A stretch of DNA of 64,000 nt from Octopus vulgaris (Eukaryota), in contig OX597814.1 in assembly GCA_951406725.2 (NCBI GenBank), forward strand, positions 23,374,001-23,438,000, read 5' to 3'. This document shows positions 1 to 64,000 of this stretch, piece after piece; positions within the stretch are counted from its first letter, which is position 1, and each line of letters begins with the position of its first letter. The notes beneath the pieces are model-generated. The model made no database searches and was not told the origin of the DNA. It saw only the letters and a program-made list of their open reading frames with translations. The translations under genes were made by a program, and so were the position numbers.

Positions 1-351
1 AAAAGGAAAAAGACGAAAAACTACAAATAGAAGTTGCACGAATATATAAACAACTCACTGTAAATAAAACCAAGGATGCATTGCATTAATTAATGTAAAG
101 GATAAACAAACAAAATGTAATCTTAGGGCTAGAAGGTGAAGTACGGGTAATGCTAAGAGGGAAATCCTGTGTACTGTTTGTCGGTTCCATATTCCTGGCA
201 GCTCCAGCCAGAGCCACCAGATGAAAAACAATATTATCATAAAATATTATCGTAAATGATATTTGAATCACTAACTAATAACTGATGAAGAATTGGTGAC
301 CTACTGTGTCTGTTTTCTGTTCGTCCGTGTCTGCTTTTCATTTGTGCATAT

Positions 352-764
352 ACTCTTTTACTCTTTTACTTGTTTCAGTCATTCGACTGCGGCCATGCTG
401 GAGCACCACCTTTTTAGTCGAGCAAATCGACCCCAAGACTTATTCTTTGTAAGCTCAGTACTTATTCCATCGGCCTCTTTCGCTGAACCGCTAAGTTACT
501 GGGATGTAAGCACACCAGCATCGGTTGTCAAGCGATGCTGAGGGGACAAACACAGACACACAAACATAAACACACACATATATATATATATATATATACA
601 TATATACGACGGGCATCTTTCAGTTTCCGTCTACCAAATCCACTCACAAAGCTTTGGTCTTATAGTAGAAGCTATAGTAGAAGACACTTGCCCAAGGTGC
701 CACGCAGTGGAACTGAACCCAGAACCATGTGGTTGGTAAGCAAACTACTTACCACACAGCCACT
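352..764 (-). mobile_element. tRNA-derived CORE-type SINE (family A), full length
   Basis: Minus strand reads tggctgtgtggtaag (A box) ... ggttcagttcc (B box), then gtggcaccttgggcaagtgtcttc (CORE-like), internal (TA)/(TG) tract and (gtaaaaga)n tail; many further copies in window. Confidence 0.85.
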
Positions 765-1455
765 TCTATGCCACTTCTATTATATATATATATAATTCAA
801 TTACATTTAATTAGTCAAGGAACTAAAGTTGATGGTGTTACGCTAGTCAAGATATATCCATGTATTGCTTGCCTGTTCTCAGTCCAATATTCCCGGCAGC
901 TCCTATCAGTGCCACCAGATGGGAAGTGATATTATCGTTAAAGGCATGAAATTGCGTTTGATTCACTGACCGATAGCTGATTAGGAATATGTGTATATAG
1001 ATAGATTTTCTGTAGGTAAAATCTGGCAATATGTGGGTTCTGTTTGTGTTTACTTGATACATATAGACCGTGTATTTGAGTAAACATTGATTGATGTAGC
1101 ACTTTTGGGTGGAGTTGGGTGGAATTTGATATGATATATTTTGTTAATCTGTAGTATTATTGACAGGCATATGCTCGACAAATTGATGTGTCTAGCTGCT
1201 CTCTCTATTAATCTACAACATTCTCACCTATTCACTAGTTTTATCTACCATTTTTTTCTTTTGATAATGTCTATATCTTAACTATCATAACACCATCAAT
1301 GAACTGTTATGTATCATATTGGCAAGAGCAAGACTGTGTTGAATGTGTTCATTTTTGTATATACGTGACAATCACGGAATGCTTGTGCTAAGAAAAAACA
1401 AACACTTCTGAGTTTGTCGTAGGTTAGCCTACACGTTGTAAAATAACTTCCTTTT

Positions 1456-1556
1456 GAAATTCTCCCTGAGGATATATCCAATTCACTGGATTGAAAATGG
1501 AATTTTATTTCTGAAATTAAAGAATTGTGCATAGAAACAGCTGTAGGTAGGATTTC
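1456..1556 (+). ncRNA. Type I hammerhead ribozyme motif (Penelope-like terminal-repeat type)
   Basis: Stem I gaaattctcc/gg(t)aggatttc; CTGAGGA 1466-1472; stem II tat..caattc/gaattg..ata; GAAA 1534-1537; stem III c-agct-g (palindrome acagctgt); GTA cleavage triplet 1543-1545. Confidence 0.7.
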
Positions 1557-1637
1557 TATGTATGAATTTGAATGTCTTTAAAAAAAAAACATCTGTACGT
1601 GAATTTTTATCCATTTTCAGTTTCTTATGCAAAAAGG

Positions 1638-1746
1638 TATATATATATATATATACACATACACATGTGTGTATATATATATATATATGTATGTATGAGC
1701 ATATATATATAAATATGTATATATATATATATATAAATATGTATAT

Positions 1747-1789
<43 letters not shown>

Positions 1790-1871
1790 TGTATGTACTT
1801 ATATATATATCTATATCTATATATATATATAAGTATATGTATGTATATGCATACATATATATATATATATG
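1638..1871. repeat. (AT)n-rich compound microsatellite
   Basis: Seen directly. Confidence 0.95.
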
Positions 1872-2070
1872 TTTAAGTAGTTAAATGAATTATCCTAGTA
1901 TGGATAATTCGGTTAACCGATACCCAGGTAGCAAATTTACGTCAGAAAGCACGGTTGAAGCTACATGCCAAGGGCAGAAATCAAGTGCTTTCGTATGGAA
2001 ATTTGTGTGTTTTTTTACTATAGATAAATGAAAGAATGGAGTCGAACGACGATTTAACAAAATTCCTTTA

Positions 2071-2153
2071 TTCTCGACATATGTTTCAAAGACTGCATAT
2101 TCTTAATTCCGAAGGAATAAAGGGCGCATTATGCCGTCTTCTCATCAGGAAAG
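2071..2153 (-). ncRNA. Type I hammerhead ribozyme motif (left arm of inverted repeat)
   Basis: Minus strand: ctttc CTGATGA gaagacggcata...tatgcagtcttt GAAA c atat GTC gagaa. Confidence 0.75.
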
Positions 2154-2703
2154 ACATGGAACTTATGTCAGCATCATGACGAACAAAAACTTTTAGATGA
2201 CTGCTCACACGGAATCCATAGTGATAATGAGTGTTTCTTTAAAATATTCCGTTATAAGCAGTGACGTCAACATTGGTTGGATGGATAAGATTCTAAAAAG
2301 TTCAAGAGTTCAAAAATGGTTCGAAGGGGCAGGTTCTAAAAATAGGGGGTGACAGAGTGCAAGTCATATGTATGGTGATGCGTTGTTGTTTGCTTTTGCC
2401 AATGAGATTGAGTGCCTATGTGTGTGTATGTATATAACTGCATTCGTGTCTATGTGTGTGTATGTATATAACTGCATTCGTGTCTATGTGTGTGTATATC
2501 TGTCACCCCCCCTATTCTTAGAACCTGCCCCTTCCAACCATTTTTGAACTCTTGAACTTTTTAGAATCTTATCCATCCAACCAATGTTGACGTCACTGCT
2601 TATAACGGAATATTTTAAAGAAACACTCATTATCACTATGGATTCCGTGTGGGCAGTCATCTAAAAGTTTTTGTTCTTCATGATGCTGACATAAGTTCCT
2701 TGT

Positions 2704-2786
2704 CTTTCCTGATGAGAAGACGGCATAATGCACCCTTTATTCCTTCGGAATTAAGAATATGCAGTCTTTGAAACATATGTCGAGAA
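2704..2786 (+). ncRNA. Type I hammerhead ribozyme motif (right arm of inverted repeat)
   Basis: CTGATGA 2709-2715; long stem II gaagacggcata/tatgcagtcttt; GAAA 2770-2773; palindromic stem III acatatgt; GTC 2779-2781; stem I tttc/gaga. Confidence 0.75.
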
Positions 2787-2832
2787 TAAAGGAATTTTGT
2801 TAAATCGTCATTCGACTCCGTTCTTGCATTTA

Positions 2833-2942
2833 TCTATATATATATATGTGTATATATGTATGTGTATATATATATATGTATATATATATATGTATGTATG
2901 CATACATACATGCATTCATGCATGCATACATACGTACATACG

Positions 2943-2976
<34 letters not shown>

Positions 2977-3035
2977 CATACATACATACATACATACATA
3001 CATACATACCTACGTACTTACGTACATATATGTAT
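2833..3035. repeat. (TA)n/(TACA)n microsatellite
   Basis: Seen directly. Confidence 0.95.
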
Positions 3036-3329
3036 GATGGATGAACAGAAGATTTTTGAGTTCAAGCTAAATCTCAACGTAAAACTGAATGAATTTGTAT
3101 TTTGAGCTTGTCTTTAATTTTCTTAAACTATTCAATTATCATACTTCTGCATATCTATTGGTTTAGGTTTGAGGTCGCTTTGATATGTCATATGATATTA
3201 TCTACTCCAAGAAATCTCTTCCTACAAGCACTTGAGTTCAGTTAAGCATTACCAAGGACAGAATTGCCATCATAATGAATTCAAACATAATACTTTCCGT
3301 GTTAATACATACTGGGGGAAAACGAATGG

Positions 3330-3786
3330 CAATTAACTATTTATGTTGCTATGGGGAGCAAGGTTGACCTTTGCATTCTACATATACTTAGCAATGAAAT
3401 AAAGAACATTAGCATAGGATTGTGTAGGCAACCCAACATGTTGTGTATGTCAATAACAAAATGAAACCATTGATCATGTTGCCTCCATGTGCAGTCTCCT
3501 TGTGCCTACAGAGTATCTCGACAGGCATGATAGTGCAGCACAATATATTCACTAGGTAATTTGCAAAAATCTGGACCTGTCACATGATAAAAACTGGTGG
3601 GAACACAAACTTCCTCCAGTGCTTGAAAATGATCACATCTCACTCCTCTGGAACTTCATCATTCAAACTGATAGAAAGATAGATGCAAATAGACCAGACA
3701 TTATGTTAAAAGACTTCAGACAAAAATCATGCCTCCTCATTGATATGACTGTCCCAATCGATATAAACGTATCTGTCAAGACCTGC
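3330..3786 (+). mobile_element. R4/Dong-clade non-LTR retrotransposon fragment (zinc knuckle + restriction-like endonuclease)
   Basis: Translates as C..C...ETIDHV..MC...EYLDRHD...LLWNFIIQTDRKIDANRPDIMLKD..SCLLIDMTVP, with an internal stop. Confidence 0.85.
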
Positions 3787-3789
3787 CAG

Positions 3790-5850
3790 GTTCTAGTTTG
3801 ATTTGGTTTGATTTCTACAGCTGGGTGCCCTTCCTAACACCAACCACTTTACAGTGTGCGCTAGGTGCTTTTAACATTGCACTGGCATGAGTGCTTTTAT
3901 ATGACACTGGAAAAGAGCTTTTTACGTGGCACCAGAGCATGGCTCTTGCAAAGCGAATCCACTTCATCAGGGGATGTGTCCTTAACATTTCTGCTGTGGT
4001 GGAAGGGTGCAAGACAGCAGGTATCTCAGTGCTTTGTCATCTCATCTGAAATGCTCAGTGTCCTGAGGGTGTCCTTCAGTACTTCATTCCATGTCTTCCT
4101 GGGACTCCCTCTTTTGTGTGTTCCATCCACTTTGAGAGATCAGCACATTTCTGTGGAGCTGTCAGTTTCCATCAACATCAGATGACCAAACCGACACAGT
4201 CTTCTCTCTTAGACATTTCATCTAATTCCTCTTATGCCTAACTTCTCTCTCAATATATCAGCACTGTCGAACTTGTACGCCTACATTCTACATCCAGAAG
4301 AGCAAACTAGTCTCATTCCTCTCTAGCCTTTACATGTCCTCTGCATTCGAGGTCCATATCTCACTACCATGTAGAATTGTAGTCCATATACATGCATCAT
4401 ACAATCTTCCTTTCACTTGGAGAGAGAAACATTTGGCTGCCAACAGAGAAAGAAGCTCTCTGAATTTTCTCCATCCTATTCTTCTACTCGCTAACACACT
4501 TTCTGTACATCCTCCCCCACTACTAATTTGATCCTCTATGTAGCAGAAATTATCTGCTACCTCTATGAGTCTCTGAATTGAGAAAATCAAATTCCTGAGT
4601 GTTTGTAGTTTTTATGGCTCAAATGCTCATTTTCCACATATGAACACTACCTTTTCTGGTGACCTTCCTATTATTCCACTGCACCTTTTGTATGTCGGTA
4701 GCTTACACTTAGTTCACCATATAGAATTCCTGCCAGGTTTTGCTTCCACACCTGGAATTTCTTTTCTAGTTTTGATATAGAATCTGCTATGAGGGAAAGA
4801 TCATGAGCATATAGCTGTTTTCAGGGGCTGCTGGTTTTTAATTTCTTCGTTATGACCTAGAGGACAATGATGAACAGGAAGGTACAAAGACTGAGCCTTG
4901 AATGCTTGTGGTTAAGACTGAGCTGTACTCGTGGTTAACTCTCACCTTACTAACAGTATCTCTGTACATTGCCTGTACAGCTTTCACCAGCCTCTCATCA
5001 ACCCTGATCTCCTACAGAGAACACTATATCACACAGCAGGGTACTCTGTTGAAGTCTTTCGCAAGATCAATGAGTGTCAAGTATAATGGTTTATTCTTAG
5101 CTAAGTACTTCTCTTGCAGCTGCCTGACAATGAAACTAGCCTTAATATTGCTTCTCCCAGGGGTTAAGCCGAATTGCATTTTAACTAGCCTAATTCTGCT
5201 CCTAATTAATTAGGCTGTAACTCTCTCCATAATTTTCATCACCTGGTTCAGGAGTTTGATGCCTCTATAATTGCTTCTATCTGAGGCATCTCCCTTACCC
5301 TTGTAGCAGCTAACAATAATGCTACCACACCAGTGTTATGCCTTCCTAAATAACCTGATTAAGTATATGGCTGACTATCTTGTATCCTACTTTACCAGAT
5401 ATTTTGAGGATCTCAGCAGTGATTCCAGATAGACCAAGGACTTTCCCTGTTCTTATATCTTTAATTGCCTTATCTACCATACTGCTAGCTACTAGGATAG
5501 CTGGTCCCTCTGTGGGTTCATATGAGGGAGATTCCCTTTACCCCATTCATTCTTCACATTCAATAGTTTTGCATAGTAATTCTTCCACACCTTTTTCTTG
5601 TCTGGGTCACTAAGTGCAAGCATACCATTATCCATCTGCACATACTTCTCTCCCACAATATCACAATATCTTGATTCTCTTTGACACAATCTGGAACACC
5701 TCAAGTCTCCGATCTTCACACTGTAGGCCATTAGCAAACCTCTTCCTTTTTGCTTCTGTCATAGCTAGGTAAACCTGGTGTCATGCTTCCTTTTTATCTT
5801 TCTAGCATGATTCTTTGCTTCCCATTCTTTTCCATAACCTTTAGCTACTA
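3790..5850 (-). mobile_element. Degenerate RTE-clade LINE (RT domain and 3' tail)
   Basis: Minus strand NYRGIKLLNQVMKIMERV..MQFGLTPGRS..FIVRQLQEKYLAKNKPLYLTLIDLAKDFNRVP, LYAHDL (YADD-like), GWRKFREL; stops and frameshifts. Confidence 0.9.
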
Positions 5851-6839
5851 CTGATTATCCAAATTCCACTAAAGAGCTGAATTGACTAACTACTTTCTGG
5901 AATCTTTGGTCCTTTATGAAATCCTAGAATCAAAGATTTATTACAGATTAATTGAACAACGTACTTAATAGATTGCCAGCTTCAATCTCACACAAATCAC
6001 AAACAAATGCTACTAATTATGGTATTCCATTTCATGCATCATATTTTTGCTAATATGATCAACAGAGGCATGTTTTGTCAACAGAATTTAATCTTATATC
6101 ATAAATTATGTCTTTTGTCCTATCAAAATACATGCACTTTCACAAATAACAAATACATGATACTTTGAACTTACAAACCTCACTTAAAGACCGGATGATG
6201 AGCGATTTTTTTCATGCTTTTGCTGATTATTAACATTAGACAAATATCTCTCACATATAAAAATGTGTATTAACACACAATACACATTAAAAATATGCCA
6301 CCTTTCATACCAGCACGTTTATTGACACATTTAAATTCTATTTTAAATGCCCTGATTTTTATGGTGTATTTTCATGAAAATATTTTGTTTGTCTTTTATA
6401 AATCCAGCAGGGTCTGCTTTCTGTAGTGAGCATCATTAAACCTCATGAACTTTGGAAAAAAAAAATTGTCATAGTTTTTGTTGTTGTACATGAATACACA
6501 CAGTTAACCATATAATGTGTCCACAATCAAATTGTTGTGATGTTGGATGTATTTTGTTGTTTCTCGTGCTTATTTAGTGTCTTGTTTGTTTTGTGTATGT
6601 AATATATGTTGTGCAAGCTAAGCTTTTTTATTTGGCAGTGATCACATTGCATATATTTTGTGTGGATTGTGTTATAGTTGTAGGAGATAATTGTGTAGAA
6701 AGTATATTGTGTGAGTTGTACTATTAAATTCAAAAAGACTTGCATAAAATGTATGGGTTGTAAAATTCAAAGCCTTGGTGTGTATATATATTTGTGTTTG
6801 TATTTGTTTTCATGTTTTTCTTTTCCATACCCTGTGCAT

Positions 6840-6992
<153 letters not shown>

Positions 6993-6994
6993 AC

Positions 6995-7905
6995 TTATTA
7001 CAGTCCTCTGCTCTACCAAATTAGCTACAGGCAGAGAGTGAAGGCCTTATCTTGGCTGCCCAAGATCAGAGCTTATTGACCCAGAACTATCAAGCCAATG
7101 TGAATGAAAATGGTGTAGATCCAAAGTGCCATGATGGGGTAGAAACAGTGGACCACCTAATCTCTGGATGTAAGGTTTTAGCACCTGTAGCGTACAAAGC
7201 AAGATATGACAGTGTTGGCCAATATCTACACTGGATAATGTGTTGGCATTATAAAATCAAAACTGCTGACAAACGGTAGAAGCATGATCCTGAGGCTGTA
7301 ATTGAGGGAGAAAATGTAACTATTCTTTGGGACTTCGCAGTATGTACAGACCGGACCATCAAGGCAAATAAACCAGATATTGTTGTGAAAGACCAAAAAA
7401 ATAAAGTCTGTTTATTGAGTGACATGAGCATACCCTGTGACCACAATATCTAGGTAAAATAATTTGATAAGCTCAAAAAATATAAAGATTTGCTAATCGA
7501 AATCAAAAAGATGTGGCATCTCAAGATGGTTACAATACCAATGATTGTAGGAGCACTTGGAAGGATCAAAACAGGAAGTGAAAATTATTTAAGAATGATC
7601 CCTGGCTTACCATCCATACAGGAAATACAAAAGATTGCTTTAACTGGTACATCACATGTATTAAGAAGAACATTGTGTCACTCTTACCCTTTTCCTCTTT
7701 ATTTTCTTTGTTGCTTTTTTTTTAAATTTTTATTTCTTTTCTTTCTGTCTTTCTCCCCTTTTTTCTCTATCACATGACGTTGTAAATGAACAATTTGGTG
7801 TGTTTATTTTAATGCCTTACCAATGTACACAGTGCGTTTCTCTGCTCTAGGTGTCAGGAAGACCCTCGACAAGAAATGGAAACAGAATTGAAAGATGATA
7901 ATTAA
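6995..7905 (+). mobile_element. 5'-truncated R4/Dong-clade element inserted in (TAA)n
   Basis: ETVDHLISGCKVLAPVAYKARYD..YLHW..ILWDF..TDRTIKANKPDIVVKD..KYKDLLIEIKKMWHLK..IPMIVGALG; (TAA)n on both sides, consistent with known Dong TAA targeting. Confidence 0.88.
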
Positions 7906-7939
<34 letters not shown>

Positions 7940-8490
7940 TCCCTGATACAGTACCAGGCAGTGACTCTCATGGCTGCTGATCTTAACTGATTGGAAGTTT
8001 TATCATGTACATTGTTTTGTCTTGGTATAAAAGATGGGCTACAGTAAATATTCTGCTCAATACCACAGATTTGCTCGTCAGTTGCTTGACCATAACCAGT
8101 TGAGTATGTCCCTTAGTGGCTGACGATATGTGCATCTCTGATTACAAGCAGAAGTAGTGGAGGAGCATCATAGCCATGTGTTGAAAGAATTCTTGGGGTT
8201 TGGATAATTCACCTTTGGAAACATGGGTGGTTTGTTCAACATCCTTAAACAATCCTTATTCAGGGACCTTTAGAACAGGATGGGTTACTTGACCAGAAGA
8301 AAATTCTAACTGGGTCCACCTGCAAGTTCATGTGCTGTTTATCTTGATATGAGATCACCATGTCGCGCACATATGGTTGTGATGCATGTGCCTGGTGTAC
8401 CCTTATCAGACAAGTAGTCATGATGGGTATACTGGGCTTCGTATATTTTACCCCAGTGTCACTTTGATGGCATGCATTGCTCTCTCACTC
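7940..8490 (+). mobile_element. Non-coding (TAA)n-flanked repeat element (orientation arbitrary)
   Basis: Second, inverted copy at 15007-15417 with the same ends; both flanked by TAA/TTA repeats. Confidence 0.75.
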
Positions 8491-8543
<53 letters not shown>

Positions 8544-8689
8544 TGAGGAGGATAAAAGAAAAACTACAATTCATTGCCCTTCAAAATTAGAAAAAAGCAA
8601 TTAATAGTTAAAAATTATTCCTTGTGGAGCCAAAGAATTTCTAAAGAAGTTAGAATAGCAAAAAAACAATTAGATTCAGAATATAATCA

Positions 8690-9103
8690 GTAGGAGTGGC
8701 TATGTGGTAAGTAGATTGCTTATGAACCACATGGCTCCGGGTTCAGTCCCATTGTGTGGCACCTTGGGCAAGTGTCTTCTACTATAGCTTTGGGTCGACC
8801 AAAGCCTTGTGAGTGGATTTGGTAGACCGAAACTGAAAGAAGCCCATCGTATATATGTGTATATATATATATATGTATGTGTGTGTATATGTTTGTGTGT
8901 CTGTGTTTGTACCCCCAACATTGCTTGACAACCGATGGTGGTGTGTTTATGTCTCTGTAACTTAGCAGTTTGGCAAAAGAGACCGATAGAATAAGGTACT
9001 AGGCTTACAAAGAATAAGTCCTGAGGTCGATTTGTTCGACTAAAGGTGGTGCTCCAGCATGGCCACAGTCAAATAATTGAAACAAGTAAAAGAGTAAAAG
9101 AGT
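8690..9103 (+). mobile_element. SINE family A, full length
   Basis: ggagtggctatgtggtaag..gggttcagtccc..ggcaccttgggcaagtgtc..gtaaaagagtaaaagagta tail. Confidence 0.85.
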
Positions 9104-9619
9104 ATGCAAAAGAAGTTTATGAGTAAAAATAAAATCAAGACATTACAACAATTTTTAGAAAGCATTTGACTGAAGATGGAGTTTTACAACATCCAATGGC
9201 CCCCAGATAATCTTATGTCACCCCCTCCTTCAAAGTGCACATTGTATTGCATTCCTACACAATTCAAGAATTTGTTATTGGAAGGGTTGTGGAGAGCCAA
9301 AGTCCATTCTAGACAATCATCTTTGTGTGTTTTATTTTACTTTTTATATTTACTTCAATACTTTTAAAATCTTAATATTTCCTTTCATATATAATGTTTC
9401 GCACACCGCTTTTTATATTTGTATCTTGTCTTTCATGCTGCACTGTTCCCTGTTTCCCCAAGTGAAAGATATGTATTTTTTACTCTATACATGCCCTTGC
9501 AGCTAAAACAAAAGATTATTATCATCGTCGTCATCGTCGTCGTCGTCGTCGTCATCATCATCATCATCAATATCTTAACTCTCATATCTACACTTTGCTT
9601 ATTTTCATTCCTTAAACCA

Positions 9620-10250
9620 TGATATTTCCTAAAACTATGATAGATTTTCAACTTCTTCCCAAGCAATGTTGGTGGAGATCAAAATGTCTTTCATACTGTA
9701 TAGGTTTTCCTTTCTTTCGTAATTATATCTGTGTAGTTCACTTTGATCTCTTTCTCAGTATGTGAAGACATGTCTGAGGGCATTGTAGCCATATCTTTGT
9801 TACATATCGATATTGGATTTAGTGAATGCTTATACCACCGATTCTCTGATTTCATATAGAGTTGTCAGCATATTGTTCAAAAGATATAGTTATCTCCCCA
9901 GTTATGGCTCTGGATATATTCTTTCCTTGTCAGAAATTGGCAGCCATAAAGGATGTGATCAATTGTTTTTTCATGCGATCATGCAAAGGTTTTTTCCATT
10001 TGTCTTTGTTGATAAATGCTTTCAGTTGTTTCATGAATATGTTTCACAGCATCACAGTTTTCCTCAAGTGTGCACAGTATAATAATTTGGTGTACTTTGC
10101 ATTTGGTTTGGTTTGTGTTCCTTCTTGTTTGGTTATAAATTTAAGAGGTCACTGCATGAAACATATGCTATGTGAGTTGTGTTACTTATTTGAAAGAGTT
10201 TTCGGCAGAATGCAGGATGTATCTTGTAGGGCTATTTTTAGATTGTAAGC
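9620..10250 (-). mobile_element. Highly decayed R4/Dong-type endonuclease region
   Basis: Minus strand KTIDHILYGCQFLTRKEYIQSHN...HTEKEIKVNYTDII resembles 3330-3786 and 6995-7905. Confidence 0.6.
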
Positions 10251-10654
10251 AAAGTTCTGAGCCTTTGTATAGTTTTCTCTTATGTGATATTTAGTGCACC
10301 AATAATTATTGATTCTGTTTTTAATAGATATAAGTACCTTCTTTATCATATCTGTTGATATAGCCTATCTTTACAATGATGTGGTTTGTGGTTTCTTAAA
10401 TTTGATTCTTTATTTTATATTAAAACAAATTTTGTCGTCATTAGTATCATTGCTTATTTCCAATATCTCACTGATTTTTAAGAGAGAAAATGAAAATGAA
10501 GTAACTAACTTAATGAAAAATAAATATCATAGGGGATTTCATTCGTAAAGCACAAGTACTTCAATTTTGTTGCTAATATTGGTATTTTTTCAAAGATATT
10601 TTTTCAAAGATAATAAGCACAGAGTACAGACAAATTCACATCCACATGAAACAA

Positions 10655-10837
10655 GCATATATATTGGTATTCATATATGTATTTATATATGTGTGTGTGT
10701 GTGTATACATACATTTATACATACATTCATGCATACATATATACCTATATATATATATGTATACATACATATATATGTATGTATATATATCTCTCTCTCT
10801 CTCTATATATATATATATACATACAAACATGCATGCA

Positions 10838-10875
<38 letters not shown>
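10655..10875. repeat. Compound (TA)/(TG)/(TC) microsatellite
   Basis: Seen directly. Confidence 0.9.
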
Positions 10876-10877
<2 letters not shown>

Positions 10878-11321
10878 TAAAAACCATTTGTAACTGCTTA
10901 GTAGTCAGTCAGTGAATGTTAGCCTCTTATTTGATATTATTCATAGTTACACATTGATTTTGTGGAGCTTAAATCAAGCTTCCAGTTTCTACCTTTAGTG
11001 TGGGGATTTTCACCATTTTGGTTTTGTACTCTCTCACTTCTCTATTATTCAATTCTACAGATGTTGATCATAAAGAAATATTTCTTTATATTTTACCCTA
11101 ATTAATTTTCAGAGTTCTTTGATTATATTTTTCGTTTGCTTTTTAACTTTTCGTTGCTTAGTCCTTTTATAAATCACTTTTCTTTGTGTAATTAGGTTTT
11201 TCGTTTGCACTTTATTGTTTTTCATATACGCATAAATAAGTCTTCTTCTTTTTTGTTGCCAATCGGTCTACCTTCGCTTGCTTCTAAATATTTTTCAAGA
11301 ACTGACGTGGTTATATTGATT

Positions 11322-11462
11322 TCACATTTTTGGCACAAGGCTAGCAATTTTGAAGGAGTGGGCAAGTTGATTACAATGGTCTCAGTGTTCAACTGGTACT
11401 TATTTTATCGACCCTGAAAGGATGAAAGGCAAAGTCAACCTCAGCAGTATTTGAACTCAGAA
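11322..11462 (-). mobile_element. SINE family B (Nin/Deu-domain-like), partial
   Basis: Reverse complement of gactttgcctttcatcctttcagggtcgataaaataagtaccag. Confidence 0.75.
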
Positions 11463-11654
11463 TGTATACAGATATGATTATATTGCAACAGTTTTCCATT
11501 TGAATGATTCTATGATTCTCTAGGCATCTCATTGTTATATCCAAGCTTTAGGGTGGTGATTTTTAAATACAATGTCTAGTTTTTTGTTGATCTGTTCACT
11601 AAGCATCAGTTATCTCACATGAGTATGTATTGTTTGGTAATATGTACTATATTA

Positions 11655-11875
11655 AAAGGTGGCGAGCTGGCAGAATCTTTAGCATGCTGGGCAAAATGTT
11701 TAGCGGTATTTCGTTCGCCACTGTGTTCTGAGGTAAAATTCTGCCGAGGTCAACTTTTCCTTTCATCCTTTCAGGGTTGATAAATTAAGTACCGGTGACG
11801 CACTGGGGTCGATGTAATCAACTTAATCCGTTTGTCCCCTCTATGTTTAGCTCCTTTGTGGGTAGTAAAGAAATA
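11655..11875 (+). mobile_element. SINE family B (tRNA head + Nin/Deu-like domain) with 17-bp TSD
   Basis: TSD ggtaatatgtactatat at 11636-11652 and 11876-11892; core cctttcatcctttcagggttgataaattaagtacc. Confidence 0.85.
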
Positions 11876-14800
11876 GGTAATATGTACTATATGATTGCTA
11901 ATCATTTTAAATGCCTGTGTTGACACAAAGCAGACACCTTCTCAATCCTCTAACTTTTGATCTAACGTAACTTCTTGGATGTGACAACTGGAGGGGAAAG
12001 AGAACTGCACCATCATCTGCCTGGTACTAGTTATATCTGAGTAGATTGGCACAATAAAAAGATAAAGTACCTTACTGAAAGGTGCTTATTGCTTGGCACA
12101 GGATTGGAACACATGATCTTATAATCATGAGCTGAATATCCTAACTACTTAATCATATGCCTTTATAAAAAAAAATACTAACACTATTGCAATCTGTATT
12201 GTGTCAGATGGAATGGTAGAAATGGTAGACTGTAGTTCTAAATGCATAAAGCTATTTATTTATGTTCCTTTACATTCTGAGGCACAGTCATCAATTGAGA
12301 CTGAACCACATATCTGAAGCATAGTGGATGTCTGCCTTTAGCAACACCAGTTCACTTAACTTTCAGTATATTATATTGATGGTGAAATCAATGTCTGAGA
12401 TGTCTAGTGCATTGATAACTATCACTGCTTTTCTGGCATTAAGTCTGTGTTTTGATATCAGTCTACTGTATTCTGGAATAGTCTGTTTTATTTTAATTTT
12501 CTCTTTCATATCTCTGTTGTATCTTATCAGTTTTATCGATACCTACTTTTATGGCTTGTTCTGTTTTAATTATCAGATTTTGGTGTCTAAATCTGTCTCA
12601 ATGTTGTGAGTTTTAATTAACTTACCTCTTCTAAGGGAAATTTTGGCACATCTGTCTAATCATATATTCATTAGTTGTCTTACCCTACATTTATTGTTGT
12701 TGTTGCTTCTGATATTAGGCACAAGGCCAGAAATTTGGCAGGAGAGGCCTAGTCAGTTACATCATCCCATTACCTGACTGGTAATTTTTTTTCATCAACC
12801 TCGAAAGGAAGTTGATAGAAATTTGACCTCAGCAAAATTTTCCCATCCAAAAACAGCTACTTCACACAATTGTGCTACAAGACTAAATTCTACAAAGGCC
12901 AAAACTAGCACAAAATCAAAACACACAATTGAACATACTAAAAAGAGTGAAGAATTAAAAGAAGAAAATATCTCAAATACCCAAATAAGTAATCTTGAAA
13001 GCAACAATAGTAATAGTAACAACAGCAGTTGTGACTTACACAAATTCAGATGCTGCTGTCCATTCATACAACAGTTGTATTAAGACAGACCTTCTCTTAA
13101 CTTAAGGAATTTTTAGATCTATCACAATCATAAATAAAAAATGTAGGTAGGAAAATTTTGTAAAACTTAACATCATTTCTTTGCCATGGGATCAAATTTA
13201 TGGTCAGGCAAAGAGAAAAATTATAAATATCTGTTTATAAAAAAGAATGGAAAATTTATAGATTTTCTCGCACAGGCTCTCTCTGTTTCTTCAGAGGTTT
13301 TATTGATTAAAAAAAGGCATAGCTGTAGCACTGTTTTTATACTTTTGAAATTGAATATATAACTGAAACATAGCTGAAATTGTCAAATATATCTCTAAAT
13401 ATGCATTTAAGTACCAGTACATGAGTCAAAAATTACAAATGGAACAATAAAAGACATCAGCAGCAACATAAATCCATAGCTAGGTATGACTGTTGTATTG
13501 CAGTATGAGTGAGTGGTCAAAGCAAGGTTGAGAAAAAGTCAGGAGATGTCAAAGTGGATTTGCAAGTCCTAATGATATCCAATGACTACAAAACTGTGTT
13601 GGAACTGTACTTAGTAGGTGCTACAACAAAGTAATACTGGACAGAAAACCTAGCTGCGACTTTTGTTGGGGTAAAACCCTCCTTAGAGTTGAGTACCCTG
13701 AAAAAATTGAAATAATTAACTGAAAAGAAAAAGAAAATTAAATTAAAGAAGATTAACAGCAACACAAAAAGCAAAAAGAATACTTCAACAAACCCCAGCA
13801 TTTAGAGCTTCACCAGCCAAAATTCTCAGGTTAGCAAGGGAAACATCTTTATGCCCAATATTGGGAACAGGAAAAAATGTCTCATCACCGAATAGTGCAA
13901 ATATGTTGTAGCAAATCTTCATCGTCCAGTAAGTAAGAAATAATTTTTACAGATAAAAATTTACAAAGCAATTGGTGAAAATATAAAAGGGAAAACAAAG
14001 AAATTGCAGAAACATAAGACTCAATGTAAAACAACAAAAACAGATGAAGAGGAACAATTTATTTGAAACAACAATAAAATCTCTCCTCCAGAAAATAACA
14101 ATTGACAATGAAGAGAATAAAGCTGAGCTAAGATTCACTATTCTTTGAAAATCAAACAAACAGTTTAGAGACAAATTTATGCATTTGTGGTGCCATCAAC
14201 TTTCTGAAGACATTATAATGAGATAAAAACAGGTTCAGAATATAATTAACAAGTAAAAGATAGATTTCCAATAAAATTAAAACTAAGCTATCACACCAAA
14301 CTTAAAAGTGAATGCCCTCAAGCTCTTGGTATTTCACAACAGCAAATATTTAATAAGTGCTTACTGGTGCATTCATTTTCACTCTAACATAATTTGAGAA
14401 GAAGCTAAATAAACCCAGTCACTGAGTGTACGAACTCAACCTAACTAGTAATCTTTAATTGATATTTCTTTTAATTCTATCTAGTTTTAATCATCCTGCA
14501 TTTTATCAGTCTCTTTTATTTATTCTCATGCAAATATGTATGTATACATGTGTATATATGTATTTATGTATGTGCGTACATATGTGTGTGAGCATGTGCA
14601 TTTGTATGTGTGCATGTGTACCTTTCAAAAGTTTAATACATCCTTCCATATATTGTATAATATTTTTCCTTTTTATTCATGTTATTAAACGTGGTTTTCC
14701 ATACTCTACATTTTCTTCTCTTTGCTGTCTTTCTAAAATCTAATGAAAGTTATGTATTTTTTCTTGTATATATTCAATCCCTAGTGGCTAATAAAGAAAA

Positions 14801-14971
14801 TATTCTTATTATTGGCAGAATTATCAGCACATCAAACAAAATGCTTAGTATTATTTTTTCTGACTGTCATCATTTTGGGGTCAATAAAATAAAGTGGATC
14901 AAAATGCTTAGTGACATTTCATTACAATATAATTGTTATCGTTGTTATTATCATCATCATCATCATCACCA

Positions 14972-15006
<35 letters not shown>

Positions 15007-15417
15007 GAGTGAGAGAGCAGTTCATGCCATCAAAGTGACACTGGGGTAAAATATACGAAGCCCAATATACCCATCATGACTACCCGTCTGATAAAGGTAC
15101 ACCAGGCACATGCATCACAACCATATGTGCGCGACATGGTGATCTCATATCAAGATAAACAGCACATGACCTTGCAGGTGGGGCCCAGTTAGAATTTTCT
15201 TCAGGTTGAGTAGCCCATCCCGCTCAAACGGTCCCTGAATAAGGGTTGTTTAAGGATGTTGAAAGAACCACCCATGTTTCCAGAGGTGAACTATTCAAAC
15301 CCCAAACAATCCCTCTCAGCACATGGCTATGATGCTCCCCACTACTTCTGCTCGTGATCAGAGATGCACATATCGTCAGCCACTAAGGGACATGACTGCC
15401 TGGTACTGCATCAGGGC
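15007..15417 (-). mobile_element. Second copy of the (TAA)n-flanked element, with internal deletion
   Basis: Reverse complement of 7940-8490 lacking about 140 bp near one end; (TTA)n on both sides. Confidence 0.8.
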
Positions 15418-15418
15418 A

Positions 15419-15469
<51 letters not shown>

Positions 15470-15472
<3 letters not shown>

Positions 15473-15640
15473 GGTGGTAAGCTGGCTGTTGCTACATTCT
15501 GAGTTCAAATTCTACCAAGATCGACTTTGTCTTTCATCCTTTCAGGGTTGATAAAATAAGTACCAGCAAAACACTGGAGTTGATGTAATTGACTCATCCC
15601 CTCCCCCAAAATTGCTGGTTTTGTGGCAAAGTTTGAAGCC
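15470..15640 (+). mobile_element. SINE family B, partial
   Basis: ctgagttcaaattc..ctttcatcctttcagggttgataaaataagtaccag. Confidence 0.7.
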
Positions 15641-15982
15641 GTTATGGTTATTATTATTTCCTTGGTCTATGCTTACATGGGTTTCGATGGGTTGTAACAG
15701 TCTGAATCAGTTCTTATTCACAGTTGCTACTCACCTAGATGGTTAGGGAGACCATATTTTAGTAGCACATTTTATTTTTGGCATTTATGGCTAAATGCCC
15801 TTCCTATGGCCAACCATTTTACAGAATGTACTGGATGCATTTTGACATGCTGCCATAATAGTAGATTTTCATTCTGCCTTCTAAAACTGTAATTCTATTC
15901 TCTTGTACTCTTATTTTGATTCTGTTTTGATTTTAGTTTTTTATTAAGAGCTGTACTAAAATTTGGCCAGGTGTGAGAAACA

Positions 15983-16254
15983 CAGGGCTGGATTTATGCA
16001 TAAGCCAATAGGGCTATTTCCTAGGGCCTTCAAAAATGGGTGGCTCCTTTAACTCAGAGAAGCCTAAGGCTTAGAATTAAATCTTAAGGCACAAGCATAG
16101 AGCTGTGTTGTAGGAAGTTTCCTTCCCATTCAGATGATTCTAGGACCAGTCCCACTGTATGACATCTTGGGTAAGTGTCTTCTACTATAGTCCTGGGCTG
16201 ACCAAGGCCTAGTAAGTGGATTTGGTATGGTAAGTGGAAATTGAAAGAAGCCAT

Positions 16255-16289
<35 letters not shown>

Positions 16290-16787
16290 GTTAAAGAACA
16301 GAGTAGATAAGATCCAGGCTACATAGCAATTCTTGGATCACACACACACACACACATATATATATGTGTATATATACACACACATATGTATTTGTGTTCG
16401 TTTCTCACCACCAGTTAACAACCAGTGTTGGTTCGTTTACACCCCACACCCAAATTTAGTGTTTCAGCAAAAGAGACTCATAGAGCAAGTACCAGACCTT
16501 AAAAGAAGTCCCGAGTTCGATTTTTACCCATTAAACCTTTCAAGGTAGTGCCCCAGCATGGCCACAGTCTAATGACTGAAACAAATGAAAGATAAAAGAT
16601 AAAAGATATTATTTACAGCAATCAAATAAATAATTTGTTATTTATATCCTTGTTTAACTGTTTTTTTCTAAATCCAATAGCTTTGAAAACTATTGAGCCC
16701 ACCTTTTATTTATTGGGCCAAAAACATCGTAGAAGCCCCCAAAATTTATTGGCCCAGAATTTTCCACTAGGTGTAAATACGGCCCTG
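15983..16787. mobile_element. hAT-type MITE with nested SINE A (~16095-16607, +)
   Basis: TIR cagggctggatttatgcata / taggtgtaaatacggccctg; 8-bp TSD gagaaaca/gagataca. Confidence 0.75.
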
Positions 16788-17600
16788 GAGATACAAATAT
16801 AATTTAGTGATTGAGTTCAATTAGTTTCTTCTGTATTACAATAACTAAGACTAGAATAAGCGAGAGAAATATTATGACATTCTTGGCAAAATATAATAAT
16901 AGAAGAGAAGATGATTGAGCATTCTTATTAAATTTTTCAAACATTCTCCTTCACTCTTTGCTCTTGTCAATATTGAACCATGATCTTTCTTTTAATCCTT
17001 TTAGTTAACATTTGTAATCCACTTCAATATATTAATCCAGGAGATTTAGCTTTTCAAAATCTTTAGAAGATGTATAAATGTTCTTTATGATTCTTGCCGT
17101 TAATTTAGGTTTACTTATTTTGGTGAGAAATGTTTGCATTTTGTCAATGCTCTCATCTATCTTATCTTCACTACTAATGCTTCCAATTTATTTTCAGTTT
17201 CATTTCATCTATGCTTCTTTCATTCAATCTTGTGTTTCCTTCACTGTTGCATGTATGGTTTCTTCAACTACTATTTCTTTACTAAGCTCCTTTTATTCCA
17301 ACAGTTACAATTTGCTTCTGAAGATTTCGTTTTTTTTTTTTTTAACCTTGCCTTCTTCATTTCTTCTACCATTTCTTTTTATCATTTTAATCAATTTCTT
17401 TACATTTTACTTCACTTCTTGATAAAAAAAAAAAATGCAGTGCCGTTCTAAAAATAGTGCGTGACCAAAAGCTCTTGCATTTGAACGAAGATCTGCTCAC
17501 GACATCTCTGTAGTTTGTAATTAGAATTTTCTTTCTATTCCACAAAGGAGAGAGAAAGTAAAAAATAGAGATCAAGGCAGAGAAAGAGTGAGAGAGAAAA

Positions 17601-17700
17601 ATGACAATATTTTATTTATCTTACATATTTATTTATTCATTTATTTACTTATTTTGTGCTTTGACTTTCTCCAACCCTGCTCTTTTGCTGTCATTCTTTT
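17601..17700 (+). CDS. Candidate first coding exon (MTIFYLSYIFIYSFIYLFCALTFSNPALLLSFF), speculative
   Basis: gaaaATG after a GA-rich leader and a local CpG cluster; ends at GTGAGT (17701), phase 1; however much of it is a TTTA-type tract that is stop-free anyway. Confidence 0.15.
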
Positions 17701-18659
17701 GTGAGTAGAAGCTGTTCTATTAACTTACCACTTGAAAAGGGTGTTTTGATGTAAGGATGAAGACAATCTAACTAGTTTAACCCTTCATATTAATACTACT
17801 TGATTGAAGGCATATTTCTACACAGTGTATTAGGAAGTATGGGACAAATTATAAATTAAAATATATATATATATATATATACACGACAGCGAAACAAAAG
17901 AAAAAAGAAAGAAAATATAAGGTAATATATTCTATTAAATGAAATAAATGAAAATAATTTGGAGTTTGTTTGCCTGTTTTACATACAAATATTTATGTAC
18001 CAAATATTAAGTCATATAAACATATATATATATATATCAATAAATGCTTCCCGTTTTCGTTCTCGTCCTGTTCCACGTCTCTGTCTTTCTGTTGTAAAAA
18101 AAATGGCTTTTCCGTTTTCGTTTCTGTTTTGTTCTACGTCTTTTTGTGGTGTCCTGTATGTATATATATTTATATATGCATGTATATATACATGTAGATG
18201 TAGGTACATACATATATGTTTGTATGTATGCATATATTTTATTTATTACACTAATTATATATATATATATAATGATTGGTTCATCTTGAGAGATGATAAC
18301 TATTCCATCAATATGCACACCTCACCCCAATACTCAGTACAATCATTCCATTGATGAGCCCTTAGATGACTTTTAAGACTAGCTGCTGACTGTCAGGGTT
18401 TAAAACACTAGTAACAGATATTATTTAAGTTTCTTCTATACCTTTGCCCCTTGGAATATGATTCTGAATGAATGGTTTTGTGAACTATCATGTCTTTTAA
18501 GTCCTGATATTGTTTTACTCCTCACTCATATTATTATGGAACCAGGAATTTAACAGCCGTCCTTCCATAGTACTTACATAGCCTTACCTGCCATTTTGGG
18601 TCTTCTGGATACCAAAACCCTTTCTCTCTCTCTCTCTCACATATATTTATTTATTTATT

Positions 18660-18814
18660 TATTTACAAGTAGTTATATGTTCGGTCATAGAGTGACCAAT
18701 AGTTTCGCATTCATACAGCACTAGGCCTTGTAGATGGCTTGTCAGACTTAGTGCTGTATGGATGTGAAACCATTGGTCACTATGACTAGGCATCTATTTA
18801 ACTGCTTGTAAATA
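18660..18814. repeat. Fold-back hairpin containing a degenerate minus-strand hammerhead (18691-18748)
   Basis: Arms ~18660-18723 / 18749-18814; minus strand agt CTGACAA gc..gc GAAAC tattg GTC act. Confidence 0.7.
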
Positions 18815-19930
18815 CTTTACTGCTCTATTCATTATAATGTTTTTCTTTTTGGAATATATGATCCACTGACGATATGTATATATGTGTGTGTGTGTGTGTG
18901 TATCAGCATCATCATCATCATCATCATCATCATTTCATGTCCATTTTCCTTATTTGCATGAGTCAGGAAAAGTTTATTGCAACAGATATTCTATAGGAAG
19001 ATGCCTTTCCTGTCACCAATCCTTACCTGTTCCTCTCACTAGGTAATATTTCCCATGCTCAGACATGTTACCATAGAAGACTGGAAATAATCAATATCAT
19101 TATCAGCATGAGTGCAACTTACAGAACCATGCAGCAATGGACATGAAGATAAAGATAAATACCTAAACCCTTCAATCTTCAGCTTTCACATGTAAATTCT
19201 GATTGATATACTCAAATGCCATAATATTGAAAGACAGCAGGGTAATCCCATTAGTAGGAGAAGTTAGACAGATAAAGAAGGAGAATGAAATAATGCAATT
19301 GAATAAATCAGGTGAGGTTAAGTCAAATTAAGAGATGTTAAAAGTACTTAAAAGAAGTTAAAAGTACAATTTTAAAGCACATTATACTCAAATGCTAAGT
19401 TTTGGTAATAGAAAGATAAGGAAATTTTTGAAACTGGAGAGTGGTGGTTACTTGAGCAATATTTAAGAAACAAATGGGTTAGTTGTTTGTGTTTACTGCA
19501 AGCTTAGTTTTGAAGTATACATTAATAAATATATCGGGAAAGTAATCAAAGTAAAAGAATTTTATATAACTCTGAATAACTGAACCAATCTTGGGATACA
19601 AGCAGTCACATATATCATAGTAGTACATAATACATCTCAAGAAAATATTCTGTTCACATCAGAGGGATGACTTGTAAATTCGTGCCTGTTCTAAACTATC
19701 AAAATATGCTAATGGTACAAAATATAGTTATCAGCTTTCCTAGAACCACCACAATTTAAATAACAATTTCCATCACTAGTATCTACCAAGTGGTGGAAAT
19801 TCCTATATTTAAAGAAGCTTTGGAACATGAAGGAAAATATTTTGAGATTGTTTACTAAAATGGTTTTAAAATTTCCTTATTCTATTACAACTAATATCAA
19901 GAAAAAATTATCCAGCTTGAAAAGATAAAC

Positions 19931-20094
19931 TGCTTTGAATGGAAAACCATTTCACAGTATCGTATTTTCTGCCAGTTTTACATAAAAGCTGTATCTACTT
20001 TTTCTTCTTAGTACAAGAATCTCAGCTTCTCAGTTAATTACAAATAACAGCCCAGTTATGACGAATTTATTTTATGTTACCAAATTAGATCCAC
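19931..20094 (+). repeat. Left arm of long-range inverted repeat
   Basis: 19963-20069 equals the reverse complement of 28870-28976 at 106/107 positions. Confidence 0.95.
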
Positions 20095-21326
20095 CAAAGA
20101 TTTTTTCAATTACTAAATAGCATTCTATAAGATATAATTCAATATTTCTACATTCTAAAGTTTGATTTATAATTATTTTAATAGGATATTCACTTTTTTA
20201 TACAAAAAGATTTATAATACCCCAAACAAGCTTTTTTATTTTAGTATTTATTTTCTGTTTTTGATTATTGATATAATACATATTCTACTAAACATTTATT
20301 TATGATATCCTACATTTGAAGTGAAAACTGGGAAGAGTTTTAGGATGTGATTCTATCTAAAGTAACTGTCATCTATTTTATATTTTTGAAATATTTCATC
20401 CAGATATTATGTCTAATATCTCCACATATTTTTGTTTTTACTTTAACTGCTTATTCTTTCTATTGTACAAAATCTTGTTTTGTCTCTATATGCAAAATTG
20501 TAACAATTTTTCAAGTGCTATTTTTGAATAATTTTAAAAAAATGAAGCTGAAATAGAGCAGAATTCCTGAGTTTGTTCAGTTCCATTATTTATTTGAATT
20601 TTATGTGATAAGCTATAAGTATTTTGTGATACCAACTGGCAGTTAAGAAATTGGGCTGTTGATGGTAAAAGGTCTTCGCTATAGATGTATAGAAAAAGGA
20701 TTTAAAGGGATAAACCCATAGCCAGCAGTCTGATACTCCATTGGCTCATCCACTTACAACTCCCAAACCCACTTACATTAATACTGCCTGATTTTTTTTA
20801 TTCAAGAACATCAGCATTCATAAATTCTCTTTCAACTCACATCCTTCCTAAAGACATTGACTTAAATCTATTTAGACTGAACATCAAATGCATTGATCTC
20901 ATCAGTCTCTAAAGAAGTGCAAGAATAATGGCTATAGTCCATCCCTCCAGATTAAAACTATTGAAAGGTAATGAAATTCAGGAAAGTCTATAGAGACTTA
21001 CATTTAAATTATCCCTTCTAGAATTATCAAAAATCTTAGTCCTGATTACCAAAAACATAAAGTTTAATTTATTGTTTACATAAAAGCTACAGAATTTTCC
21101 AACATTAACATAAAACCGCCAGTTGATACTATAAGATACTTATTGCTTATCACATTTCCAGTGATTCTCATAAAAGAATACAATATTTCATAATCTGTTA
21201 ATTTACCTAAAGTAGATGTGGCTATTGTCTGAATGATCAAAATACATAAATTTGTACATTCCCATATAAAAAATAATTTCAATATGAACCAAGACCTTGA
21301 ATGTTGAAATCAAAATCTATTATACA

Positions 21327-21556
21327 GGTAAAGTAAAAGTTACCTTCTTGAGTTATGCCAACTCATAAGGGCTGGTTTCCTGGTTTTCATGATGTGCAAA
21401 TTCCCCACCTGGATGGGACACTGGTTTGTTGCAGGATTACTCATTTTTGCCAGCTGAGTGGACTGGAGCAATGTGGAATGAAGTGTTTTGCTCAAAAACA
21501 CAACACCTCACCTGGTCTAGGAATCAAAACCAAACTCTTACAATCATGAGTCCACC
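21327..21556 (-). mobile_element. SINE family E (tRNA head, V/Meta-domain-like core)
   Basis: Reverse complement resembles 62503-62769 (cacttcatttcacattgctccagtccactcagctggcaaaaatgagtaa). Confidence 0.75.
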
Positions 21557-22637
21557 CCCACTAAAATTTTTTATATAAGTGATGAGAAATAGTAGACAAA
21601 GTATGATGCAAAATATAAATGTTTTTTTTCTACATTTTGCTTTGTCGTTTGTCCTAGCATAGTTCATACATTGAAACTCATTTGGCTTGGTAGTGCTCAA
21701 CAGATGAATTAAATGCAGAAGATAAAACAGCTAACACACGTATAATGCCAATAATGTATATAAGGTAATAGAACATAGTTTTGTAAAATGTCTCACATTT
21801 GTAGAGAATTCTCTAAAATAGATCAATACAAAATATAACTACATGTTTTATTATAATGCTATTAATGGTGCTATGAAAATAAAGATGATTTAAAGCAAAG
21901 GCCCTTGCCTTACCATACTCAAAACAACAAGTTTGTATTTGAATTAAGAGTTTCTAATTTGTTAAGAGACCCTTATTTCTTTACTTTAGTCTATGCCTAG
22001 TATAAAAATCATGAAATACAATAAGGAACTGTGGATAGACTAGTACATATGATGCTTTCATAACTTACTTTTTCAGTTTTATATAATAACATAACTATAA
22101 CTAAATGTCAAAACATCAGTAAAAGATAGCATCTGGTTTTATAATCAGCTAAAAGGGGATTGAAGGGCCAACAAAAAAGCCAGAAATCCCACAGGAGTTG
22201 ACACTTTGGACCAGTGATGATGATAATGTTGCTGACAATGATGATGATGATGATGATGACAACGGTAAGTTGACTATGTGATACAGTCTGATTATAAGTA
22301 ATATGTTTTCCAGCTGTTTCTATCATCTCTCAAATCTATTGTAAGTTCTAATTCTCTTAAATCCTACATTACTACTTTCTTTTGCTTATCTCTTCACCAG
22401 CTTTCCTTACCTATCTTATTCCCATCGCTCTTCTTCATCCAAACCACAAAATTTATGCTCATCACATGTCTCTATTTAATCCGATTAATATCAAGAGAAA
22501 TATTAGAAAGTTGTCAAATCATTCAGCCTCAGTTAAATGACTTCAATAAGAAATGCCCACTCTCCTTGCACTTTAGATAGATTGTTACCTATTGTTGTTC
22601 TTGTTCTTCTCGTTGTTGTTGTTGTTTTTTGTTGTAG

Positions 22638-22694
22638 ATTCTGTTACATTGAAAAAGAGCGAAGGTTTACAGGATATTTTTAAGAATATACTAT
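22638..22694 (+). CDS. Candidate 57-nt symmetric internal exon (xSVTLKKSEGLQDIFKNIL)
   Basis: Long T-rich tract + gtag acceptor; open in phase 1; donor GTTAGT at 22695 (alternative donor after 22664 gives 27 nt); protein not recognised. Confidence 0.3.
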
Positions 22695-23004
22695 GTTAGT
22701 TTCTTTGACACTATACTGAGTGATAAGTTAGTAAAAAGTCTGGTGTTTTAGTAATCAGTTTTATGTTTAATGGATCTATTAATCAACATTGCATCACAGC
22801 TGATTCTGCATAGCAACTATTAAAAGCCTTCAGCTTTATTCACCTGTTGCATTAGACAGAACAATTTTACATTGCAACTCGACGATTGCTGAAGGGTAAT
22901 AATGTGAATTGTTATTTTATCATCATTGAATTTTTTTCGTCTATTTATTTTTTTAAAGGAATCCATAAATAACCAATTATGTCTAATCCAGTACTGCTTC
23001 ACAC

Positions 23005-23141
23005 ATAATATGTACACATACACACATTCACACACACACAAGCACATACACATACACATATATACATAAAAACATACATATGTACATGTATATATATTTA
23101 ATACATAATAAACATATACATATATAAACATATATATACAT

Positions 23142-23184
<43 letters not shown>

Positions 23185-23320
23185 TAAATGTACATATATA
23201 TATACACATATATATATAAATACATATATGATATATTCAGATATATGGTAAAAAATATATATGTATGTATGTATGTTTGTATGTATATATATATATATAT
23301 ATGCATGTATATATGTGTAC

Positions 23321-23352
<32 letters not shown>

Positions 23353-23445
23353 GTATATATATATATATTTGTATATGTATATATATGTATATATATATGT
23401 ATATATATATAAATGCATATATATATATACACACACACACACACT
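23005..23445. repeat. (TA)/(CA) compound microsatellite
   Basis: Seen directly. Confidence 0.9.
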
Positions 23446-23919
23446 ACCAAATGTTGTTAAAAGAAAGCTGCATATTTATATTTTTTTTTATTTCTTCTTC
23501 TTATAGAAAGTTTCTCTATGTGTTTGTTCAATAGATGGGAATTGACTTTTTCTTAATGTCTTCTGCACATATAAAATAGACTGAAAGACAATAGAGAATC
23601 AGATTGAAATGGGCAGGTAGTAACTACTTGATTATCACAAGCACTACCTCTTTTGCTTCTTATTCATTTGATCCTTCTTCTTTCATTTGAAAGTTAATTG
23701 AAATCTGACACCTTCCAGCTATGCATTAGCGACCAATGGACTTAATGTATTACAACATTGACTTTTGTTTCTTTTTGCCTACCTGCCTGCAGAGTTAGTT
23801 CTTATGCTAAGTAAATGTACACTGGCACACATTACTATGCATCTGCACATATAGAAAGACTGGCATGCATACACACTCATGTGCGCACACAAACACAAGT
23901 CACACTATATAATATGTAC

Positions 23920-23947
23920 ACGTGTGTATGTATATACATATTAGTAG

Positions 23948-23998
<51 letters not shown>

Positions 23999-24108
23999 TA
24001 TTATATATATGTATAACTCTAAATATATAAGTGCATGTATATATTTGTTCATAAATATGAAAATATATGTAAGTATATATAACTTTATGTATATATCTAT
24101 AGAACCTA

Positions 24109-24188
<80 letters not shown>

Positions 24189-24310
24189 TAACATATATAT
24201 GTATCGGTGAATGATGATGGTGAGGGTGATGATATATGTATATATTTATATATATATATATATATGATATGTATATAATATATGTATGATATATATGTAT
24301 ATATGCTTGT
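23920..24310. repeat. (TA)n-rich microsatellite
   Basis: Seen directly. Confidence 0.9.
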
Positions 24311-25049
24311 GTGCATGTGCGTGTTCACAGTAAAAGCAATAGGAAATATATGCTAATCTATAATGAAGAATCAATCAAAAGATTAATTTCACCATAGTTT
24401 CTGCATGATTTTACATTTTGATTTTTGATTTTTATTAATACCAAAAGTTATATTATCTCTATATGCAATTTTTCTTATATCCGTTATACAATAATCAATA
24501 CTTTCTTACAATAATCACAATCCTTACATTACTTTCCAATGAGAAAAATATTCAGAAATTTGACTGAAACTGCTGAAGTAGTTTGATGAATTATCATTTT
24601 TATTTTAGTTTGGATTTTTAATGATTTCTACAGATGATATTTAAGACTGAGGTATTTTTATGATTTTTGTCATCTTCAAAATGGCACTAATCAGTTTGTT
24701 CAAGTACCACATTTGGTAAAGAAATAATTATTGGACTTCTTGCTTATGTATGAGTTCCTTACATTTATTGTGTGTTTAAAATAGGTTCAATCTAGTATGT
24801 ATGTTCCATGTATAGTTTATCCATTAATCCATCCATCCATCCATCCATTTACTCCACCTACTACTCCTGACAGAGTTGTGGGAGTAGAGTCCTTTTCATA
24901 GGGCCCCATTAAAAAGAATCAGGATTTCTGTAGTAGTATCACTTGACAGAGTGTGTAGCTCAGAGATCAAGGAGTCTCAAGAGATCAGGTCAAGCTGTCA
25001 TTTCTCTACATCAAGAGATCACAGCTCAGCTCTAGTACTATAGTCATAT

Positions 25050-25253
25050 TACTCTTTTACTCTTTTACTTGTGTCAGGTATTTGACTGTGCCATGCTGGA
25101 GCATCGCCTTTAGTCGAGCAAATCGACCCCAGGACTTATGCTTTGTAAGCCTAGTACTTATTCTATTGGTCTCTTTTGCTGAACTGCTGAGTTACGGAGA
25201 TGTAAACACACCAGCATCAGTTGTCAAGCAATGTTGGGGGGACAGACACACAA

Positions 25254-25302
<49 letters not shown>

Positions 25303-25462
25303 TATAACAGGCTTCTTTCACTTTCCATCTACCAAATCCACTCACAAGGCTTTGGTCGGCCCGAGGCTATAGTAGAAGACACTTGCCCAAGATGCCACGC
25401 AGTGGGACTGAACCAGGAACCATGTGGTTGGTAAGCAAGCTACTTACCACACAGCCACTCCT
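25050..25462 (-). mobile_element. SINE family A, full length
   Basis: Colinear with 352-764. Confidence 0.85.
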
Positions 25463-27694
25463 ATGTGAAGTACTAAAAGTAAAGTTGCAGCAAAGGATTA
25501 CATAAAAAATTCTTCAAGCTGAGCCAGCAGGCAAGAAACCTAGGGTAGACCAAGAATGACATGGTTGAATAGTAGCCATAGTCTCAGTTGGTCATGCTCA
25601 GGAATCCAGCAGGAAAGAGTAATGAGAGTTGCTAAAAAAGGAAAGCTATTGTTTAGATGTTGGCAAATTAAAAATTAACAAATACCAGGGTGAATAATAG
25701 AGACATAATAATGAATACAAATAGGAATCTAAAAACAGGTTACCAACTACATGAATGAATTTTGTTGTAACGAGGTTGCTGATGTAACATTCGAACCTCA
25801 CTTTTATTGAAATAAGTTACTAATTCAGTAACATTATCCCAATTTGTAATTGGTTTCCATAGGTTTACATCAATTAGAAATTTGTTTTCTTATGTCCGTT
25901 TGCCAACTGCCAGATTTGACTGGGCCTGATGAAGCCTTCTGGCTTCACAGACCCCAGTAGAACCGTCCAACCCATGCTAACATGGAAAACGGACGCTAAA
26001 CGATGATGATGATGATGATGATGAGGATGTCATTGGCCAATTATTCCCTTTTGTCTTGAAACTTTGCTGAAAATAAAAATGTTTATACCAGCCAAGATAT
26101 GTCTTTATCAAAAATAATTTCATAATAAAGCCACCAGTCTATAGTTTATATCTGTCTCTTAGCTTTCTATAAGAGAAATTTTGTCAAATTGCCTGAAACA
26201 GCATATATAGTAAGCATATCTCCTTCCAACTGACAATCTCTCGAAATCTTGAATTTTTCAAACTACAGCTGTATTCCTTTACTTTTCATACGTCACATTA
26301 GGATACTAGATGTTGCTTATAGAATTCAGCAAATAATTTGTTTAGTGAATTCTTTAAAGAAGCATCAGAACTTTTGCTGAGTTCATTAGCCTGGAGTATC
26401 TTTGGCTGAAGAAATACCAGTGTTGCAAAGTCTCCTTACATCAATGAATTTTGATATGAACTATCATTTCTTAGTAAGATGTTGTTCTACAATGATGACA
26501 TACAGCAATGATCAACATATACATGTTCAAATCTGCTGGAACATATTATAATTGAGTATGTATATCATTGCTTTGATTCTTATTGTTCACTGTGCACATG
26601 AGAATTTAGCATTAAAATTGATTTTAAGCAAATAATAAGTGTATGCATTGCACTTTGCTCTTAAAGAGTACAAGTGAACCAGTGTGGTGTAGTGCCTTAA
26701 AATCAGTAAATACTATGTCATTTTCCAATTCACTTAAAAATTCAAAAACCCAGTGTAATACAAGAATGTACGTTGGCTCAGTTATTAGAAATCTGTGATA
26801 TGATTTGTCATTCCCAAATTTTTAAGAAGGAAGGGTTTGATATGAGAGAAATTTAATCAACTACATAGAGCATTCCCTTGTTGTTTCATTAATATTGATT
26901 TTATTGATGTTGTTTTAATTTTAGCTTTGGGTCTCCTTTCATGTTTTTGTTTTTCTAGAGGACAGAAACCCCTCAAGTTATTAGTACTGCAATTGTAGAA
27001 CTTTGACTTTCTGCTTTTAGCACAACTCTCATTATGGAATCCTTTGATATGAAATTGAAATTTTTTCTAGATTTTAGAGTGTAATTAACACCTGAAGTTC
27101 AACCTGAAGTTACATCAGAATCTCTGGCCAATTCTCAAAAATCAATGTTTTCCTCAAAATCCTCTGCTTATTTAGCAATAGTGTCATGTTGTGGATCATC
27201 ACTTACATATAGTGAGGATCTAGTTAAAAAGTATCAATAGAAAATAGCAATTTTTCTGAAATACAGAACATATTGGATTGCTTTTCTTTCCTTTCAAACA
27301 ATGCCACATGTATCCACCTTGTATAATGTTATGTAGCATTTCAGGCATTTTCAGTGTATACTTGATAGGAACTTTTAGCTTTCCTTGCCTTTGTTTTTTA
27401 TGCTTTGATCCCCTCGAAGGCATATTACTTCTGGTCTATGAATTTAAAACCTGGCATTCTTATATTTTCTCTGTGGACTTCTAATTGCTATTTTCAGATA
27501 TGTTGTTTATGCTACAGCTATTTTTTTTATTGTTATTACCTAATAGTAATAACAATAAAAAAATAGCTATTTCTATTTAAGTATTTCTTTAATATTTTCA
27601 CCTTTGGTATTGTTATTTGCCAGTGGTGTTCTCTGTCTAAAGAGAACTAAATAAAGCAGCACATATGCTAGGACACAACAACCTCCTAAGCAAA

Positions 27695-28087
27695 CCAAGT
27701 TCAGGTATGAACAGTATATGGGAACTGGTATGAAGGAAGGATAGGAGAATATTTGATTTATAAGCCCTAAAATTTGCTCCATAATTGCCCACGAGGATAT
27801 GGCGTAGTGGTTAAGAGCATGGGCTACTAACCCCAAGATTCCGTGTTCGATTTCAGGCAGTGACCTAAATACTACTACTACTACTAATAATAATAATAAT
27901 AACACTGAAAAATACCTTAGGAATGAGAACCCAGGTTCGAAATTTCCCCAAGACACCTAATGAAGGCTTGGAGGGTATATCAGCCGAAACATTGTGTTAA
28001 CAACAAACAAGATGAGGAAAAAATCTCTGTCAATTATAAATAATGTAAATAATGTACATAATTCCTCATCTATTAAATATAGAACTT
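27695..28087 (+). mobile_element. Composite element: tRNA-like head (27794-27866), (TAC/TAA)n, degenerate minimal hammerhead (27952-27998)
   Basis: tggcgtagtggttaa (A box), gttcgatttc (B box), anticodon-like loop ctactaa; gacac CTAATGA a ggct..agcc GAAAC ATT gtgtt; outer ends approximate. Confidence 0.6.
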
Positions 28088-28249
28088 TATAGTGTTGTCA
28101 TACCACTTTGTCTCGTGGGAAGGGGAGTACCGTTTTCACTACAACAGAATGAAATCCAGATCACAAGCATTTTTCACCAATATCTATGTTACTCTTATGT
28201 CATGGCACTCACCTATCAATTTATATCGATGTTGAACAAATATAGATTT

Positions 28250-28458
28250 CAAATTTTGGCACAAGGCCAGCAAGTTTGAGGAAGAGTGTAAGTTGGTTAC
28301 ATTGACTTCAGTGCTCAATTGGCACTTATTTTATCAACACCAAAAGGAAGAAAGGCAAAGCCGAACGTGGCAGAATTTGAACTCCAAACATTAGAACAGA
28401 TGAAATATCACTAAGTATTTTGCCTGGTGTGGTAACGATACCGCCAGCTAACCACCTT
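28250..28458 (-). mobile_element. SINE family B
   Basis: gaaaggcaaagccgaac..cagaatttgaactc..ccgccagctaaccacctt. Confidence 0.75.
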
Positions 28459-28844
28459 ATATGTAGAGCAAATATTAGGAGAAATTTTAGTTGGTCAGAT
28501 TTCTTTCTAATATACACCAGTGAAAAACACACAGACATATATGTATACACACATACATTTATATGCACACACACACACACAAATATGTATGCACATAAAT
28601 ACACACACATGTGTATGTGTGTGTGTGTGTGTGTACGTGCGTGTGTGCATGCAAGAGACTTCCATACAGTTTCAGTGCAAATATAATTCTACTCACAAAA
28701 TCATGGTTAGCCCAAGGCTGCGATAGAACCTGGTAGCATGAGATTGCAAATCAAAAATGTCATTATTCTTTCTTATTTCCAATTTTTCAATGAGTATGAC
28801 CAATCAAGCATGATAAATGTTGACTGGTTGCTGACAAAACAATA

Positions 28845-29008
28845 GTGGATCTAATTTGGTAAAATAAAGTAAATTCGTCATAACTGGGCTGTTATTTGTA
28901 ATTAACAGAGAAGCTGAGATTCTTGTACTAAGAAGAAAAAGTAGATACAGCTTTTATGTAAAACTGGCAGAAAATAAGATTCTATGAATTGGTTATTCCT
29001 TCAAAGTA
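28845..29008 (-). repeat. Right arm of long-range inverted repeat
   Basis: Reverse complement of 19931-20094. Confidence 0.95.
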
Positions 29009-29217
29009 AACATTCTGATATTTTAGATCAGCTGTAAAGGGAGTTCTATACAGAGAAGAAAAGATCCTGTTGATTCCTGTTGTATAGTCTTCTGTCAAGG
29101 AAATAAGAGAGTGAAGAAAAGCAGATTGCTAATAGCTTATGGCTTGGCAATCTATGTGTGCTAACTCTATTATTACATGACTATATGCAAACAATTTGTT
29201 GAAAGATATATAAAATT

Positions 29218-29333
29218 CAATAGCTGTGGTGGTCATAAGTTATTGCATCTGACTGAAGGACTGTGAGTGTGACTTGCTCAGAAGATACATATCTGGCTCT
29301 TGATGATGCAATGGTTGTGGCTACAAGTTATTG
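29218..29333 (+). other. G-U-rich RNA stem-loop candidate
   Basis: caatagctgtggtggtcataagttattgcatc pairs with gatgcaatggttgtggctacaagttattg: ~29 bp, 6 G-U, bulges only. Confidence 0.45.
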
Positions 29334-29518
29334 CATCCAGCAAAAATAGTGTTTCCGTTACCCTCATATCAGATGATTGCTTGTAAAACCAGTCAGTAAA
29401 GGAGTGTTAAGGGTAGTACTACTCTTTATTTTGTAATAGTATTATTAGTTTATGCTTAGAAAAGTCTATTAGATAAAAGAGATTTTGATAAAATTATTAC
29501 CAGACTAAGTCTATATAG

Positions 29519-29826
29519 TGGGGGCACAATGGCCCAGTGGTTAGGGCAGCGGACTTGCAGTCAGAGGATCACAGTTTCGATTCCAAGACTGGGCGTTGTG
29601 TGTGTTTAATGAGCAAAAACACCTAAAAGCTGGCAACGAGGCTCTGGCAGGGGGTGGTGGCAACCACTGTTGTACCCTTTCGCCCTTACTTTCTCTCACT
29701 CTGTCTTCCTGTTTCTCAAGTAATGCTGCGATGGACTGGTGTCCCGTCCAGCTGGGAGAAACACATATGCCACAGAAACCAGGCCCATGAGCCTGGCTAG
29801 GCTTGAAAAGGGCACATAAAAAAAAA
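29519..29826 (+). mobile_element. SINE family E with 11-bp TSD
   Basis: tggcccagtggttagg A box, gtttcgattcc B box, ctgcgatggactggtgtcccgtccag core, poly-A; TSD aagtctatata 29507-29517 / 29828-29838. Confidence 0.85.
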
Positions 29827-29839
29827 CAAGTCTATATAT

Positions 29840-30355
29840 GGGACTCACAGAGGCAATGACTAGCGACAGAGACCTTTTGGTGATATGTCCTGTTTGAGAA
29901 GACTTGTCAGGCCAAGTGGACATTGTTGGTGTCATATAAATAGCACCCATGAAATTGTAATTGTGACTGTTGCTGGTAGCATGATCTTCAAACGTTGGGC
30001 ATCATGAAGGTAAGAGACAACATGATCTTTGAGTGTTGGGCCTCATGGAGGTGATCACTAGTGACCGAGACCTTGGTGATATACTGTGCTTGAGAAAACC
30101 CCTTAAGCCAAATGAAACATTGTAGTGGCCATTACTAGTGTCATGTAGATGGCACCCGTGCCAGTGGCACGTAAAAAGCACCCATTACACTCTCAGAGTG
30201 GTTGGCATTAGGAAGGGCATCCAGCAGTAGAAACCATGCCAAAATCAGACTGAAACCTGGTGCAGCTCTATGGCTTTACAGTTCCACTCAAACTATCTAA
30301 CTCATGCCAGCATGGGAAACAGACGTTGAATGATGATGATGGTGATGATGGTGAT
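29840..30355 (+). mobile_element. RTE LINE 3' tail ending in (GAT)n
   Basis: gtggttggcattaggaagggcatccagc..catgccagcatgggaaacagacgttgaatgatgatgat, same as the tail of 60601-61468. Confidence 0.75.
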
Positions 30356-30422
30356 ATCTATTTCTGTGTGAGTATGTGTGTGTGTAGACACACACACAAG
30401 CACACACACACACTCATATATA

Positions 30423-31175
30423 AGTATAAACCCATGTAATTTGCACACCTGTATAATTTATGCAGGTGATTTTCAGGATAAAATTTATTAAAAAATGTTT
30501 CAACTCCTGTAAAATTCGCACCTAAAAGTTTTCAGAATTGCCGATATAGCCAGGGGAAAAGGTTTTCAATTTAGTTGCATTTAGCATAATTTCACTTACT
30601 TACTACGATTAGATTTTATTAAATTTTCATAAAATAAAAATAATTTCTATTTAACAGGTATCACATTGAAAGCTATTAAATTTAAAAGTGTTTGTGTTGT
30701 TTATCATAACCTTTATTTTACCTTTCTTGCCCACCAGAGATTATGTCCGATCTTTAACATACTGTTGTATGTCTTCGCAAATTACAATCACAGGAAAAGT
30801 AGTTGATAAGAATTACCAACAAAAACAAAGCTGATAAATATGCACAGGTATTGCAAATCAAGTTTAATTACCAATAAATATTATCTTGGATGGCACTTTA
30901 CACAACCAACAGATGAAGGAAAAGTAAGCATTATACCGTCCAGCTTAGATAAATGTCAACTTTATTACGTGTATTTAAGCCATTATTATTTTTCTATAAA
31001 AATCTATTCTGACCTTAAATGAGTTAACTTCCAATATGAATTTTCACGTTTTGTACCTCTTTTTGCAACAAAACAAATTTCAAAAAAATTCTGGAAACAA
31101 TCTACTCGTGTAATTTATGCACCCACTAAAGTTTATTTTGTGAATAAAGGGCATAAATTACATGGGCTTTTACAG
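30423..31175. mobile_element. Tc2/pogo-group MITE
   Basis: TIR gtataaacccatgtaattt / aaattacatgggcttttacag, TA flanks, subterminal taatttatgca repeats. Confidence 0.6.
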
Positions 31176-31217
31176 TATATAAATATATATGTGTATCTGT
31201 CTCTCTATCTATCTATA

Positions 31218-31327
<110 letters not shown>

Positions 31328-31357
31328 TGTGTATGTGTTTAAGTATAGATATGTAAA

Positions 31358-32613
31358 TGTTAAGTTGTCTCATGATAAGTCGTATTTTAAATGGGTTTCT
31401 TATGAGTCATCTGTAAATGGATTTTTAATGAGTTTCTATGTACATGCTTGTGTTTACTCTTAGCTCCTTTTCTTTCTAGATGATACTATTATTCAAAATT
31501 GCTACTCACAGCTCTTATGACAATGTTGACAACTGAACAATACCAAGTGATTTTCTTGTATGAATACAAGTTGGGTTGCTCTGCCACCAAAGCTCGGCAA
31601 AACATCAGCAGGCTTTTGGTAATGATTCTGTTGACATTAGAACTGTTTAGAGATGGTTCCAAAGATTTCATTCAGGAAATGAAAGCCTTAAAAAAGAATC
31701 AAGAAGATGACCAAACTCAGTTATTCGGCATGATGAATTGAATGCTTTGGTTAAATGAAATCCGAGAACAACAGTCCGAAAAATTGGATCAGAGTTCCAG
31801 ACATCTCCTGCAACTGCTTCCCGACACTTGAAGAATATTGGAAAAGTCAAAAAGATGGGTAGGTTTGTTCCCCATCAACTTAAGGAGATTCAGTGTGTTC
31901 CATATTGATTTCTTGTTTGGAAAGAGAACCATTTTGGTATCGACTCATTACATGAGATGAGAAATGGATACTCTTTGATAACAGCAGGAGGATAGAACAG
32001 TGGTTAGATGCAGGAGAGTCACCAAAACACTACCCAAAACCACCATTGCACCCTCAAAAGTTGATGGTCACTGTATGGTAGTCAACAAAAGGGGTTATTC
32101 GTTATTCATTTTTTGCAACAAGGAAAAACTGTAAAAGCAGCATCTTATTGTCAGGAAATTGATTGTATGCATGAAAAATTACAAAAGAAGCAACCCAGCT
32201 TAGTGAATAGAGATGGCCCAATTTTGCTTCATGATAATGCATGGTCTCATGCTTCTCAAGCTAAGGCCCACAAGTTGCAAAACCTGAATTATGAAATTTT
32301 GGCACATCCTCCTTATTCACCTGATATCTCTCCTACTGATTATCACATATTTAAACAATTCAAGCTTGTTAAACGCAATAAAACATTCTTGAATAAAGAA
32401 GTGCTAATTGAAGCATTCAAACAGTTTATCAGTGTAAAAGATGACAAATTCTTGGAAGACGAAATATATACCTTAGAAGAACGTTAGATGAAGGTCATAA
32501 ATGAAATAGGATCATATTTTGATTATCATTAATAACTAAATATTCTAAAACTTAAAAGATAGTTTTAATGTTTCCTTTTTCAAATGTGACATTTCATGTG
32601 AGACAACCTAATA
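31358..32613 (+). mobile_element. Mariner (DD34D) transposon, full length, transposase pseudogene ~31522-32530
   Basis: TIR ttaagttgtctca / tgagacaacctaata; FVPHQL, DEKWILFDN, LLHDNA, HPPYSPDISPTDY motifs with stops and frameshifts. Confidence 0.92.
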
Positions 32614-33130
32614 CATACATACATACATACATACATACATACATACATACATACATACATACATGTATATGTATATATCTATATCTGTCTAAATATCTAA
32701 TATAGTAAGGTTGGTCACTATACCAAACTTACGTTCTAGGGAGTTAAGAGAGTAGAACAGCCCTTTCCTTGTCTGTTCATACCACTAGAGAAGGCTATAT
32801 AGAGATGCATACATATATGTGCATGTGTATGTGTGTGTGGGTGTATATACATATATACATACACACACACACATACACACACAAACACACACACATATAT
32901 ACATTATGCATGTACAAGAAGTAAGGTGACAACAACTTCGAAGTTTTGCCCTGCTAAACTTCCATCATAGTTCATTGGAGGCTAGCAGACCGACACTCTG
33001 AAGTCCCTGTCACCACACTCCTCTTAATTGTAAAATAAATATGTACTGTATAGTAAAGTATTGAGTAATTCTTCAGTTTAATGTAAAATTGTTTTCATTA
33101 TATCTCAATATACAAATAAGCATCAATATT

Positions 33131-33165
<35 letters not shown>

Positions 33166-33191
33166 ATATGTATATATATATATATATATAA

Positions 33192-33236
<45 letters not shown>

Positions 33237-33266
33237 AATATGCATATATATATATATATATATGTA

Positions 33267-33452
33267 TATAATTTCAACAATTGAGGTAAATTAATTAGTT
33301 ATTAATCAATTTCACCAAGTATTCAGTATGTAAAAGGACCATTTAAGGCGAATTCAAAATATTACATTATATAAAAGGGCTTAGTAAAATACTGAATACT
33401 TGGTGAAATTGATTAATAACTAATTAATTTACCCACAATTGTTGAAATTATA
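33267..33452. repeat. Fold-back inverted repeat (63-bp arms) next to (AT)n
   Basis: 33267-33329 is the reverse complement of 33389-33452. Confidence 0.9.
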
Positions 33453-33825
33453 ATTATTTCTCTCTGTTTATTGCCTCGGTTTTCACCGCTAAAATATAGT
33501 TTATATGGAAGGGAGAGCAGGAATTCTTCGCTTGCATATTTTGAATTTGTTGGCACTGTCAGTTTGAACGGTCGTCTGAGGTGTTAAGTCGCCAAAAGGG
33601 TATACTTTCAGTGTTTCCAAATCCAAATTAAGAAATTTTGGGCTGACGAAAGAAATGTCGAATTTTATTTGGCTGATCTATAACGTTCTCAAATAATCTT
33701 TACTTGTGATTTTTTAATGTTTTTACCCCATACCTTCGTGGGTTATGAGTAAACACTATCTGAGAGAAATTTTCTTTAAGTATTAGAAATAGCTAGAAAA
33801 ACTTTTTGGCTGCTATTTCTAATGA

Positions 33826-33867
<42 letters not shown>

Positions 33868-33982
33868 AAATAATGAGGGTGATAAATTGAATATTAATTT
33901 AATTAACATCAATTTAAAACCAGTAGCCTAGCATATAGAAGAATCTGAAAATTCAGAAAAATTGTAATACATGCATATAATA

Positions 33983-34143
33983 AGGGATGACCACTAAGTG
34001 GATATCCAATATACTAGAAGAAGATCATCTACGATCTAACCACAAAGAAAAGAATGTTCTCTAGAGAAATTCAGCAAAGACCAGTTCTGGTGGTTAGATC
34101 GTAGGTGATTTTCTAGCATATTGGATGTCCACTTAGTGGTCGT

Positions 34144-34147
<4 letters not shown>
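33983..34147. repeat. Fold-back inverted repeat (~60-bp arms) next to (AT)n
   Basis: agggatgaccactaagtggatatccaatat..acgatctaaccac vs gtggttagatcgt..atattggatgtccacttagtggtcgtccct. Confidence 0.9.
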
Positions 34148-34206
<59 letters not shown>

Positions 34207-37200
34207 TATATAAATTGTGTGTTCAAGTGTGTATGTGAGCAGATATATAAATACATACACATTATTTATATTAAAGCTTGAAATAACTTTATTGTGAATT
34301 TATATTGATTTCTTTATTTGCGTCTGTGAATAAAGTTAACTACTTTTCAAACTTCTTATTGTTACTTAATAGTTATTTTAAAAAATTTTCTTCGAAGTAA
34401 AAACAATAAAGTAAGAAGAAGGAAAATGAACACCTCATTCCTCATTTCACTGGTATGAAATAGTTGAAATCCTGATATATAATTAATGTAGAGAAGCTAT
34501 ACCTTCTGTTTTTAGCTGGTGAACTTTCATGGATACAAATCTCAGCTATCACTTTCATTTTCAACTCAATGATAATCAGTGATTCATCAAAAATAATTAT
34601 AGATCTAATATCGGATAGAGAATTGTTTGATATAAATATTTCTTCACTTTTCATTGGCTGAAAAAGTACAGTTGTATACTTTCTTAACCCTTGAGAATTA
34701 TAACCTGTCAAAGTCTATCATTTGTTTTCACACCGAATAGTCAATTCTACTCTTATTTTAACCTTTATTCAAAGTAATGTTCTTGACTTTGTTTTGCCTT
34801 GTTTTCTATGTTACTATATGTATCTAGGGAAATCAATTTAATGTCATTCTCTGTTCTAAATTTCCCATATATTTTCATCGCTGATTTTAGTACTTCCTTG
34901 AGGTAATTATATAGAGCTTCATTTTTCTTTCTTGCGATAAGTTAAAGAATTAACCAGAAACCATAATTGTCTAAAGGTTTAAAGTTCAGAATAAAAATGT
35001 GTGATGTTAAAAATAACTAGAAATATAAAAATAGAAATATAAAAGTCTGTTTTAAATACTGTAATATATAAAATAAAGAAAATCAAAGTAAATGAGAATG
35101 ATATATTATGTATGTATTATGATGGATAGGAAATTTTGATGTTAAAAGTTAGAATTAATTGGAAAAGAAGCAAATATAACAACATAGTATGAAACGTATT
35201 GCTTTTGTACAAATTATAGGTGTGATCATTTACAATGATCCAGTTAAAAGCATTCAGCTGTAATGAAATAACTAACTACTACTGAGTATAGTATGGCAAA
35301 TTTAGGTAGGTCAAAAGCTGTTTCTGTTGTTTAACCCCAGATCAATTCTGGACTAATAGAATCACAGTTACAAGCATTCCAGCCATGACCATCCTACTTT
35401 TTCAAACTACATAGAACTACATTCTTTCTAGTTTTAAAAGATGACAAGGTGTGATATGAAGCATGTTTGTTTGCTATTTCTAGTAAATTGAGTAACCATA
35501 AAGGACCCCTCCTTGACTCACTGTGCATTTAGTGTTAAACTTGAGTATAGTGAACTAGATGTAGTTATTGAAACCCAGGTTAGTTTTAAATGATCAGATC
35601 CTATGATCAAAGGCATTTTAGTCATGACCATCTCACCTTTTTCAGACAATGTTTTTATCAAACTAAATAATTCAACTATATTATCCTTCCTTGCATTTTA
35701 AAGACAGAAGAAGCCAATATGGCTGTTATAGCTGATAAGTTAAGCTATGTCACAAGGGTTAACACATGCTTATTTATTGACATATATCATATTTAGTGTA
35801 TCAGTTAATGTATCATTGTGCCCAGATTTAGTGAAACAAACATATCCTTGGTTTGGAGACCTGGTCTGAAAGCTTGTGACAGGATGTACTTCATTAAAGA
35901 CATCCAAGTGGTGATGATAACGAAATAGGCAATAGATTAGTGTAAAATAGCTAACATAGATATATATTTAAATTTTTGGTATTTAACACCATCAGGTCTT
36001 ATTAGGCAGGCCTATGACACATAATGGTTTAGTTGATTAAACAGACCTATGATGCATAATTTGTCAGTTGTGGTTGGTATTTTTTTTTAGCTTCAGTCAG
36101 TTTCAATTTCAAAAATTTATGACACATACAGCTGCCAAATTTCTCTCAAATCAACCTCCATGATTCAGTTAAAACAGTTTACATTGGATAATATGGTTCT
36201 CAGAAAAGAAATAGTTACCACTGAAATGTCTTTTATCATAGGTCTATTTTATAAGAACTGACTTGTGTCATAGGTTACTGAAAACAGAAGGCTTTGATCA
36301 ACATGAGACTAATAAAAGACACTTACCTAAAATGTCATCTAATGAGAAGTAATCTAATAACACGTAACTGTGAAGTGAATTTATAAACTCCAAAGCTAGG
36401 CCTGTGGCTAACAGTCATAGCGACACACTTGAGTGCTCAATAGGGCTAGTAAAATATATGTGATTGATCAAATAAGTTCCTTATAGATTAGTATTTCTGT
36501 TTCAGTGTGTTGACAAAACATGGCATGGCTAAGTGGACCTTAGAGTGCTTGCATTTTCTTTACTATGTTTTCTATGTTATGCTGTCAATGTTGTAGAAGT
36601 GCTTTAGGTAATTCCTTGTATTTTTTTCTTATCTGTATGATATATTAATTTTAATGAATGTGATGGTTGTATTTTGATGCTGTTTGATGTTGCTATCAGA
36701 CACGGAGATAGATGGTGGATTTGGTAGTTGCTACCTTTTGTGTATTTATTTTGAACGAGACTACTAGGTGGCTGAGGTAGGGTTGGAGTAGATGTGTAGC
36801 AACAGATGTTTGTTTTTGTGAGGAGGTAAGTAAGATCTCATCTTTATATAGATCTGTGTTTCATGAAGGCTTGGATAGGCACCACCACCACCATCATCTT
36901 CATCATCATCATCATCATCATTATTGTTTAATCATCTGTTTACCATTCTGGCATGAGTTAGACATTTTGACAGGATCCAGCAAGACACTGGGCTGCATCA
37001 AGCTCCAGAGTCAGTTTTGGCATGGTTTCTATGGTTGGATGCCCTTCTTAGTGTAAACCTCTTAACAGTGTGCAGTGAGTGCTTCTTTGGAGCTGCTGGC
37101 TCAGGTGAGGTTACCAAGTAACTTACAAGACAAGGAGAGAACTATAAGAAAAAACCCTCGACAAAGTGAAGGGGAGAATATTTGAGAAGTGGTGTCAGCT

Positions 37201-39645
37201 TTATGCAAGGTGTTGATAAGCTAAAGTATGCTAGAGGGACAAGCACAGGAATCTACTGAAAGAAAAGATCTTTACGTTGCTCTTCTGGATAAACTTCACA
37301 TTTTATGCGTTGCTGTTGAATGCTTCATAGGCCTTGTATAGTTTCTTAAGGAAGTGTTTAGTATTTTGATTATAAGTGGGTTTACAGAGCCATTATGCTT
37401 TTCTGATGTCAGTGGTAGAATGGAGAACATAGGAATGTTTTGCTGTTGATATCATCATAGTTTTTTTCTTTGTGTAAGTTTTCCAAGCAGTATGGTGGTT
37501 GGTTTTAGCTGTCTGAAGAAAAGTTTGGAGTAAGAAATAGAGAGGTGTAGGTTGGTAGTATCAAAGAGTAAACCCTGTTCTATGTGACGCATTCTACCAG
37601 TATCCAAACTTCAAAGTGTTTAGTTAAAAAAAATTAATTAAAAAATCTGGCCATCAAATTGAAAAGATCCCATGTATAATATCCAATTAATAGAATTAGA
37701 ATATGTATTTCATCATAGTTATACACTCAAATACTTAGATAAGTTTCAGCTGAAGTTGGCCCAGGTCATGTCTAATTTAATAGTCAGCTCTTGGGCACTA
37801 TAGCCCATTCGAGCAGAGAGGTATTGTTTTTAGAGACATATCTGGGTGTGGGTAGCTCGTCTGGTATTTGTTGGAGGTAATCATCTAGGGACTGTTTGAA
37901 TGCCGTGAAATCACTTAATATTTTGGACAATTAAATGTTTAATTGTTTTAAAGGCAGTACCAAGCTACAAACAATTCTTTGTTAGACTTTGGAGGGGTGT
38001 ATTATTTAGTCAGAGAAGGAGAAAACTCATGATGTTATTTAGAACCTTCAATTCAGGTGGAGTAAAAGGAGACCTCACCTATAGTCAAGTGTAGGAAACT
38101 AGCACAAAAAAACATCATTTGATATAGTGAAACACTTAAGAAAGCAATACAGCTAAATGTAGATAAATATTTAGCAGAGCTAGGTTGTTAGGGGATGTTT
38201 ATGTAATATAGTTATACAAGAAAGGATTCCTCTTCTATATAACACATATGGTGGTTATTTGCATTCATCTTTAAAACTAAGGTCCATTTTCTATAACTAA
38301 TGGATTTTTAGATAGAAGAATATACTTGAAAGGCCCATCTCAGCGACTTTTAATGAGACAATATACTTATAGATTCTTTTCAGACAAAATCGGTTTGCAT
38401 CAGAGTCAACTATGATTTGAACCCTTTAATATAAATGTAAAAATTGATAGAGATACATCTGTGTGTAGTGAGTCAGTTACTAGGGAGATGTCTGTTCTTT
38501 TAAATGTTGTTGTTTAGTCCCAGTCTTTATTTAGCAGACCTATGAGCAAAGGATTTCCAACTCTGTCCACCTTGCCTTATTTTATATCAGGACTACCGTG
38601 TCTAATATGTTGTTTCATTTATAATATGGTGGGGTGTAGTTTGAGGAAGGACTCGCTGGTATTTCTAGGGAATATCAATTGCACACATATTTTTTTCATT
38701 TTAGGAAGTATTTTAAACACGAAAGAAAGAAATAGAAAAATTACAACATAATTTTTAAAGAAACCTGCTTTGAGAGTTCAATATTTCAAACTAGATTTTC
38801 CCTTAAAAAATTGTTTTAAAATATCAAACCAGAAAGGAGTAATATCAAAACAGGAAGGAGAAATATCTTGCATAAATTAAGAACATTAAAAATATGTTGG
38901 AATAAGTTTGATTGATTGATAGTTTTTAACTGATGTGAGAAAATAGTTTCTTGATTTAAGATATCTTTTGAGACATTACTAATACACAGGAAAAAAAATT
39001 GATTAAAACATAAACATAGTGTTGTTAGGAACTGACACATTCAATATTCTCTACAACTATTATATTATGTATGACTGGGGAGGGCACCATAAATTTATGT
39101 ACCTCAGTTTGACTGGCTGATAAGAATTCAACTCATGATTTATAGACCAGTGATTACAAGTAGGAGTGGACAATGATGTCATCATTATTAGTGTAATCAT
39201 CTTCATCATCATTGTCATTGTTGCTATCATCATTGTGATCAGTCATCAGTGTCATCATCGTTGTCATCGTTGTCGTCATCGTTATCATCATCATCATCTT
39301 TCAGTGTACTGTAGCTATTGACAAGAGCAACTGAAATCTTGTATTTTTCAAGATTTTTGGCACATAGATTGTAAGAAGTGACTCTGCAGCAAATGCAGTA
39401 CAATTTTAGCTGAATAGTCAGGAGCAATTCGAAATTAAATGCCTTATCCAAGAATACAACACAATGCACGATCTAGGAATCTATTTGTTGACTTTATATC
39501 TGAGGGCCTGACAACTTAACTATCAGGTGTTTGGAACTCACTCCACCAGATTAAAATTTGAAATCACTCATTAATGAAATCTCTAACTCTCATATTGAAG
39601 AAAAGGAAACAGCTTAAACAATAAGAGTTAAATGGGAGTAAACTA

Positions 39646-40002
39646 ATCATCATCATCATCATCATCATTTAACGTCCGCTTTCCATGCTAACACATGTTG
39701 GACAGTTCGACCGGGGAAGCCAGGAGGCTGTGACAGGCTCCAGTCTGATCTGGCAGTGTTTCTACAGCTGGATACCCTTCTTAACATCAACCACTCCGCG
39801 AGTGTAGTGGGTGCTTTTTACGTGCCACCAGCACGGAAGCCAGTCAAAGCGGCACTGGCATCGACCACCTTTGGATGGTGCTTTTTACGTGCCACCGGCA
39901 CAGGTATCACAACTACAATTTCCATTTGATATTTATTTTGATGTTGATGTACTTGACTCAATAGGTCTCCTCAAGCATAGCAGGTCACCCTACGATCCAA
40001 GG
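39646..40002 (-). mobile_element. RTE-type 3' tail with (CAT)n
   Basis: catcatcatttaacgtccgctttccatgct..tctacagctggatacccttc. Confidence 0.75.
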
Positions 40003-40849
40003 TAAATACCTGAAAACTGATTTAATTGAAGATATTTTATTTTTTTGCATCACGGATGCACCCTTGCAGGTTCTTGTGCACTAGTTGGGTGATTTTATAG
40101 GAACTGATAAATTCATGAGCAGCCCTAGTGATTTGTATGTGGTACCAGCACCAAAAGGATCCTGATGTACCTTGCAAGACAAAGATTCCTCAACAAGGAG
40201 GTGGGTAAATAGTTTTGTTGGGTGTAGCTTTGTGCCAGTGGAGAGATTTAAGGTATAAAGGGGACAGATATAGTTATCATGCTGCAGAGTAGATACATGG
40301 ACACTCCAGTTGGAAAAACAAAGGAGAGTGAGCTGGAGAGAGTAAGATGAAGGGAGTGATAGTGAGAGAAATGATAGTGGGGATGTATCAGAACATGCCC
40401 TCCAAGGATGTTGGGGATACTGGGCTGGGTGAATGAGCAGGATGAGGTGAAATGAGCAGGATGAGGTGAATGATGAAGAGAAATATAGGAAAGGCTCGGG
40501 GCTGGGAGTTGCAATAAATATATGAAGGCATTGGGTGATAACAAGCAAGCAAGGAGCTGATGATGGAGAAATCACAGGGAGAGGAGAGAAGGCACATAAA
40601 GGGAAAAGTGTAGAAAGGAGATGACTGCTGGAGATAGTAGGTAAGGGAAGAAGGTAATTGGAGGAAGAGAAGATAACTAAGAAAGTCAAAGGGACGTCTT
40701 TGATCATTATCTCTTCAATCAGATCCAACTCTGGACAAAACAAGTGATGAAGGGAACGAGATGAAGCAACGAGAGATCCTTTATCTGGTCGCTCGAGTTG
40801 CTAGAAAGAGTAGCCAAATCTTCCTGACAACGCTGTAGAGAAGCCTTTG

Positions 40850-41240
40850 GAATTCCTTGATGCAACCAAAAACGTAAATTATGTCATATTTCTGTGGAAG
40901 ACATCACATGTAATTAGCAGCTTCCCACAAATGGCATCAAGGTATTCCTACCACATGTGACACAACATTGTCAGAAAATCAAAATACAATGCCATTTGGA
41001 AAGAAGGCTGTCTTGGAGTAAATATCGACAACCTTCCCACAGTTACTGAGTACATATGCAAACATAAACACAAGGTGTGGTGGTGGAAAATTCCCATCAA
41101 AAACAACCCTAAAATGTAAACATTACAGGCTGGATATCGTTCTTTGGATAGACAAGGAAAAATATATACTGTCACAGAGATCAGATGTCCTGTCGACATG
41201 TTTCTTTGAAAATCAATGAGGATAACTATAGACAACTGCC
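40850..41240 (+). mobile_element. Decayed restriction-like-endonuclease LINE fragment (R4/Dong-like)
   Basis: WWKIPIK..KCKHYRLDIVLW..TVTEIRCPVD..KINE. Confidence 0.55.
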
Positions 41241-41508
41241 TATTATTTACTAACCATGTGACTGAATAGCAAGCTTCTTACCACACAGCCGTGCCTGCAC
41301 TTGTATGTATACATGTGCATGTGTGTGTGTGTGCATGCATTCACGTGCATGTATGCATGTATGGTATTTGGTAGTGTGACATTCTTGAAAGCTCAAATTC
41401 CTTCTGTGGCTGTTTTGTGATCTCCGTTGCCTTTCAATAAAAGTTTGTTATTGGTAAATTGACCTCACTCTTTGAAGCAGTCATCCATGAATTCTGTTGA
41501 ATCTTTAA

Positions 41509-41729
41509 CCCTTTTGTTACCGTATTTATTTTGAGATACTCTGTGTTTCTTTCCATTATTTTAAATATAACAAAGAATTTAGCAAAATAACTTAGTTATC
41601 ATTAAGCTAGTGTTAGGAACATAAGTTGTCACTAAGGTTTGATGGAAGATTTTAATTCAAAACTTATGAGAACAAAACATTTGTACTACAGAACCAGAAC
41701 CGGTTTCAGCCAGGTTGATAACGAAAGGG
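41509..41729. mobile_element. piggyBac-type MITE
   Basis: TTAA|cccttttgttac ... ataacgaaaggg|TTAA. Confidence 0.8.
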
Positions 41730-41989
41730 TTAAATCACCAGCTGTTTTGTCCCCTCCCTACCTGTCTGTGCAATTATTTTGGTAAATATCTTTATATTAT
41801 TTTCTTATAATCTTATGTTATTTTATTTTTTTGCTTTGTCTATTATTTTATCTCTTGTTATTTCTCATCGTTTGACTTAAATCAAGGATGGTGAATCCCT
41901 TAATTTCAATTCAACACTTTATCTTAATTCATACAAGGGCATTCATATGTAAAGAAAAAAATCAAGTTAAATCATAGGCATGACCATTG

Positions 41990-42399
41990 CTGATATCATG
42001 TAAATGATACCAATGAAATTGTAACCATGGCCATTGCTGGTAGCATCATCTTCAAATGTTGGGCCTGACGGAGACAAAGGACAATGTGTTGAAGCATGAT
42101 CTTTGAATGTTGTGATTCACAGAGGTGATGACGAATAACTGAAACCTTGGTGATATGCTGTGCTTGAGAAGACTCATCGAGCCAAGTGAAACCATAATTG
42201 TGGAATGTGCCACTGATATGTAAATGGTACCCATGCCAGCAGCATATAAAAAGCACCTATTATACTCTTAGAGTGGTTGGCGATAGGGAAGGACATCAGA
42301 CTGGTGCAGCTCTTCCTGGTACAGTTCTTCAGTTTACCAATTCCAGTCAAACTGTCCAACCTATGGAGAGCAGACGTTAAATGATGATGTTGATGATGA
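41990..42399 (+). mobile_element. RTE-type 3' tail
   Basis: Similar to 29840-30355, ends gacgttaaatgatgatg. Confidence 0.7.
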
Positions 42400-42790
42400 A
42401 TAGACCCACAATGTATCTGTATTCTGATGTTCGCCTTTTACAAAGGAAATCAATGTAATTTTATTCAGTTTAGGTCGTCCATACATTGTATATATAAAGA
42501 GTAACTTTTATGTGCACATTTGAAGTTAAACTGCTGATGTAAGCATGATATTCTGATGATCTGATGAGCTAGTTTTCTCTGCTTGCATTAGTTTTTGCAT
42601 ATACAATTGTATTGTATAATGCTGAGCACATATATTAATCCAAACATGTACACATAATTTACTGTATACTGAAATTAATGTTATAATACTTCATAAAGAA
42701 GGTTGTGAAACAGTCATAATCCTGTGGAAGTCACAGGGTTAAATAAATCTATATTCACCTTCATACCTCTTGACTTTATATATATGTATA

Positions 42791-42857
<67 letters not shown>

Positions 42858-43324
42858 AAAACATCTGTTATAAAATGAACCTTTGTTCTTTAGTGGTTAA
42901 AATTCTGGAATATTGAATAAATAGCCAGAAGTGAATCTGATTCCTCTGATATAACTCTGTTTCAATAGAGTAGTCATACCTAAATTCAGATTACACTTAT
43001 TTAATAGCTGGATTATTGATCTTATGAAAGCCAATTTTCTATATGATATTTCCTTTGATAATTACTAGAATATCAAAATTTTCTTGCATGATATAAGTGT
43101 ATTTCAAAAACTTCCAACTACATTGCTGAAATCCAGTTGTAGGCAAGGAAAATATCTATTTCATAACATGTTGGAAATATGTAGTCGATAGGACTCAAAT
43201 AGACTAAGAAGCTCCACTGATATCAGTTTTGAATATCTTCTGACTCATAAATATTTGTGAACATTTGACTATAAGCAGTTCTATATTATTCAAAACGATT
43301 GATGTCTTTATAAAGTCAGTTGTT

Positions 43325-43360
<36 letters not shown>

Positions 43361-43816
43361 GCACACATGCACACACACAAGCACACACAAGAGAACCCAC
43401 ACATACGTATACACATAAATAAGTGATCCATCATGTATATCCATTTTTTTAATGCTGATATGAATTAAATAATTGAAAAAGATTCAAATATTAGGATTTG
43501 AATTTGTAAGTTCTTTATTTTGGAATTTCATGTAACTTTTTTCATATAGTTTGCTGCAGTTATGATAATATTCTTCATCAGTTAAAAACTATTCCTTAAT
43601 TTTACTAAAGTCTGTAAATTGTTTACCATATTCTCAATAAGTTTACACTTGTGGCCAAGCTAAACCAACAAAAAGTAACAAACAAAAAGCACATAAGAAT
43701 CATTTGTTTCTTTGCTATTAGTTCAAAAGTACCAAAGTGCCCCTTCTCAATCTAGGTACTAGCAGAAATATGATACATGTATCATAAACATTTTTGGGGT
43801 ATTTCATTAAATGATA

Positions 43817-44202
43817 ACTCTTTACTCTTTTTACTTGCCTCAGTCATTTGACTGTGGCCATGCTGGAGCACCACCTTTAGTCGAGCAAATCAACCCCAGG
43901 ACTTAGTCTTTGTAAGCCTAGTACTTATTCTATCGGTCTCTTTTGCTGAACCGCTAAGTTATGGGTACATAAACACACCACCATCGGTTGTCAAGCGATG
44001 TTCGGGGGACAAACACAGACACACAAATATATCTATATACATATATACGACGGGCTTCTTTCAGTTTCCATCTACCAAATCCACTCACATGGCTCTGTTC
44101 AGCCCAAGGCTATAGTAGAAGACACTTACCCATGGTGCCACACAGTGGGACTGAACCCGGAGCTATGTGGTTGGTAAGCAAGCTACTTACGACACAGCTA
44201 CT
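43817..44202 (-). mobile_element. SINE family A
   Basis: Colinear with 352-764. Confidence 0.85.
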
Positions 44203-44593
44203 CTGAAAATAATCAATAGGCTCTTGTTTTGCACCTTAAATCACTTTGTTTTCTGATAAACAGTGCAGTTTCTGTTCTTGGACCTCACTATTGATCTTCT
44301 GACCAACACAAGGAAATGTTTTTGTCATGCTTTAGATAATAACAGTGAGACAAGTATTGTTGTCTTAACCTTTTGAAAGTATTTAACAAGGTTTGGTTTG
44401 CTGACCCTCAGCCAGTTTAAGCTATATGGAATTTCTGAAAGAATCTTGGCATTTATTAATCTTTTCTAAATGAATGTTGAATTAATTTATCTTAAATGGC
44501 CATCATACTCCTACTTACTCTGGCATGTCGTCCAGTTTTCCTCAATCTATTTTTAGTCCCATAGTTTTCTTAATCATTATTAATGACCTTCTT

Positions 44594-44990
44594 AAGGTGG
44601 TGAGCTGGCAGAATCGTTAGTATGCCAGACAAAATGCTTAGTGGTATTTCATCTGCTGTTACGTTCTGAGTTCAAATTCCACTGAGGTCGACTTTGCCTT
44701 TCATCCTTTCAGGGTCGATTAAATAAGTACCAGTTGCACTGGGGTCGATATAATCGACTTAATCCGTTTGTCTGTCCTTGTTTGTCCCCTCTGTGTGTAG
44801 CCCCTTGTGGGAAGTAAAGAAATAGGTATTTCATCTGCTGCTACATTCTGAGTTCAATTCTACCAAGGTTGATCTTGCCTTTCATCCTTTTGGGGTTGAT
44901 AAATTAAGTACCAGTGAAACACTGGAGTCGATGTAATTGACTAGTTCCCTCCCCCAAAATTTCATGGTCCTGTACCTTCAGTAGAAAGAA
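44594..44990 (+). mobile_element. Head-to-tail dimer of SINE family B with TSD
   Basis: TSD ttat(t/c)aatgaccttctt at ~44577 and ~44991; two Nin-like cores. Confidence 0.8.
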
Positions 44991-45469
44991 TTATCAATGA
45001 CCTTCTTGTTGTTACATATAAACTTGTCTGTGCTGATGACAATGCTTTTTTCTGTTTGAATGAGAAAACTGATTTGTTTGATAAGGAAGAAATAACTGTT
45101 GTGCTTGACCTGCATTCAGTGACTGATTGGAGTGCTTAGTAGTTGGTTACTTTCAACTCTGCAGAAACTACACTACTTTCCAATAATTGTTACAGGAAGT
45201 CTGATGAAAATATACTTCTACGTTTGATACACTTTTTTCTGAGTCTTTGTCATTTTGGTTTAACATTTTTCAAAGATTTTTCTTGAATTGGTCATATTAG
45301 ATTTATTGCTAAATTAGCTGCTATGAAGGTTGGGCTTCAATTTCAAGCGCATCAGTATCTTCCCTCTGAATGTATCATTTATTTATGATAAATCTCTTAT
45401 GAATAAAATAGGGCTGTTACTTATGAGTTTTATGTCTCTGTTTTTATTTCTTATTTCTGTACTGCCCAC

Positions 45470-45672
45470 AAGGAGCCATGCACAGAGGGGACAAACAAAG
45501 ACAGACAAACGGATTAAGTCGATTATATCGACCCTGGTACTTATTTAATTGACCCTGAAAGGATGAAAGACAAAGTCGATCTCAGCGGAATTTGAACTCA
45601 GAACATAGCGGCAGACGAAATACTGCTAAGCATTTTGCCCGGAGTGCTAACGGTTCTGCCAGCTTGCCAGCC
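45470..45672 (-). mobile_element. SINE family B
   Basis: gaaaggatgaaagacaaagtcgatctcagcggaatttgaactcag. Confidence 0.8.
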
Positions 45673-48600
45673 TTTCTGTGTCTCTGCTCTTGTTATTTCT
45701 TTTTTCCTGACCAGGTCTAAAAATGAGTTCCTAACATTGCTGGTCTTGTTTTGGAAGCTAAACTTCACCCCCTTTCCTATTATTACCAGGCTAATGCCAC
45801 TTTAGTTGTATACTATAAATACTTCCATGGCTGTATGTTCTGTTGAGCTTTCTTCTTTTGTTCCTCCTCTCAATGTTACTAATCGAAATAATTTATCTTT
45901 CTACAAATTCTAAACTTTTCATTGGTATTGTCACCTCTTATAAGAAAAGTTGTTTCTTTCTTCTACTTTAGGAAACTTTCTGTTTTCTTCTTTCTCTTCT
46001 TGTATAATCTGCTTGTAACTCATGTTGACAATTTTATGGTTTTGCTGCTCACTTTGAATTAGATTAGTGTGTTTCCTTTTCCTTTTATAAATTCTAACAA
46101 ACTTGCTATTATTGTTGAGAGTGATTTTGAAAAGAGAAGCCAAATATTTATTTTCAGGAGAGATTTTCTAGTTTGTCTTATCAAATTATATGTAATTCTC
46201 ACTAATGCTAATACTTTGTAGTAATTGGAGTATAGTTTTCAGAACAGATTTCTTACTTTGCATCATAGTGTAACTTTTAAGATCTTTGGGAGGGTCATTT
46301 TGCCAATGACATAATAATGCAAACACTTCTTTTCTATTCTTTGTTATACAATCAAGCACATTTTCTTTTATCGTTTATTTGTTTCCATCACTGGATTGTA
46401 GCTATGTTGATGATCTTTCTATAGAACTTTAAATCTAAACTATAATAAATACAGTATCAACACATCGTTACATAAAAAACTGTAAATTCAATAATATATT
46501 CACTGAAACCAAAATTCTACAGTAATTGTAAATTAGATTTAAAACATGTCTTTAATTCACTTCAGAAACTGACATAAAATTGTCAAATCCCATACAGTAA
46601 TTATAATATAGTTTCCAGAAAATAAACCGATGTATTTAGTTAAAACCCTATCAATTATTCACAGATGAGATAGTAGTGATATTGTTACTTACTGTATTTT
46701 ATTGAGCAGACCTATGATCAAAGGCATTCCAGCTTGAACTCCCTTCCTTTTTTAGGGGAATATAGGAACATATTTTTCTTACTAGTCCTTTCTTTATTTA
46801 ATAGAGTAGGTTTGCCAGACCTCAGTCAAATCGTCCAACCCATGCTAGCATGGAAAGCAGACGTTAAACGATGATGATGATGATGATGATGATGTGATTT
46901 GAAGGCAATTCCATTGAGTGATGACAATGCAGAGACTTTTTTGTTCGTTCAAATGAAGCAAATACAACAACGTAAACTGACTAGTAATGCTTGTCTGAAG
47001 TACATTTGAACTCATAACATGTGGTCAGTAATACAGGGTCAAAACATTTCTGTGCTATCACAAATTGGAACAATTTTTCTTTTATCACCATCAGCACAAC
47101 ATACCTTCTCTATTCACTTTCTTTAATTCACTCGAAGTTCCACAGCAAGGTCAAAGTACTTTAAAGTATTATATCATTTTTAACATAGTGTATCAATATT
47201 GCAATTTACTTCCTCAATGGTTTCCTTGAACAAGAGAAAAAGAAAACTGTATGAAATCTTTATATATTTATTAATTTTTTGCCAGTCTAACTCTTTTCAA
47301 CTGACAATCTCACATATTTTTTTTAGTGGATTAAATCCTTTTAGATTTTTCTTTTTTTTTCCCCTCAAAAATAATCTTTCTGAAAATGAAAAATTATCTC
47401 ATTAAAAACAAGAAGTGCATAAAAATATAATTTCCAAACCACTTTGAAATTTGAGTAACCAATGAAATCAGAAGAATTATGTTATTTGTGTTGATAATTA
47501 AAATATGAAATCAAAGATTTCAACTATCAGAAAAGGACTCTTTTTGAAAAAGAGTTAACCCATTTTAATGTATTTCTGTGTTAAAACACTCCAGAAAAGA
47601 CAAACACTGTTAGAATTAGCTGATAATTATGAAATTCAAAATGGAAACTTTCCTAAAAATGTATGTTAGAGACTTTTATTTGATTTTCTCTAACTCAGAG
47701 AATAAAATAAAATAAAATAAAATAAAAACAACTCACATCTCTAGATTTTCAAACAAATGTGTTTGGAGAAATCTCATGACATATGTTTGTGTATTTCTAG
47801 CAGAGACCTATTTTACTTGCCATGAGATTTATATCTATATCAATTTTAATGTATGTTTATTCAAACACACACAAACACATATACACACACGTGTGTGTGT
47901 GTGTGTGTATAAACTTAAACATATTTATGTACAATAAAGAAGTGATTAAGAATACAAATATATACACATGCTACATGTGTGTGTAATTCTATAGACCACA
48001 TTTTCATTTAATGTTTGTCAAAAGAAAACACTAAAGAGATATATATGTTACACTAAACATGTCCATATGTCAGTGTATGTGCAACCGTGAATGTAATTTA
48101 AGGTAGTTTAAATGTGTGGAAGCATGCTTGAATATTCATACATGCATACACACTCATACTCATATATGTTTGCACCCTCCCCCCACACACACACACATAC
48201 GCATACATAAATATACAAATATATACATATGTGTATGAAGGCATCATTATTACATTTATACATGAGTGTATATCAAAGATGCAATAATGAAATTTTGTTG
48301 TTAGCATTTCCTTTGATTTGCTAATTGCTTAGGCTGAAATGTTTTTACAGCCAGATTCACTGCAAATATGGATGAGTTACATTATGTTAGTTGCTGAATT
48401 TAGTATTTACTAATGTGATTCACACTGCTTAGATCTATATATTTGTATATGCCTGTATATTCAGCTACATCATCATCATCATTGTTGTTGTTGCCAGCAT
48501 CATTATCATTGTCATCATCATAATCATCATCATCAGTAGCAGCAACAATAACCATCAAACAGAGTTGTAAAAGCTGTACTGCTATAGGTAACAGATTCAT

Positions 48601-49159
48601 CATAAAGTTATTCTTATGCCGTACAGAGGTGGTTGCTTTCATGCAGACAAGTGCAAAAGAATTGACATCTTTCCAGTAATAAAGTTTGGAGCCTTTAGTT
48701 TTGTAAATTCAAATTCTGTTGTTGTTGCTGTTGTTGTTGATTTGCTCTGGAAGAAGGTGGTGTACCCACGGTATTTATGAGCTGTCAAAAACTGGAAGGG
48801 CTGCCAAGGTTGAAGTCCTTTTTACACAGTTTTAAGTTGAATGCTGCAGCTAAAATATGAGCAGAAGATTTTTTTTTTTTTTGCAGGAACTGTCATCTTG
48901 CAGAGAAGGACTGAAAATATTGTTCAGTACAAGGGATGGTTGCGATGGGGTGACCCAATATAGCTATCAAGAAAAGAGGTAGGAAAGTCAGGCGTGTCAG
49001 AATGTAGGTTGCGCAAGATCAACCAGCTGTGAGAATCAGAGGCTATTGTAATAGAGGTACAAAAAGGATGAGAAGCAGGATGCAATAAATCTGTGTGACA
49101 AAGTTTGGAATGAGACTAACCATTAGACTAACCTATCATTTCCTTAATCAAATGGATAT

Positions 49160-49725
49160 TGTAGTTGTAATACCCGTGTCGGTGGCATGTAGGGCCTCTC
49201 AGAGGAAATGACGAAGACCGAGACCTGAGATATGCTGTGACTGTGAAGACCTGACAAATGGAGTTCAGGGCTCACAGGACGGCCTGCTGTGCTAACCTTG
49301 GATCATAGAGGGACCCGCTGTTCTTGAGGAGACCTACTGAGTCAAGTACGTCAACATCAAAATAAAAATCAATGGAAATTGTAGTTAAGATACCTGTGCC
49401 GGTGACACGTAAAAAGCACTGTCCGAACAGAGCAGATGCCAGCACCAACCGATCATGGCCGTTTGTCAGCCTCCTCTAGCCCCTGTGCTGGTGGCACGTA
49501 AAAAGCACCCTCTACACTCACGGAGTGGTTGGCGTTAGGAAGGGCATCCAGCTGTAGAAACACTGCCAGATCAGACTGGAGCCTGGTACAGTCTCCTGGT
49601 TCACAGACCTTGATCGAACTGCCCAACCCATGCTAGCATGGAAAACGAACGTTAAACAACGATGATGATGATGAGGAGGAGGATGATGCAGATGATGATG
49701 ATGATGATGATGCTGATGATGATGG
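49160..49725 (+). mobile_element. RTE-type 3' tail with (GAT)n
   Basis: Reverse complement of the 39646-40002 family. Confidence 0.75.
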
Positions 49726-50422
49726 AGTATTCACCAAAAGGTAAAGAACAAGTTATCCTTGGAGTTTTGGAATATCTGGATATTTGACATTAAAATCTAA
49801 TATTCAAACTATATTAGGCATGTTGACTATTAAAGAACTTGCAAAACTCAAGGAAGAGGACACTTTAAAAACAAATGAAGTTTCAACATCCTCAACATCT
49901 TGACAACTTGATGCGTTGTCTGGATTTAGTTATAAATGAATTAATGATAACCATGAATATGACAGACAATTAATGAGGAAGTTTATGTCAGAAGAAATCA
50001 TCAAAAAGTTCATTTACAATAATTAGTGAAGAAAAAATAAGTTAACTACAATATTTTAATTATTTCAGCAAGTACAGGGAAAAACTCTGGACATGTTCTA
50101 GCCTACTTATAACCTTATCAGTAAAGCATAGATTTCAGTGATCTTGCTGAAGTAGTGATGAGTCATGGTGTTCCCTTCTCCACATAATCCTTTTCAGCTA
50201 ACGTTTTAGTGCTCACAAATATATGTGCCCTAAAACAAATTACTGGTAGTTTGAAAAAGAAAATTAATAAGATTTTTAGCATCATCATTCACCTAAAATA
50301 TTTACAGTTTTCTTTTAAATACACACCTCTCATATTTTGAGATGCTTATTTACACTGTAACTGTAATATTAAACAATTCAAAGGTTGTATAGATATCCTG
50401 TTCTATGGGTAGATTGGTTGCT

Positions 50423-50624
50423 ATCTTTTACTTGCTTCAGTTATTAGAGTGTGGCCATGCTGGGGTACCATCTTGAAGAATTTTTTATCGAATAAATCAA
50501 TCTCAGTACTTATTCTATCAATATCTTTTGCCAAACTGCTACGTTATGGGGGCATAAACACACCAACACCGGTTGTCAAGTATTGGTGGGGAACAAACAC
50601 AGATACAAAGACACACACACACAA

Positions 50625-50657
<33 letters not shown>

Positions 50658-50834
50658 AACACACACACACATAAACACACATAGACACACACACACAATG
50701 GACTTCTTTCACTTTCCGTCTACCAAATCCACTCAGAAGACTTTGGTTGGCCCAAGACTATAGTAGAAGACACTTGCCCAAAGTGCCATGCAATAAGACT
50801 GAACCCAGAACCATATGGTTTGGAAGCAAGCTCC
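50423..50834 (-). mobile_element. SINE family A
   Basis: Colinear with 352-764, internal (CA)n. Confidence 0.8.
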
Positions 50835-50919
50835 TTACCACACAGCCATGCCTATGTAGTATAATAATATGCTGGAGCCAGTAGAGGAAACAAATGTTGT
50901 CAATATTCTTTTCTACTCT

Positions 50920-51125
50920 AAGTATAAGGCCTGAAATTTTTGGGTAGGTGGGGCCAGTCAATTAGATCGACCCCAGTACACAACTGGTACTTAATTTATT
51001 GACCCTGAAAGGATGAAAGGCAAAGTCACCCTCATCAGAATTTGAACTCAGAACATTAAAGATAGATGAAATACTGCTAAGCATTTCGTCCAGCGTGCTA
51101 AGGTTTTCTGCCAGCTCACCACCTT
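50920..51125 (-). mobile_element. SINE family B
   Basis: gaccctgaaaggatgaaaggcaaagtc..ccagctcaccacctt. Confidence 0.8.
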
Positions 51126-53779
51126 AACTGTTGTCAATATTAAGATCAATAAAATATTGTGGTTGAAATGCTTAAACATATTTAATAATTAAATGATTTT
51201 AAAAGTTAAAATGTGAAATTGTGTGACTCAGGTAAAAAAGAAAAACATTGTCAATCTAAACCTGAAAGGGAAAAAAAAAATCATATTTCAATATTTTATT
51301 GTATGAAAATATAGATTTAAAATTATAAAAAGAAAACACTCTTTAGTATTTACTTCAGCATAGAACTGATTTGAAATGTATAAGAGAAAGATAAATGGAT
51401 TTCTTATGGTACACACTATGTGCAACTTGCTATTGTAAAATTACAATTATTTTGAACGATTATTTTACATAGCAGGGCTTCCCTTCAACAGAATTTTATT
51501 ACTCATGAAAAATTTTCATTTTCAATGAGAGAAACAGTTAGTTTATAACATTTTCCATTAACTATTTGATTTGTAATAAAACTGTTCCTTTGTGTTTTCA
51601 CACTTAAATATTCTGGAAACATCTACAATATTTGAAAAAAAAAAAATATTGGGTTTAATTTTCCTGGGAAGGTGTTAAAAGTTATGTACCTGAATTTATA
51701 GGAGTTTTAGAGAAACTATTGTTGGAGAAGGTATTCTTATATATACATTTCTCTGTTGCATTCACACATTATTCCCCCCAAAAGACTTGGTAAGAAAGTA
51801 ATTTTCCTACAGCCTTACATACGACATATCTAACCACCAAATCAACCCAAAACAAGCAACACTAGAATTAAAAGCATTCAATCCATGGCTGTTTTGTCAT
51901 ATTTCCTTGCTACATTGCACTCACTAACATATTATACGTTATGTCATTACATTTTTAAGATTATATGATGTGATTTAAGTATGATTTTACTGCTATTTCT
52001 AGGAGTCTAAGTGGTCACATATGGGCTCTTGAATTTAGTAATTGACATGAGGAATGGCATGTAGTTAATCTCTATAAGAGAACTCTATTGTTGAGTAAAT
52101 TGATTTCATGTGGTACAACATGTTTCTCATTTAAATGATCAAAATGTTCCACATTAGTCTGCACAACAGAATTCATTAACATGAAACTTGATTATTATTA
52201 TTATGATGAAGCACGGACTTTTTCATTGGGTGAATAATAGTATTTCTGTTCTCTAATTCTGTCTCTCATCTTTCTTTTCATTATTATTGTTATTGTCATT
52301 TTAATCTCCACTTTTCCATACATTGGACAAGATTCTAAAACATTTATTTCTTGATTATTATATCTGGTCAGATTAGCCCAGACTATTTCATTTTATGGCC
52401 TAATATCACTAAAACTCCCACATAGTTTCAGAGTTGCTCCAATTAATTGACCGTGTTTATTCCATTACATCATCATACACAATGATTCTTTGCTTTCAGA
52501 GGCATCCATGTCCAGCTGGCTTGTATTATCTCATAAATTTGATTTATTTCAATATATGGAGATCAGATCTTATTCTTTCAAATTCCACTGCTATGTAGAT
52601 TATCAATTCGTAAACCTACATCATATCATCATTATCTATCTTTATCTGGAAGGACATAATTCCTTTAAATTTCTTCACACCAATCTGAATTTCAATTTCT
52701 TTACAATCAGTAGTCATCTAAATAACTCTGTCTTCCAGCTGAAGTGAATCATCATTCAAGTTCATAACTTGTGTTCTGTGCATTAGAATTCACTCAAAGT
52801 GTTAGATCATTTTAAGATAGCTTGGAATGCAATATCTTATTACACTTTTATTATAGCCAAAGTGCAAAGAAGCTATTTTCAAAATATTCGTTTTTGTTGC
52901 TAAAAGTTTTGAATTTGATTCTGAATTTTCAAGAAAAGTTTGAAACTTTTAACTAAGCCAGACAAAGCTCAGGAAGTTATATTCCTTGGCAAAAGATTTC
53001 AGCATAATAAGCATTGTGAGTGTAAATGGCTTTCATTGGAGAGTCAATTGTTATTCTGTATGTGTCTATTTTTGAACAGAATAAACCATGTGCATAGAAA
53101 GAATGTATAAAATGTGATTACTAAGATGATCCTCTTTCAATTCCCTTTTTATTGCTACTTATTTTGTTTTGTTTAAGTGTAAGCATGTATTTACAGTTGA
53201 GTCACTAATTAACTCTTTTGTAACTTTTGTAACTCATAGTGCAAATAGGCAGTGTATTTCTAATGAAATGCACTGCCTATTTTCATTTTAATTAATTTTG
53301 AAAATAATCAGGCATTTCGAGTTATTTGGTCCTTTAAAATAATTCTGTTTTAATTAAGTTGAAGTTTAAAGTAACAGAATATTCATATACAACATTGTAT
53401 GCATTTTACATCAAATATAAATACTTTAAAAGTAAATGTTTTATGCAATCATAATTTTTTATAAATGTTAATCTTACCTTTAGAACTAAAAAAAAATATT
53501 TTGATATTTAGATCTTGACTGGTCTGATTTCCACTCATCACCTGGTGTCTTATTCCAAAACTAGTACTATATATGATCAAACTGATTTATACGCGGTGTA
53601 CATGTAAATTTAAAAAATAATCTTCATCTCTCAAGATGTGATCATTTGTCTGAAAAACTATTATCAAATTAATGATAATTCAACTCAGACATTTAACAAC
53701 ATTTTTTTTCTTGAGCTTTACTTGCTGAGTGCAGAGGCAGGGGCAGTGCCAAAGACTGTTGCAAGTTCTCCATGAGTGT

Positions 53780-54035
53780 GGAGTCTGATGCTGTTTAAAC
53801 TGTTGTGGGTCAATGACTGCAAGAAAGATATGAGCCGGGACATGGTTTTAGAGAGCCAATGTTTTGATAGGTAAGTTCTAGGTATAGGGGATTGCGCAGA
53901 GCTAGGGGAAAGGAATGCAACTAGGTTGGCAAGAGATTGAGAGACAAGTGGATCTGTAGTGCCTGAGAGAAGAAGATATGAGACTAGCCAGCTCCAAGGA
54001 ACAGAAATTTTATATCGTATAATTAGACCTGACCA
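53780..54035 (-). mobile_element. 3' end of CR1/Jockey-group LINE
   Basis: Minus strand CSLELASL..NHVPAHIF..IDPQQFKQH, same type of motif as the C-terminus of 44230-45880. Confidence 0.5.
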
Positions 54036-54409
54036 GAAGTAGCTTGATATTATAATGGTCAAGCTCTGATAAATTGAATGTTATTCTATAATTTGACCAA
54101 CAAGGTGCAAGCATGTATGGTTAAGAAGTTCACTTCACAACCACATATGTTTGGATTCAATTCCATTATATAGAATGTCATCATATATTATCTTGCACTT
54201 GTTTCAGTCATTAAACTGCAACCATACAGGGGAATTACCTCGAAGAATTTTGGTTGAATGAATCGACTGCAGTTTTTGAATTTTTTTCTTTGAATCTTGA
54301 TACCTTTTCTGTTAGTCCTTTTGCTAACCTGCTACACACATAAAAGCAGTCATGAAAGACAAACACAAACACAAAGACACACAGATACGCAGACTCACAC
54401 ACGTGCACG

Positions 54410-54763
54410 TATGCATGTGTGTATGTATGTATGTATGTATGTATGTATGTATGTATGTATGTATGTATGTATGTATGTATGTATGTATGTACGTACGTTT
54501 GTATGTATGTATGTATGTATGTATGTATGTATGTATGTATGTATGTAGGTATGTACGTATGTATGTATGTATGTGAATATATATATAAATATATATATAT
54601 ATATATGTCCATTTCCTTGGTTTTGTGTTTATGTTTTCGTTTCTCATTGTGTTCGACGTTTTTTTGGTGTCCTGTACCCATATATGCATGTATATATACA
54701 TGTAGAGGTACGTACGTACATATATGTATGTATATATGCATATGTTTTATTTATTTATTAATT

Positions 54764-54824
<61 letters not shown>
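54410..54824. repeat. (TATG)n and (AT)n microsatellites with a short intervening repeat (also at ~18040-18260)
   Basis: Seen directly; shared ..ttttggtgtcctgta..tatatgcatgtatatatacatgtaga. Confidence 0.85.
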
Positions 54825-54828
<4 letters not shown>

Positions 54829-54859
54829 GAAAGAGAGAAAGAGAGAAAAGAAATAGAGC

Positions 54860-56280
54860 AACAATTATCAATTAGAAGTTGGTATTAAATTGTCATAGAT
54901 TAACTGTAGTTAAAATAACCTTTACAGCTGATTCAGTTTGTTATTTTTTAGGTAAATTTGCATTTATCTCGTTCCATGTAACAAACATGGAATGAGATAA
55001 ATGCAACAATAGCTTGAAAAATCTCGAACATCTATTGGTTAAATGGAGCAAATGACCATATGAAGCATCATTAAATGATATACTGATTCTACCAAAATAT
55101 GTATATCTAAAAGAAGTGATTGAAAAATTAACATACTTCAACCACCGTTCACGATAGAAAGCCCTATTGTATAATAAAATAGCCAAACAGATACTACTAA
55201 CCACAACAACAGCAAGAGTTGTACCAGAGGAATTTTCAAAACTCGTAAAACATCCCCACCAAACAGCCACAAGGCAGCCTTTGAGAACGAACTATGGGAT
55301 ACTATTAAGGACCTAAAATTTAAACAACACCCATGAAGAAATAATACATACCAAAGAAGCTTAAAGGACCTACTACACAAACTGATATAGCAAAAGGGAG
55401 TACATTCAGACAAAACCAGGAACTCATATAATTTGGATATTAATTTATACCACCGGCTGTTGCATAAAGAAATAACGAAAAATACAAAATAGTGCCTAAT
55501 AACTTTTTAAGATCTATGAACTTATCTGCCAAGATTATAACCAACTACAACTTAGAAGAGAAAACTGAACCTTTCGCACCTTCCAGACCGCACATAACAA
55601 TTAAGGACCACAAAGAAAATTTAGACTAATCTGCCCTAATAAATCCAATCTATGCAAGCTAAGTAAATTAATTTTAGATAAATATATTTCTACTATAAAA
55701 AACAAGATCACTCTAGAATTATGGTCAAATACTCACGATGCCCTTAACTGGTTCTCCAATATATAGAATAAAAATAGTTAAAAGTTCCTACAAATAAACT
55801 CTGATTTTCAGTAAAAAACATACCAAATTGACAATGAATGAACGAGGTAATCATAGACGCTAAGAAATCTATAATAAAATTCGATAACAAAATATGGGTA
55901 AGGACTGACACCCCAATTGTTTCGACATCACTATGGGGCCTCCAGACTAGGCACAGGTGTCTAATTTAGTGGGTATTTACCTATTAACTCATTTACACGA
56001 AGAATTTCCCAGAGATTAGAGGAGGCCTTTACAGAGATGATGCATTATTTATCCTTAAAAATACCTCCAATTGGAAGGTTGAACTACTAAAGAAAATTTA
56101 TATAAATTCTTTAAATGGTTTGGATTAAATATCACGATAGAAAAAGAGTATAATTCTATTAACTATTTAGATGTCAATTGTAATTTAACCCCGGGATTAC
56201 ACGAACCATATATTAAATCTAATACCAACCTCAAATATATTAATGGACAGAGCAACCACCCAAACTTTATAAAAAGAAGT
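54860..56280 (+). mobile_element. Penelope-like element, decayed reverse transcriptase
   Basis: SDKTRN, HITIKDHKEN, LWSNTHDALNWF, FDITMGPPD*AQVSNLVGIY, GGLYRDDALF, NYLDV, PYIK..YINGQSNHP. Confidence 0.88.
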
Positions 56281-56289
56281 CTTCTTTTT

Positions 56290-56790
56290 ATATTAAATCA
56301 TGTATTGTGGTAATGGGTAGGGACAAGGGGGGGGTAATCAGATGTTAGACAGGTCAGCTAATGACCTGTAATGTAGGTATGAGCAGTATTTAGAGAATAA
56401 GAATTTATCTTTATGTAAGCATGTCCTATTTTTCTTGTCACGTTTATTAAGTAATTCTGATTTGACCAGTAAAATGAAGAATATCTCATTAATGTATAAA
56501 TTATGGCGATTATTTTTAAGGTTATATGAAGATGTTTTGTCTAGGATGCACCATTCAAGTCTATGATTAATGTTATTATCTTTAAGTCCCTAGATGTAAC
56601 TACTTAATTCAGTAGAGTTAGCCTTATTTCTATTTCTGAAACTTGAGAGATGGGAATTATATCTAAGTTTCATTTAATTTTTAGTTGCTCCTACATACGT
56701 TTTCTTGTAAGTATTGGAGGATACATCACATTGATAGATTACATTCTTAGTTTTATGTTTATTCAAGAATTCACAAGTATTTTTTCTCTT
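56290..56790 (-). mobile_element. Penelope-like GIY-YIG endonuclease C-terminus and 3' end (inverted)
   Basis: Minus strand KNVIYQCDV..KTYVGAT..KLRYNSHLSSFRN..STELSSYI*GLKD..EWCILDK..LLNKR..CLHKDKFL. Confidence 0.85.
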
Positions 56791-57157
56791 CAGCCACATA
56801 GATTAGTAATGTGCCTCCACATTGCCTGATGTAAACTAAGTTTTCTTTAGCAATGGCCTACATTATTCAGAGAATAGAAGTGGCACTGTGTCAGACTTCC
56901 TTCTCTTGGAAAAGCTTAAAGCACAAGCATCACTTGACTTTCTAACATCTTTGTTGTGTATTATATGTTGTGTAGGAAAAAGAAAAAAGCAAACACGTAA
57001 TGAAAAGGCCATTTTAGAACAAAGTATGTGTCAGTGTGGGTGACAGGCTCTCTCAACACTTACTACAAGAGGCACCTGCCATCATCATGTTTGTGCTACT
57101 CATGTTAAAGAAAACAAGCAAATGATGGCATCTCTTGAAAGTGAGTTTCAGCCACGA

Positions 57158-57225
57158 TGTATGTATGTGTGTGTATGTGTGTGTACATACATAATACATA
57201 CATACAAACATACACACACACACAA

Positions 57226-57262
<37 letters not shown>

Positions 57263-57429
57263 AATACATATATACACATATACATATATATATTATATAC
57301 ATATACATATATACACATACATACATATGTTATTATGTATGTATGAATGTATGTATGTATGTATGTATGTATGTATGTATGTATGTATGTATGTATGTAT
57401 GTATGCATATATATATGCATGTATGTATG

Positions 57430-57477
<48 letters not shown>

Positions 57478-57544
57478 TATATATAAATTAAATTAGAGAT
57501 GAAACCACTATTAGGCAACTCAAGTTTGGTTTTACTCCCCAATA

Positions 57545-57615
<71 letters not shown>
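57158..57615. repeat. Compound (TG/CA/TATG/AT) microsatellite
   Basis: Seen directly. Confidence 0.9.
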
Positions 57616-57616
<1 letters not shown>

Positions 57617-58162
57617 TTATATATGTTGTGTAGGAAAAAGAAAAAAATGTAGGTCAGTAGATAGCAGTGATATATTTTATGACAAAATAGCAACTTTTAT
57701 TAGATTTTAAACTAATAAATTTCACGTCTTCAATATCAGTATCATTTCAATCCAATTTAAAATAAGGAAACATTTGTTGACTATTTAGATTGGAAAATCT
57801 ATTTGAAATTTGTAAATATAAATTATATACCACTGACTGATTATACTAGAGATGAGCTACTTCGACTAAAAATGATGCTTTATTAGTTGGCTTTCTTTCT
57901 TTTTTCCTTTTCCTTTTTTCTTTCTTTTTTTTTTGGTCATGAAAACACAAAGATTAATATGATCAATTTAGAGATTCCTTTAGAGAAATATTCAAGTTGA
58001 AAATCTTGCATCTTTCAAACACAATTTGTGAAAAACTAAACATATCAATGCTTATACGGTCATGAGTAAAATAATATCTGCTATTTATGGGATTCATTAT
58101 TTGTCACATAAAATTATTCTACATTGAATTGTATGTTTTATACAACATTAATGGAATATTAA

Positions 58163-58467
58163 CCCTTTAGCATTTAAACTAGCCATATCTGGTCCAGATA
58201 TTCTGTATTTTCTTTAGAATTGTTCTCCCTGTAACTGTCCTGTTACTACAGGGGAGAAAACTCATATGGTTACATGATGCGCCCACAGTGTGCTAAAGGT
58301 TAAACTGGCCAAATCCAGCCCCTCACACCTTCTCAATAATATCATTCTAAAGATTAACAATCACATCATCAAAATCTCAAATTTATGAGATTATGCATAA
58401 TTAATTCATAAAAACTATGTGAATAAATAAGCATTACATTTGACAAAGTAATCTGAATGCTAAAGGG
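58163..58467. mobile_element. piggyBac-type MITE
   Basis: TTAA|ccctttagcatt ... aatgctaaaggg|TTAA. Confidence 0.8.
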
Positions 58468-59044
58468 TTAAACTAAAACTAAATTTTAGGTTTAAATTCA
58501 AACTAGCTGAGTTGCTAATAAGATTGATAATTAAGCCAGTAATCTCACAGAAGTACCAAAACAACAAATTTATTTAATCTCAAAGTCTATTCCTTATAGT
58601 AGTATTAACAACGAATTTTAGGCTTAAAACAGTTGAAAACAAACTAGTACTTCCTAATCAGCATATGAAAGCAACATGTTAAAAAAATCTATTACCAGCA
58701 GAAACAATACTAATGAAAATTGATTAATGATAATGCTGTATTGGAAAATAATTAATCAGAAAACTTTTTATGAGAAATGAGTAGGCAGATACATTCTAAA
58801 AAATAGTCTGCAATAAAGATTCCAAGGCTGTGAAGGTATTTGCATATTGGTTTATTACAAGCGTCTGTTTGAACATTTATTGGACTGTATGAAATGTATA
58901 TAATATGTTGGTAACAGGTTATATATAGTTGTTATATGTTTTTATTTATTATACGTAGTATACAGTATACTATAATATATATGTGTGTGTATGTATGTAT
59001 GCATGTGTATACATGTATCATGCATATATATGTAGATGTATATC

Positions 59045-59126
59045 TATATTAAATCAAAGACTGGAATTTATGGTATTATCTTTAATTAAAGAAAATACCA
59101 TAAACACCAGTCTTTGATTTAATATA
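59045..59126. repeat. 82-bp spacerless palindrome
   Basis: tatattaaatcaaagactgg..tttatggtatt.tctttaa|ttaaaga.aataccataaa..ccagtctttgatttaatata. Confidence 0.9.
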
Positions 59127-59239
59127 TTCATATACCGCATCCTATATACTTGTCCAAGAATTTCAGCCTGCATTGATATTTTCCTTCTTAATGATAAACC
59201 ATCTATGGATATACATTTGGTAACTGGTATTTGCAGAAA

Positions 59240-59470
59240 GATAGTGACCTGGCAGAAACGTTAACATGCCGGTCCAAATGCCTAGCGGTATTTCATCTGC
59301 CGTTACGTTGTGAGTTCAAATTTCGTCGAGGTCGACTTTGCCTTTCATCCTTTCGGGGTCGATAAATTAAGTACCAGTTACACACTGGGGTCGATGTAAT
59401 CGACTTAATACCTATGTCTGTCCTTGTTTGTCCCCTCTGTGTTTAGCCCCTTGTGGGTAATAAAGAAATA
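59240..59470 (+). mobile_element. SINE family B with 14-bp TSD
   Basis: TSD ggtatttgcagaaa 59226-59239 / 59471-59484. Confidence 0.85.
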
Positions 59471-59534
59471 GGTATTTGCAGAAATGCTTTCTGAGAATAC
59501 AGTTTAGATATTAATCCTGCCTGTTTACTAGATA

Positions 59535-59879
59535 AAAAGGGTAAAGATCCCCATCGGTCATGAATGACGATGGGATTGCACCTAGCAAGTTTCCCTCCGA
59601 GGCACCAGTCTGGGCAAGCCTGTTTATGAAAGACTGGCAGTTACCCATGCATACCAGTCTTCTTTCTCCATGCCACCGATGTTATTCAAGGGAAAGGAAA
59701 AGGGTGATACAGCTTGGCATTAGTGATGCTGCACCTCACTTCTACAGCCAGGTGAGCTGGAGCAACATGACCTAAAGTGTCTTGATCAAGGACACAACAA
59801 CACACAGCCTAGTTTGAGAACTGAACTCACTACATCATGATTGTGAGTCTGACACTCTAACCTCTGAGCCATGCACCTT
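59535..59879 (-). mobile_element. tRNA-derived SINE related to family E
   Basis: Minus strand gaaggtgcatggctcagaggttagagtg..gtgagttcagttc..gtgtccttgatcaagacacttta. Confidence 0.65.
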
Positions 59880-59913
59880 CATCTATATTTTCTCTTTGTA
59901 TATAAATATATAT

Positions 59914-60341
59914 ATACATTATTATATCAAGGGCTATTACTATAAGTAATGCCTCATGCTGTAAAGGGACTCTAAAGTCAAACTACTTCAGTAAATATAC
60001 ACAGGTACTGAAATCGGGGGAAATGAACATAAAAGAAGTTCCTTTAGAAAAGGTTTAGTTATATATCATTAATGCTGGATGCATTGTTGTTTGCTTGGTA
60101 TGTAGAGATATTCATATTTATATTTTCTGGTTAAGTTGTACTGATGACTGGAGAGCATATTATACATGCTGACCATGAAATCATTAATGATGTACGACTA
60201 AACCACTTTTATAGGAACTTCTTTTATATGCATTCCCCTGATGTCCATGCCTGTGTATATTTATTGAAGTAGTTTGACTTTAGAGTCCCATTACAGTGTG
60301 AGGCATTACTTATAGTAAAAGCCTTTGATATAATAATGTAT
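59914..60341. repeat. Fold-back element, ~160-bp arms (59914-60074 / 60182-60341)
   Basis: Arms are reverse complements with scattered substitutions; AT tracts nearby. Confidence 0.9.
60134..60199 (+). ncRNA. Type I hammerhead motif, cleavage nucleotide G in this copy
   Basis: agttgta CTGATGA ctgg..agcat..atgct..cca t GAAA tcattaatga TG tacgact; 7-bp stem I; stem III palindrome atcattaatgat; the inverted arm has A at the cleavage position. Confidence 0.65.
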
Positions 60342-60438
60342 TTTATATTTAAAGAAAAAATATTATATACCTTATATTAATTTTTTCCTTAATTGGTTTT
60401 CCACATTGATTACTTGATAAATCTTATATAGATTTTAT

Positions 60439-60475
<37 letters not shown>

Positions 60476-60557
60476 AATTTTTGCGTAATAAGATTAAAAA
60501 CCAAGGCTGTATAGATATTAGAGCATTTATAGATAGAAGGTCGTACAGCTGTTTCTA

Positions 60558-60600
<43 letters not shown>

Positions 60601-60605
<5 letters not shown>

Positions 60606-61468
60606 GTAGTAGTTGATAGCTTCCATTACCTAGGTGACCAAATCAGTAGTGGAGGTAAATGCTCTGAGAGTATAGCTGTGAGAATAAGAATAGGATGGGC
60701 AAAGTTCAGAGAGCTCCTACCTCTGTTGGTAACAAAGGATCTCTCTATCAGAGTGAAAGGCAGATTGTATGATGTCTATGTGTAAACAACCATGCTACAT
60801 GACAATGAAACGTGGGCTGTGACCGTTAAGGACATGTAAAGGCTTGAAAGAAATGAAGCTAGTGTGCTTCACTGGGTGTGCAATGTCAGTGTGCATGTAT
60901 GACAGAGTGCATAAGGATGAGGGTCACTGTATGAAGAAGTGCAGATCCCTAACTGTGGAGAGAACCAGTGGAAGAGGTAGATCCAGAAAGACATGGGTCA
61001 AGGTAATGAAGCATGATCTTCGAATGTTGGACATCATAGGGGCAATGGCACGTAGTTGAAACCTTTGGTGATATGCCATGCCTGAGAAGATACATCAAGC
61101 CAAGTGAAATCATCATTGTGGACGATGTGATGCCATTGTTGCATACCTGGCAACCATGCTGGTGGCATGTAAAAAGCACCATTTGAACTTTGGGCCTCAC
61201 TGAGACAAGTGACCAAGACCATTGATGATACACCATGCTTGAGAAAACCTGTCAAGCCAAGTGAGATCATAGTTGTCACCTATGCTGGTGTTTCATAACT
61301 GGCACCCATGCCAGTGGCATGTGAAAAGCACCCACTACTTTCTTGAAGTTGCTGGTTTGGGGAAGGGCAGCCAGCTGAAGAAACCATGCCAGCTTATCAG
61401 TTTTCAGTCAAACCATCCAACCTATGCCAGCATGGAACACAGATGTTAAATGACGATGATGTTGATGA
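60601..61468 (+). mobile_element. 5'-truncated RTE LINE
   Basis: VDSFHYLGDQISSGGKCSESIAVRIRIGWAKFRELLPLL..GRGRSRKTW; 3' tail ending in (GAT)n. Confidence 0.88.
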
Positions 61469-61513
61469 TATATGTGTCTGTGTGTGTACCCATATCTATA
61501 TATACATACACAC

Positions 61514-61745
61514 AAGGCGGCAAGCTAGCAGAAACATTAGCACGCCGGGCGAAATGCATTGCCGTATTTCGCCTGCCGTTACGTTCCAAGTTCAAATTCT
61601 GCCGAGGTCGACTTTGCCTTTCATCCTTTCGGGGTCGATAAATTAAGTACCAGTTATGCACTGGAGTCGATGTAATCGACTTAATCCCTTTGTCTGTCCT
61701 TGTTTTTCTCCTCTGTGTTTAGCCCCTTGTGAGTAGTAAAGAAAT
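61514..61745 (+). mobile_element. SINE family B
   Basis: aggcggcaagctagcagaaac..gccgaggtcgactttgcctttcatcctttcggggtcgataaattaagtaccag. Confidence 0.85.
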
Positions 61746-62502
61746 ATATTTATACATACACACACATGTGCACACACACACACCCAAATGGTAATTTCCT
61801 TCCAGTTTCTCTCTGCCAAATTTCACTCAAAAGTTATTGGTCAACTCATGTCCATAAAAGAGGGCACCAGTTGACAGAAGCCATGCAATAGAATTGAACC
61901 CTTAACAATGTAGTTTCAAAGTGAATGTCTTAACTACACTGTAACATCTGCGTGGCTTTATGCACCTACAATTAGCATAAATTTAATTAATTATAAACTG
62001 CCTTTCTTTTCCTCACAGCATTATGTTGGTATGAATATAGCTATTTGTTTTTGATATAGAAGGTGACCTTGTGTAAGTCCCTCCCACCAACCATTCTTTT
62101 AAATGAAATATAGGTTTAGCAATCACTTGAAATTTGTATGATCGACATTAGGCATGAATAGCCACCTATAATAAATATCTTCTTAATTGTCATTAAGCAT
62201 TTATCCATTAAATATTAGAAGAGTGAAACTAGTATTACACTAATCATGGCCTTCCTTTGTTTTCTTTCATTTACAATGGAGCTAAAGAAAGGAATTTTAA
62301 ACTGTCCAAGCTTTTATTTATTCTGTTCAGTACATAGTCATTATGTCTGTAATTGACTTCAACTATTTCTTACAATGTAATGTTTGGTAATGAGACGTTT
62401 CCCAAGTTGAATCCAAGTCATTTAACCCTTCTCATATCAACCTGTCTCAGACTAACCCTGGTTCTAAGATACATGTTTTAATGTAATCTAAATTAAAATG
62501 TG

Positions 62503-62769
62503 TGGAGGTGTGTGGCTTATTGGGTAGGGCGTCAGCATTATGATCATAAGATTGTGGTTTCAATTCCTGGACTGGGAGATGCGTTGTGTTCTTGAGAAAA
62601 AACACTTCATTTCACATTGCTCCAGTCCACTCAGCCGGCAAAAATGAGTAACGCTGCAATGGACTGGCGTTCCGTCCAGCTGGTGGGTGGGGGGAACACA
62701 TACACCTTAGAAACCGGGAAACCGGGCCCATGAGCCTGGCTAAACTTGAAAAGGGCGTAAAAAAAAAAA
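62503..62769 (+). mobile_element. SINE family E with 12-bp TSD
   Basis: TSD aaattaaaatgt 62490-62501 / 62767-62778; tRNA head, ctgcaatggactggcgttccgtccag core, poly-A. Confidence 0.85.
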
Positions 62770-62799
62770 TTAAAATGTACCATAAAAATTTCATCTTTT

Positions 62800-63018
62800 A
62801 TCTCTTTCTTGTTTCATTCATATGACTGTGGCCATACTGGGGCATCACCTTGAAGAACTTTTAGTCAGATGAATCAACTCCAGTTTCTTTAAACCTGTTA
62901 CTCATTTTATCAGTCTCTTTTGCTTAACCACTATGTTATGGGGATGTGAAACACCAACACTGGTTGTCAATTGATGGTGGGGGATAAACACAGACGCAAA
63001 GACACACACACACACACA
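62800..63018 (-). mobile_element. SINE family A, 3' half
   Basis: gactgtggccatactgggg..caccaacactggttgtcaa. Confidence 0.7.
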
Positions 63019-63019
63019 T

Positions 63020-63785
63020 ATAACGGGTAAATTGTCGCCATTTTATATTTTTAATTTCGTGCATGTGCATTGCTTGTTTTTGATTTTGTCAACTACACAG
63101 AAATTTGTGTAGTTGGCATTCACTCCAGAAACTCCAAAACAAACATTTCAGAGTACTTGGGTGTCAATGAGGACGTACTGAGAGTGATAAAAACCAAACA
63201 TCCAGTCAACATCATGGTGTCTGGAGTGATCACTAGTGATGGCGACATTATGCCTCCACTCATCTTCCTACATGGCCTCACACTTAACATGTAGGCCTAC
63301 ATCAAGTATCTAGAGGAGGGGGCACTGCCCTGGGTCAAGAGGGTGGCTGCTGGAAGGCCCTATATCAGCAAAAGTACTCTGCACCATGCCACACAAACCA
63401 GAGAACCCAGTCAATTTCTGCAACCACATCATCCCTAACATCTGGCCACCTAACTCCCCAGACTACAACCCCCTTGATTATTATGTGTGGGGCGTAATTG
63501 AGCGAGAGACCAACAAAACTCCTTGTAACACCAAAGATGAACTGAAGGCAAGGATTATGGCAGCATTCACCAACTTAAACAAGGAGACCATCCAAGAGTT
63601 GCAGGAGATTCCAAAGTTGTTTGGAGGTTGTGGTTAAAGTCAATGGCGATGTTATTGAATGAATTTACTCTTTAGTATTTTAATATATTTTTATGTACTT
63701 TTGCTAAATATACCTGTTAAAATGAGATGCCAGTGTTATTTTCATTTTGACATAATTCAAACGACAGTTTATTCACTGCACCCTA
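63020..63785 (+). mobile_element. Internally deleted Tc1/mariner-superfamily transposon (maT/DD37D-like) pseudogene
   Basis: TKHPVNIMVSGVITSDG..LPWVK..IWPPNSPDYNPLDYYVWG..NTKDELKARI; degenerate TIRs gggtaaattgtcg / cgacagtttattcactgcaccct. Confidence 0.8.
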
Positions 63786-64000
63786 TATATGTATGACTCC
63801 AGATTTACATGAAAACTGACTGTTATTTTCGTAAATTGACATTTAAACTTTCCAAATCAGATTCATTCAAAATGCTTTATTTCATTACATTGTTGTGTGC
63901 TAACATTTTAATTCCAAGAATACACTTTTGTAAAAAGACATGCAAAAGTGCATTCTAATTTCTCATAACTGTTTGTTAAAGAAAATTCTGAGCATCTTTT

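What the first reader, a model, noticed from the sequence alone, without database searches (positions are those of the whole stretch)
19931..29008. Near-perfect long-range inverted repeat 8.8 kb apart in non-transposon-looking DNA
Seen: 19963-20069 is the reverse complement of 28870-28976 at 106/107 nt, while the adjoining flanks of the same duplication are clearly more diverged. It matches none of the repeat families in this window and has no TIR/TSD signature. A homogeneous core within older flanks suggests selection for pairing or gene conversion. Inference: an intronic RNA duplex looping out ~8.7 kb, which could act as an ADAR editing-complementary structure (recoding is extensive in coleoids), drive exon skipping, or promote back-splicing of enclosed exons.
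Basis: partly seen in the sequence, partly recalled or inferred. Interest (0 to 1): 0.75.

Follow-up and report, generated by a model that had tools for sequence, protein, structure and literature searches.

The report
Old backwards DNA copy, partly re-polished
A 162-base stretch of non-coding DNA in a likely octopus genome has one backwards copy 8.75 kb away, likely left by repair of a DNA break and likely re-polished later by copying between the two arms; a related species lacks the near-perfect match, so it is probably an ordinary scar rather than an RNA-editing or splicing switch.

Summary
The repeat is real: 19933-20094 versus 28845-29006 match at 152/162 (core 106/107), with two copies found in the genome, and both arms appear in 2 of 2 close-kin DNA runs. 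It is not wholly unique DNA. An old low-copy repeat relic runs unbroken across the outer edge of arm 2 but stops at the edge of arm 1, so arm 1 is likely the pasted copy. A relative 6.1% diverged carries arm 1 in place, so the event predates that split, and whole-arm divergence fits neutral drift (P=0.60). That relative's contig crosses arm 1 unbroken at single depth, so it likely has no near-identical partner; its arm 2 was not seen. Arm 1 is no better conserved than its flank, and mismatches do not favour G-U pairs. The clean core is somewhat too clean (P about 0.01-0.07), best read as arm-to-arm gene conversion. No host exon was found; transcription is untested. Verdict: repair-type duplication (rival: staggered-break inversion scar), a known class. 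This scan noted similar scars on other DNA of this genome. Low interest.

The parts
19933..20094 (+). Arm 1: inverted copy (inferred acceptor) of 28845-29006
   Evidence: 152/162 identity; relic homology limited to 19930-19969 and not continuing outward; present at this place in organism E
19963..20069 (+). Near-identical core of arm 1 (106/107), likely gene-conversion tract; may extend to 20094 (129/132)
   Evidence: contig break at 19992 in X3 and X4
19933..19962 (+). Outer diverged part of arm 1 (7 mismatches in 30). Over 19932-19962 organism E sides with arm 2 at 4 sites and, by absence of a listed difference, with arm 1 at 4
20095..28844 (.). 8.75-kb spacer: microsatellites, dispersed repeats and old relics; no exon detected
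28845..29006 (-). Arm 2: inferred donor, at least its outer ~40 nt native to this place
   Evidence: relic profile built without window DNA matches 28970-29176 across the arm edge
28967..29471 (+). Old low-copy dispersed repeat relic (60-77% identical to copies at L070, L073, L075, L076, L102, L105); family not identified
   Evidence: no convincing Pfam hit among 50 relic open frames

Best explanation
Arm 1 is a 162-base backwards match to arm 2 and is likely a copy pasted in during repair of a DNA break, with arm 2, 8.75 kb away, as template, and later gene conversion between the arms likely re-homogenised the 107-132-base core. Shown: two copies found; an old relic crosses arm 2's outer edge and ends at arm 1's; arm 1 sits at the same place in a relative 6.1% diverged. 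Inferred: direction arm 2 to arm 1; repair by strand invasion and copying (SDSA-type); age older than that split; conversion rather than chance as the cause of the clean core (about 2:1, my estimate); no selected function. If the region is transcribed the arms could pair (predicted -236 kcal/mol on either strand) and be edited as a by-product, like many repeat pairs nearby.
For: Two copies genome-wide. Direction: relic profile hits 28970-29176 (E 1.9e-22) and 29371-29470, but at arm 1 only 19930-19969 (E 0.19). Extension beyond the arm edge gains 128/95/42 points at arm 2 (0 of 300 shuffles each) and 0/7/2 at arm 1 (224-1000 of 1000 shuffles as good). Entry of the relic into arm 2: 3 of 2000 shuffles for one paralog. 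Age and neutrality: E contig colinear 19247-21486 with 136 substitutions in 2232; P(<=10 of 162 at 6.1%)=0.60; arm 1 versus flank divergence from E not different. Conversion: core 1/107 P=0.0095 and clustering P=0.0025-0.071; 3/132 P=0.037. Class: proximal repair duplications average 162 bp (PMC2671141). Local low-copy duplicates are common here: 22 pairs within 20 kb in 464 kb, 14 direct and 8 inverted; 1 of 2 other pairs checked genome-wide was clearly local.
Against: The distance is atypical: Pace et al. call only pairs under 5 kb confident repair duplications (824 of 1136; 58 same-chromosome pairs lay farther), and the other 7 inverted local pairs here are 121-1339 nt apart. No empty site, microhomology or filler could be shown because E already has arm 1. 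The relic entry into arm 2 was not significant for a second paralog (332 of 2000 shuffles), and the relic does not cover the core, so the donor call rests on ~40 nt. Eight differences in the outer 31 nt exceed the 6.1% expectation (P=0.0004), and their polarity is unresolved: paralog L073 sides with arm 1 (24 vs 19 of 26), while the L070 paralog sides with arm 2 at several sites. E's arm 2 and E's differences after 20006 were not visible.
Confidence: 0.5

Rival explanations
1. Scar of a small inversion: a staggered break at the arm-2 end and a blunt break at the other end inverted the 8.75-kb spacer and duplicated the 162-nt overhang at both breakpoints. Later history (drift, conversion) as in the best explanation; equally non-functional.
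For: Predicts exactly this layout, including a relic that continues outside arm 2 and stops at arm 1, and explains the long distance. In Drosophila 17 of 29 inversions carry inverted duplications, often from one breakpoint only, median 321 bp, shortest 46 bp (PMC1885836, passages).
Against: No direct sign of an inversion: E is colinear through arm 1 and both its flanks, so any inversion predates E. No repeat relic was found spanning either predicted old junction. Plain local copies are frequent in this neighbourhood.
Confidence: 0.3
2. One reading: a selected long-range RNA duplex in a pre-mRNA that serves ADAR editing, exon skipping or back-splicing.
For: Core cleaner than neutral expectation; a stable duplex is predicted; octopus has very high hyper-editing and dsRNA potential (PMC5625713, passages).
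Against: Near-perfect pairing likely absent in E; arm 1 not conserved above flank, no G-U bias (2 of 10 mismatches are wobble-compatible on +, 1 of 10 on -, read); neither arm has a Pfam hit, so no sign of an exon-intron pairing; the pair ranks 7 of 15 inverted pairs of 80 nt or more within 10 kb in this window by duplex energy; no host-gene hit in 432 of 717 window frames and 300 of 1159 flanking frames.
Confidence: 0.08
3. Terminal inverted repeats of a decayed 9-kb DNA transposon.
For: Two inverted arms of a length seen in TIRs (recalled); a 5-mer direct match near the outer ends.
Against: Only two copies found; the outer ends are the least conserved part; an older relic runs through arm 2's outer end, which an insertion would have cut; no transposase hit in the spacer.
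Confidence: 0.04
4. Two ancient, independently inserted fragments of one repeat family that were later homogenised by conversion.
For: The outer 40 nt belong to a dispersed relic, and one paralog matches arm 1 at 24 of 26 sites; one weak hit suggests the relic may reach 28925 (E 0.032).
Against: The relic does not continue outside arm 1 and does not cover the core; both arms share the same relic/core junction, which points to one local copying event.
Confidence: 0.07
5. Assembly artefact.
For: Near-identical core.
Against: Both arms are seen in 2 of 2 independent close-kin runs, with arm-specific letters.
Confidence: 0.01

Closest known systems
Repair-mediated duplications (RDs), Pace, Sen, Batzer, Feschotte 2009, PMC2671141 (abstract, Results parts 1-2 of 3, passages)
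   Same: Two copies only, same chromosome, length 162 nt (their proximal mean is 162 bp), no poly(A), neutral-rate divergence; they report one case inserted in the opposite orientation.
   Different: 8.75 kb apart, beyond their 5-kb cut-off for confident RDs; empty site and breakpoint marks not testable here; patchy identity suggesting later conversion, a term that does not occur in their main text.
Inversion-associated inverted duplications by staggered breaks in the Drosophila melanogaster group, PMC1885836 (passages)
   Same: Inverted duplicate of non-repetitive DNA at both ends of a segment, often from one breakpoint only; size range includes 162 nt.
   Different: No inversion shown here; no outgroup with the ancestral order was available.
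Arm-to-arm gene conversion in inverted repeats (Caenorhabditis intergenic IRs, PMC1803023, passages; sex-chromosome palindromes, search listing only)
   Same: Arms more alike than their age predicts; conversion proposed as the cause.
   Different: Those arms flank or hold genes, have short spacers or multi-kb arms, and stay alike in several species; here a short non-genic arm, a spacer 54 times the arm, and no sign of homogenisation to near-identity in E.
ADAR editing-complementary sequences and repeat-derived hyper-edited duplexes (PMC5625713 passages; ECS papers in search listing only)
   Same: Would form a long stable duplex if transcribed.
   Different: No exon partner, no conservation, no editing data; that paper scored duplexes within 2 kb of edited clusters.

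Membership tests
Repair-mediated duplication (Pace 2009) | Insert of 50 bp or more found at only one other place in the genome | tested here: met
   2 matches of 2 candidates; lower bound
Repair-mediated duplication (Pace 2009) | Donor and acceptor distinguishable | tested here: met
   relic crosses arm 2's edge only; rests on ~40 nt
Repair-mediated duplication (Pace 2009) | Donor within 5 kb (their operational cut-off for confident RDs) | tested here: not met
   8751 nt; falls in their 'distant' group, so it works like an RD but is not a confident member by their rule
Repair-mediated duplication (Pace 2009) | No poly(A)/TSD of retrotransposition at the acceptor | tested here: met
   junction context and TSD scan around arm 1
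Repair-mediated duplication (Pace 2009) | Empty orthologous site with microhomology, filler or deletion | not testable with these tools
   the most distant relative found already holds arm 1
Staggered-break inversion duplication (PMC1885836) | Inverted duplicate at both ends of a segment | tested here: met
Staggered-break inversion duplication (PMC1885836) | Segment inverted relative to an outgroup | tested here: inconclusive
   E colinear at arm 1; no older outgroup
Conserved ADAR/ECS or splicing duplex | Both arms in one transcript | not testable with these tools
   no RNA run could be laid
Conserved ADAR/ECS or splicing duplex | Near-perfect pairing kept in a related species | tested here: not met
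   unbroken single-depth contig in E, 2 of 2 runs; indirect, E's arm 2 unseen
Conserved ADAR/ECS or splicing duplex | Sequence constraint above flank, or bias to G-U-compatible changes | tested here: not met
   6/75 vs 33/555; 3/10 vs 16/33 transitions; small numbers
Conserved ADAR/ECS or splicing duplex | An exon in or beside an arm, or enclosed by the arms | tested here: inconclusive
   no Pfam exon in 145 of 179 candidate frames in 16.5-32.5 kb; short or non-Pfam exons would be missed
DNA transposon TIR pair | Multi-copy ends, best conserved at the termini, TSD, clean insertion | tested here: not met
Known structured RNA family | Rfam match at gathering score | tested here: not met
   0 matches in the window

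The most novel reading that the evidence does not exclude
Short (160-nt) inverted repair scars in octopods keep exchanging sequence across nearly 9 kb: a 107-132-nt conversion in the lineage of this genome and a separate patch of 14 nt or less (19941-19954) in organism E. This would keep regenerating near-perfect dsRNA from unique DNA in a lineage with very active ADAR, and this core could be a lineage-specific long-range editing or splicing duplex recently recruited from such a scar.
Probability: 0.07. Interest if true: 0.6.

Novelty: new member of a known kind. Interest (0 to 1): 0.15.

Why it matters
As it stands, little: one more local duplication scar in a genome where such copies are common. 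The useful lesson is that a near-perfect core inside older flanks can arise without selection for RNA pairing, so such pairs need an outgroup check before being called editing or splicing elements. If conversion between 160-nt arms 9 kb apart proved general, it would bear on how unique-sequence dsRNA arises in heavily edited cephalopod transcriptomes.

Tried and rejected
Rfam: 0 matches. Coding origin of the arms: six-frame translations have stops and no Pfam hit. Host gene: Pfam on 432 of 717 window frames of 32 aa or more and 300 of 1159 frames of 45 aa or more in 200 kb on each side gave, at curated cut-offs, only transposase, reverse-transcriptase and one zinc-knuckle hit; frames were chosen by a composition heuristic and the rest were not scanned. 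Sequencing runs: no RNA holder listed, which is no evidence on expression. Zero-depth stretches in X3 and X4 and the unseen arm-2 contig of E were not used as evidence of absence. Homology beyond the 162-nt block: not significant. The pair 8106-8526/14971-15393 as a second unique repeat: rejected, 6281 candidates genome-wide. Identity of the old relic: I considered Penelope-like and hAT-like origins from recalled motifs; Pfam gave nothing convincing, so it is left unnamed. Searches for more relic copies partly hit younger repeats. Polarising the outer mismatches with relic paralogs gave conflicting answers. Literature searches: (0 papers); none of the listed titles concerned this locus, which does not show that it is not in print. 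No supplements were read.

Full report
Observation. The inverted repeat is there. In one ungapped register, 19933-20094 matches the reverse complement of 28845-29006 at 152 of 162 bases. The core 19963-20069 matches at 106 of 107, the outer 30 bases have 7 mismatches and the inner 25 have 2. Homology does not extend further. The window lies on contig C1 of a 2.8-Gb genome; I call it a likely octopus from that size (recalled) and from earlier AI notes on the same genome. A genome-wide search with the arm returned 2 matches from 2 candidates, whereas the same search with another inverted pair of the window returned 6281 candidates. So the arm is not a high-copy repeat, although the count is a lower bound.

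It is not an assembly error. In runs X3 (organism B) and X4 (organism A, another sample) the contig from the left stops at 19992, 30 bases into the identical core, and a second contig carries the arm-2 letters over the outer part. That is how an assembler with 31-base words breaks at a repeat (word length recalled; the 30-base overlap fits it).

Which arm is the copy. The DNA just outside arm 2 matches an old, low-copy dispersed relic. A profile built from 8 relic pieces without window DNA matches 28970-29176 and 29371-29470, running across the outer edge of arm 2, but at arm 1 only 19930-19969 (same result with 3 copies). Extending past the arm edge adds 128, 95 and 42 points against three paralogs at arm 2 (0 of 300 shuffles each), and 0, 7 and 2 points at arm 1 (no better than shuffles). 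The relic's entry into arm 2 was significant for one paralog (3 of 2000 shuffles) and not for another (332 of 2000), and it does not cover the core. I infer that arm 2 is native and arm 1 is the copy; this rests on about 40 bases. The relic could not be named.

Age and constraint. Of 24 runs listed, the most distant holder was organism E. In 2 of 2 E runs laid, one contig of 2258 bases covers 19247-21486 with 136 substitutions in 2232 aligned bases (6.1%) and passes through arm 1 and both its flanks. The copy is therefore older than that split, and the two arms should differ by about 6% or more. Overall they do: P(10 or fewer of 162)=0.60. The tool showed 40 of 242 difference rows, so E's letters are visible only up to 20006. 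There arm 1 differs from E at 6 of 75 sites against 33 of 555 in the flank (P=0.45), with 2 of 44 in the visible core: no sign of constraint, on small numbers. E's contig is unbroken and at single depth over arm 1, so E likely has no identical 31-base partner. Simulated arms lacked such a word in 0 of 20000 cases at 1% divergence, 0.9% at 3% and 16% at 6.1%. E's arms are thus either ordinarily diverged or arm 2 is gone. E's arm-2 locus itself was not seen.

The clean core. One mismatch in 107 is low for that age (P=0.0095; 3 in 132, P=0.037), and the mismatches are clustered (P=0.0025 under uniform rates, 0.015-0.071 with rate variation). The case was picked for looking extreme, so chance stays possible, but conversion between the arms is the simpler cause. 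The outer 31 bases hold 8 differences, more than expected (P=0.0004). E sides with arm 2 at 4 of them and, judged by the absence of a listed row, with arm 1 at 4. One relic paralog matches arm 1 at 24 of 26 sites and arm 2 at 19, which would make three neighbouring arm-2 letters in E a short conversion patch; another paralog points the other way. This stays unexplained.

The RNA model. The arms would pair at about -236 kcal/mol on either strand, but rank 7 of 15 inverted pairs of 80 bases or more within 10 kb in this window. Three of 10 mismatches are transitions against 16 of 33 in the background, so there is no drift towards G-U pairs. There is no Rfam match. Pfam found only mobile-element hits and one zinc knuckle at curated cut-offs in 432 of 717 window frames and 300 of 1159 frames in 200 kb on each side; short exons would be missed. 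Transcription is untested. Octopus is reported to have very high hyper-editing and dsRNA potential (PMC5625713, passages), so incidental editing is plausible if the locus is transcribed, but that would not make the pair a selected element.

Base rate. In 464 kb around the locus, 22 locally single pairs lie within 20 kb of each other, 14 direct and 8 inverted. Of 2 others checked genome-wide, one is a clear local inverted copy (251 bases, 93%) and one belongs to a repeat family. The present pair has the longest spacer of the 8 inverted pairs and the longest clean core of the 22.

Mechanism and rivals. Best: break repair copied 162 bases from arm 2 into a site 8.75 kb away, and later conversion polished the core (0.5). 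Repair-mediated duplications average 162 bp when proximal, but only those under 5 kb were called confident (PMC2671141; abstract, Results parts 1-2 of 3, passages), so this works like one without meeting that cut-off. Main rival: a one-sided staggered-break inversion, which gives the same layout and explains the distance (PMC1885836, passages) (0.3). Only an older outgroup can separate the two; both are non-functional scars. Conversion between inverted arms is described (PMC1803023, passages). Selected RNA duplex 0.08, two ancient repeat fragments 0.07, transposon ends 0.04, artefact 0.01.

Novelty. A new instance of a known kind. Earlier AI notes of this scan describe similar scars on other DNA of this genome; they gave me the Pace paper as a lead and are not counted as support. 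Interest 0.15.

Noticed in passing
window 20603-20644 / 21114-21155: Small inverted pair inside the spacer, 42 nt at 83%, 470 nt apart; the 581-nt stretch folds with z = -3.63; no other genomic copy listed. Probably an older, shorter local copy.
   Followed up: partly
window 2019-2356 / 2499-2838: Young fold-back element, arms ~335 nt at 97%, ~150-nt spacer, next to a microsatellite; a partial copy lies 146 kb upstream.
   Followed up: no
window 8106-8526 / 14971-15393: Inverted pair at 92%, 6.4 kb apart; two copies of a high-copy family (6281 candidates); the strongest predicted duplex of the window.
   Followed up: yes
window 31484-32484 (+): Decayed mariner-type transposase (Transposase_1 E 8.9e-09).
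   Followed up: partly
L031:4224-5543 (-), about 4 kb beyond the window end: 440-aa open frame without a Pfam hit whose first half resembles a Penelope-like reverse transcriptase (motif recalled, not tested), followed by an Asn-rich tail.
   Followed up: partly
L023:2218-2468 and its partner 1339 nt downstream: Another local inverted duplication, 251 nt at 93%; all other genomic hits are short and partial.
   Followed up: partly
L070:2138-2724 and L070:7622-8181; L073:1183-1795: Old unidentified dispersed relic, 60-68% identical copies; two lie in direct orientation 5.4 kb apart on C1.
   Followed up: partly
window 26280-26640: Old dispersed repeat inside the spacer (95 candidates, 67-83% identity).
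   Followed up: partly
window 18660-18814 and 27516-27568: Two short self-complementary stretches (72% over 163 nt; 91% over 55 nt).
   Followed up: no
window and L011-L050 (464 kb): No host-gene Pfam hit in the frames scanned: possibly a gene desert or a very large intron.
   Followed up: partly
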